Assembly (NCBI RefSeq): GCF_006345805.1
Contig: NC_043006.1
Span: 99,262,001 to 99,326,000, forward strand
Reading direction: 5' to 3'
From: Octopus sinensis
Lineage: Eukaryota
DNA: 64,000 bases
The notes under the pieces were generated by a model. That model was not told where the DNA came from and ran no database searches. It was given only the letters and a program-made list of their open reading frames with translations. The position numbers and the translations under genes are program-made. Below are positions 1 to 64,000 of this stretch, one piece after another. Position 1 is the stretch's first letter. Each line of letters opens with the position of its first letter.

Positions 1-1539
1 CGTCTTTCCATAAAATGTATCTTTCCTTGAAACAAGGAATTAATGAAGGGTGTCTGTTAAATTGTGTTCCAGTCTGTGGTATTTAGACTCATGTAACGTG
101 TTTAATTGACTGTCTTAGCGATACATACGGTTTAGTAGCGAACATAATCCACAAAGTGGATGGAGATTTGCAATATAAATCTTGTATATGGCCCAATTTG
201 TTAAAAAACGCAAGATAATTTTTTATTAGGTTACACAATATTTCTTGCGAAGATTTATTTAAATTACATAATGTAATTCTGTGAATGAAGTTCAAGAAGA
301 ATGAATTGATGAAGTTTGCAGCACTCTTAATCGTATGTTAGCCAATAAAGGCGGACATGAAAATAATCGAAATAAAAATAATATTCATATCATGTATTTT
401 CATACATAGAAATACAGTTATAAATGGCTTAAATACAAAATAACAATGTTCCTTGAACAGCGTCAAATATTGTTCAGAAAGCAAAATACTAAAAAAGTAT
501 GGGACTGAATAACTGCTAGGAAGATGGCAATGTTTCATCGTTTGCTGTGTGCCTACAACTTCCTTAGTTTATGGAATTTCATTAATTTTGATAGCTTTTA
601 ACATGTAAACTGAAGGTGTGTGTAAGAGATTTCATGAAACTAAAATAAAATACAGATAAGTAAAAATTGTTACAGAGTTCTTTTTGACTAGATACAAACA
701 TAATTCCCAGAACCTAGACGTATTTATGTGGGGATATTTATGATGATAGTGAACACAAATGCAGAATTTATGCAGATACAGACTAGTACACCTATAAAAT
801 ATCGTTATTCTCTCCTCAAGAATTTCTGCCAATTCATTACCTAGAGAATTCTAAAAATACTTCATTGCCAAATAGTATTTGTTTTCCGTTATTGATCCTG
901 TATTTTCATGCAATATATTTCGAACTTTCATTGAAGAAATAATCTTATCGGCATGAGGCAAGTTCCGGAACACATACTTCAAGAAGAAGAAAATACTAAA
1001 TATAGATCAGTTGAACTTTCTGGATTACGTTTCTAAAGATATCGAGCCGTGTAATACCTGAGAGACTTACCTAACATACTCATGCTTCCTAACACTCTTC
1101 TTTGTAATTTCTATATGATTAAATATTCAACATCTATTCACATCATAGGTGAACAGCATATAATTTTGAAACAATTTTGATACACGCAGATAATTATAGA
1201 TACACAATCAGAAACACATATATTTTTCTATGCATATATATGTATGTGATTGTGTGTGTGAGTGTGCGTGTATGTATGTATACATGCATGTGTGTTTGTG
1301 TGTGTGAGCGAGTGCGTGAGTTGTTGCGTGAGTTTATCACTTGATGCTGGTTAGAATTTCTTGCCAACGCCGTTGTTCTCGTCCGTTGCAATAAGTTTCC
1401 ATTAGTTCAGCTCCACGTTAACTTTAATGTTCCTGTTTTTCTTTAGGCGGTGGGTTGTCTCAGTTGTAGCACAAAATATTGAAGCAGGAGAATGTTTTCA
1501 ACTCTCACTTGATCTTTGAAATTTTTCAGATTACTTTAA

Positions 1540-1672
1540 TATCAGTATTGTCTTAGAGGGGTCTTGAAACTCTACACAATAAATGGAAGAATATTATAGA
1601 AAATGGAGGAGAATATATTTTGAGAAATAAGAAGTATAAAAAAAAACGCATTATTTATGGGATGACTCAATA
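1540..1672 (+). mobile_element. mariner 3' end remnant
   Basis: Degenerate translation resembles the mariner C-terminus (G-x-E-x-L-x-x-KWxNIIENGGEY), followed by a TIR-like end CGCATTATTTATGGGATGACTCAATA. Confidence 0.45.
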
Positions 1673-3261
1673 TATATTCTCGTGCTGTGTTGCTAACGTA
1701 TCGCAGTGAGATGTGTAAATTCTATAATAATATGCATTGCTCCTGTCTTCTAGTACTTTCTAGACTATTGAGGAACTTTGTGTATGACTAAGAATTTGTA
1801 TCCTTGTGTATAGTGTGTTTGTATGTTTGCATTCCTGCTTGAACTATGATTTTGTTTTCATTAAAATGTTGTAACTGATGTTTTGAAAAGACTACATTTA
1901 GTATTTACTACTTCATGTATTGTTAAGTCAGCTTTATACGTGACTGGTATACAACTGAAGTAGATGAGCAGCTGTAACAATAGTAGTGTAAGTATTTGTG
2001 TGTGGCGGATTATCTAGGTACGTATCTGTGCGTATGCTTTCACAAATTGTGGCAAATGTCTTGTATATGCGAATATATGCAGTAAATTATTTAGTAAATG
2101 GAAATCAAGGAAAATAGGAAATGGTTTTGTAAAAAAACAAAACAGGCCTGTTGACGTGAGTAACGTTTTTAGTGTTGGTTAGCGCTGTGTTCTGTAGTAT
2201 ATATTTAGTTCCATAACTAGGAATAGCTTTGAAAATTATACTGATATCAAAGTCAATTACAATATTGCTTATTTTTAAATTTGCTGTTAGACTATCATAA
2301 AACCTCTTCGATATATTTGGGGTAGAATAATCTTCAATCGTAATCATTTGAACCGGCATGCAAAAAGGGGGTTATCTAAGTCACAACTATTAAAGAATCA
2401 TTTTTTAAAACTTTATCAGCAATTTACAGAGGCTTGTAGCTTCGAAACGTACAATCTCTTGCATTTTTCTTGCATTTCAAAGATATAAAGATATTTCGCA
2501 GAATCCTTCTTTTGAGAAATTCCCAAATATGGGAATGCTGGTAGTTCATATTATGTCCCTCTTCCCAAGTTGACGACATAAGTAATTATATTTCATAATT
2601 GCATTATTTTCATAGACTTCCTGGTTTTTAATTCTCCTTTTGCACCTTATACGATCTAGGATGATTTTTCTCGATGCACTCTGTCCTAATAAGTATTGCT
2701 GTGAAAGCTGGTGATTATTACTTGAATTGATAGTTAGCTAACTGCAGTTTTAAGTTAATTTTGTATGGAAGAAATGTAATGATGATTTGTACAGCTGATT
2801 TGAGTTCGTGAATACTATATTAATTCTTTTAAACGCTCATGACACAGATATACTTTTAAGGTCTTTCTTGTAGTGGCTGTGGACATATCATTTGATTTAT
2901 CGTTCTAATATGGAATATGGCGAGGCCATCGACCATATTTATAAGTATATAGCGATCCAACATCAAGATGTTTCACAGAATTCGGATACATATATTTGTA
3001 GCTTAATTTGTTTCTCATCACTTTCTTTCACTTTGTGTTCCTCTGTTGCATGTTGATAACTTCCAATATCACAGTACTTAGGGTATATCTAAGGCGGTGC
3101 TCTTTTGCAATACGTTGGTGTTGTGTTGTATCATTAAAATGTTGACATCTTCTTTGTGGGCTCGAAACTTTAAAAAATCTCCCACCTTCCAGAACGTCAA
3201 ACTAATACACCTACCTGTCGTTTATAAAAATGTCTTCCGCTTCTGTTTTTCTGTAAATTTC

Positions 3262-3309
<48 letters not shown>

Positions 3310-3351
3310 GTATATACATATATATTATAATATAATATAATATAATGCGTA

Positions 3352-3392
<41 letters not shown>

Positions 3393-6300
3393 GTGTGTGT
3401 GTATGTATGTGTATTTTCGTGCACTATGTACCTGTGTATGTATACGACAGCATTATTGCACTTCGTTTTGGCGTTCCTGAATATGGCCAATCCTTATGTT
3501 TATTAGTGGAAAACATTACATTTAAATATTAGCTAATGCTAACAAAACGCTTCGTTTGATAATTTGCGTATGCGTGTATTATGAAGACGACGGGATGGTG
3601 TTTAGAGTAGGTGTTATGTAGATCATTGACATTACCTATGTTCAATGTAGTTACGTAAAAGAGTAAGTGATATCTAAGGAAGACTTATTCTAATTAAAAT
3701 TGCTGGGATACCTATGTGCTCAAAGGAATTGTTTGAAATTTATTTATTTATATTGAATTCACCCACATTGACTGTTTGGTTGAATATTAGTGTTATTTTA
3801 GTTGGGGTATTTCACATGGGTGAACGTTTTGCATCTTTGTTAATATGAGATAAATATTTATTAACGATTCACCTAGCCAAATGTTTAATTTTGACTCTGG
3901 ATTTTTACATATGTTTTTTCCAAGACATACTTGCTTGTGAGTGTTGTTTGTGCTTTCTATAATTTATTGAATGCTTCCTAAGAATGCCATGAGTCATTAT
4001 CCGTGGTGAATTCTTATAGCTATTTCCCTCTATATTGTGTAATTTATGAAAAGAGAGATGATTGTCCTTATGATGTATATGTAAAACTATGTATTGGACT
4101 GCTGAGACAAATCAAGTCATTAATATTCAACTTACTTTGAGTAATGTCTTTCCATGAGATGGTAATATTGCGTGCAAATTTCTTCAATGCCTTCGCGTAT
4201 ATTCAGTAAAGCTCCCCACCGCCGAGATTTATAGTCATATCACCCGGAAGCGCTCCACTTGGAGAATAATTGTGTGTCGAATCTACAAGATTTTACCGAC
4301 ATTCCCTTTACAACTGTTCCTTCTTCATGTGAGACCTACTGTAATCATAATTCCTTTATTCAATATATCTACACATACATATTCATGACTGCAGAATAAC
4401 CTCATTTTTTTTCGAATAAACCTTATTTCTTTTCTGCCAGGCTATTCAGCACCACCGGTGGTGTTATGATGATAGACGTTAACACCTCTGTGTGATGAAA
4501 AGAGGGACTCGTTGAACTCTTATAAAGAGTAACGTTATCGCTGAGACGACTGAGATGGTTTGCAGTCTTGCATAGCAATTGTCGAAGTACGTCTTTGAGT
4601 ATTTGCTTTACCCCTGATTCGTTTAAATAATATATCCAAAACACAAGGACGTAAAAGTTAGCGAACTTTCCTTATTGCATTATGTCAGGGCGTTATTTAA
4701 CAACTTCAAAATCTGTTCTAATAACCTTTATAGTTTGGGGTGTGGATATGTATTAAATGATGTTGATTATGTAGTACCATGAGTGTTGATCATAATCTGC
4801 TGACACTATTGGTGGTGTATATATTGGATTAGTATAGAGATTAATTACATCGTATCCGGTAACTTTCAGGTAAATATTGATCGAGAAAAAAATGCTTACA
4901 CTCAATCTATGCAAAACCTACCTGTCTGATGTCCGAGGTCATGCGACTGACTGTAATCTATTTAATTTTCGCTGTAGTTATATACAGTCAATATATTACG
5001 AAAAGGCGTAATGGATTTAATTCAGGATTGAAACAGCAACTCTGAAACCAAATGATACAAATATGTCCCGAATCTCGTAGTCTACAGATCTCAATGGAAC
5101 ATGAATCATTCCGTACAAGTAAAATTTTGACAGTAAATCCAGTTTATCGGAATCTATTCATCAAAGTTGTCTTATGTCCAACATATCAAACAGAAGGAGA
5201 GGAAATGGAGAACCATAATATCGAAAAGTGTCGTTAGCTACATTACAATGTTACACGTAATTTCATATGCACCAATTTAAAAGTTGGCATCAATCGTTGT
5301 AGAACTACGAATACAATAACAATATATTGTGGTTAACGTAGCTTAGCAGAGTAAAAGAAAACAAAGAAAATATCGGAAACGATAGAACCAGTATTAGCCA
5401 GATTTCAACCAATGTTCTTTGTTTGGATTTAAAATAAATTGTTCTTTCTTGTAGAGGAAATTCAAAGGAGATCTACACAAATTGTTTATTCTTTGTACAG
5501 AATGTAATAATTTCTTCACTAACTGAACATCCAATACACTCAAGTTTGATGCATAATGCTTACATGCCTTGCGTAGGAAATGAAAATGTCTTTCACAAAT
5601 TGTGAAGACTATAGAAGTTTCAATTTCCTCAACAAATTATACCATACCCTAATTCAATATTTGTTTAGTGAATGCATTGACATTTTAACAAAAGAAAAAT
5701 GAGTACTTGATGAATGTTTTCAAACGTAACATCCAATAGCTATCCAGTTTGGGAGAATGTGTGTAGTGTTTTTAAATTCACGTCTAAATTAGTACATACG
5801 GTTATTGTCAATAATATTGTGATATTTGTTTCTGTGATTTGCCCTACACAGAATGTTTATTTGGAGTGCGCTCTAAGATACGCTTATCTAGAATTGATTC
5901 AACTAATTCAACAAAAGATTGAAACGCATTTCAAAGCTTAAAAATGGCTAGTGAAAGGATATAATGATAGTTCTCGGATAATGACACTTCGGTATCACCT
6001 TAAGCAGTGCTTATTCAAGAATGGCATTTATATGTATTGGCATGAAAAGAATATTACTTAATTCAATGTAAAGTGGATTATGGCAGAACGATTAAGAAGC
6101 TCGGTTCGCAATAAAGATGACCCGTGTTCAGTCCCACTGCGTGCCATCACGCACAAATGTTAATTGATTTTCTGGTTGAAACTACGTAAATAGAAAAATT
6201 ATTAGAAGACCATCATATACAACCCACATGCCGTTCGAAGTTACTGCATTATCACATGCTCTGCCACTGATCCTGGTTGTAAATTATGATAATAATAGCA

Positions 6301-6564
6301 ATAATAATACTGTCTTTCGAAGTAATTACAACTTGGATTCTACGAGGTATGGACTCGTACAAATTTGAATTTTTTCGAAAGGAATATTTGTCCATTCTTC
6401 AGCTAAAACAGTCTCCAGTTCTTGTAATGATAGTAGTGGAGGATAATGACTCTTGACTTGACTTTCTAAAATGCAACATAAATGTTCAATAATACTGAGG
6501 TCTGGTGACAGTGGTGGTTAAGAGAAGAGGTTCCACTTCACTAGAATGATAGCCGTGTATCAAC

Positions 6565-7492
6565 TCTAGCTGTGTGAATTGGTGCATTATCTTCCTCAAA
6601 GAATGCGTTTCCCCCCGGAAACAGTTCCGCAACCATATGATGAACTTGATCGGATAAAATGCTTAAATAGTTTTCACTATTAATTCTGCTGTAAGGGGAA
6701 ACCATTGGGCCGAGGATTTCCAAGATATAGCACCTCAGATCATCACAGATCCTCCTCCATGTTTAACATTTGAAAGAAAACTGTTTGGGTCAAAATCTTC
6801 TTTTGTCTGTCTCCCCGTGTATACTCGGCCGGTGGTCGGAAATAAGGTAAAGGATGACTCGTCCGAGAAAATAACATACTTTGAATGCTCTAGGGACCAA
6901 TTCTGTAGGTTTTTATTCCACTCTAAAAGCTTTCTTTTCGAAAGTAGTGGTCTTCTGATTGCAGCCCTCCTGTGAAATCCGGCTTTGTACAGCTCCTGGC
7001 GAAGAGTTTCTGTAGATACTGGCTTCTCGAAGTGGTCATTAATCTCTGCAGTGACTTTGGGATCTGAACTTTTGTGATCCTTTCTAACAATTCGCATAAA
7101 ATTTTGACGGTCTCTTTCTGAAAGTTTGGTTTTCTTCCGGAGTTTTGTTTCGACGAGGAGTTTTTTTTCCCTCTTTCTCAAAGGCTGTCATTACTTTCGA
7201 GACAGTACTTTTTGATACACCAAACATTTCCGTTGTTTCCGTTATGCTAGCGCCTGCCATAGTAGCACCAACAATTTGACCTCTTTGAAAGTCCGATAGA
7301 TCTGTCAATTTAATGAAATTGTAATTACCGTTTTCTGATGATATCTGAGAAGAAACAGCAATTTTAGGGGAAGACATCAAGCAACACTGATAATAAATTT
7401 TAAAAAAATAAATAAACAAGCTTTGACAGTTTTATAGATATTTCAGAATTATGATGTTATGTTGCTGTTTCCACTATTTTATCCAACCCCTG
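6565..7492 (-). mobile_element. Tc1-family DNA transposon, degenerate and 3'-truncated
   Basis: Three overlapping frames give TDLSDFQRGQIVGA..., VIFSDESSFTLFPTTGRV, VKHGGGSVMI and FEEDNAPIHTAR (first two catalytic Asp regions). A Tc1-type TIR start CAGGGGTTGGATAAAATAGTGGAAAC ends at 7492. The start codon is mutated to TTG, and the third catalytic residue and right TIR are missing. Confidence 0.9.
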
Positions 7493-9437
7493 AATAAATG
7501 GGAAAAAACGTTTTGAAAATTGTTGATACGTGTGGTGAGCTTTCAAACTCATTATCCCGTTATTCTTCTTTCCTCAGCCCGGCCAGTCAATAAGGCAAAT
7601 ACATAAAGTTTTATTCTATTTGTAACTCACTAGGAAACACATTGTTCCATATTGAGAGATTGAATTCCCAGAACGACTCTAATATTAGTGCATCTGTTCA
7701 ATATGGAATAATACCGAACCTGGTTTTGTGGATACTACATTAATGTGTTAATATCCGATTAATTTACAATTCGTAAATATCAATTCAACTATATACGTAA
7801 ATTAATTTCCTCTCCAATTCATCGAATTGCTTCTTTTGTGACACAATCAGAAAATTTTATTAGAAATGTATGTATAACTTTAATGACAAACAAAAAATAC
7901 AATTAAATGGAGAGGCTAGCTAGTCTATCGTTCTGTCACGTATAATTAACAATCAAGTGTCCACAAAATCATACACTAGTAACTTAAAAATTATACCAAT
8001 TTGAATATGTGCTATGCTTGAAAACAAAACAGGAGGATGAATGTTTAAATTATCTCCATTAAGGTTTTAACCGAGTAGTGATGCAGAAGCTAAACAACCG
8101 CGCCGCAGTAAATATAAACTTCTGATGTCCAGATTGAGTATCATATTTAATTGGAATACGATTATGACGGCGTGCTGTAGCATTGTGCATAGCTATGTCG
8201 ATTGCGTTCGACAAGCGGAAGTTTTAGCTTTTAGTTTCATGTTTAAAATGTAAATTTGGAATTCTGCTTTAAGCACCTCATATAACCTCTCATAACTTTT
8301 TTCAAAAATGCTTTTACGGATCGGCGTTCTACAAACAGGGATTCATACTATTATGAGAGAAAAACAAAGAAAACTGCTGCATTTTTAGCTCATCTCATGA
8401 CCACCATCTAATCTACTTTTTCTTTGTCAGTCTGAAGTATTGATGTTTTTCAAAATCTTAGTTCCCATAAACACATGTAAAGGCATATTCCTGGGATTTA
8501 AGCGAAAAGTTCGGAATCTCCGTATTTTAAACTGTAATTAAAAAAAAAATGTTCTCAAGTTAAAAAAAAATAAATTATAAATTTAGAAACATTTTTTTTT
8601 TGTTTTTTATAATCTTGTAAATTTCCGTGTGTAGAATACAAATTTGCCAAAAAGTTCTGAAAATTCAAAAACAAAACAAGTCGTGAGGGGTTATATGGCG
8701 TGCTCAAAGTAGAAATTTGCCAAACATGTCTCTGTCACATTCGTTCAAGTACATTAAAACTTCTTGTAATTAAACAAGAACACAGGATGTTTGCCTGGTG
8801 GGATTTTTGTTGTTGTTCACAAAATGTTTGCCTGAAGCGGTTTTTATTGTACGTCTATAGCAGATTCAAAATTGAGAGCGGCGCAATCACATTCTTTGCA
8901 CACACTTTGCACTCCTAGAAAGATGGAGGCATATGCTTTAGAGTTTCGATATTGTCGCTCCACCTTCGTTAGCTCATGGACTCGATAACTGGACTGATTG
9001 ACATGTCGTACCTGCTGCATGTCCTTCATTTTACGTCACCAGTAAACTCAGCAGAATATAGGTACCATATACACATAGCAAGTAACACTAACTGGGCAAG
9101 GCGTAACTTTGAGAGACAGTATTGTACTTTCATCCGAAATAGATATACATATGGGTCTTAAGCTTCCAGGCGGATTATAGGAGGTAATGTTAGCTATTAA
9201 GTCTTTATTAATTATAAGAGATAGAATATTATTTTCCGATTGATATATTATATATTCATCTTAATATAACTGGATTATTATTCGACCGCCATTTTCCCCG
9301 AAAACAGATGTTTTAAGTCAACTGTGAATGGGAGGAATTGTTTAGGAGCGTAAAAGTAGCCTGGTTATTTACTAAAATCATATGAATATCCTTTACATTT
9401 ATTTCGTCTGACTTCCCAATTTCACTCCCTCTATGTG

Positions 9438-9486
<49 letters not shown>

Positions 9487-10165
9487 TTGTGTGTGTATGT
9501 TTGTGTGTGTATGCGTGCGTTTGTGCGTTTATGCGTACGCATGTGTGTGCGTGGCGTGTGTGTTTGAGCCAATGCTACTTCTGGTTGAGTAAATGCTACT
9601 TGAGGTCATTTTCATTTTAATTTAGGTTTCCTCCTTCCACCAAAACCACATATAATTACAGTCTTTCGTGATTCGAACAATTCTCAATATTTTTACTCCT
9701 TTGAAAATTATTTTTTCAAAGCATATTCAACTTAAAGTTAACATCGATGTCGGCAATTATTTCTCGATATATACTGACCTATATCTAACCAATAATTATC
9801 TCCCGAGTACAGCTTAAACAATAGTGATACGCCTTGTAAGCCTTGTTTCTCCTACTTCTTTATGCACAAAATATATTATTATCCTCTTCGACGCAACTAA
9901 ATTTCTATTTATCTTCATATGTCAGGAACGCGTGAGTATACAATCTATATTAATAAATATTTGCAAAAGTGTACCTTTTCATGCCGCAATTCAAAAGGCC
10001 CGTAGGTCGAAACTAGGGAGTGACATCAATTTTGAACCATAAATTCTTTCTAAATTCCTTATAAACTTTCTCCTCAGTAGACTCATTACGCAAATTTTTG
10101 CATATCAAAGCGCATTTCTTTTAAGGAAAATTTGAAATTGTTTAAATATAGTTTGCTCCTTGGGA

Positions 10166-10548
10166 TGGAAGCACTCCGTCGGTTACGACGACGAGGGTTC
10201 CGGTTGATCCGATTAACGGAACAGCCTGCTCGTGAAATTAAAGTGTAAGTGGCTGAGCACTCCACAGACACGTGTACTCTTAACGTAGTTCTCGGGGATA
10301 TTCAGCGTGACACAGAGAGTGACAAGGCCGGCCCTTTGAAATACAGGTACAACAGAAACAGGAAATAAGAGTGAGAGAAAGTTGTGGTGAAAGAGTACAG
10401 CAGGGATCACCACCATCCCTGCCGGAGCCTCGTGGAGCTTTAGGTGTTTTCGTTCAATAAACACTCACAACGCCCGGTCTGGGAATCGAAACCGCGATCC
10501 TACGACCGCGAGTCCGCTGCCCTAACCACTGGGCCATTGCTCTTCCAC
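10166..10548 (-). mobile_element. tRNA-headed SINE (head A, tail X)
   Basis: On the minus strand: A-box TGGCCCAGTGGTTAG and B-box GTTTCGATTCC. The head and about 130 nt of body are shared with 10956-11262; the tail is shared with 23897-24155. Confidence 0.85.
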
Positions 10549-10669
10549 TTTGCTTCTTAGCAATATACATACAAGATGCTTATGTGAATAAAAAACTAAT
10601 TTCCCACGAAATTTCAACTTTTCAATTAAAGCACTAGCAACAATTCATTTGCTGTATATGACATGCTTC

Positions 10670-10862
10670 AAATTTTGGCACAGTGCCAGCAATTTCGGGA
10701 AGGGTTTCGTGTATCAGACTCACTCCAATATTTTACTGGTAATGAAATGAAAATGACCACGAAAGGATGAAGTCAAAATCGTCCTCGGCGAAATTTAATT
10801 TTGAGCGAAAGGACAGTAAACATCTTGTTACTTTTGCTAACGATTCTGCCAGCTCCACGTCT
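10670..10862 (-). mobile_element. degenerate SINE, head C family (GAGCTGGCAGAATCGTTAGC)
   Basis: Homologous to 23580-23785, 53245-53440 and the SINE split by the Tx1 LINE. Confidence 0.6.
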
Positions 10863-10955
10863 TAAACTGCGTATGAAATATTAAGTTCTGTATTGTAGCG
10901 AAACCACAAATCAGTGATAATTTACGATTCCTTTTGACATTATATTGTAAATCAC

Positions 10956-11262
10956 ATCACGTGATCACCGTGACTGACCAGGCTATCATATGTTGCTACA
11001 CATCGCTGGTCACAATGCGTTCGCATTGTTTTAGCCTTCGAATGACGCCACCCCGCTGGCTAAGCGAGCAGGCCAACAGAAGAAAGAGTGAGAGAAAGAG
11101 TGGTGAAAGAGTACAACAGGGATTACCACCCCGTGCCGGAGATCGTGGAGCTTTTAGGTGTTTTCGCTCAATAAACACTCACAACGCCCGGTCTGGGAAT
11201 CGAAACCGCGATCCTACGACCGCGAGTCCGCTGCTCTTACCACTAGGCCATTGCGCCTCCAC
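10956..11262 (-). mobile_element. tRNA-headed SINE (head A, different tail Y)
   Basis: Near-identical head to 10166-10548, then an unrelated 3' tail ending in GTCACGGTGATCACGTGAT. Confidence 0.85.
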
Positions 11263-11570
11263 ATATTGTAAATACTTATTAAATCAACATTGAAAATGCT
11301 GTAACAAGAAAATAATGTGACACTTATATCACATTCAAAACTCACACGCATTTGAAAACACCTCTTTTATAAGCCGTTTAATTCTTTTAAAACAGACGTG
11401 TGCCAGGTTTGCAAAGTATATGATTTATATCCCTATAGTAAAGCTCCTTTCACATCTGCTTACAAATATTTATAAGAAGATGTAACATATAAGATAAATT
11501 ACACAATACTCCCGTATGCTATCCTAAACTGCTTCAGCCTCAGCCACACGCATATATGTATGTACGTATG

Positions 11571-11601
<31 letters not shown>

Positions 11602-12486
11602 GTATACATACATGCATGTATGTACTTATATATGCAAGTATGTATACATGTACGTATGTATAACTGTATGTATGTATTTGTTTGGAGGTGAATATTGTGT
11701 TTTTCTGTATTGCTGTGTCTCCATAACAGTTTGCCTGGATTCGGAATTCAAGTTGAATTTGGAATTTAAGCTCAAATCATTTGCACACTACTTGATTTTT
11801 TTTAGAATGAGCCTGTTGCCATACATGCATCCATACATACATTAAAACATATTTTGTACTTGTGGATGATCATTTCTTGTCAATTAAAAATACGCACTAC
11901 GCATGATCTTCACTTTCTATACGGATTATTTAAATTTATACATCCGTCATGCTTCTTTCGTCACATGTACTATATATAAATTTGTTTGCATTTCATTGTC
12001 TACTTATTTAATGCCATATCCACATAAGGGCAAATATTAGCAACAATAAAGAAACGTAATTAGTTTTTATTGTGTCTAATTTAGACTCAATTCAAACGTT
12101 ATACAGAGGATTTAAATATTTCATCCCACCGACACTACTCCATAACCGGTACAATATTTAATGATATACGAGTGAATGAACAACAAATTTAACCACGTGA
12201 ATATTGGAATTCCGATGTAAAATACGGGAGAAATATCTAAAAGATTTGAAATGACTTCGTCTGAGAAAATCATGTATGATATAGAGATATAAATGAAATT
12301 ACTATCCATTTTCTCTTATCAATCTCTCTCTTTCATTTGCTTCTGTCTTCTTTCCTCTCCCACTCTCTCTCTCTAGTATACACACATATCTATATATCTA
12401 TTTATCTAGATAGATAGATAGATCGATAGTTAGATAGACAGATAGATACATCCATACATATAAACATACATAAAAACATACATACA

Positions 12487-12528
<42 letters not shown>

Positions 12529-12974
12529 ACGGCATAGATTTGTGTATTAAGTGCCAGGGAATAGTGAGGGAGAATAGGTAAGTTGAAGCGAACAAGAAAA
12601 GTCTATTAGATACATAGAATTAGTTAATTATTCTGCTCACATAAATGAATGAAACATGTCAGATGCTAATACCAAAGCCGATCACATGTTATTACTGATT
12701 CACAAGGAGGTGAACAAATGAATTTACTTTAGTTTCCTGTACTTGTTAGAAGAAAGATTATATATTTAAGACTGCCTGCTCGTTCCAATGTTCAATCATG
12801 CATTTTGCTCTAATCTGAGATACTGGTTAATTCACGTCGTGAATAAAATAATATAGTGGTATGGACCTCTCTCCAGACGAATCTCTTGAACTCTAAATAT
12901 ATTATGATTTATTATGGACATTTGAACATACATGATACTACTCACACATTTCCCCAGTATATATATATATATAT

Positions 12975-13600
12975 ATATATATAATAAATTAGAGATAAAA
13001 CCACTATTAGGCAAATCAAACAGTAAAAAACATAAACCAAAATATAAAAATAAAAATAAAAATAATTAATATAATTTACAAAATATATAAAATGTACAGT
13101 TTAAAATTTAAATTATTGAAATTTAAAATTATTAATTAATATTTATATTTTTTTTATAATTATATATAACTATCAAAAAGTATTAAAAAGTTTATTAGAA
13201 GATAAGTAAAACCACTACGTACGTTTCATGGCCATGACCTAATTCGAATTAGAATAATTTAAATTCAATTATAAATTCGAATTATGGTTATAGTCAATCT
13301 TAAGTTTAATGATAATAGTTAAATAAATAAGCAAATATATTTAAACAATATTATTTAAGAATAAATGAAATAATAATTTTTCTTGTAAAAAAATTATTAT
13401 CAAACTAGAAACTTTAATGATTATGATTATGTCATACAATGCAATTATAATGTTAAATATAAATTTTTAAGGCAAAGATAGATAGAAAATGTATTTGTCT
13501 ATTCAGTTAAAAAAACATAATAAACTCAAGAATAACCTAATCTCAGTTATAGTCAATATCTAATTACCTAATTATTTAACAAAAAAATAATCAAATATAT
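12975..13600 (-). repeat. very AT-rich interspersed repeat with a degenerate hammerhead-like motif (probable Penelope-type pLTR derivative)
   Basis: Second copy at 55233-55690. Flanked by (TA)n. Minus strand reads CTTAAGA...GAAACGTACGTA-GTG (13213-13304). Confidence 0.55.
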
Positions 13601-13610
13601 ATATATATAT

Positions 13611-13695
13611 TACTGTCAGGTCGCTCTAGAGTGCTACTGGTAACATGTAATCCAGTACAACCTCTTGCATGGTCGGGACGTCGGCGACTAAACTG
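13611..13695 (+). ncRNA. candidate HDV-like ribozyme core
   Basis: P3/L3 ACC-TCTTGCAT-GGT (13660-13673), putative P1 3' strand CGGGACGTC, GG, minimal P4, J4/2 CTAA (13688-13691) and P2 CAGT/ACTG. The P1 5' strand is poorly matched in this copy. Confidence 0.4.
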
Positions 13696-13975
13696 ACAAC
13701 ACCACCAGGCTCACTTGGTGAGGAGGGTGCTGTTGGACTCCCTGTGGGATGGAAAAACAAGACCCAACAAAGGGCGGATGAACTCCTGAATAGTCAACGG
13801 CCATCCAACAAAATACCAGCCTGCCTGCCCAGCCAGAGGGATGGCGTCTTCTTATGGCTAAAACAGCACGAAGAACGAAGAGAAAAGAAAAAGGGCCTCA
13901 GTACCCTGCACGTCAATCGGGCCTCTCCATGACGGCGGAGTGCAACCCGAGCGACGAGAGGCTGCTAATAATCAC
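13611..13975 (+). mobile_element. isolated 5' UTR fragment of an RTE-clade LINE
   Basis: GC-richer island directly after (TA)n with motifs I recognise from RTE 5' UTRs (AAAACAAGACCC...AAAGGGCGGATGAA...GTCAACGGCCATCC; GAGCGACGAGAGGC). No ORF follows. Confidence 0.6.
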
Positions 13976-14724
13976 AGGAAATATTAAACCAGGAGCTTGA
14001 CACACAAAGAGTTAGAGAGAAGCAGAGAAAAGGAGAGCAGCGAATTACTTTTGAAAATGTGTTTAGATTTCCATAATTATCTGAAATTTTAAAACCGTTA
14101 GCAATGTATTCTTGCAGAAGTATCTAAAACAAATTTCATAAACCGTATTACTCTACGCCATACTAAGTCCTGCATTTATAGGACTGCATTTCATAATATA
14201 AACTCTTTGCTCTATGAAAGTGTAACACTTCCATGGTAGATAAGATTGTCCAATTCACTCTGATGTACACACTTATAGATAGTGTCACTCGTGTTTAAAA
14301 TCGTTGGCACTTTAAAAGATTTTGGACAGCATAATCACGATTTTGGAGAAAAAAAATATTTAGGAAATTAATATTTTAGGAATTTCATTGACTGTGCGCT
14401 TTAATTAGTAAGGGCGTTCAAAAAATGGACTAGTGTTGAATTTTATATATGTAAGCATCATTATCTTCAATAATTCATGCAACCTCAATATGAAAACACT
14501 GGGCAGATGCACCATATGTTGAATAAGCTCTCAGCATAGATTATGATATACTTGCATGTATAATTCCAGAGGTTGAAGCCTGATATCTTAACTTTTCCTT
14601 TCTCAAGTTGGTGTTAGTTTAATATAAATATTACTTGGCTTTCTATTGGTCTATGATGTTCCGCCGCAATAGATGAAAAATTGAAAACCGTGTAAATTCA
14701 GAGCCAGTGATCCGATACCGATGA

Positions 14725-14835
<111 letters not shown>

Positions 14836-15122
14836 GTATTTATCTAAATATATCATTTTAAATTTATAATTATAATTGAGGACACTGGAATGCCAGCGCC
14901 TAATAATTCGATTTGAAAAACCCACAATCCACTCTAAATTTGTTCTCCGTTTATAACCCCAGGCCAAATGTGAGGTAATGAGCAAGAAGATTTACAAAAT
15001 TTCGGATAATCCTATATCTTAAGATTTCATGGTCTGTTATAAATATTTACACTATTCTGTAGATACACTCCAACAAATATATAAGTGAAAAATACACACA
15101 CACACACACACATATATATATA

Positions 15123-15229
15123 TGTCGGTAGTAAAGAAATATACATCTACTGGTGGATCAGAGATAAAGGGTCAATATTTATCGAACATTATATGTACTA
15201 TTTATCACACGGGAAGTTATTGAAACAAT
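15123..15229. repeat. 107-bp inverted duplication of 16003-16109
   Basis: Reverse complement of 16003-16109 with 3 mismatches; includes the last ~20 nt of the neighbouring SINE tail plus its flank. Confidence 0.95.
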
Positions 15230-15439
15230 GATCTCTTAAGCACCACCAGCTCAAATATTGTCTCCTCTGTCTTCCCTCCTTGGGATCTTTCCTTCTCCTT
15301 GTTTCCGACGAAGAGCTCCGCTCGAAACGTTAAACCCTCCTTCCCTTCTTTCCTGAGCGTCAATAATACTTTAATTGTTCCACGTCCTGCGTTGCTGTGT
15401 TTTTTTTCTCTTTTTTCTCTGTGTTTTCTTGTTGGATTA

Positions 15440-15445
<6 letters not shown>
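15230..15445 (+). mobile_element. Penelope-type pLTR fragment with minimal hammerhead motif
   Basis: 15301-15335: GTTT-CCGACGA-A-GAGC(TCC)GCTC-GAAACGTT-AAAC. Pyrimidine-rich tail ending in (TA)n. Confidence 0.65.
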
Positions 15446-15479
<34 letters not shown>

Positions 15480-15503
15480 AATATATATATATATATATAC
15501 ATG

Positions 15504-15536
<33 letters not shown>

Positions 15537-16091
15537 GTAGTTATATAGGCACATATATATATATATGCATGTGCGCGTCTGTGTGCATGAATTATATTGT
15601 ATATATAATGTAGTTTCATGATTCCATTTACTTTAGCGTGTATTTTGTTTTAACTAAAAAATATTGCATTTATAGATTTTTCTCTATCCCTATGCATGAT
15701 AGGAAGAGTAGAAATTACTGCTGAAAGAAACATTAAAATAATTAAATCAGACGGCCTGTCAAAATATTGCGAGGGTTCGTTATTGAAATTAATTTGCCTC
15801 GACTGCTTCATGAAAAGAAACTGTTTTACTGATTTTTAGAATATGACAGATGAGATTGCGTGCAACAGACGTTATTTTCAGTGACATTAAATTATTTTTC
15901 CTAATATCTCAGCTAAAACGCGCTGGAATAGGAAAATAGCGCTGATGCTTAAAATATCTGACTATGTCTCTGATATTTGAGTTCAGGTTCGAAAGCTTTT
16001 GTATTGTTTCAATAACTTCCCGTGTGATAAATAGTACATATAGTGTTCGATAAATATTGACCCTTTATCTCTGATCCACCAGTAGATATAT

Positions 16092-16269
16092 ATTTCTTCA
16101 CTACCGACAAGGGGCTAAACACAGAGGGGACAAACAAGGACAAACAAACGGATTAAGCCGATTACATCGACCCCAGTGCGTAACTGGTACTTAATTTATC
16201 GACTCCGAAAGGGTGAAAAGTCGACCTCGGCGTAATTTGAACACAGAACGTAACGGCAGACGAAATACG
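16092..16269 (-). mobile_element. SINE body and tail (head C), interrupted by the Tx1 LINE
   Basis: B-box region, central GTCGATAAATTAAGTACCAG domain (resembles the Meta-domain; inference) and tail ...GCCCCTTGTCGGTAGTGAAGAAAT. The head continues at 21621-21684. Confidence 0.9.
16254..16269. repeat. 16-bp target-site duplication (left copy; right copy 21621-21636)
   Basis: CGGCAGACGAAATACG is present exactly at both ends of the LINE. Confidence 0.95.
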
Positions 16270-16516
16270 AATTTCTTTATTGCCCACCGGGGGCCAAACA
16301 TAGATATGGACAGTACAACTGATGGGATCAGTGAATCGATATGATTTTACATAAATGTGACATCAAAAATAAAATACAATACATAAAAATCGAATGGAAT
16401 ACACAGTACAAAAACAATACAATGAAGCGATGATCAAGTTACGCTCCGATCCCACAAGCCCCGATCTACCGCTGATACCTTTTTATTTTTCCTTTTTTTT
16501 TTTTTTCCTCGTCTAT

Positions 16517-19500
16517 TCACACGGTTCCTTGCACGCACAACACTCGTGCAACATACTTCCATCTCTTTTGGAACGTACACTCTGACAGACACCTCTTCTC
16601 CAGCCACAGTTTCCTTTTCAAATGAAAAGAAAAAAAGGATCGTAAATTGTCACCAGAGATAAAGTTGCCTGTCTTAATTCCTTTTATCCTAGTATTCCAT
16701 ACAGCCTCTTTTGCTATTGCTACAACCGTGAGAAAACAATTCTTACCTTCGTTCGTTAGAACTCCCGGTGGGTCAATTTTTATAATTGACTCAGTCGACA
16801 GCCGTACTCTTCCTTCGCCGGACAACAGATGTTCAGCATAAGCCCACATTTCAGTTATCTCCGGACACTGAACAATAGCGTGAGGGACGGTTTCCCTGTC
16901 CCCACCGCATCTTGGACAGGTCGGCGACTGACGTTTACCATGTCTTGCGAGCTTATCCCAAACGGGCAAGGCACCTCTGTAGCATTGCCAGGTTAAGGAC
17001 TTTTGGAAGTTGTCCAACGTTCTCAACCCGAATGTACGATGAAACAAGCTGTCCAGTTGAATAAATCCGAGACCTAGAGTCGACCCCAGGCCATCGTCGC
17101 ATTCAGACTCTACAACCCACTATATAAAATCCGTGTGGAACCCCCACCGCTGGCGTTGCCCGAGCGCCGGAACAGCAAGAGGGCCTTACGGCACTCTTTA
17201 TGCCACTCACTCGACCTCGGTCTACGAGAACACCAGGCTTCCTGTTCGCAAAAACTCTTGAACTCAGGGAACATTTGTCTGGCCAGCGGAGACCACACCC
17301 GTTCACTATCCAGGAGAATCCAGAGGTGCCTCAACCTCAACGCATGTCTGCGCATCATTAACCAAGGCATCCCTAAACCTCCATTTAAAGGCTTTTGACA
17401 GCAGACAGAGCGTTTCACAAGTGGCGACCTGCCCTTCCACAAAAAGCGAAAGAGCTGTCTCTCCAACCTGATCAACCACGAATCCGGACAGGGCACGACA
17501 GTCAGGCGGTAGGTAATGACCGATGCGATAAACACATTGGCCACTTCCGCCCTCCCTTTCAGGGATAGCCACCGCCAAGACCAAGTCTTGACTACTGCAG
17601 CCACCCTGCTCAATACCTCCGTCCAGTTCTTCTCTATCTGGAGGCCTGGTCCAAACCAGACTCCCAGCAACTTAACCGGTCCCTCCGTCCAGCGCCTAAC
17701 AACACTGTCTGAAGGCATCGACTTGCCAACCCAGGTGCCGAGCTGCAAGCCGACCGACTTTTCCCGGTTAATCTTTGCTCCTGCTACCTCCACGTAAGCC
17801 TCAATAGTCTTACCTACTTCACGTAGGCGTACCACTGTGGTTACACTGATAGTGATATCATCCGCGAAAGCCGTAACAAACTCCTCTAGTCCTGGTTCTC
17901 TCGGGATGCCACTCAACCTTTGCAGTAATGGCTCGAGAGCCATCACATACAAAAGTGGTGAAAGCGGACATCCTTGACGAACCGAGCGTCTGATGCAGAA
18001 CGGCTTCGAAAGGAAACCGTTCACCCGAACTATCGAGTCAATGTTGTGGTACAAAGCGATAAACCACCTGAGGAAGCCAAGGCCCAGGCCAAACCGCGCA
18101 AGTACAGTCGCTAGGTATCGATGGTCAACCCTATCAAAAGCTTTAGACTGGTCCAAATGCACCAATGCCCCACCTTTGCCAGATTTATTACCAAACCTCT
18201 CTATGGTATAGCGAATAAGATGGAGGGTATCCTGAATGGTTCTGCCTGGGATGGCACATGTCTGTGCCTCCCCGACTATACCATTCGCGACACGCGCCAA
18301 CCTTTTTGCTAGAACCTTGGCCAAAATCTTCACTTCTGCGTTAAACAGAGTGATGGGCCTGAAATTCTCTAGAACGTCCCCCTTGTTCGGGTCCTTTCTG
18401 ACCAACGTCACTACTCCCCGGCGCACAGATCTGGGGATAAACCCATTCTGTTTCCAGTTCGCGTACACGTCAGTCAGTAGTTGCCCGAACAAGTCTGGCA
18501 TACATTTATACAGCTCGTACGGAAGACCATCAAGTCCCGGTGACTTACCCGCTTTACAATCGGCCAAAGCCTCCATCACCTCCTCAAGTGTGATTGGCCC
18601 TTCGCAAGACTCCGCATCCGACCCCGAGAGGCACGGCAGCCCGGTAAGAAAGTCCTCGAGGGCTCTCCCACCACCAGGACCGCCGTCACCCCCCGAACAG
18701 CTGGGCGAAGTACTCCCGAAAGACCTCACACATTTTCTCGGGTTCGTTTATCAAGACACCATTTTGATTCGTCAAAGACCGAATAGAGGAACTATTTCCT
18801 TGTCGAGCTTCCACCACTCGGGCCCATCCAGCGGCTTTGATTCCTTCACTTCCCATTGCACGTAACTTAGCTCTGGTAATACTTCCCATGTGGTGGGCTT
18901 CAAGATGCTGGTTTAACTCCAGTCTTTTCACCCTCGCTTGGTCTGTATTACCAGTCCTCCAGGCTTCTTCTAGTTCCTTAACTAGACCATCTCCTATTTT
19001 ACGTCCCTTCTTAGCTAAACTTATGCTAAACCTAATAGACTCATATTTGATGGCTCTTTTTAGGGCGTACCACCATTTGTTATTAATGATGGTACCTGTT
19101 AATGCCCTCTGTATTAACATCTTGATCCGCTTTCTGTACTCCTCAATCGCCAAAAGGGACGTATTGAGTTTCCAGTAGCCAGATCCCTGTCTATGCAACT
19201 TATCTACCGTCAGTTTACAGGTAACCATCTTGTGGTCACTGTAGCTGACTAGAAAAAACTGTGGACACTCAACTATGGACTTATCTTTTTCTCTAATTAA
19301 AATCCTATCTAGATATGTTCTGGTAGACCCGTCACTATTTGACCACGTCCACTGTGGAGTGTTCGGGTGCTCCAACCTATATGGATCTGCTAGCTGAAAT
19401 TGACTTAGCAGATCCCGAAAGCCTGTGTTACATTTTCTGTTCATGTTCGAGTTTGAGCCAACACAATCTGTGTGTGCTGCTCATATTGTATTAGAGTCTC

Positions 19501-19917
19501 CTAACACTACTAGTGAATGCGACGTGGCTAGGAACTTTCCTAGGCCACGAAAATATTCAGTTTGCGGGCCAATAATGTTTGGTGCATAAATAGCGACCAG
19601 CCTGATTGTCTTGCCACAACTGAATGTCAAGTCGAGAACGACCAGCCTGCCTTCTGGGTCAGAAAAAACCAACTTTTTCTCGGCTACCCGGTTTCTTTTT
19701 AGTAGGACCAACACCCCACCCCCACCTCCCGCCCGACTCGGAGAAACGTATTTCTCGTAGCCGTTCAGGAGGGGGAGCAGATCTCTTGGCCCCTTCACCC
19801 GGGTTTCCGTTGCAACAATTACATCCAAATTTCTCGACCTGATGTCATTCAGAAAGCGTCCTTGCTTCCAGCTTGACAACAGGCCATGAACATTAAACAA
19901 CCAATGTGAATAGCCAT
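16517..19917 (-). pseudogene. Tx1 ORF2 (AP endonuclease, reverse transcriptase, zinc finger)
   Basis: MAIHIGC(L)/NVHGL...ETR...AIYAPN...LGD...YLDRI...SDH (APE); KSPGLDG, FRPITL, DQSKAFDRV, RQGCPLSPLLY, AFADD (RT); CPRCGGDRETVPHAIVQC. Lesions: frameshifts near 19890, 18700 and 17112, and an in-frame stop at 19481. Confidence 0.92.
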
Positions 19918-19928
19918 CACTTACCTGT

Positions 19929-21457
19929 TTAATTAGGATTGTCCGGTGGAGGGGGACCCTCCACCTTTTTTTTATCCAGGGTCGGAGGTGGACGGTCTTG
20001 GGAAATAGATTTGTCAAAATCCCGTCTCACCACCGACACAGAATTATCAGGTGGAGGGGGAATCTCCACCTTTTCCTTTTCTCGCGGGATCGGAGCTGGT
20101 AATCCATGAAATATCGACTTGTTAAAATCTAATCTCAATGAAGATACAGTCTTTCTGTACTTATTTTGTAGAATTCTATAAGTCTTATTTGAGACTTCAT
20201 ATATGTCGTAATTGATAAATTCCTCTGAAAGGTTATCAATTTTTTTTATAGTCTTTATGAGTTGAATGTCTCTCATGAGCTCAGTATCTGTAGTGTATAC
20301 GGCTATTATGCCTTTTTCTTCTTTTTCTCTTCTGGCAGTCTTTTTTGGTCGTTGTTCTGTAGTAGTCGCCGCTCTCGGCTGGGTTGCTGGTTGTATTTTT
20401 CTTTTGTTTGTTGTTTTTTTCTCATCTGTTTCTTCTTTATCTTCTTCCTCTTTATCTTTTTTCTCCTCTTCCTTCTCTTCTTCATTTTCCTTGCAGTTCC
20501 TTCGAATGTGGCCTAATTGACCACATAAAAAACATCGAGGTTTTCGGCCCTCAACAAACACCACGAGGTTCTCCTCCCCTACCTCAATTGTCTCAGGAAT
20601 TGTTTGAATTATTTTAGGGTCCGCTTGAATGAGAAGATTAATTGTTTTACCATCCCAGCGTGGGTTTTCCGTAGCGGTAGCCTGGAGGAGAGTAATTTTT
20701 TCTACCTCTTTGATTAGGACTGCCGCCAACAACCACATAGGTTCGACCTCTGGCGGGACCCTTGTAATTTTTATTCGCGACGTCCTCATCCCCATATAAT
20801 AGGGTATTAACTCCACGTCGTTCGTTTTCAACGTTTCCACTGAGTTCTTGTGTGCTATTTCTTTATTGGTGAACCTTACTTCCACCGTTCCGAATTTTTT
20901 TCCTCTTCTCAGAAATACTACGTCGCCCAATATTGGCTTTAAGCACTTTTCTATTTTCTCTTCTGACATTCTTTCAATTTTTCTATTTTGTAGACAATAT
21001 GTTTTGAAAATTATTGTTTTTTGCTTTTCTTCCTGTAATAACTTTTGCGGAGGTTCAATTTTCACACTGTTGTCATTTATTTCCATCATTTTGCTGTATT
21101 TCATAATTTCGCTTTTATTCGTCGACAGTGTCTGGGTTCCACCCCAGCAGCCAACGCAAAACTTTTTTTCCCATTTTTTGGTTCTATCTGGATGCTAGGC
21201 ACATCAATTATTCTCTTCGACACAATGCCTTTGTTCTCTGGCAAAGTCGGAAACTCTTCTGGTGAAAGTTCTGACGAGCTCTCAGACACATCTCCAAAAA
21301 TATCAAATATATTATCCTCTCTGCTATTCCTTCTTGTAGCGGGGGAAACCCCTATTTCCTTGTCTGTAGTTGGCTCCTCGCCGGACATGTATTTCCTCCT
21401 CTCAACAGGAGAAACAAGTATTTCTGCTCCAACGGTAGGCTCCATGCTAGACGACAT
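19929..21457 (-). pseudogene. Tx1 ORF1 (RRM-like region plus single CCHC zinc knuckle)
   Basis: CFLCGQLGHIRRNC knuckle followed by an acidic/basic low-complexity tail. Split into two frames near 21100-21150. Confidence 0.85.
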
Positions 21458-21620
21458 TCTTCCCCCAAAGGGGGAATGAACAACGCGTGCTACCACAAGC
21501 ACTAAGTGTTTTCAATTGAAAACTCCAACAGTTAAGTTATTCAACAGTTTAACAAGAAACAACAGTTGTTAACAGTATTAACACCACGAAACAGCAATTC
21601 TTACTTCACGAACACATGTG

Positions 21621-21684
21621 CGGCAGACGAAATACGGCTAGGCATTTCGCCCGGCGTGCTAACGTTTTTGCCAGCTCACCGCCT
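21621..21684 (-). mobile_element. 5' head of the SINE interrupted by the Tx1 LINE
   Basis: Minus strand GGCGGTGAGCTGGCAAAAACGTTAGCACGCCGGGCGAAATGCCTAGCCGTATTTCGTCTGCCG joins seamlessly to 16253 and below. Confidence 0.9.
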
Positions 21685-21999
21685 TATCCACAGCAGATAT
21701 ATGAAAGGAACAAGATCTGTACAATCTGACACTTTCGATTTTGGGAGAAAGAAATTTTAATTATTTCATGCTGCAAATTTATTTAATGCTGCTCAATTTC
21801 GATATCATTAAACTTGCACGCCATTATTCGTTTTCAAATGAAAGGTATCGTGTTCTAATTTGCCTCAGTGTAGATGAAAGAGAATGTTTTACGTCGCTAG
21901 AAGAGTCTTAAAAATATCAGCTTCAGTGACTGATCTTTTTCAACCCTAACTGTATTTCATAATTTTGAAGTGGGATTAAACTATCTTGCATTCTTTTAT

Positions 22000-22363
22000 T
22001 CTTTTATTTTGTTTCAGTCATTTGACTACTGCCTATATTCGAGCAAATTGACCCCAGGATTTATTCTCTGTAAACCTAGTACTTATTTTTATCGTTTTTT
22101 AAAAAAAGTTCTGAGCTACTTTTATTACGGGTAGGTAAAACACACCAGCATCGGTTGCCAAGAGATGGTGGGGGACAAATACACACAGAAACACACATAT
22201 ATATTTATACATGTGTATACACACACACACCCACACACCCACACATATATATATATATATACATACATATATATGCATATATACGTACATATATATACGC
22301 ATATATATATATATAATTTCTACATACATATACACACACGCACGCACCCACACCCACACCCAC

Positions 22364-22400
<37 letters not shown>

Positions 22401-22462
22401 ATATGTATAAAAGACAAGCTTCTTTCAGTTTCCGTCTACCAAATCCAGTCACAAGGATTTCT
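22000..22462 (-). mobile_element. 5'-truncated SINE with expanded internal microsatellite (family of 48272-48737)
   Basis: Shares GGATTTGGTAGACGGAAACTGAAAGAAGC and the ...ATGACTGAAAC tail with 27937-28306 and 48272-48737. Confidence 0.75.
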
Positions 22463-23579
22463 ATTCATATCGATCAATTATAAGATTTGACAGCAAAAAT
22501 ACTCGTGTTTTATACCAAACTCTCTTCGTTAAAATGTTAAAACCTCTGAGTATCCCCAATTTATAGAAGTTTGATTCTCAAATAAGATAATGCGATTAAT
22601 ATATTAGCATCAATGATATATTTTCTGTTACCACCCGTAAATGGACATGTGCATTCGATATTCAGCTACTATTTTATAGAAATTTTTGTTGTGGTATCCT
22701 TAAACAGTCCAACTTATAATTTCTCCGCATCAGCGAAGGCAGAGGTATTGTTTTCAGTCGTGTTAATTTATTTATTTTTTTTTTTTGCCGTAATCAAGAT
22801 AACTCAAGAGCCGCTCAATGGATTCAGATAAAACTTTCAGGGATGTTTGACCCTATGATTGGCATGAACTGATTAAATTTTGAGATAGATCCGGTACTAA
22901 ACAAGGATTCTGGATTAATTTTCGTGTTTTATTTTTAGCTTAATTTTTGAGAGCGGTCGCGTTCATTTTTAGTATTCTTGTTTGTGACAACAGTCAAGTT
23001 TATTTCAGATTTTCTCATTTCAAAATTAATCTCTGCCTAATCGTTGAGAAGACGTTGGTGTTGCCTTCGTGGAGGTTTGCACTCTCTGAGTTCTCTTGGT
23101 ATTTTGAATTTTGTATTATCATTACTTTAGAATCTGTATATGCGACATTGCATTTCGTAAATCTCTGAAGGGACTATTTTCTTTATTTCCAAATTCTATT
23201 ACGTTATAAATACTCTTGGGTACCGAGTATTAAGTGGTGTCATATATTAATAAAGTATTTGGGTATCCATATATATTTATTGTTACAAATGTTTAAAAAT
23301 TTTAATTTGGGGAAAATTTTCCGATTGATCTATCAGAATAAATTACAAATCGAATCACAGATGTGCTTTTCATCAATCAGCTTCAATTATAATTTATGTT
23401 AGAATAGACACCTTAACTCCTCTTACATAATGTCAAGAACAAAACTTATCTCATTATGGGGTATAAAATTATTACTTATTGCTATTAAATAACAAGAATA
23501 CCTTTGCTGATTTTAGAAGTGTGTCAGTTTCATAGTATCCTAGATTTTCACATGTTTCTCAATATTTTGTTACTTGTTG

Positions 23580-23785
23580 AGGAGGAGAGCTGGCAGAATC
23601 GTTAGCACACGGAGCAAAATGTTTAGCGGTATTTCACACGCTCTGAGTTAAAATGTCACCAGTGTTGACTTTACGCTTCATCCTTTCGGTATTGATAGAA
23701 ACAAGTGCCAGTTAATTACTGGAATTGATGTAATCGACTTGCAGTCTCCTCGAAATTGCTGGCCATGTTTTAAAACCAATACTTT
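23580..23785 (+). mobile_element. SINE, head C family
   Basis: GAGCTGGCAGAATCGTTAGCAC head, central TTCATCCTTTCGG...GATGTAATCGAC domain, non-Tx1 tail. Confidence 0.75.
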
Positions 23786-23896
23786 GTTGTTTGTTTCTAT
23801 GTGCTATTTTGTGTTTCAAAAATGCTACCAGAAGAGCACAACATATCCGCTTCCGTATCATATCCGCTAAAACCCAAGTAATATGAGAGAAACCGG

Positions 23897-24155
23897 GAAC
23901 GCGCGTGGCTTTGTGGCCATTGTATATGACTGAAAGTTGCCGTGAGTTCGATACCCGGCGACGCATTGTGTTTTTGAGCTAGATACTTTATATCAAGTTT
24001 CTCCAGTCCATTCAGCTTGCAAAATATTTTAGCCTCTGTATTTCAAGGGCGCTACCGGCCTTCATGTATTTTGCCATTGCTACGTTAATTTCTCGAGCGA
24101 GGTGTTCCGTTGTTCGGATCAACTAAATCATGTTTCGTCGTGACCGACGGTGTGC
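23897..24155 (+). mobile_element. SINE, head B (CORE-like) with tail X
   Basis: Head and core match 26631-26890; tail GTTAATTTCTCGAGC...CGTCGTGACCGACGG matches 10166-10548. Confidence 0.65.
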
Positions 24156-24164
24156 AAATTTCAG

Positions 24165-24436
24165 TGAAGGCACGTAACTTGATGGCTAGGTTATTCTGTT
24201 CACGAACGTATGATCATGAGTTTCGATTATCAACAGCGTCTGGTGTCATTTAGCGAAGCAATTCATTTCACGTTGGCAATTATTGGTTTTAACTGAAATT
24301 CAAAGATCCACCTTTGTCATATTCTCGATCACGCTGGTTCTCCTTGATAACTACATTAAAGGCACGTTAATTTCACGAGCAAATTGATTCTTCAACGGAT
24401 CAATTAGAACGCACGTCGTCGTAACGGACGGAGTTC
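24165..24436 (+). mobile_element. degenerate SINE, head B with tail X
   Basis: Same layout as 23897-24155 but more decayed. Confidence 0.55.
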
Positions 24437-25134
24437 AAGTTTATATGAGAAACCATTAACTTGTCAGATTCTTATAAAGTCTCAACGACATAAAACTTTA
24501 AAATGCTCATATTTTTTTCTCTTATTTTATTTTTTATGCAATTAGCTTTGTGTATACATAATTGATTCTTTAAAATAAATTATACATTCTTGCACGAATA
24601 ATATTTATATTCGCCCCCTACGACATCTTAGTGGCAATACCTTTAAAACATCACTGAAAAAATATATGGGATGTATTTAAATATATTCATTAAATATATT
24701 CACTGTACTAGTGATGTTGTGTTCGCGAGGAATATATTTAATAATTTTTTACAAATAACTACATTTTTTTAATTTCCAGTTAATATTTTAATATTGTACG
24801 AAGGAATTTATCTGCATTTGATTGTATAAATTCTTTGTATATATTCAACGACATCGAATATTACTTCATATTTTGAAACATGAATTGTTTCAAGGAAAAC
24901 ATAATTTTATTAGTATCTAAATGTGTGAAATATGGTTAACGTGAAGAGAGATACAATGAATGGATCAAACTTATTTCCTTATCAAAAAAGCAGTAAATGA
25001 TTTTATAAAATCCACTTTCCGTTGTTTAATTGGTGTAAATTATACTCAATATTTGCACTTCTACTTCCATATCGGTTACCTTATTTTATTTGGCCTTATT
25101 CGAATTGTGTCAAGTTTGACATCCATTTTCTCGG

Positions 25135-25325
25135 GTTTGATAAAATAAGTACCAGTTGAATACTGGGATCGATGTAATCAACTTATCTCCCAACTCAAAT
25201 TTACTGGCATGTTTAGCGGTATTTCGTCCGTCTTTACTCTCTAAGTTCACATTCGACGGGTGTCGACTTTGCATTTCATCATCTCGAGATCGATAGAATT
25301 AATAGTATTCACGCACTGGAGTGGG
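25135..25325 (+). mobile_element. two abutting head C SINE fragments
   Basis: AATAAGTACCAGTTGAATACTGGGATCGATG followed by GTTTAGCGGTATTTCGTCCGTC. Confidence 0.6.
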
Positions 25326-26059
25326 TGTTATCTACGTACCTTTTCTGCAGAACCTGCTATCATTTTTCCAAAGTTTTGAAACGATATATAATGTCTTATT
25401 TTAAAAACTTCGCAGCACACGATTGTTAGTTTGGGCCTACTTAGGCAGAGAAATAAACAGACTCTCAACTTGTTTGAACAGAGCCAGAGACGAACAGGAA
25501 GAAATGATACCATGAAAATAAATAATTACTGAGCTTATTTCGTGCAACAAAATTTAATAAGCCGTTGCTGCGGCATGGCCATTGTCGGGTGACTGAAGAG
25601 CTAAAAGAAAGGAATACACATTAATTTCTTTGTATGGATACACCAGCAATTGCGATCTTCAATATCAATTTAATATTATATATGACTGTTTATTGTTTGC
25701 AGTGTAGCAATTGTATTATATCAAACTATTTGTTATTGCTTCCCTATTACACTATATTCTAACGAATGCATGTTAAGACTATGATTTTCGTAGATTATCG
25801 GATTATGACAGTTCGAACGTTTGAATATACGAAGTTCGTTCGAAACGTTTCAGACAATATGTTTTCCTTCCAAAAGTAATGTCACGTGGCCAAACTCCTT
25901 TGGGTGGGAGACGACACCACTCATCATTTGCGCCAGTAGGCCTCAACTCCCGGATTTTATGCCTAGAGTACAGACGTGTAATGTACGTAAATAAGATTTT
26001 CGTTTGCACACAAGACGATCGAACACATGTAGCAGAGACCGCAAAATATGTCTCAACAA

Positions 26060-26622
26060 CAGTGGCGATGACCCTCATGAAATTTGGATTATGGTTTGTA
26101 CAATTAAACATGTTCTGAACGAATTTTGCGGACACTCTTCGCATACACAAAATCTCCGATAAAATGGAATCTACTGATCCTGTGCTTCTTCCCTCTTCGT
26201 TAGCAATTTCCTGGTTTCTTACATGACAGTCTTCGATGGCTATTCACCGAATTTTCTTAATCAGTTCCTAATTTAGGCTTGTAGACGGCCTGCCTGAGCG
26301 TGCTCCGCTCTCCACTTAGGTGCTCCTATGTTTGAAGCGGCTGTACAACTCCTTGATCTAAGTTTTGCTTATAATATCGCCAAAGTCCTATAGAATCATC
26401 TTGAGTATCACCAAGCTTTGGCAAAAGAAAATCGGTACAATCACTGTACTTCTGTACACGGAGTGCGAAGGTCGGCAACTTAGCCAACATACCGGTGCGA
26501 AAATTTCTGCGCATGCGCAAGAAGGGTACAGTCACCTCCCACTGAAAGAATCTTGTCCACGTGGTATTAGTTTTGACAAGCAAAAATTAACGTGGGATTA
26601 ATTTTCAATGCACTTTCAATGT
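26060..26622 (-). mobile_element. mariner transposase N-terminal remnant
   Basis: Degenerate frames give KLGDTQ... and LCMRRVSAKFV...NPNFM (mariner HTH/linker region). Confidence 0.6.
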
Positions 26623-26630
26623 ATGTCAGT

Positions 26631-26890
26631 GTGGAGGCGCGTGGCTTAGTCGTTAGAGTGTCAGCATCATGATCGTAAGATCGTGGCTCCGAATCCTAGA
26701 CCGGGCGACGAGTTGTGTTCTTGAGCAAAGCTCTTCATTTCACGTTACTCCAGTCCACTCAGCTGGCAAAAATGAGTAACGCTGAGATGGACTGGCGTCC
26801 CGTCCATCTGGGGAACACATACGCCATAGAAACCGGGAAACCGGGCCCGTGAGCCTGGCTAGGCTTTAAAAGGACGCATTTATTTTTTTA
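26631..26890 (+). mobile_element. SINE, head B (CORE-like) with tail Z
   Basis: A-box TGGCTTAGTCGTTAG and core GTGTTCTTGAGCAAAG...CCAGTCCACTCAGCTGGCAAAAATGAGTA. Confidence 0.8.
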
Positions 26891-26950
26891 TTTTCGTATG
26901 TCAGTAAGTAAGCTACTACGTGTATCTGTATATATAAGAATGTAAGAGAT

Positions 26951-27181
26951 GACAAAGGAATAAATGATTAAATGATTATCTGATAGACGTCATTAGCTTA
27001 CCGCTGTTTCCGTTACGCGATGTGGTGGAATCAGGGTCGAGTTCCTGATTTCAAACGTGTTAGATGCTCAGATGAAGCTATGAAGTATTAATCAGGAACC
27101 ACACTATGAGTCCAGTGCATCTTATAGCGAAAGTAGGTGTAAGCTAATTAAGCTCATAAGATAATCAGTTATTCCTTTGTC
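26951..27181. repeat. imperfect inverted repeat of a hammerhead-bearing pLTR-like sequence
   Basis: Ends GACAAAGGAATAA / TTATTCCTTTGTC. The right arm has a decayed CAGATGA-A-GCTATGA...TTATAGC-GAAA motif (27069-27132); the left arm carries GAAACAGCGGTA on the minus strand. Confidence 0.6.
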
Positions 27182-27302
27182 AATAGATTTTCTTCCTTAT
27201 TCCCGCTCTGTACTACAATAACGCTTTATTCAGATTCATACGTATGCTGGGTTCTGCGTCGCGTTATTAATATCACAATTCCTTAGCAAGGTGTGTGTGT
27301 GT

Positions 27303-27359
<57 letters not shown>

Positions 27360-27802
27360 TGTGTGTGTGTACAATGATAGTCACACCGTGTATTCTTTAT
27401 TCGGAAGACGCTTGATATCGTAGAATTGATTTGTCGATACTTCAATTTGTGAGTACAAAATCTTCGCACATACCATTATATAGCTCCAGAAGTGTTTGAA
27501 TAAGTGACGAATGTGCCTTCCTTCCATGTGTGTGTATGCAAGACGGTGTTGCTTATTTGCAGCCAGAATGAATAACATTTGTTTCATTGATAAAATAATC
27601 GGAAAATCACAAGAGTATGCTCTGAATATCAGCAGATAATCGAAAAGGAACAAAATATTTACAGGATGCATTTCTCAAGACACGCGAGATTATTCCGCTG
27701 TGTGATTTATTTCCAATATTTGGGAACGTAATTTTACTTAATTCTAACCCTAGATAAAAATTACAACCTATGCCAGTTAATATTATCAACTGTTGTTCCT
27801 CT

Positions 27803-27930
27803 GATGTCAACTTTGCCTTTCATTCTTTCGGGGTCGAAAAATTTAGTACCCGTTGCATACTGGGGTAGATCTAATCAACTGTCTTCCTCCCCCAAAATTT
27901 CACGATTTGTACTAAAGAAAGAATATTATC
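27803..27930 (+). mobile_element. 5'-truncated head C family SINE
   Basis: TTTGCCTTTCATTCTTTCGGGGTCGAAAAATTTAGTACC central domain. Confidence 0.65.
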
Positions 27931-27936
27931 AACTAT

Positions 27937-28306
27937 TACTCTTTTACTCTTTTACTTTTTTCAGTTATTTGACTGCGGACATGCTGGAGCACCGCCTTTA
28001 ATCGAGCAACTCGACCCCGGGACTTATTCTTTTGTAAGCCCAGTACTTATTCTATCGGTCTTTTTTGCCGAACCGCTAAGTAACGGGGACGTAAACACAC
28101 CAGCATCGGTCGTCAAGCAATGCTAGGGAGACAAACACAGACACACAAACACACACACATACATATACGACAGGCTTCTTTCAGTTTTCGTCTACCAAAT
28201 CCACTCACAAGGCATTGGTCGGCTCGAAGCTATAGTAGAAGACACTTGAACCTGGAACCATGTGGTTGGTTAGCAAGCTACTTACCACAGAGCCACTCCT
28301 GCGCCT
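27937..28306 (-). mobile_element. tRNA-headed SINE (family of 48272-48737) with a short internal deletion
   Basis: About 90% match by eye to 48272-48737; (AAAAGAGT)n-type tail. Confidence 0.85.
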
Positions 28307-29166
28307 ATATTGTATATCTTCTAGATATAAGTAAGCTATATCGGTGAAATACAAAATTACTGTTATTGATAAGGTTAAAATTACCAACAATATATTAAAT
28401 TAGCTCTATGGATTATAAAGTAAACAAGTGCTTCTGCTCTTGATAACCGGCACACAATATATAAATAGCGGTTTTCCTGTAGATAACAGACGCTGCTATA
28501 TCGAACTAATTTCGTTGGTGGTGTTGAAAGAATTGTTTGCATCAGCCCTGCAATCATACCATCGCTACTTGTTATTTGAGAATATAAAAATACATCAAGA
28601 TAAGTTTCAGGAAAAACAATCATGAACAGGAAGTAATATGAGTTTGCACTAAAAAAAAAAAAAAAAATCTAGTGATGTCAATTTTCCAAAGTTCGTCAAC
28701 GTAGATATCAAACAGAATAAAGTGGCTGCAAAATAATTCTTCCAATAAAATGTTAGTCTAAACTACGCCGGCAGTATATAAATGTTCAATGCAATGCTGT
28801 CTTCCAGCTAGGAATGCATTTGTAATTCAAGATAGATTATTAATATTTTAAAAAGCTTACTTCCTTGTGGACAGCTTATTTTAACGAGGCAATGTAGAGA
28901 AGATCCCAGAATACACCAAATCTACGTTCAATCGTGCGACTACATTTCATATATGGATGTAGTAAGAATAGTTACTTGTGGAGAACTTGATGAGGGTTAG
29001 GCAAAATTATATGCGCGTGACAAAGAGAAAGTGGAAGTAAGAGCGAATGTGGTTTACAAGAAATATGGCAAACTGTAAGGAAGAAGAACCAATCACGTTG
29101 AATGAATAGGCAGAATATGTGTGTGTGTGTGTGTGTGTGCGTGAAAGCCTGTGTGTATATACTATA

Positions 29167-29552
29167 CTAGCAGTATCGCCCGGCGTTGCTCGGGTTTGTA
29201 AGGGAAATAACTATATAAGCATTTTTAGAGATGTAAAGTATAATAGCCATCTCATTATGGCTAACCACAAGGGGGGGTACTGTAGCTCTTTACGTTCTGA
29301 GATTTAATAATACATTTTTAGAGAGTTACTTCCCTTATATATGCCAAAAATGCATTAAAAATGGGAAAAATTGATGGTAATTTTTTTTAAAATCGTAGAC
29401 TCATCGTAGACGCGCGCTAATACCCAGAAGGGCTCGATATGAATCACGACTATAAGATACCGGTTTTGGTTAAACTGCACCGCAAAATGTGGGAGTAGTT
29501 AGGAATCTAAATCGTAGGAGACAGACCGCACACAACCTCACTTTTATATATA
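29167..29552 (-). mobile_element. non-autonomous Helitron
   Basis: Minus-strand 3' end has hairpin CCCG-AGCAACGC-CGGG followed by CTAG|T. Homologous to 41972-42364. The 5' TC end is obscured by (TA)n. Confidence 0.75.
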
Positions 29553-30904
29553 CTATATATATATATATATATATGTATATATTAGTGTGTGTCTGCGTGT
29601 ACGTGTGCGTGCGTGCGTGCGTGTGTGTGTAGTATATGAGGAGTTTAGTTCAATTGTGATCTAAATTAATAGGTTGGCTGAGTAAGTGCTATAGTTGGTC
29701 GACCATTAGGTTCCAAGATAACAGCTAATGATGGATCAAGGAATTCGTGGTACGATTTCGGTATTGCAGGTGTATACTATATTAGAGGAAAAACCAAAAC
29801 CGAGGGAGACTGTGTATGTCACCTCATTTAGAACAATTTAATTAGGGTGAGATTAATTGAAGTCACGCAGCGGTTTCTGAGATAAGCCAAGGGGTAGGTT
29901 AGCATATCCCCGCACAGGGAATTCCGTCATCATAGACAAGGTATGATTATTTTAGACAGTGAAAAGTTACAACACCCCAAGCACTAGGCCATGCGCCCTC
30001 ATAATATATATATATGTGTGTGTGTGTGTGTATGTGTGAATGCCTGTGTACTCACATGTGAATGCACATACACATCATACATCGCAGTCTTATAATCTAT
30101 TTCAAGGTTTTCCTCATTCTATTCTACAGTGTGTCTTCGACGTGGACCGCAGGACAAGTATTGTCAAAACTTTCCATTAGCTTAACAGAAAAGCGAGAAT
30201 AATGTGTCTCTATTTCCTCTAGATATAATCATTAACTGGTCTTTATATCATGTCACGGTTTATCTTCAATAAAAATCAATTTAGCACGTACTTTTAAGAT
30301 TTAAAGCGTTACATTCCACATACTTGGCTACCAAGATGCCATGCTTTTCTTTACATTAGCTTTTGAAATCCAGATAATAAGGACGAAATTCAGGCTTTAT
30401 CGATATTGGCACCGCCGTCCCACTGCCTTTGTGTCGATGTAAAATAGTTAGTTAGCACAGCCACATACATCGTTCTTATTTACAATCAGATAGATGCATT
30501 GATTTCTTATTTAATTCAACTCTATTGTCAATGTTGATTTGAGATTAATGATATAGTTCTAATATGGAGGAGTCCGTTAGTATTTTATTCAATATTCTAC
30601 GTAGCTAGTTTCTAAAGCTGTAATATGTGCATAGCAGTAGAAGAAATCTGAGATTAAGCTAAATAGTATATTGAAAGCTACCATCCGTTTACATAAGGTA
30701 TATGTGTGTGAACATACGTTTGTATGTAGGCGTATGTCTGTACAACAACACGCACACGCACATACACACACACATGTATGTCTGTATTTATGTATACATA
30801 AAAAGAGAAAGTTCTGTAGATATGTATATAAATAAATATATACACACGTATATGTATGTATGCGTATATTGTCAGGGAAAAGGACGAGGATTTAGTGTTT
30901 CTAC

Positions 30905-33340
30905 CTAAATAAACGAGTCAGATAATTTCTAATTTTTTATCTGGTTTTTAACTTCCTTTGCGTTTTTGGTTTCGCGGTTTTGCTGTGACTCTGGCAGCTT
31001 TTGAAAAAGTTTCTTTACTTTTACCTCCACGTCCAAACTAGCTAACTCCACACATTCATCCACTGATATTTACCTCCTTCCATCTTACATTCTATATAGG
31101 CCACTCCTGCCCTTGGATGAAGTCTTCTATCTATATTGAATTCGTTTCTAGTTCTCCTGGCTAGCTTTGCTAATTCAGTTTCTGTCTAATCTGTAAAAGC
31201 TGCTGAGCATCTAAGTAAGGATACTGCCCAAGTATTTGCAGACTTCTCTAGATTCGGGCCATTTAACTTTGACTTAAAGAGCTCCCTCAACCTACGGATT
31301 TACTCCTCAATTTTCGCTTTCATTTCTACAGATAGTAATTTGTCAGATTCTTATATTACTAGATAGTGATAACACTCTCCACCTGTCAATGATTTTAATG
31401 TCTGGCCAACTGGTAATTGGATGCCTTCGCTATTGACTAACTATCCCCTTCCCGTGACTATTATTGCACATTTATCTATGCCAAATTCCATGCTTGTATT
31501 TTGATGAAGAGTCTTAGAGTCTGTATTAAGGAATCTGTCTCTTTCATTCTTATAAAAAGCTTTAGAGCATCTATGTAAAGCAATTGGTTAATTTTTCCCT
31601 TACAATTTCTGAACTAATATCCTGCCTTTGCCTTCCTTAATACTAAATTGAGTGGGATCAAACATAAGACAACTGTTAAAGGGGACTACAAGTGCTTCTG
31701 GGAATTTTTTTTTTAATATATTAACTTACCCTAAGAGAGTGTTACCGGAGTAGACATATACCTTCCAATCCTTCATGATATAGCTATCTCTTATGTTGTC
31801 TGCTATACTGAGTATACTCAAGCATTCATTTATCCATGAGTATGGCATTATATCATATGCTTTGATATAATCTGCCCATCTAGTGTTAGATTCCTCTTTC
31901 TAGCTTTAACTTCATTTAGAACTGCTTTGTCTATATATAACATATCATGCGTTCTTCTAGCTTTTTTCCTGCAACCTTTCTTGTTTTCTGGTAGTAAATT
32001 CTGGTTGTTGAGGTGCTTACAAATGCTTTCTAAAAGCATTCTTGTTAACAACTTCTACACTCATGGGTAAGTAAGTAGTTGGTCTATAGTTGCAAGCGAT
32101 ACTGCCCTTGCCCTTATCCTACATAATGTACTCCCTCTAGTTATCCAATCTCAGTAGAGATCAGTTTCTGTTGATACTGATCTATTTTCCTCTGAGTTCT
32201 GGAGACCTTACCTGCTACTGCTACAAAATACTGTTTCAACTCTTCTATTACAATCCCACATTTTTCTCTTTGACGAAGTATATTTTCTGGAAGGCATATT
32301 TGCATTCTGTGTTTCCTAACGTGTTGATTTCCAAGCTTCTATTCTATTCAAATCTTGCCTTAAAGTCTTCACTTTATTTTCTAGTCTCCTTTTCCACGTT
32401 TCTTCTTTCTTAATCTTTCCCTATGTGATATTTTTCTTCTCGTGATTACTACCCCTGCTGCATAGATCAATAAGTTAGTGACTCCTATATTTTTAGTATC
32501 TTCTACTGATAACAGAATCTACTTTCCGAGTCATTTCTAGAAGATTCCTGTTGTTGGTGCCTCTTAATGCTGGCATTCTTTTTCTTACTTCTTTCCTTAT
32601 TACTTCCTGCAACTCATCTAGAATTTTCTGATCTTCCTCTATTAAATCACTTAAGTTACTGGTGTCAGTTGCTCTTTCTTTATTGGCAGCGCTATTATTA
32701 TTTTCTCTGTTATGTACTTCTTTGGTTTGAGCTGTATCTGTCATGTTGTTGTTTGTCTTTCCCACTGTCTGGTCTTTCTTTTTCAATTCGCTACTTTCAG
32801 TTTTGTCTACCTCCAATTCTGTCATCTACTTTCTTCTCCTAATAGCATTAGTTTGATCACCTGCATTACTGTCCGCTGTTTTCTTCGCTGGTCCACTACA
32901 TTCTCCTTACTCTAATATGTGCTGATGCTGTCTTAGGATAACAACTGTGGTCAGTCTGCATCTTTACTAAACCACTGCCGAGGGAATGGAGTTTCGTTAA
33001 AGTCCAACTTCCTTTTCGCTGTTACAACCAGAGGTTCTTCAGAAACTCCTTGTCTCTCATAAACTGAGTTAAGGTAACGTTCCTAATCCTCATCATCACC
33101 AGCTACATTTCGGCGTCTGAAACTTTCAAGCAACTTTCTTTCGCATCATTTGTTGGACCTTTGTGCTAGTGGGGGAGTGTCTGCTGCATTTCTTGGAGGT
33201 GGGGATATAGTATTGTATCAGTAGGTTTTGTTACGGAGATTTATTTAACTCTTCTGCAGTATTAGTTTTTATATTGTGTTTTTTGTGCAGCACAGGTCAT
33301 ATTCTTTTGTTGTGTTACTGCCTACTTTGTCCATTTCGTT
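30905..33340 (-). mobile_element. R4/Dong-type (RLE) LINE, decayed N-terminal and RT region
   Basis: LPENKKGCRKKARRTHDMLYIDKAVL, DYKKAYDMIPHSWI, KINQLLYIDALKL and RLRELFKSKLNGPNL...NTWAV match the R4/Dong RT pattern; many stops. Confidence 0.8.
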
Positions 33341-33394
33341 CGGTATTTAGAATATGAGTTTAATCTTGTGTCATTTGGAAGAGGTATTGCATAG

Positions 33395-33448
<54 letters not shown>

Positions 33449-33554
33449 GTGAAACACCTAATTCAACTATTTCATAGTATTTGTGATTATCCGTCCGCCG
33501 TTCTTTCTCTGCTAGTTGCTTGCGTTATCGGTTCGTTAATTAGAAGCATATTAT

Positions 33555-33945
33555 CATTTTCATTATCCTCTTCCTTCAATTGTTTCATTTTCTTGCCGAA
33601 TGACCTCCAGACACCTAGTGCAGAGAAAGGCACTGTATATATCTGTAGGCCGTTGAAACAAACACACCAGGTTGTTTATTTACAAAATCAACAGGAAAAA
33701 GTGATATAAAAGTAAGCAAAGAAAATAGAGAGCAAAAATGGAAAATTCACAAAGACGATGCTCTTCTCAAGACGTGTGACGTACCAGTTAAGACAATTTT
33801 TTGCACTTTTGCATGGATGGTAATCTGGGGATCATTCTTAAGTAATATTCAGTTCCTATGTAGATCATCTCAAGTGCTCGTACAATCATTGGCATTGTAA
33901 CCGTTTTGAGATGCCATCTTTGCTCCTACTACTGTACGGTTTTCT
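33555..33945 (-). mobile_element. R4/Dong-type LINE 3' end
   Basis: RLE C-terminus (WHLKTVTMPMIVRALEMI...) and a 3' UTR homologous to 34770-34970 and 56290-56550. Confidence 0.65.
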
Positions 33946-34044
33946 TAAATGTTGCTTAGTTCCGACTTTTGTTTTGTACTTGAGAAAATGATAAATATGT
34001 GAGGTTTGGAGGAAATAGTTGGAGAAAGAGAAGCAGCTTGGTGA

Positions 34045-34054
34045 ATTATTAATG

Positions 34055-34131
<77 letters not shown>

Positions 34132-34628
34132 ATTATTATTATCATTATTATTCTGTAGTTTTATTTTTATAGCGTGCTTTCACTTCACTACCGAGCGCAG
34201 CTCTGTGTGCCTTGGGTATGTGCTGTGATTTGTTGTGATGCTCTGATGGTTATTGTATGGAAAGTGTTCTGCGGAGGATGTGTGCAGTGTCTAGTAGTGC
34301 AATTTTCTGTATGTTATGTATGTTTGTAAGTCCTATTGTTTTTGTTATGTATTTGTCTGAATATTTTTTATCATGCCTAATTCACCTACTATGATATGAA
34401 TTGTTTCTGTTTTTAGATTCCACATTCTGGTTACCTCTATTTCCAGGTGTTTGTATTTTGAAAGTTTCTCCATTTCTTATTGAGACACGTTGTCATCTGC
34501 TGGTATTGATACATCAATTAGAAAGCATATTTTTTCTTCATGATCTCTGACAACTATATCTGGTCTGTTGGCCTTAATTTCTCTATCTGTGTGTATCGGC
34601 ATATCCCAGAGTATGGTTGCTTTCTCGT
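34045..34628 (-). mobile_element. R4/Dong-type LINE 3' fragment between (TAA)n tracts
   Basis: PEKITENEKATILWDMPIHTDREIKANRPDIVV...LIDVSIP is the PD-(D/E)xK RLE motif; (TAA)n on both sides. Confidence 0.85.
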
Positions 34629-34646
34629 TTTCTGTGATCTTTTCTG

Positions 34647-34718
<72 letters not shown>

Positions 34719-34732
34719 TTATTATTATTTTT

Positions 34733-34764
<32 letters not shown>

Positions 34765-36060
34765 TATTTTCATTATCATTTTCTTTCAATTCCGTTTCCA
34801 ATTCTGGCCGAGTGTCTTCTCCTACACCGAGGGCAGAGAAGCGCAATTCATATATTGGTAAACTAAAATAAACACATAAAACCATGTGTAAGAGAAAAAG
34901 CGGAAGAAAGACAGAGAGAAAAGGGGAAAAAGTGACCAAATAAAATTAGAAGAAAAGCAAGAAAATTCACATCCACAATACTCTTCTCAGTACGTGACAC
35001 GTACCAGTTAAAACAGCCTGCTGCATTTCGTGCATGGATCGCAAGCCAGGGATCATTCGTAAATAATTTGCAATTCCTTTTTTTGTTATTATTCCATGTG
35101 CTCCTAACATCACTGGTATTGTAACCACCTTTGAATGCCACATCTTTTCAATTTCGATCAGCAACTCTTCATATTTTCTGAGCTTATCGAATTCTTTTGC
35201 TGAAAAATATTATGGCCACAGGGTATGGTCAGATCAATCAATACACTGACTTTTGGACTTTTACAACAACATCGATTATTTGCCTTGATGGTCCGGTCTG
35301 TACATACTAGAAAGTCACAAAGAACTGTCACATTTTCTCCCTCAGTTTTAAACTCAGGGTGCCGTTTCTACCATTTGTCAGTAGGTTTGATTTTATAATG
35401 CCAACACATTATCCAATGTAGACATTGGCCAACTCTGTCATGTCTTAATTTGTATTCTACAGATGCTAAAACAGAGATTAGGTTTCAATCACTTTGTTGC
35501 AATATTGGTACTTTGGGTCTACACCATTTTTTCTCACACTGGCTTGATAGTTTCCGGTCAATAAGCTCTCAATACTCTCTCATTCCTGACTGTCACTAGC
35601 AATGTTTCCTTACTTTGGACTAGGTATCTCATTAAGCTCTCGACTTTGATACGCATGGAATGTGACACACCCATCAGTATCATTCCCCCATTTACGCTCT
35701 TCATGTATAAGCAATGGGCGTCTGCAGGTGGATGATAGAGTCGATACATCTTTATGAGCTTCCTTCACTTCCTATCCATCACCTTTAGCTCCTCCTCTGT
35801 CGATTTCAGGATTCGAGCGCCTTACCGAACTACTACGATTACGTGCGAGTCTATTGCCGAAATAATATTTCTGACATTCAGCTTTGAAGGCAATGTTGTC
35901 CTCACTCACCCCAGCTACTCTCTTTTGGCCTTTTCCTTCAGGTGATGTTGCTTGATTCTCTCTGCCTTAAGTATTCCAAGGAATTATAGGTGGATTGTGG
36001 TGAAATTTGCACTCATCTTTTCACTACTTGACAACTATAATGATGGTTCACCACTTCATT
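34629..36060 (-). mobile_element. R4/Dong-type LINE 3' portion with (TGA)n/(TAA)n tail
   Basis: HPPADAHCLYMKSVNGG and [23 protein letters not shown]...VLTGTCHVLRRVL. Confidence 0.8.
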
Positions 36061-37824
36061 GACATATCAAAGTAAATGTAATAAACGAAAAATTTCTGAA
36101 GTACACTGCAGTTGAATATAATATTGGATGTGCAGTGCTTCGACCAGCAGTCTGGTTGCTAGAGAACATTATATCGTCGAAAACAATATATAATAGTTTC
36201 GAAATATGCATGTAGTTTAGTATGTCACGCCATTAATCGCGAGAAGTTGTTCCTGACTAAAAACTGACAAAACTGAGGATACTTTTTAAGAAATATTCTA
36301 GATATTGCTATAGAGTGATATGTACATATTTTTAGTGCACAATCTTTGTTAATATTGAATATCATATATAACACATTCTTCTCTAAGAAGAAATAAATAG
36401 GTATTTCAAAAAGACTGTATAAACAGAATGATAGTAGTAACAATAAAAAAATCTACTGTATCTTACACGTTTTTAAAATGCGACGCATACAAAATATATC
36501 ATTTTAAGTGTTTGAATCACAAAGCAATACACGGCATAATATTTGTATACCAGACAGACATAAATAATTAAAACATTGCCCTTGAGAAACAAATAAAATG
36601 AATCCGATGACACCAGAGGCACCCTAGAGAAAAACAGTAAATACAAAACAACGGACGATGTTGTATTTGAATATATGAAATAAATATGAATTAATTCTGA
36701 AAAAATATAACAAAAGGAAATAGAAAATCCAAATAAGAAATTGTCCAATACTTATGGGAAAATCTATATTATCAGCCGGTAATGTCAATGACAGTACATA
36801 TGTGTATCGCAGTTATGTATAAGAAGGTCTGGCGATTAACATTTACGCATTCTCCCAGCAAAATTATATTATAATACTGTTAAAATGGTCATTTAAATTA
36901 TCGATATGGATATTCATCAATTTCCTGCGCCCAAAACACGTCATGATGGGAATATGTTAAACGTTATATTTTTTTATAGGGGCGATGTCTCCGGAGGTTT
37001 TGCTTCAGTGAAAATGAAATGCATGCACTTTCTGAATTTCTTTCGAGGCTCTGAGCAGGAAATTTTACCAGCAAGTGGACTAACTATGAACTAATGCATG
37101 TTAAACTTCGAGAAACTTATTACGAGATGTATGACTCTGTTCTGCGGTATACTACAATCTCAGGAATAAATTCAACAACCATCAAATAAAATATTTGCGT
37201 GTTGACTTGGGGAAAATATATTTGAAAACGAAATTAATTATAAAATATTAATACTGAATTACTGTTGCCATTACAACCACACGCATAGTGAAATATTCAA
37301 CTCATTTGATCATTTGAATAGAGAGATGTGGACACGATAAGAATATGAAAGAAATAGATGACGGGATGCAAAGTCACCACGTACAAGTGAAATATAAAAC
37401 GATTTCAAACACCCAGTACGCTAGTAGGAGGTAGTTCTCTGAAGTGGAAGTTGCTGTTTAGCCTCCCATATATTCTCACCTACTGTAGTATAAAACGAAG
37501 GGCACATTATTATACAAACCGACAAAAGGCAATAAAAGAAGCAAGAAAGTATCTTGCGATTCATGGCGAAATATTCAGCACTTAAATATGTTCTTACGTA
37601 TACAAGGTCAATTTTGCAAATTATGAACTTACAGTATGAGTAAGTTTGGTACCAATGGAATACGTGTGGCAAATAATAACAATATATTTTCATTACACTA
37701 CACGCACTAAATTTAATACAAATTTGACTTAAAGATCAACGGACTTTAATAAAGGTACCTTTGTCTCTTGTGGTCTGATTACTCCTTAGATAGAATATAT
37801 GGTGTGCTCATTCAAGTTTGGCAT

Positions 37825-37879
<55 letters not shown>

Positions 37880-38149
37880 GTTGCTGCTGATGCTGCTTCT
37901 CTTGCTGCTGCTTCAACTGTCACTCCTACAATCTAGGTGGTAATGATATTAATTTTTAAGATTTAGGAGTATGACCATGAAATTTATGCGAAAGAGTAAG
38001 TCTTGAGACACAGAACGCAAACGGATGAAGGATAAAGTTGACCTTGGCAGGATATGAGCACAGAGCGCAAGGAGTGTGAATAGATCCGGCTAAGCCACCT
38101 TTATACTTATACTACTACTACTATTAATAATACTAATTTCAACGCACCA

Positions 38150-38515
38150 TGCGTGTTTGACTCCAAGATTGAAAGGAAATAGGATGAGAAAATTTCAATC
38201 CATTAAAATACGAAATATGAAGAATTTGGAGGATGAAAATTATAAAAGTCGTGCCCCAAAAAATTTGGTGCGAGGGGAACAAAAAGTAATGTTATAGACA
38301 AATGGCTGAAAGAGATTGGAATAGAACGCTCAGTAGAGCTCCTACATGGCGCTTATCGCTTAGGGACAGCAGGTGTTATCAGGAGGGTTCTATGCACTTG
38401 AATCACTGCTGAAAAATTGTAGATATCTAAGCTTACGCGCTACCCACACACACATCCTAGCAGGAATAAGACCGGACCTGAGTGAAAAAAAAATGATGAT
38501 GATGATGATGAGGAT
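38150..38515 (+). mobile_element. R4/Dong-type LINE 3' end, different subfamily
   Basis: Degenerate IWRMKIIKVVP...KWLKEIG...LGTAGVIRRVL followed by a (TGA)n tail. Confidence 0.65.
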
Positions 38516-41500
38516 TTTACGCTCTTAAATGATTTATTTATATACCACCATGGATTTAGAGCGAGACAAATGATGATAGAGGACAACACAGTACGTTATA
38601 ATATGAGGCAGTTATGCTCTTAAATACTGAGGATCTATAGCCTCTTCTCTCTGAAACTTCTTCGATTTAGAACTTTAGGAAGTTTGTCTGATAATCACGA
38701 GAACAAGAGATATGACTAAAAAGGTGTCTGTTTTGATTACATTGAGTGTAGTGTCGGTATGCCGAGTAGCCGTACAAAAGTGCAAAACGGCAATGCCTAT
38801 AGCATAAACATTGAAATATATATCTGGATATAATTTTTAAATATTAATTTGGAAAGTTTTGGAAAGTGTCTATGAAAGAAACATTTATGGGAGGCTCTTC
38901 AATAAAACGCATTTGTCGATTAGATAACTGCAAATATGTCCCACAAATGAAAACCAAGTGGTTGGTCAAGCCCACTATATTTTTCATGGAGGGCATCTTA
39001 GTGCTTCTCGTCATGGATAAATTACAATCGATCAACCAAATTCGATAACCGCAGGCAAATATCATTGAATCATTACAATAGCAATTATAATGTCTACGAC
39101 CGTAAAAAAAGAAATGCAATAACATTGTACACTACAAATATCCATAAGAAATCGGTGTACCTGAAATTCTATAAATGGAATTAATGATACACATGGATCA
39201 TCAGAGTGTATTAGTACAACATACCGTTATGGCTCTAGTGTACTGTTTTTAAACGGTTCGTCATATATATTTGTCTTATGCGATTCTGAAACCTTGGGGA
39301 CTTTCGATAATAAGCGATAAATTGTATGTGAATGAAAATATTACGTTATTTTTATGTAGATTCCTTACGTTTAGGTGTGTATGGCAGTGCATCGATTCTG
39401 TTCTGACCACATTATTTATGAATATCAGTCGGAATTGTCATCATAAAATTTCTATAGATTATTTCCCTTTCAGAGATCACAAATTCAAATTTTAAAATTC
39501 ATGCATTTTAATAAGAGCAGTAAGCATAATAAGGAGCGTTATCAATATGCAATGTCTGTATTCGATATGAAGGAAATGAAACCGCAACTAGATGCTCGAT
39601 TATGAATTGCTCAATTAAATTGAGGTGTATAAAGATTTGATCCTCATGATGGATGGCGTAATAGAATAAAATAAAATTAAATTCTAACTTGGGTTATACT
39701 TTAGAAAAAGGGATATTGTTAAAAACTAATAAATTAACATTCTTAAGAGATATGCATTTAGAAAAATATTTTTAGGAGACATTCTACAATATTCTTTACT
39801 TGATAGGTGACAAAAATAGATGTACTGACGAGTGAGTTACAGTAAAATTTTGGCCTAATCCACGATAACTTCAGCGTATACTGCATATAGTTGGAATATT
39901 GAGAGTACAAATGATATTTAAGATGACATGCGTATTGCATTAGGAAGTGGTCGAGCTTCGATAGATAAATAGAATGTTATATATAAAGTTAACAACAGGA
40001 ACAAAAATATATAGAAACAGAAGTGTTTTTCAAACAAGATGCAGTCCTGCTGGAGGAAGAAGTCTAAAAATAGATATTCTTATATGGATGGCTTGTCCCA
40101 TACATAGAAGACATATCGACTGGAAATCAGCTGAAAAGCCTTAGAATTAAAGAGTGTATAAATCATAATTATAGGCGTGCAGGAACCGGCGTTTTGAAAT
40201 AAACATAAACGAAAACCAGTTAAGTGCTGAATGATCATTATGTGTTTAAGTACTGGAAACTGTGGACCATTAAATATGGCAATATATCAATATGAGAAAA
40301 AACAAATAATGCCCAGTTTTGGGACTGGTTACGTGCTGCTCTGTCTTCATAATGGATGGTACATGATATATCACCGGACGTATACATCTCTTTGGGATTT
40401 ATAAACTTTTACTTTATATTCTCTATGAAAAATGTCAGTATGGTTACAATGTAGAGGAAACGTTTTCTAGATCACAGAAGTTCCGCTAGCGTATGCCAGC
40501 AGATTCGAAGAAAAGAGAATATAAATATCTATAAATATTTAATCTTGTTTGGAAAATGAAGCAAATGATAAAGATCACCACCGAAAGCGACAGCACTATA
40601 TGTTGTGTGAATGGCGCTTTCATGTGACTCAAATAACTTGGTTTCATGAATCTACAAAGACAATACACAGGGATGATATGATTCAAAGAAATGTGATACT
40701 GAATATCAATAATTTATAATTGTTTTTCTCACTGGTATGGCACATTCATATAGCACAAGGCCAGCAATACTGACAAATGGGATACGATCATTACATTGAA
40801 CACGTGATAGATTGTTCCTCTATCTTTTGTATCATGGAAGGAATAAACACAAAGATGATCGTGGCTGTATGTGATTCCTGACGTAAAGAGCCGGGAAAAA
40901 GAAAATAAAGCCTATTGTGCGACGCTCTGACGATTTTGCATATTTCTTCTGTTAATTTGATTGCATCAATATTGATAATAATTTATATCCTTGTCACAAT
41001 AATATAACTGCATTCTAAAAACTAAATAGTCGATCGAATTGATTAACTCGAATAGTCGATCGAATTAAGTAACATACATAATTTTTTCACGAGTCTATAA
41101 ACTTTAGAGTCGAGGAAATGTAGGAAGTTCAAAATATCAACGGCAGCGTTACTTGATTTTACAAGTTGAACATAAAGTAATGCATTCTTGATAAGCATAT
41201 CATCTTGCGCTAATTCTATTCTGTTATATTATCTTTTATACGCTGAATGTAAGAACATGCTGAAGAAAATGCGGAAAAGGAGGATGAAGCTGATAGTGAT
41301 GAAAGTGGTGTAAAGAACAGAAAGTACAGAAGTACAAAAAAGAAACACAAAACCCGGAATAAGTGTTCAAGATATTTAAAATAAAATGTTTCATGGGGAA
41401 CGTTCCAAGTATTAATTATAAATAACATCGATAAAGAGGTCACATAGACAATAAGGAATATATACAAAATTATTTCCTTTAAAGTAAGAATCCCTCACTC

Positions 41501-41971
41501 AAGCACATCTGACTTTGACAAGATTGAAAAAGAATTTTATATTCAATAATGATTCAACTGCGCTAATTAGTCAGAAAATTGTTTTGTTTATATGTCACAT
41601 GTATCAAAAATGAGAAAGGAACTTCACATATTCCCAGACATTATACATTTGCAAGCGGGAAAGCATCACGACAAATGGCTCAAAGAATTATGAATATGTC
41701 AATAGAAAATACTTAGAAAAATATCTACTACTACCATAGGGGAACGAAGCTAATAATATCAGAATATATTTATAATTTAATGCTTAGCTCCATTTCAGAA
41801 TTACATACTTCGACCAATGCAAAACATTAAAAAATGTTAAAAATCTATGAACTACATTATGCAACATTCGTTACTTAGGTAAACGTCGATAAAAAGATAA
41901 TATACCTAGAGAAAAATTAATGTTAAAATCTAGACAACATTATAACTCATTATAGATTAATACATGTTTAA

Positions 41972-42364
41972 CTAGCAGTATCACCCGGCGTTGCTCGGGT
42001 TTGTAAGGGAAATAACTATAAAGCATTTTTAGAGAGTTATAGCCAAAAAATAGCAAAAAAGGCATAAAAAATGGAAAAAAATGATGGTAATTTTTTTTTA
42101 AATCGTTGACTCATCGTAGACATTTTAGAGAGTTACCTCCCTTATATAATAGCGAAAAATATGCATTAAAATGGAAAGAAATGATGGTAAATTATTTAAA
42201 AATCGTAGACTCATCGTAGTCGCGCGCTAATACCCAGAAGGGCTCGATATGAATCACGACTATAAGATACCCGCTTTTGGTTAAACTGCACCGCAAAATG
42301 TGGGGGTAGTTCGGAATCTAAATCGTAGGAGACAAACACACAACCTTACTTTTATATATAAAGA
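41972..42364 (-). mobile_element. non-autonomous Helitron
   Basis: Minus strand starts A|TCTTTATATATAAAAG and ends with hairpin ACCCG...CGGGT then CTAG|T; AT target with no TSD. Confidence 0.85.
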
Positions 42365-42565
42365 TATACGGATTTAAGATTTTGTTACAAATATAAGAAA
42401 TATAGAAAAGAAATATGAGGAATGTAATTGCTTTCAATTATTCATAATCTCCCTTTAAGTAAATATACGAAATCACCAAACCTAACTAAAATACCCACTA
42501 CAAATATATTTATATGTACACACACACATAAACACATACACACATACACGCGCGAGCGCTGTTCA

Positions 42566-43350
42566 TTAAAGATTGTCCCTGACAAGCTTCTCAAGGACTG
42601 AAATGAAAATTTGCACAATTATTGGTCCCTCCCAATATAGCCAGCTGCGAAGACCTCGTCTGTAGAAGGCAGTAGGTTGCGTCTGGAGCGAAGACTTCAC
42701 CTCGGAAATAAGTTCATCGTCATCCGAAATGTGCTTTCCCTTTAAAAAAGACTTCATATTCAAAATGAGATGGAGATCAGATAGTGCGAAACTGGAGTAA
42801 AAAGGAGATGAGGAAGGGTTTCATAGCCACAGGAGTGTGCTTTTATCTGAGCGACATGGGTTTTGTAAACTTGAACTTTGTCTTAGTGGCGTCTCACAAT
42901 TTCTGAAGCTCCGTTATTATGATGACCTTTGCCAGAAAATCCATCATCACTAACCAGTGCTGACCCCAAAAGCTTGTGAGGATCATCTTGCCTACCGAGG
43001 ATTGGGCAAGAGCCTTCTTTGGAGGTGGTGAGCTATCATGCTTCTATTGACTGGATTTTAGTCTCAGGAACATAGTGATGGAAGCGTGTTTCATCCTGTG
43101 TCCTCCATGTTTTCTTGGTAGATTGCCAAATGATTCTGGAAGGAAGTAATTGACTCCTGCAGACAACTTCCACACGGGCAAATGGTCGGGAATGATTTTT
43201 TTCCATGGACCCTACACTTATCTTTACAACGTGTGGTATTTGGCAGATAGTTATGCAGATATTTATGGCAGAATGTGGCCGTCCAGGAATAGGAGCAGTT
43301 TCCAACGATATCCTAGGGCATTTAAAAAGACGATGCCAGTCCTAGACTAC
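42566..43350 (-). mobile_element. mariner transposase remnant
   Basis: HRLFK...SLETAPIPGRP, TQDETRFHHYVPETKIQS and NMKSFLKGKHISDDDELISEV. Confidence 0.75.
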
Positions 43351-43373
43351 GTTATATGATGGTGCATCATATA

Positions 43374-43438
<65 letters not shown>

Positions 43439-43632
43439 CTGTCAGCTACGATGTAATTGTATTTTTTTATTTTCTATTCCTATTTCTATGTCTAGTTATA
43501 TTTGTAATATATTTTGTATAATGTCATTGCTGTTGTGTAATGGTTTAATAAAGTATTGATTGGGTATTATCTGATGGTTGATGATTGATTTAGGTATGTT
43601 TCTCCATATGACTTATTTTCTTTATATGCATA

Positions 43633-43672
<40 letters not shown>

Positions 43673-43686
43673 TATATGCATATATA

Positions 43687-43723
<37 letters not shown>

Positions 43724-43726
43724 TAT

Positions 43727-43778
<52 letters not shown>

Positions 43779-43787
43779 TATATAGAT

Positions 43788-43962
43788 CGTTAGCCACTAC
43801 ACATTTTTTTCTCTCCTTGTTTTTTTCTGTCCCTTTCTGTAGAAGAGCGTAGGCTAGAAACGTAAAATACTTTTTCTATTCCTGCGTGTTATACTAATAA
43901 ATCTGTTTGTTTCGTACACCACCTGTCTTCGTCTTCTCTTTTTTTTTGTAAACTCTCCCTAC
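43788..43962 (+). mobile_element. Penelope-type pLTR fragment with hammerhead-like motif, embedded in (TA)n
   Basis: 43834-43867: TTT-CTGTAGA-A-GAGC(GTAG)GCTA-GAAACGTA-AAA; the core has A6U and stem II has lost a pair. Confidence 0.55.
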
Positions 43963-43969
43963 ATATATG

Positions 43970-44023
<54 letters not shown>

Positions 44024-45221
44024 CGTGCGTGTGTGTGTGCCTGTGTTTGTGTGTTTGTATCTATCCATCTAGTTCGCTATTTATCTATTTTATAAATTCC
44101 ACACCGAAAACCCCAGTGGCTGCAACACAACCTCACTTGCATATTGTGTTGCATAGTGAGTTCAAATGCAAAACTACATCTTGCGAAATGAACCACACAT
44201 CTGTATCTCTTCAACATTACATTTTCTATGTTATTGTAATTAAAAAACTTACCTATTAACAACATGACTGATGAAACAATTAGATTTGTATAACATCCGA
44301 TTTGAACCTACATAAACTTAGATAACATGCAATTTTTGATATTGAAAATGTAGTCAAATCTGATATAAAAATGCCATTTGAAGCCATATTCTACAATTTC
44401 TAGATTCTGTGATCTATCACTGGACCATTGTCCCGTAAAGTGTATAGCATAAAGTTGCTTAAGTTGGAAAACGATAAGGTAATATTTATAGAAAATTCCC
44501 TCGGTTTCTATAGATATCAGTTAATGAGAATTTGACTAAACAAGAATTCATGAAATAAATCAATAAAAAGCAATGGCATCTGTATTAACTGGGATATATT
44601 TAACATCAACAAGACGAAAGAACGTATTGCATAAGTGAAAGGTCTGTATTGATTATTGGTATCCTTCACAATGGATATAAGTTTAAATCAAATACAACTT
44701 GAAAATGTTGTATAGAGAAAGACATTAATCAGTAATTTGATAAATTGTGAGAATATTGTATTATTGAAAGGTATTGTGTGAAGATAAATTGCTTCGCCAA
44801 TATAAAAGTCTGATTTCCTGCATATTTCATCTAATATATGATGTTAGGATATCAAGTGAAGCTTTTCTCCTTCTACAAATTGAAGCAAATTTTAAGACGT
44901 AATAATGCTTAACACACGTTTGATTTGAGTTAAGTCACATGTGATGAATCACTGTTTAGATACAATATGATAAGCAAATGTTAAGTTCACTTCAATTATT
45001 TACAAAGAAATTTCCTCCATTATAATTCTTAATAATTTACAGTATCCTAAATTGTACTACGGAGAAACTTACACAAGATTATGGGAGAACGACAGTGCAA
45101 CGAATCTATATACAGGAAGACAATTCAAGCACACACACATATGCACGCAAATACATACACACAATGCACACATATACACTTAGACAAGCATACAACATTA
45201 CACGTGTATAGATGCGCATAC

Positions 45222-45303
<82 letters not shown>

Positions 45304-45586
45304 GTATATATAATGTAAATAATGAGGGAGGTAAATTGAATATTAATTTAATATCAAATTAAAACCAGTAGCCTAGCATACAAAAATCTGAAGAATCAGA
45401 GAAAATTCTAATACATGTGTATATATTTAAAGAGCTAAAAGACCACTATGTGGTCAGCCATATGCTAGAAGTAGATCACCTGCGATCAAACTACAAAGAG
45501 AAGAATGTTCTCTAGAGAAAAATTCAGCGGACACCAGAACAATATTTGGGCAAGACAAATGAAAATTATATAAAAAAAAAAGAATT

Positions 45587-45665
45587 AATCGCAGACCTAG
45601 GTTTCGCCTATTAACGAATGAATCACTTACGCAATCCCTCGTCCGTAGAACTCGTCAGTACGATC
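45587..45665 (-). ncRNA. type I hammerhead ribozyme motif
   Basis: GATCGTA-CTGACGA-GTT...GGC-GAA-ACCTAGGT-C-TGCGATT: intact core, GUC triplet, palindromic stem III. Confidence 0.75.
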
Positions 45666-45999
45666 GTTCCGCAGGTAATATAGTTTGTAAAACTAATCAC
45701 CAGTTTTCCGTATAAAAAACAGACGCGTGCTTAGTTTCACCGATTATATTGGGGTTAATTTCAAATGTCTGAGTTCTGGCGCGCTAAAATTCCGGAAACA
45801 AAATCTGCAGTAAATAATTTACTGCATTTAATGCTGCCTATTAGAGAACATATTTATTTTAACATTTAAATATTAAGGGAGATAAGTTGAATATTAATTT
45901 AATTAATATCAATTTAAAAGCAGTATCCTAGCATACAAAATTCTGAAGAATCTGAGATAATTCTAATACATGTGTATATATTTAAAGGGCTAGTGGAAC

Positions 46000-46077
46000 G
46001 ATCGTACTGACGAGCCGTACGGATGAGGATTACATAAGTGATTCATTCGGTAATAGGCGAAACCTAGGTCTGCGATT
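46000..46077 (+). ncRNA. type I hammerhead ribozyme motif
   Basis: 7-bp stem I (GATCGTA/TGCGATT), CTGACGA (46007-46013), stem II GCC/GGC with long insertion, GAAA, palindromic ACCTAGGT, predicted cleavage after C46070. Confidence 0.8.
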
Positions 46078-46541
46078 AATTCTTGTTTTTTTTATATTAT
46101 TTTCATTTGTCTTGCCCGCATATTGTTCTGGTGTCTGCTGAATTTTTCTCTAGAGAACATTCTTTTCTTTGTAGTTTGATCGCATGTGATCTACTTCTAG
46201 CATATGGCTGACCACATAGTGGTCTTTTATATATATGTATATATTGATTCAAAATGTGACCGCCTTTAAAATCGCTGGCGATATTTCCTCCGTTTTCCCT
46301 TCCTTGTATCTTTCCTTTTCCTACGTATGAGAGGCCCATACATACTGGGGTTGATTTGAAGTCGGACCCTAAAACCTTTCTCACCAACACTCCCATACAT
46401 ACAAGCATACACAAATGACACTCGCGAATCCTCTCCAATTCTACACGCGCAAATACACACATATATATATATATATACATACACATTTATCTATATATGT
46501 ATTTATGTATGTATGTATGTATGTATGTATCTATCTATCTA

Positions 46542-46668
<127 letters not shown>

Positions 46669-46689
46669 ATATATATATTGCCATTAGTA

Positions 46690-47275
46690 TTGTGGAGATG
46701 CTTGAGTGGATTGGAAGTAGAAGTATAGAATCAATGATTTTGCAAAGACGTTTGATTGGGGGGGGGGCATTTGGTAAGGATGGATGATGAGCGACTGCTA
46801 GGCAGCTATTTTATGGTGAGCTGGAAGATGGCAGGCGACCAGCGAATATGCCTACACTAAGGTTTAAGGGTTGCCTTAAAGATGCTCAAATACTGTCAGG
46901 AACTGCAGCTGGTAATTGGGAGAGGGAGGCACAGCACCGTCATGGATGGAGGAAGACAGTGCATGATGTTTGTTCAAAGTTTGAGAGGGGGAGATTGAAT
47001 TATGAGAGAATTAGGAGGAGGATTAGAAAGGAGGGGGACCTGTGGAGAGTGAGAAAGTGTTGCTTCGTATGTGTGCGGCTTGTGAGCAACGTTTTTGCGT
47101 CGTGCACGCCTGGTGAATCATCAAAATTCTCATAAAAATCGACTCATGATAAACAATGATGTGGCTATTAAAATTCATAACAGAACGTGTGTAAAATGTG
47201 GAAGGGTGTGCCTCTCAGTTGGAGGTCTGAAAAGACATGTTACGAGAGTGCATATGGTGACACCTGTTTCCTTGT
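46690..47275 (+). mobile_element. RTE-clade LINE 3' fragment
   Basis: [11 protein letters not shown](RW)GHLVRMDDERL..QLFYGEL...RFKGCLKD...HRHGWRKTVH followed by C2H2-like fingers (CVKCGRVCLSVGGLKRHVTRVH). Confidence 0.85.
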
Positions 47276-47425
47276 GCCAGCCATCACAGTTGTCTAATAT
47301 GTAATATAATTTTTTAAAGATCAGCCGGAGTTAAAAACATATAACGCATCACATGGCAACAATCATGAACCATTTCAGTAAGTCTTCTTGGCAATGGCTT
47401 TTCTCGTGTAACGAGGATGCAAATG

Positions 47426-47486
<61 letters not shown>

Positions 47487-48271
47487 CAACCGTGCAATTT
47501 CCCTCTCCGGAAACATATTCACGCTGAAGCAACGCGAAACCTCGGCGCTGTGCTGCATATATAAATCTCTTCATTGCAATCGTTTCATAAAATGAGACGC
47601 CCTTTATTGATGGAAGCAAAATTGTAAAATTCAGGAAATAAGCGTTCACATTAATCAAGGCTTCTGGTGAAGAGTGACGCAGAACTACTAAATGCTCTGT
47701 CCTCTGTTGTCCTACCTCATCTAGTTATCTAATCAGTCCAGATATAAAAAATATCGCTTGAGACGTGAGTGAAATTCACTCGCCCATCAACGTTCACTTA
47801 CAATTAGTCACAATATCTGTATACATGCCGAAAATTCTGAATATCATTTTACATACAGCCTTACAAATCGACCGGTTTCAAATTTTCTGTAGGAAAATAC
47901 TATTGTAAATTCCATTATGACAATATATCTCCTGTGCTGTGTAGAATGCATTTATTTATCTTTACTGGAATTCAATGAAATAAGGTAAGGTATATCTTAA
48001 TATATATATTTTTTTTAATGTTGGTGCGCCTTTTGTTGTTCATGTCTGCTTTGATATTAAAATGTTGTTGCACAATATTCTCACTTCCTAACAATATCAA
48101 TTTTCACTGCAGTGGAAGTTTGTCATTTTAAACCAAGCTGTTACATTTGAATTGCAATGCATCATAAAAGTAACTGCGTAAAATACTGTGACTTATATGA
48201 AGACCTTGCTTTTATATTGCAGTGATTTGTATTAACTAAATCCTCGGTGAAAGTAACAAAAGAGTGACATA

Positions 48272-48433
48272 GGTGCAGGAGTGGCTGTGTGGTAACTAGC
48301 TTGCTAACCAACCACATGGTTCCGGGTTCAGTCCCACTGCGTGGCACCTTGGGCAAGTTTCTTCTGCTATAGCCCTGGGCCGACGAATGCCTTGTGAGTG
48401 GATTTGGTAGACGGAAACTGAAAGAAGCCCGTC

Positions 48434-48513
<80 letters not shown>

Positions 48514-48737
48514 ATGCTTGTGTGTCTGTGTTTGTCCCCACAACATTGCTTGACAACCGATGCTGACGTGTTCGCGTCACCGTTACTAGCGGTTCGGCAA
48601 AAGAGACCGATAGAATAAGTACTGGGCTTACAAAAGAATAAGTCCCGAGGTCGAGTTGCTCGACTAAAGGCGGTGCTCCAGCATGGCCGCAGTCAAATGA
48701 CTGAAACAAGTAAAAGTGTAAAGAGAGAAAAAGAGTA
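48272..48737 (+). mobile_element. full-length tRNA-headed SINE with internal (TA)n(TG)n
   Basis: A-box TGGCTGTGTGGTAA, B-box GGTTCAGTCCC, and an AAAAGAGT-type tail. Confidence 0.9.
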
Positions 48738-49369
48738 TACAATCCCCACAAAGAGTTTCAGGCTGAAATACCGAAGAGATTAGTTACCTAACTGCAGCAA
48801 GCATTCGGATTGTCGAATAATGCAATTTATCTATCATGTTCATTGGTTTGGGTACCTTTTTCTTAAGTAAACATGTTTACACTGCGCTGATGCATATGCC
48901 GGTAGTGTTATTTTAGAAAGAAACATTTGAAGTTTATATTCATGTAATTTCTAGTCAGGTTTAGTTATACTCACAGCCTTCTGTAGATTGCAGTGCAACT
49001 TCCTAACAGAAGTAGGGGACAATTAAGTGGCATCTATTCTACAGGATTTTTTTGTATACATTTTTGTATACACAACGTCTTTTAAAAATGTCATTTTATA
49101 TTTTCAATCTAGGGTTGTGATTAATTTTTGTAAAAGACATATGTGAACTACATGTTAGCAAGCAATACAATGTGCCATCAATTGAGAAGATGGGAAGATA
49201 TTTTTAAATATTTTATTAGAATTTCTCATCAATGATCGTATTTTATACAATAAAAAGGGCATTATGTACATTATTTATATTTTTTATATTTGACGAATAT
49301 TTGTCCTCATCTCGTTTGTTGTAAACCCAACGTGTCTGCTGATTTACCTTCGAGGCTTCATTATGAAGT

Positions 49370-51302
49370 CCGTCAGCCACCTGTGAAAGCAGTAGTTAAT
49401 GTAACTAACTGACATCTAGGAACCTCTGAAGAAGCAGTACTAAACAAAGGTCTCTGCTTTGCGACAACCAACAAGCGCATTCCACACTTGGACATAATAG
49501 CCCCTATTGAAAGAGATAGCCGTAAAGATACCAACAGCTCAGGGAGATAAACTAAAGTGGAAAGTGAGACAGGTACTAGAAAGAGTGAAACTTCCCAAAC
49601 CAAACATCACTAATGAAGAAACGTTTGCTACCAAAAGACTACAGAGTGACAATTCCATCATAATGCTTCCAGTAGACAAGGGAAATGCTACAGTGGGGAT
49701 GAACAAGTCTGACTACTCGGAAAAAATGGCAAGTCTTAGAAGTAAAGGCAGCTACAGCAAAGTAAAGAAAGTCTGAACTCTGAAAAACAGAGAGGAAGTT
49801 GTCTTAGATCTTGATCAAGAACAAGGATCACTTTACACCGATGAAGTACAGACTACTGCCTCAACACTAGAGTACACTACCACACATATACGGTCTTCCT
49901 AAGATTCAAAAGGATGGTATTCCATTCAGACCTATAGTGCGCTGTAGAGGTTCAGCATGTCACCCACTGAGATTCTTCTTTGTGGATATAATCATCAGTC
50001 CATTAGCAGGAAGTTCAACATAGTACGTGAAGAATTCCGCCCACTTCACAGAATTGATCAAGGATACCCCCCATTGGATTAAACCAGATAATGAGTCTAG
50101 TTATGATAAGTCTGTTTACCAAAGTCCCAACTTTGAAGCACTATCGGTAATTCAAGAACAACAGACACCCATCTAAAAGAACGCATTAGTATACCTAAAA
50201 GAAAAATGATGGAAATTTTGACCTTTTGTGTAGAAACTACCTATTTCAGTATGAACACTGATATATATCGACAGGAAGAGTGTTTAGTAATCGGTTCGCC
50301 ATTATCACAGGTAAGAACCAATACATACATGGAATTCTTTGAAAATGTGGCTTCAGGATCAACACCATTAAAACCAACCCTATGGCTACGATATTCTTTA
50401 TTCCTTGACCTTTATTCTTTGACCCCACCAGGAAGATGTCCAAGTGCTGTCACATCATGTGGACTCAATAAAGCCATCCATACAGTTCACAATGGAAAAG
50501 AAAAAAGACAATTAGCTAGCATTCCTGGACGTATTAATAAAACGCACCAAGTATGGTTTCAGGACATCCATATACCGCAAGCCGACCTTCAGTAGACGAT
50601 AGGTTGACTTCAATTACCACCATCCATACAGTGTAAAGAGAGGAATTGCTCAGTGCCTAAAACATCGAGCAAAGAACATAAGTAGCGATCGTAATACCCA
50701 CCACGAAGAAATGAACAAGCTAAGTAACAATCTATTAAGCAACAATTACCCCCAAATCATACTATCTATCCCAATCATGAAGAAAAGAGCGGTTAAAACC
50801 AATAAACTGTCTACAGACTTTCTACCCTATGTGAAAGCCTCTCCGAAAAGATACACAAACAAAAAACGATTTGCGATCCATATAACATCAGGACAGTCTT
50901 TAAGAGTAATACAACGCTTCGCAAATATCTTCTTCGGGTAAAACAACCAATAGAAGAGAATATGACCAAAAACTGCGTGTACTCCATCTCAAGCAGCTGT
51001 GATAGGTTATACAAAGGCGAAACATACCACCCCCTCAAAATAATGGTAAAGAAACATCGCAAAGTTGTGACACGAAGGGATATTGATAAATCGGGTATAG
51101 CTGATCATGTATGGGAAAATGGATACCAACTTCCCCTATGGGATGAAGTTAAAATGATAGAGATCACCACAGGAAAATACGAAACCTAAACAAAGCAGCA
51201 CATATGCTTGGACACAACAACCTACTAAGCAGACTGAGTGCAGATATGAACAGAATATGGGAACCGGCATTAAGGAAGGATAGGAAAATATTAGATATAT
51301 AA
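49370..51302 (+). pseudogene. Penelope RT + GIY-YIG endonuclease ORF
   Basis: VLNKGLCF, LPVDKGNATV, IYGLPKIQKDGIPFRPIV, YRQEECLVIGSPLS..NTYME, LWLRY and NCVYSISSSCDRLYKGET...KSGIADHVW; many stops and frameshifts; ends at TAA 51300-51302. Confidence 0.9.
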
Positions 51303-51316
51303 GCCCTAAAATTCAC

Positions 51317-51389
51317 GGGCATATGGCGTAGTGGTTACGAGCGCGGGCTATTAACCCCAAAATTCTGAGTTCGGTTCCAGGTAGTGACC
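51317..51389 (+). promoter_or_regulatory. tRNA-like segment with Pol III A and B boxes inside the Penelope 3' pLTR
   Basis: A-box TGGCGTAGTGG (51324-51334), anticodon-arm-like GGG-CTATTAA-CCC, B-box-like GTTCGGTTCC (51369-51378). Not a complete tRNA gene. Confidence 0.7.
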
Positions 51390-51408
51390 AGAATAATAAT
51401 AATAATAA

Positions 51409-51523
<115 letters not shown>

Positions 51524-53244
51524 TGTAGTAGTAGTAGTTGTAGCAACATCGAAAAATACCTTAGGAGTGAAAACCCATGTTCCAAATTTCCCCAAGACAC
51601 CTGATGAATACTGGAGGGTATACCAGTCGAAATGTTGTGTTAATGTGTTAACAACAAACAAGATGAGGACAAAGATCCGTCGAATGTAAATAATATAAAG
51701 AATGTAAAAAATGTACATAATATCTCATCTTTTAAATATAGAACTAAATGAAAAAGGAACTTTAGTAATATGAGTAGGTAGTTGTGAACTTTTCATTTTC
51801 AACGTAATAAAAAAACAAACTATTATAAGCCTCTAGCTAAAATAGTGAAAATAGTGTCATGATACCCTCTTTTCACATCCATTTATGATTTTAACATGGC
51901 CGTTATTTGAAGCATCACTTCAGAAACTGTGCATTTAAAAAAAAAATAATTTATGTGTGCTTGCTATTTGAGAAAATGTGTTGAAATTTTATTTGTGTTT
52001 TTGACTATCATATTTTAAACTGAGTACTAACAGTATAAAATATTTGTAATGCATTTCTGTATACCAATTCAAAAACATCAGCTCTCTCTCATTTGGCTTG
52101 GATGAAAATGACATCGATATCATGAGACAATGCTTGAAAGAATTTATGTATACTTTGTAATCATTATCAATTGCAAAAATACTATTATCTGGAGATCATA
52201 TTTTTCTACACATTTGTTATTTATATATCGTTGTGATTTTCTATGATAATATTAATATCTTGCTTTACGTGTTGCATTTCGAGAAGTGGAAGACATCGTT
52301 AATATAACCACTTATAAGGGCTGTATATGAATGTTCTTGGTGCTCTTGTACGTCATATATTTCGTTCAAGGCTTCAACTTCCCATGCTTATCGTGTAAAA
52401 TCATGGTGGTAAATAATAAATTTGTCTCTTATATTAGTATAATTTTGAAATTATTGTAATTCGAAATTTATATGTAAATTTAAGCCGTCTTGAGACAATT
52501 TTATTTCCGAAATATATATGTTAATGTTTAGTTGCATAATACTCAAAACTCAGTATCACTTATGTTAAGCCATAGTTTACTATACTTTACTACATTAATA
52601 AAATAACTTTATCACCTGTTTATAGTTTTGATATCGTCTGTAGTATTGATATTCCTATGAATATATTGTCGTGATACTGAACATAAGATTTACAAATATT
52701 AGAAATTATGTTACCACAAATATATAGCAGCATGATATATAATTATGATACTATAATTTAATGAACATTTAACTGGAAATCTGAGTTCAAATACCTAAGA
52801 ACCATACGTTTGCAATTCTTGAATATAAAAGTGTCTGCTTCATGAATAGTGCCAATGTTCCAAATCTGAGTCTTGTTATCAAAATTGTTATTGGTTCATT
52901 TAGATGCATTATCTATTAAGCTTAGATCGTCCTAGTTCCAAGTCTGCGCAGTGACATTTTACGCTATGGGTAAGGTCTTTACATTGAGTTATTACATTTG
53001 GTTCCTGGCAGACTTTCCTGTTGTACTGAGAAAAATGCTTTTATTTACGTAATTAATATAAAATATGATGCAATTATTTGTGCATCTCCAAATTTAGTAT
53101 TTCTTATCAAAGTAACGAATTACAATAAATATTAAATTTAGCTAGTCTGCATAATGTTTCAGTATTGTTATAATATATTATAAATAATTGATATATGACT
53201 TATAATTATGGATTTATTGTAACAAAATATATAAGTTTCAAATT

Positions 53245-53440
53245 TTGGAACAAGGTTGGCAAGTTCATAGGAGAGAGGAAGTCTACGCCAGTGCTCAACT
53301 GATGCTTATTTTATCGTAAGCGAAAGGATGACAGTTAAATTCTATCTCGGTGGAATTTGAACACAAAAATTAAAGACGAACGAAATGCCGCTAAGCATTT
53401 TGCTCTGCGTGCTAAGGATTGTAGCAGCTCACTACCTTTT
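53245..53440 (-). mobile_element. degenerate SINE, head C family
   Basis: Minus strand GTGAGCTGCTACAATCCTTAGCACGC...GCTTAGCGGCATTTCGTTCGTC; non-Tx1 tail. Confidence 0.7.
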
Positions 53441-55201
53441 TCTGGTAATATATGTGACACCTCGGAAGAAACAGTGTCCATATACGCATTTCATATTCTT
53501 TCAAAATGTGTATAGATATGTGGAAATTTGTTTCAGATTGACAAAACCATACAACAATCTTTTGTTAAAAGAAATGAGCTGTTGTTTCTGTTGTGATGGG
53601 ATCTGCAATGCCACCTTGCGGCAGATAGACTGGCCCGAGTAAAGTATAAGTAGTAACGATCCAGGTGATTTAGAGGTTCAGAGTTCGGAGTCAAATGAAG
53701 TTCGTGTTATTTCGCAATGAAGTTAGAAGGTGTCGGTTTACAAAGAATATTGATTGTTGGTTCGTAAAGAGATTTGTTAGTCCGTTACATTATGCCAGAA
53801 TACATTTCTGCAGTGACTGTCGAATACTTTAAGGTTAGTCATAATATTGTTATGATTATATCATTAGCGCCCATTCTCTCTTCATAATTTGAATGTAAAC
53901 GTCCTGGGCGTTTCTGTCAGATTGAGTGACTAGTCAAAAAAAAACAAAAGACAACAACAAGTACACTTACGCGGAATGTTGTAGATATTAGTTGAATCGA
54001 ATTCGAATTGTTCAGTTGATGATATGAAGGAAAATCGCTGCAGTACATTACATACGTTGTAATGATTTTAACCAGATGATTGTATATGATTCGTTACAGA
54101 GTACTGTGGAATTTTATATGCTACGATAACTTGATATTAATTATTCATCTATTACAGTACTGATATCAAATTCAACGTAAAGAAAAGGCACTGCAAATGG
54201 AATCTAAGATTTCTTCTCTGTATACACAGAAATCCATGGACTTGATATAGTGCAACACACAATATTTACAGTATGCATGTTAGATGAATAAGTTAATTTT
54301 AATTTAAATGTCACGAAAAATAAACTACAGCATGAAATTACAATGGCAGTGATACGGTAATAAGTATATGGGTGGAGACATTACATTAAAGTGCAAAAGT
54401 GCATAAGGCGATTACATAATTCTTGCATTATAAGTAATATCATTTACACGCTATGCAGAATCAAATAGGCCTCCAACTTATAAACTTTTATAGACTAATC
54501 ACTATCAGCTATACTAACCTTACAGTATCTTCAGTCAAGCAATCGCCCGTATATTCATGAGGCTTAAATACCAAACACCACATCGATGCATTCAAGATTT
54601 TTAAAAAAACTGTTAAATGAAAAGAAGGAAGAGAATAAAAATTAAAATTGGGAATACAAGGTACCGGTATATAATATGAGGAGCATTTATATTTAAAGCC
54701 AATAAGCTCCTAGGGGAAATATAGAGAACAAAAGGCCGTCATGGTTTACTGGAGGACTGAATGTTGACGCCAAATTATTAGTGAATGCCGTGCTTGGAAA
54801 GACCTTTTCTCTCTTGAAATTAACCAAGATCCATATACAGATTATACGAATCAATATCACGCATACGTGTATCTATCAAGTTTTAATTTGATCACAGTTT
54901 ATTGAAGAATAACAAACATTTGGAGTAAATTTATACCAAAGCTTCACCAGATTTATAGATTACGCAGTGCAAATGCTTGACACAATTTGCCCAGAAACAA
55001 AGAATTATTAATGGATTTAACCTTTTGAAAATACAACGATATCTGTCTAAATTTGGTGGATACCCTATCAAAATATCTAGTAGCGTACCCTGAGATAAAC
55101 ACAGCATTTGCGGAAATACTGCCTGCATTTCATACGCATCGCTTGTACAACGAAAGGGCATATTCAAAAATTGACTTTTGAAATGATGATAACTTTTAAT
55201 G

Positions 55202-55930
<729 letters not shown>

Positions 55931-55984
55931 ACGTATGTAGAAGTCGTCATATTTACAGATAATATTCACGTTACTTGTCAGTTT

Positions 55985-56550
55985 TCTTCCCAGGAAAATT
56001 GCATTCGGATTTTTACTTCAAAATGGAGACATAACGAAAACAATAAAATATGTTTATTTATTGACATGAGCATAATATCTCGCCAAAAGAGTTTGATAAG
56101 CTCCGAAAATATGAACATTTGCCAATTGAAATCGAAAAGATGTGGCATTTGAAGACATTTACAATACCAATGATTGTAGGAGCACTCGGAATGATAAAAA
56201 AAGGAACTGAAGATTATTTTAAAGTGATCGCTAGATTTGCATACAAAAGATTGTTTTAACTGCTACGTTACACATCCTGAGAGGAGCATGGTCGCTGTGA
56301 ATTTCCTTTCCTTTTTTCACTTTTATTTTCTTCGCTTACATTTTTGATTTTTGATTTTTTTTTCGCTTTTCGCTCTGACTTTCTCCCCCTTTTTCTCTGC
56401 CACATGTTTTTTCTGAATGAACAATCTGGTGTGTTTATTTTGATGGCATACCAATGTATACAGTGCATTTCTGTGCCTTAGCTTTGAGGAAGACACTCAG
56501 CAAGAAGTGCAAACAGAATTGAAAGAAGATGGTAATGAAAATAATAAGAG
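55985..56550 (+). mobile_element. R4/Dong-type LINE 3' end
   Basis: [29 protein letters not shown] and a 3' UTR homologous to 33555-33945 and 34770-34970. Confidence 0.8.
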
Positions 56551-56639
56551 ATGTAGTACTAGGCAGAGATTCTCATGGATTCTCATCTGAACTGAATTGA
56601 AATGTTAATTACATTGATTTCTGTTCGTTTAAAAGATGG

Positions 56640-56990
56640 GCTACACTAAATATTCTGCTGTAAAACCAGAGATTTGATTGTCACTTGTTTCATCTTAACA
56701 AATTGAGCATGTCCCTTAGTGACTGACGATATGTGCATTTCTGATCACGAGCAGAAATATTTGGGGAGCATCATTGCCATGTGTTTAGAGGAATTATTTG
56801 GAGTTTGGATAATACTTCTTTGGAAACATTGGTGTTTCGTTCAACATCCTTAAACAGAGACCTTTTGAGCAGAATGGGCTACTCGACCTAAAATAACGTT
56901 TTAACTGGGGTCCCACCTGCAAGGTCAAACGCTGTTTATCTTCTTATGAGATCGCCATTTCGCGTACATGTGATTTCAGATATAAACTAA
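56640..56990 (+). repeat. probable interspersed SINE-like repeat fragment
   Basis: Recognised only from memory of octopus-like repeats; no second copy in this window. Confidence 0.35.
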
Positions 56991-57369
56991 ATGAGGTATA
57001 GTTTTCAAAATAGCCACCATTTCTCCACCGGTGTTGCACTGATTGTATCCCTTAGGTGAAGAATCTTTCATCCTGTTAATCATAAACAACTGATACGATG
57101 TCATCATCATTGTGATATTACTTCCCAGCCAAGTATTTTTCTTTTGATGTTGGGTTACAGATAATAGTTAGATAGGCCGACCCAGGAGAATAGGGACGGT
57201 AATCAAGGGGTTCAATGCCAGAAACATGCACAGCAGCCATTGAAACAAGGGTTTGTGTTCTACAACATTGTCATGACAAACAAGGACCCTTTCGTCAATT
57301 TTCCAGGCCGTTCGATAGCTGCCTTATCAAGTTTACATAACTGATTGTTTAGCCTTTCTAAAGATAATC

Positions 57370-58000
57370 AATAAACACAACCGTATGTTATTACCTTCCC
57401 TGCAGATGAAATGACTTTCGCCCTGTTTGGAGCGCTACATTGATTGTCCTTCTTCCCCTCAAAGCGATGAATCCAACATTTATTTTGCGTTAGAAAACGT
57501 TCAAGGACACCAGCTGGATCTGCCTCCAAAAATTCCAAAATGTTTTCGTGATGTGATCTGATATCGGAAAACGTAGCGTCTATCGAGCAGAAAACCTTCG
57601 TCATGCCAATTTCATTGAACAGTATATTCTCAACTCCCTCACGAGTTACGCTAATAGCATTGGCTATTTAATGTATAGCCAGTTGCCTGACAGCTATCAC
57701 CATGTGGTGAACACAGTCTGTTTTCCCCTCGTTGGTGGCAGACAAAGAGCATCGATAACTTAGATCATCTTCACGACTCCGCAAAATTCATCTGCGCACT
57801 TTTGCACTGTTGATAAAGCTGGAATGTTCTTCACTAAAGTAGCCAGCATGTAAGCATGAATTTCCTTGGGGGATAAACCTCTTTTTACACAAGCACATGA
57901 TAACACTGCAATGGTAAATTCTGCCCATTTTAAAGAGAAGTCTCTACTAGTTACGTTTTCTTTGAACAATCAGAGGACTATTTACCAGGAAAGTCACAAC
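57370..58000 (-). mobile_element. mariner transposase remnant (N-terminal half)
   Basis: GLSPKEIHAYMLATL..PALSTVQKCADEF, ERFLTQNKCWIHRFE and AKVISSAGKVI. Confidence 0.75.
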
Positions 58001-59589
58001 GCAGGTATTAATAAGGAGAGTTGAAAGTAATGCAGGCGCGATTTCATTGCTTTATTATCACGCTTCATAATCAGTGTAGAATTTTCAAGTACACAGAACC
58101 TATTTTGCGACACACCAACAATTGTTAACAAAATAGAATTTTGCTCCTCATGTCAGCAATAATAAGGGATTTTATGGGGCCGAATAAAGGAAGTATGATT
58201 TTGTGTTAAATTATTGAATATTAATGAAGCAAATAATTAAAGTTTGGTTTACCAATAACTCGAAGAACGTAAGTTACATAAATATCTACTTTCTAGAAAC
58301 AATTGCGTTTTACTATTTAGCAACAAATGTAGAGCTAAAAAAAGAAATTACCCTGACATGAGAAAATTCGAAACCTAGCGATGTGATGTTTTTGAAGAGA
58401 CAGAAGAGTGGTTGTTAAAGAGATTTTGTTTCTGTTTTTGATAGAGAACTGCATATAGGGAAATATTTAAAAAATGAAACTGAATGAAAAGGAGAGGAAG
58501 AATGGGAGAACAGAACATAGTAAGAAATAGAAAGTCAATGGAATTTTAATGCTTAAAACCTCATCTAATTGAAAATTTGATTGCATTATACTCATGTTCT
58601 AATTATATTTATTTAAATTGAGAATTCGATTAATTAACTGCCGCACAATATACTCGAGTGTTTAATTTTCTAACGAAGTAGTCAATAAATTGCTTTATTT
58701 TTTTCTTTAACTGTTCACTGAAAACATTTTCAAAATGTTGTCGATAATAGCAATAATAGCTAAAGCAAAGAGCATATTGCCAGAGAATGAGATGCTTTCT
58801 AACATGTTGGATATGTCACTGCTTACTGAATGATGCGATAATTATTCGCCCGTTAGTGGATGGGTCAGATCTCGAGAGAAAATATGATTAATGCGTATGG
58901 CGGATTACAAAATAGCTGCAACATTTATGCATGTGTGTCAATCTGAGCGTATAGTTTATAGCTATTCACTGAATAACAACCGAATGTATGAGAAAATATC
59001 TATTTGAATTACATGAAGTGTTGTTACATAATATTATATGCCGAGTAAGAGAAGAAAAATAGTGTTTCTGTGTCTGTATCTGTGTGTAGGTTGGAATATC
59101 GGTGAGATGTGTATTCATATCTATTTTTTTTTTTTAAATGGGGTTGTTGGAATATGTTGCTTTTTGAAAAATATCAGGTACAACCTAAGCAATACATATT
59201 TAGAATTATTTTAGCTTTATTTTTGAAATGTAATCGTACGCGGAGACCACGATTTGAATTTAAATACACATAATTTACTCAGGTCCTTTCTCAAAAGTAC
59301 AACTGATTCTCGACTCAGCGAGCTTGGAAACTCCCTTTCCGCAGCTAGTTCCGGTAAGTACCCTCCAAGAATCACTGAACAAGGCAGGGATACAAATGTA
59401 AAATCCGTAATAGGAGTTTTTGTTCCATTAGTAGCTCCAGGTATTTTGGTTAGATAAACGTAGCTGGCCATCGAGTTAGGCATTGCATTACAACACGTCA
59501 TTCACACCGAACCGCGCACGAAACTTTACACACGCCCATTGTGCCTTTCAGGAGGTTCGATCCAAAATCTAGACAACTCCAGGCTGTGC

Positions 59590-60342
<753 letters not shown>

Positions 60343-62250
60343 TTATCGGAAACAGCGCATTTTAACTGTAGTTCTTTACTTGGGGGGGGGGGAATATGGT
60401 TACTGTTTTGAATATTGCGTAGCAATTGGTGTAATACACTATTACTTTATCATAGTTTTGTTATACTTTTGTTAATATTCCCTATATATGCAGTAACATT
60501 TTATGAAGTTAACTATTAATCGAAGTGGAATGAATTATTCAAAATTAAAATAAGCCATTAACGATTTTACATTGAAATATCAAAATTTGTGATTAGAATT
60601 ACGTCTTAATCTAACTTGTCAAGTAAAAATGAAAGCATCAATCAATTTTTCAGAGCTTTACGATAATGAAAGGTTTGTTTAATGGATTTGCCTAACATGA
60701 TGACAAATTTGGATTTAGATTCCTAACTCTGTTGAAATCCTTTCAGGTTAATGATGAGACTTAAGTATATAATGATAGACTTACAAATACATCTGGCTCA
60801 CATATAATCACTGAAGTTAAGAATATTGCTTTTACTTCAGATAACGAATCAGGCAGTGATAACTTATATAGTATTAAATTTGAACCAATCTGATACGTAA
60901 TGTCTCCTAAATAGAATCTCCCTCACCGTAATTTGGATCCTAGAGAATTAGCTAATTATATGGAGCTTACATGCCAATTAACATGCTATTATAGGGGAAT
61001 ATAAGAAATTCTTGTTCAACTAGCCAATGATTGATATATTTTCTCAAACTTCACTGAAGAAATCTAAGAAATCTAAGTTAAGGAATCTAAGAGTATAAAA
61101 TGTCGCTTAAATGAACTTAGAATTAATAGATGCATTGTAGAGGAAATCATAAATTGTGAGGCTGAGATGTTTCTTAAGATCATTGATGTCTTCGAATCAA
61201 CGAAGATTGGTTGTAAATATCAATAATGCTACGTAACTATTATCCACAAAACGACTTAGAAACTGTGAGTGGTGATAGGAGGAATAGGAACCAATATTTT
61301 GTGCTACAAATCATCATTGAAATCAATCCTATACCTTTCTCAAATATATAAAAGATAGCTTTTTGTTCAAAGGTTAGTAAGTCTTGTCTATAAAAATTAA
61401 CCTCTTCCGTCCGTTCATCGTCGATATACGTTTGAGCTCCCAATATATTATCTAGCATTGCAGTATATTCTAAAATGCAATTACAGTTAGAGATTCGGGT
61501 ATCCCGGAGCAAATTTTAATTAAACTCTTCTTTTGCCCGAAGTGAATTCGAGATGGACTGTGAAACTGGAGGAAACAATGCACTCAAAGAACACATCAGA
61601 TTTTTATGTCGATCTGCGGACACCGTACACAGATTCTGAAGCAGCGCGTTACACCAGCGATGTAATCATGTGAACCAAAAATTCTAGAATATATATTTCT
61701 TCTGATTCTTCAATGATAATCAAACAAGGATTGTCTCTGATTACATTATGATATTTTGCAATATAATATTTTCATTACTGTGGAATGCCATCAAAACTTG
61801 TGATTATCTTCGATAAATATCCTTCTAGATTCGGAAATCTGGTAGGAACCGTGACATTTCATATCACTCACAGACTACTAACAATTAACGTATTGCAGAA
61901 TACTACTTCTTGTAAAGCTATCACAAACATCAAAGCATACCCGCAAACGATTTCATTTACTTGAACTTAAATTTCAAGTAAAGGTGTCTTTCTTTCAAAT
62001 CTTTCATCATTGAAATTGCACAATGTTGACATCAGTTATTACAACCTTTGACACAATGATTGATATGACCTGATGTAGATGATGAAAGACTGAAAGACCT
62101 GTACTCTCATGGATACCTCGACCGTTGCAGGCACGATACACGTTCTGGCTGAGAATGCGATCTCTTAAAACTTCGGATTCTTTCTGGGCATATTGGGGTA
62201 CACACACACATAGATACATACATCTCTATTATCCTTTATTATAAATTCCT

Positions 62251-62309
<59 letters not shown>

Positions 62310-62689
62310 CCGAGACCACTATCTTACGCATACACCACTCCCATACAAACACTCGCATATACCATACTGAGACACACACACGCAATGGCTATTTTTACAC
62401 TCACTTGTGTTAAAAACTGCTTTATATCTCTGAAAGTGCGGTCTCGTCCGTCATGTAACGAGACATGTGCATTTCTTGGAATATTTTTTCCTTTTCCGGA
62501 CCTACACTTTCTCCTCTTTCACACGAAGATCCACGCTCGGAACGTAAAAGCAACAGCAATTATTATTTATTTTCCATATTTACTGATCTTCAGGTTAATA
62601 CATTCCATTTCTACATGTTATTGTCGTCTTGCTATTTTTTATTTTTTATGTTGTCTATACATACGTATATATATATATATATATATATA

Positions 62690-63740
62690 TATCTTTCCAT
62701 GCCTTATTCATAAAATAAGAAGCAGAGCAAATAATGAAAGCTATTGGCTTATCTCTCTAACCTCATACCTAGCATTGTTTTCCACCAGGTATAAGTTGCC
62801 TGATACAATTCTAAAGCACTTCGCTTGGGTATTAAATAAGATTCTCAGCAGCTCGGATATGAACGTGATGTATCTTGACTTTACAAAAGCCTTTTATAAG
62901 TTTATCCATATTGGGATATGTTACAAGAGTGGCTACGCGAGTAGTAGGCAAACGGGCTGCTTCCAAAGAAACACAAATGCTGAGTGATGTGCTACAGGGC
63001 ACTTTCATGGTGTCACTGCTATTCACAGTGGCCCTATTAGACATGTCCTCATCTCCACAGATAGTCACTATCTATAGTAATGCAGTAAATACAAATGTCT
63101 CTCTGAGAGAACAGAGCCCTAGATATTTTGCGCTCCTGCAAGAAGAACTGGACGCAATATACAGGTGCCCTGAGAATAATAGAATGCGGTTTAAAGTTGT
63201 AACATTCCATGTCCTTCGATACCAGCACGTGAAGTTAAATGAAATTGAAAGAAAATATACTGACCCTGGAGAGGTAGTAACCCTTGAACCAAAGTCAATT
63301 CCAGACCTGGAATTCATATACGTAATGATGCCTATTTCCATGTGCATAATACATGATAAAATGTAGTGGGGTTGATGGGATCGATCCTTAGATCATTCAG
63401 AACCAGAGAACAGGAAATGTTCTGAAGAGGACATTGGCTCTCATTCGTTTAGACTACTGCCCCCAACTATGGACACCTCATGATGTAATATAAGGTCGGA
63501 ACTAGCAACGTAGCAGTCATAAAGAAAAGATTACCTCAATGTGACATAATTAGCTAGTGGGAGAAGGGCCAAAAGTTAAAAATCTACAGCCCAGAATGAA
63601 GGCAGAAACAAATATGCAGTGGTAGCCATCTTCAAAATGGCATTAAGTTATATAAGAACTACGGAGATTTTCCCACTGTTAAGTGATGAGCCGTTCTGTT
63701 TCGTATATAGCATCCAATGCCAAAGTTTCGGGCAATTTCT
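62690..63740 (+). mobile_element. CR1-type LINE RT remnant
   Basis: SYWLISLTS, VMYLDFTKAF, SDVLQGT..LLF, NNRMRFK..FHVLRY and RLDYCPQLWTP. Confidence 0.8.
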
Positions 63741-63954
63741 TCAGGATTTTTCAAATGGATATCACTGCATAGACTGAACATATGTTCTGTATCAAGAAAA
63801 AGATGAATGCGTGTTAGTTGCATCATATCTGTAAACATCTACAATAAATGTGCTTATCAAATTATATAATTAAAAGGAAGTAATGTGATACGTATGTATG
63901 ACAATGGAACTGGTCACTAATATTAACTTTCACTAAGAACGTCCCTTGATTCAT

Positions 63955-64000
63955 GTGGTGAGTTGGCAGAAACGTTAGCACGCCAGGCGAAATGCTTAGC
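63955..64000 (+). mobile_element. SINE head C, cut by the window edge
   Basis: GGTGAGTTGGCAGAAACGTTAGCACGCCAGGCGAAATGCTTAGC matches 21637-21684 (-). Confidence 0.85.

Follow-up and report, generated by a model that had tools for sequence, protein, structure and literature searches.

A likely site-preferring L1/Tx1-type LINE of Octopus, with a shared-tail SINE as its probable passenger and target

The LINE and its host SINE

The window, by which is meant the whole 64,000-nucleotide stretch of Octopus sinensis DNA that was analysed, contains a 5,351-bp LINE on the minus strand (16270-21620), bounded by an exact 16-bp direct repeat, CGGCAGACGAAATACG (16254-16269 and 21621-21636), which cannot be extended on either side. 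The LINE lies in a SINE of the same orientation, its insertion point having an A-box-like motif (TGGCAAAAACG) on one side and a B-box-like motif (GTGTTCAAATTAC) on the other. When the LINE is excised and one copy of the repeat is dropped, the SINE is restored and aligns without gaps to the other heads in the window. The features are listed here with the basis of each in brackets; L026 and L027 are further copies of the LINE, described below.

16074..16091, minus: host SINE target duplication, 3' copy, ATATATCTACTGGTGGAT (read from sequence)
16092..16253, minus: host SINE B-box-like motif, conserved body and LINE-like tail, ...TGTGTTTAGCCCCTTGTCGGTAGTGAAGAAAT (sequence, tail alignment)
16254..16269, minus: LINE 16-bp target duplication, downstream copy (exact repeat)
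16270..21620, minus: full-length L1/Tx1-type LINE, 5,351 bp (Pfam domains; full-length identity to the L026 and L027 copies)
16270..16317, minus: LINE 3' tail common to the SINE tail at 16092-16137 (36/48 identical)
16517..20017, minus: ORF2 with APE, RT and zf-RVT domains, broken (Pfam, comparison of copies)
16517-17047, minus: zf-RVT, C-terminal zinc-binding motif after the RT (PF13966, E 1.5e-8)
17110-18729, minus: reverse transcriptase domain (PF00078, E 3.9e-30)
19481-20017, minus: APE endonuclease domain (PF03372, E 7.5e-7)
19929..21104, minus: ORF1, 391 aa, intact, with CCHC zinc knuckle (Pfam; 97% identical to an O. vulgaris protein)
21621..21636, minus: LINE 16-bp target duplication, upstream copy, CGTATTTCGTCTGCCG on the minus strand (same sequence flanks the L026 and L027 copies)
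21637..21675, minus: 5' part of the host SINE head with A-box-like motif, ending ...GGGCGAAATGCCTAGC at the putative nick (alignment to other heads)
21676..21692, minus: host SINE target duplication, 5' copy, ATATATCTGCTGTGGAT (read from sequence)
23575..23790, plus: unoccupied SINE whose head is of the same family, with the other tail; site GGTATTTCACACGCTC (head alignment)
53270..53445, minus: unoccupied SINE of the same head family; site GGCATTTCGTTCGTCT (head alignment)

The LINE starts with CACATGTGTTCG... and ends with ...GGGCAATAAAGAAATT, without poly(A). The host SINE is itself inserted into ordinary DNA, and the two copies of its own duplication (21676-21692 and 16074-16091) differ by one substitution and one 1-nt indel. 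Octopus SINEs are called tRNA-derived in the literature. When all of the heads were compared with tRNA models there was no ARAGORN prediction, nor any Rfam match even at E<=10, so that a tRNA origin of the head is possible and unproven, resting only on the motifs and the literature. Other heads in the window carry variants of the site, with GGTATTTCGTCCGTCT at 25218, GGCATTTCGTTCGTCT at 53389 (minus strand) and GGTATTTCACACGCTC at 23628.

ORF2 of the window copy is interrupted by a stop codon at LINE nucleotides 2138-2140, an additional nucleotide at 2927 and a missing nucleotide at 4507. All three lesions are private to this copy, and the frame-breaking lesions differ between copies. The solved structure nearest to the RT is human L1 ORF2p (E 2e-42, with R2 at 5e-21). 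The features expected of the L1/Tx1 group, namely an N-terminal APE and an RT in ORF2, a zinc motif after the RT, and a target duplication of about 10-20 bp, are all present, the duplication being exactly 16 bp in both the window and L027. Placement in the Tx1 clade rather than the L1 clade is possible and unproven, there being no RT phylogeny with Tx1 references. The evidence for it is indirect: ORF1 has a CCHC knuckle and no match in Pfam to the L1-type Transposase_22, and the only L1-type label in the octopus repeat literature searched is 'L1-Tx1', for elements averaging about 5.4 kb. Nearly all RT database matches are unnamed, and none is labelled Tx1 or L1. In O. vulgaris, 13 recently active L1-Tx1 families account for 421 insertions and 2,288,644 bp (PMC13282606), a mean of about 5.4 kb per insertion that matches the 5,351 bp of this element.

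The tail of the SINE subfamily corresponds to the last ~48 nt of the LINE, with which it shares the terminal GAAAT(A/T). The two are identical at 36 of 48 positions, and the local alignment score of 20 compares with 6.7 +/- 1.4 for shuffled sequences, none of 5000 shuffles reaching 20. A LINE/SINE pair in Argonauta shares its tail likewise, at ~90% identity. The tail can be folded into only a weak consensus hairpin (-3.5 kcal/mol), with changes on both sides in just one base pair. In sharing its tail with the end of a LINE, the SINE has one of the features expected of a LINE-dependent SINE. That the SINE is reverse-transcribed and mobilised by the LINE protein is inferred, with indirect support from the common terminal GAAAT(A/T), the common site and the same first bases at insertions away from it; there is no retrotransposition assay.

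A first-pass annotation, made without database searches, had described a LINE splitting a SINE between its boxes, in the same orientation and with an exact 16-bp duplication, which holds, provided that the boxes are called only box-like motifs. Its tail comparison (~42 nt at about 74%) and its claim that differently tailed heads have another sequence at the site also hold. It had called the SINE tRNA-headed, which the tRNA models do not support, and the LINE a Tx1 element, for which there is only the indirect evidence above. The start of the SINE is corrected from 21684 to 21675, since 21676-21692 is the SINE's own duplication, and the head at 63957-64000, which had been flagged as stopping near the site, is merely cut by the end of the window.

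Insertions at the same position in other SINEs

That one insertion alone proves no specificity had rightly been conceded, and other copies of the LINE were found by ORF1 protein similarity, a search that is blind to the flanks. The resulting sample is three copies of the window family and one junction from each of two relatives, and is not a genome-wide census. Two full-length copies are on two other chromosomes, of Octopus vulgaris: L026 (OX597815.1), 99.3% identical to the window LINE, and L027 (OX597817.1), 97.6% identical. The three agree exactly at both ends, 5' and 3', and in the 16-bp duplication, CGTATTTCGTCTGCCG, and each is inserted at the same nucleotide of a SINE head in the same orientation. 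The three loci are unrelated, as are their non-SINE flanks. The O. bimaculoides relative (L028) has the 3' junction ...GGGCAATAAAGAAATT followed by GGTATTTCGTCTGTCT, in a host SINE with another tail. This LINE is 5'-truncated with assembly gaps and has no SINE head upstream, so that only the 3' junction can be counted. The second O. vulgaris LINE family (L029), with an ORF1 48% identical, begins directly after ...GCTTAGC GGTATTTCGTCTGTTA, placing its 5' junction at the site.

In the 147 kb of octopus DNA sampled, five out of five LINE junctions are therefore at the SINE-head site; an identical site in L027 (23697) is unoccupied. The sharing of insertion point, orientation and duplication is shown. 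By Kojima's working rule, in which one sequence type in more than 20% of flanks indicates a target preference, the LINE qualifies, on a small sample.

It might be proposed that the nesting is due to chance, with at most a weak preference for AT-rich or TAT sequence, in a genome of which SINEs make up more than a tenth, and with the shared tail reflecting an ordinary partnership. In favour of this, SINEs account for 11.6% of the O. vulgaris genome (PMC13282606), the host SINE itself lies in ordinary DNA with the duplication ATATATCTGCTGTGGAT, there is a single event in the window, and the Argonauta relatives have only a TAT preference at the junction. It is, however, contradicted by the additional loci, since two further copies of the same family, the O. 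bimaculoides relative and a second family are all at the same nucleotide in the same orientation. The roughly 25 instances of the site in 2 x 147 kb of strand would give a probability of about 1e-4 per random insertion. The 10-mer GTATTTCGTC is SINE-associated in 16 out of 16 occurrences in the sample, but TATTTC occurs 250 times, with only about 20 of these in heads, so that a hexamer preference alone would place only ~8% of insertions there. Chance nesting is therefore very unlikely. The Argonauta relative (60% amino acid identity), with its short TAT preference, does not use SINE heads, so that head specificity is not a trait of the whole lineage.

Alternatively, a block of SINE head, LINE and SINE body may have formed once and been copied, by segmental duplication or as a retrotransposed read-through transcript primed at the SINE tail, the junctions being inherited. 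Around every composite there is the target duplication of the host SINE itself, as there would be around a retrotransposed composite, and the SINE tail is sufficiently like that of the LINE that it could prime reverse transcription. Between loci, however, the SINE flanks differ by 4.8-8.4% and the LINEs by 0.3-0.5% (0.32-0.51%; Fisher p 2e-8 to 2e-14), a ~15-fold difference in divergence for the same locus pairs. Differences between the host heads appear within 5-11 nt of the junction, L026 alone has an additional SINE unit and a 12-nt deletion, the L028 host has a different tail, and a different LINE family occupies the same site. In addition, a transcript from the SINE head would have to cross TTTT runs in the LINE 5' UTR. 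A copied composite can be given very little credence. The divergence of the flanks demonstrates separate hits on old SINE copies, and it is shown that the host SINEs are independent of one another and older than the LINEs.

The SINE uses the same position. The first-pass annotation had predicted the junction ...AAAGAAATA followed by GGTATTTCGTC... in head-to-tail SINE arrays. This was seen five times, as tandem head-less SINE units, and L026 and L029 have such arrays with AAGAAATA followed by GGTATTTCGTC. Among SINE tails of the LINE type in the 147 kb, 5 out of 11 are at the site, followed in each case by different host sequence, and the remaining 6 adjoin TAT-rich non-SINE DNA. On this small sample the specificity of the SINE RNA is shown to be a strong preference, not an absolute rule. 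The target is the head irrespective of the tail of the host SINE, as the other, common tail is present in the L028 host and in the final units of two arrays. With five LINE and five SINE junctions at one position, together with tandem insertions, the two elements can be considered to share a target. Some arrays could have multiplied as dimers already formed, without a separate insertion for each. The tail in common, the junctions in tandem and the off-site target motif are shown, and the earlier suggestion of self-targeting is supported, on a small sample, a small-scale test of LINE junctions having given the same nucleotide throughout.

A third alternative is that a founding insertion spread by gene conversion or ectopic recombination through the SINE flanks, with no need for a site-specific endonuclease. 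Repeated sequence surrounds the LINE (about 50 + 160 nt), neither the junctions nor the 16-bp repeat vary from copy to copy, and SINE-in-SINE events seem to use homology on the 5' side. Against this, the host SINEs start to differ from one another 5 nt upstream of the duplication and ~10 nt downstream, which would require conversion tracts ending almost exactly at the LINE. A second, distantly related LINE family and the head-less SINE units share the 3' junction point, and off-site SINE insertions share the first bases of the site, as would be expected from a single nuclease preference. This explanation is also very unlikely.

Proposed mechanism and its significance

The evidence favours a young, sequence-specific L1/Tx1-type LINE of Octopus that homes to one position in a SINE head, with the shared-tail SINE as both passenger and target, a reading that is likely within the limits of a small sample. 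The LINE integration machinery would nick one defined position in the head of an abundant octopus SINE family, between ...GAAATGCNTAGC and [C/G]GTATTTCGTCTGYC in the orientation of the element, with a second nick 16 nt downstream, so that the site would be duplicated and not destroyed. That the endonuclease reads the site is inferred, without biochemical evidence. A LINE in the head separates the A-box-like and B-box-like motifs of its host, which should silence that copy.

For a SINE landing at the head site, only the 3' junction (tail followed by GGTATTTCG...) would be visible, the 5' side merging seamlessly with the host head, most likely through annealing of the cDNA to homologous host sequence. 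Such homology-driven joining is an inference. Insertion at the site would generate head-less site-body-tail units in tandem behind one head. Away from it, the SINE enters TAT-rich targets whose first few bases are those of the site (TATATC, TATATT, GGTATAAG, TGTACA), arriving at full length with its own 12-18-bp duplication and so seeding a new head and landing site. That this amounts to a self-renewing safe harbour is also inferred.

A bolder reading is that octopus SINE expansion has been driven in part by a closed loop, in which the LINE homes into the promoter region of a SINE family that it mobilises, every insertion duplicates the site, every off-site SINE copy seeds a new one, and SINE-into-SINE insertion adds a LINE-compatible body and tail to a head already in place, by which differently tailed SINEs become new sources for the LINE. 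This might as readily prove wrong as right. If it is correct, the LINE cultivates its own safe harbour, and this could explain the division of octopus SINEs into hundreds of 'unclassified' families by annotators.

The mechanism proposed is concrete and testable, for both tandem and chimeric SINE structures in octopus genomes, and bears on the exchange of SINE tails. For repeat annotation in octopus, site-body-tail units and SINE/LINE/SINE composites should be treated as products of insertion, not as separate families. The LINE would also provide a natural APE-type endonuclease of compact size, apparently recognising at least 10 nt (though without biochemical evidence), that is relevant to the retargeting of LINE integration.

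Comparison with known systems

Target-specific LINEs are already known in rDNA, small-RNA genes, microsatellites and other transposons. In the literature searched there is no description of a LINE that targets a SINE mobilised by that same LINE. A target inside the mobilised non-autonomous element would, if true, be a new logic, in which the parasite's parasite is also a habitat that grows with the parasite.

R2 and R1 in rDNA (cited in PMC4494074) similarly have a dispensable multicopy target as a safe harbour, and co-transcribed or homologous target sequence aids their precise junctions. R2 uses a restriction-like endonuclease and has a host-gene target, whereas the octopus target is another selfish element, dependent on the LINE. 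Stringent LINE/SINE pairs such as eel UnaL2/UnaSINE1 are similar in that the final tens of nucleotides of the LINE are also present in the SINE and neither element ends in poly(A) (Ohshima and Okada reviews, PMC3747384, PMC4824008), but no targeting of the SINE is reported for the pairs in these reviews. Tx1 in Tx1D of Xenopus, Keno in U2 snRNA genes, and Kibi and Koshi in microsatellites are, like the octopus LINE, APE-type elements of the L1/Tx1 group, mostly full length and in one orientation in a defined multicopy target sequence (PMC4494074). They differ in that no target named in the text consulted is a SINE apparently mobilised by the LINE concerned.

The closest precedent is that of the crocodilian Tx1-Mar LINEs and SINEU-3, which have a common target sequence in a repeated element with a ~16-bp duplication (Kojima 2015, PMC4494074). 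Tandem SINEU insertions 'sandwiching a TSD' are common, and the shared target was used to infer the mobilising LINE (PMC4494074). As in Octopus, a target-preferring LINE and a SINE insert into the same repeat sequence, with a duplication of similar length and tandem SINEs. The crocodilian target is, however, Mariner-N4_AMi, a DNA transposon with no relation to the pair, and the SINE head is derived from snRNA, whereas the octopus target is within the SINE's own head, which would mean that amplification of the SINE makes new targets and that insertion of SINE into SINE gives seamless head-less units.

The LINE and its host SINE

The 16-bp direct repeat on either side of the LINE, the common orientation of LINE and SINE, and the break between the two box motifs had all been claimed in the first-pass annotation (exact TSD at 16254-16269 and 21621-21636), and all three held when checked against the window sequence.

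Features of the LINE and its host SINE
16254-16269 and 21621-21636: 16-bp direct repeat CGGCAGACGAAATACG, not extendable by one base on either side
16270-21620, minus strand: LINE, 5,351 bp between the repeat copies
LINE leader: 516 nt
LINE ORF1: 391 aa, intact, with a CCHC knuckle
LINE ORF2: APE endonuclease, reverse transcriptase and zf-RVT motif
LINE 3' end: ...GGGCAATAAAGAAATT, without poly(A)
21676-21692 and 16074-16091: the host SINE's own duplication, slightly decayed (ATATATCTGCTGTGGAT and ATATATCTACTGGTGGAT)

If the LINE is excised together with one copy of the repeat, a SINE oriented like the LINE is recovered, and it aligns without gaps with the window heads at 23580, 25214, 53438, and 63957. 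The break point, referred to here as the head site, has an A-box-like motif on one side and a B-box-like motif on the other. The SINE has a target duplication of its own, and so sits in ordinary DNA and predates the LINE. No head is recognised by tRNA models (ARAGORN; Rfam at E<=10), and a tRNA origin of the head, while possible, therefore rests on the motifs and the literature only.

ORF2 of the window copy is disrupted by one stop and two frameshifts. The nearest solved structure to its reverse transcriptase (RT) is human L1 ORF2p (E 2e-42), with R2 at 5e-21. Protein cluster look-ups returned no Tx1 or L1 label able to settle the clade; the LINE is of L1/Tx1 type, and its membership of the Tx1 clade is a possibility without phylogenetic support. 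At the 3' end of ORF1, a 42-nt direct repeat (19935-19976 and 20040-20081; identity 81%, spacing 105 nt) encodes a proline-rich motif, PPPPDN, in repeated form and is present in all three copies of the LINE (window, L026, and L027, the last two from O. vulgaris). There is also a 107-nt inverted repeat, 97% complementary, at 15123-15229 and 16003-16109, with 773 nt between its arms. Part of one arm is formed by the final 18 nt of the host SINE tail and its 3' flank; the other begins abruptly beyond a (CA)n(TA)n run. The repeat looks like a small inverted segmental duplication that postdates the SINE insertion.

The LINE and SINE share a tail. Over their last 48 nt, 36 positions are identical, and the local alignment score of 20 compares with 6.7 +/- 1.4 in shuffles, none of 5000 attaining it, so that the match claimed earlier (about 74% over some 42 nt) held. 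In Argonauta hians, a 60%-identical LINE (locus L001) and the local SINEs have ...CTGTGTCGGCCCTTGTGGCTAATAAAGAAATC in common at ~90%, and a third LINE with this tail was found on a short JGI contig. A hairpin can be drawn from the tail consensus; it is weak, with almost no covariation. The LINE 3' end showed no microhomology to the nicked target.

LINE insertions at the head site

Chance nesting, in which the LINE would have entered a SINE as it might any other sequence, looked at first to be the simplest explanation. The window has only one copy of the LINE, the predicted junction of tail to GGTATTTCG is found nowhere else in it, the host SINE is not itself inserted in a SINE head, and SINEs make up 11.6% of the O. 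vulgaris genome (PMC13282606). The contexts in Argonauta pointed the same way. Of 12 LINE-type tails in the whole 22 kb of L001 (BAAFZT010000001.1), 9 are followed by CTAT, with target duplications starting TAT, and one SINE has the duplication TATTATCTTTnTGCC, so that the TAT derives from the target. At 14810-15310 of L001, two tandem SINEs surround the duplication TATAGryCAGCAC, like the crocodilian SINEU-3 tandems of Kojima. There is no use of a SINE head at junctions in L001 or in four other contigs (L002, L003, L023, L024), where the context is only TAT or (ATT)n. In L003 (JGI metagenome 3300045642, 2019-2105) a related LINE of 63% amino acid identity ends ...GGCCAATAAAAGAAATC, directly followed by (ATT)n that reaches the contig end; the (ATT)n may be a microsatellite target or else a tail of repeats.

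One match to the predicted junction, at window 36389, falls outside SINE sequence and was rejected as fortuitous. Contig L025 from ENA, whose RT is 48% identical, was dropped, having no octopus SINEs; viral contigs scanned with the tail patterns gave chance hits only, and metagenome scans with protein patterns and then with the exact LINE tail gave no match.

Chance nesting, favoured initially on the contigs found by RT and the ordinary target of the host SINE, was overturned by loci found through ORF1. The RT protein search had no close relative (best identity 63%), since no ORF2 protein has been called in the genome of the window itself. With ORF1, O. vulgaris proteins of 97% and 96% identity were found, with others at 71% in O. 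bimaculoides and 48% in O. vulgaris, and the DNA around these matches provided four further octopus loci (L026-L029).

Full-length copies of the window LINE
L026, OX597815.1: 99.3% identity
L027, OX597817.1: 97.6% identity

In both, the LINE starts CACATGTGTTCG, directly after ...GAAATGCGTAGC CGTATTTCGTCTG(C/T)CG of a SINE head in the same orientation, and ends ...AAAGAAATT, adjoining CGTATTTCGT..., the remainder of the same SINE. In O. bimaculoides (L028) an 81%-similar LINE ends ...GGGCAATAAAGAAATT directly against GGTATTTCGTCTGTCT of a host SINE with the other, common tail; its 5' side, being truncated and interrupted by gaps, is uninformative, leaving only the 3' junction. In L029, from O. 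vulgaris, a second LINE family starts directly after ...GAAATGCTTAGC GGTATTTCGTCTGTTA. All five examinable LINE junctions are therefore at the head site, which meets, at a small scale, the earlier proposal that junctions of other copies be compared. Since the octopus sample, 2 x 147 kb counting both strands, has some 25 instances of the site, a random insertion would hit one with a probability of ~1e-4, and the additional loci all but exclude chance nesting.

It could instead be that a composite SINE/LINE/SINE block has been copied around the genome. Outside the SINE, the window, L026, and L027 have only dispersed repeats in common. The SINE halves differ by 4.8-8.4% of aligned bases and the LINEs by 0.32-0.51% for the same locus pairs (Fisher p 2e-8 to 2e-14), and frame-breaking lesions are private to each LINE copy, demonstrating separate insertions rather than a copied composite. 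This 15-fold gap, the different tails of the host SINEs, the extra SINE unit in L026, and the use of the head site by another LINE family leave almost no room for composite copying. The window, L026, and L027 are three separate, recent LINE insertions into three old SINE copies.

The single-base frame-breaking indels differ in each of these LINE copies despite only 0.3-0.5% substitutions; indels are over-represented, and assembly error may account for part of this. In L026, the downstream copy of the LINE target duplication (14465-14480) precedes a deletion of 12 nt (CTGCCGTTACGT) that is bounded by two CGT repeats, and the upstream copy has one substitution (…TCTGTCG). Public annotations (P0225-P0228, P0181) name ORF1 fragments 'ABC transporter F family member 4-like', 'EPM2A-interacting 1-like', and 'K02A2.6-like', and exact look-ups of the window ORF1 and P0181 gave no match. 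An ORF2 C-terminus of 61% identity has been assigned to a Herbaspirillum MAG, where it is likely to be cephalopod contamination.

SINE tails, arrays, and the target

Eleven LINE-type tails are present on SINEs in five octopus sequences, so that the sample is only these and the five LINE junctions. Five of the eleven (L026 14633; L029 7823, 7640, 9666, and 11475) are followed by one A and then GGTATTTCGTC... and the remainder of a SINE, the downstream host sequence being different in each. These five units lack a head, begin at the site, and are stacked behind one that they share. Two arrays end in a unit with the other tail, which identifies that unit as the original host. The tail-to-site junctions and head-to-tail arrays predicted in the first-pass annotation are thus found in L026 and L029. 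The other six are on full-length SINEs, each of which has a 12-18 bp duplication of its own. These duplications start TATATC (twice), TATC, TATATT, TGTACA, and GGTATAAG, with first bases as in the head site. The data thus show a common position, orientation, and duplication, insertions that are independent of one another, a shared tail, and the arrays.

Gene conversion might also have spread the LINE between SINEs. This seems unlikely, as differences particular to each host begin 5-11 nt from the LINE, the junction is common to unrelated elements, and off-site targets have the same leading bases.

In the octopus sample, GTATTTCGTC is SINE-associated in 16 of 16 copies and TATTTC occurs 250 times, so that recognition must exceed a hexamer by far. 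The LINEs of the window, L026, and L027 all occupy the CGTATTTCGTCTGCCG variant, the one that accompanies the LINE-type tail. Relatives occupy GG variants in SINEs with the other tail; a preference of the family for its own SINE subfamily, suggested earlier, is no more than hinted at (roughly p 0.04, from a count of heads). An imperfect palindrome at the nick (GGCGAAATGC...GTATTTCGTC) folds as DNA no better than shuffles (z -0.2 to -1.5), and no role was assigned to it.

Other rearranged SINEs were noted. At L029 9669-9790 the host unit of an array is internally deleted, ...GGGGTCGACTTTGCG running directly into ...TACTGGAGTAGAGCTAATCGG, and the near-identity of inserted unit and host unit extends from the site as far as about +55, exceeding the 16-nt duplication, which could reflect homology-based joining or later conversion. 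At window 25096-25340 two fragments of other-tail SINEs are joined head to tail, the start of the second lying only ~8 nt upstream from the LINE site (…ACTGGCATGTTT/AGCGGTATTTCGTCC), with ATGTTT common to both partners; this is a microhomology junction near the head site, not at it. A full-length LINE-tailed SINE at L027 7786-7897 has its body split by a palindromic insert of ~125 nt that looks perfect (GGGCACTGTCGTGCTTTTAGTTGTCAGGAG…CTCCTGACAACTAAAAGCATGACAGTGCCC) and has CAGTTATG on either side; it is most likely a small MITE.

Proposed mechanism and known systems

Nuclease specificity, mobilisation of the SINE in trans, joining driven by homology, and the feedback loop are inferences only. 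The endonuclease, or the whole integration complex, would probably nick just 5' of (G)GTAT(T/A), with the full head sequence strongly favoured. A second nick 16 nt downstream would duplicate the site and so leave it usable again. The LINE would insert at full length with a clean 5' end, parting the A-box-like from the B-box-like motif, which should inactivate that SINE copy. When SINE RNA is copied at the site, the cDNA would be homologous to the host head and its 5' junction may be resolved without trace by annealing; this would explain the head-less units, and the resident head would gain a new body with a tail of LINE type. Insertion away from the site would spread complete SINEs and with them new sites.

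Target-preferring LINEs of the Tx1 clade include Tx1 in Tx1D, Keno in U2 genes, and Kibi and Koshi in microsatellites (PMC4494074). A LINE targeting the head of its own SINE family was not described in the full-text literature searched (Repbase entries were outside its scope), and two octopus repeat papers (one of them PMC13282606) mention L1-Tx1 and SINEs with no target analysis in the passages searched. The closest system is that of the crocodilian Tx1-Mar and SINEU-3, both of which insert in Mariner-N4_AMi with a 16-bp duplication and tandem insertions around it (Kojima, PMC4494074). The octopus pair works in the same way and is likely to represent this known type of co-targeting, new in that the target is the head of its own SINE family, whereas in crocodilians it is Mariner-N4_AMi.
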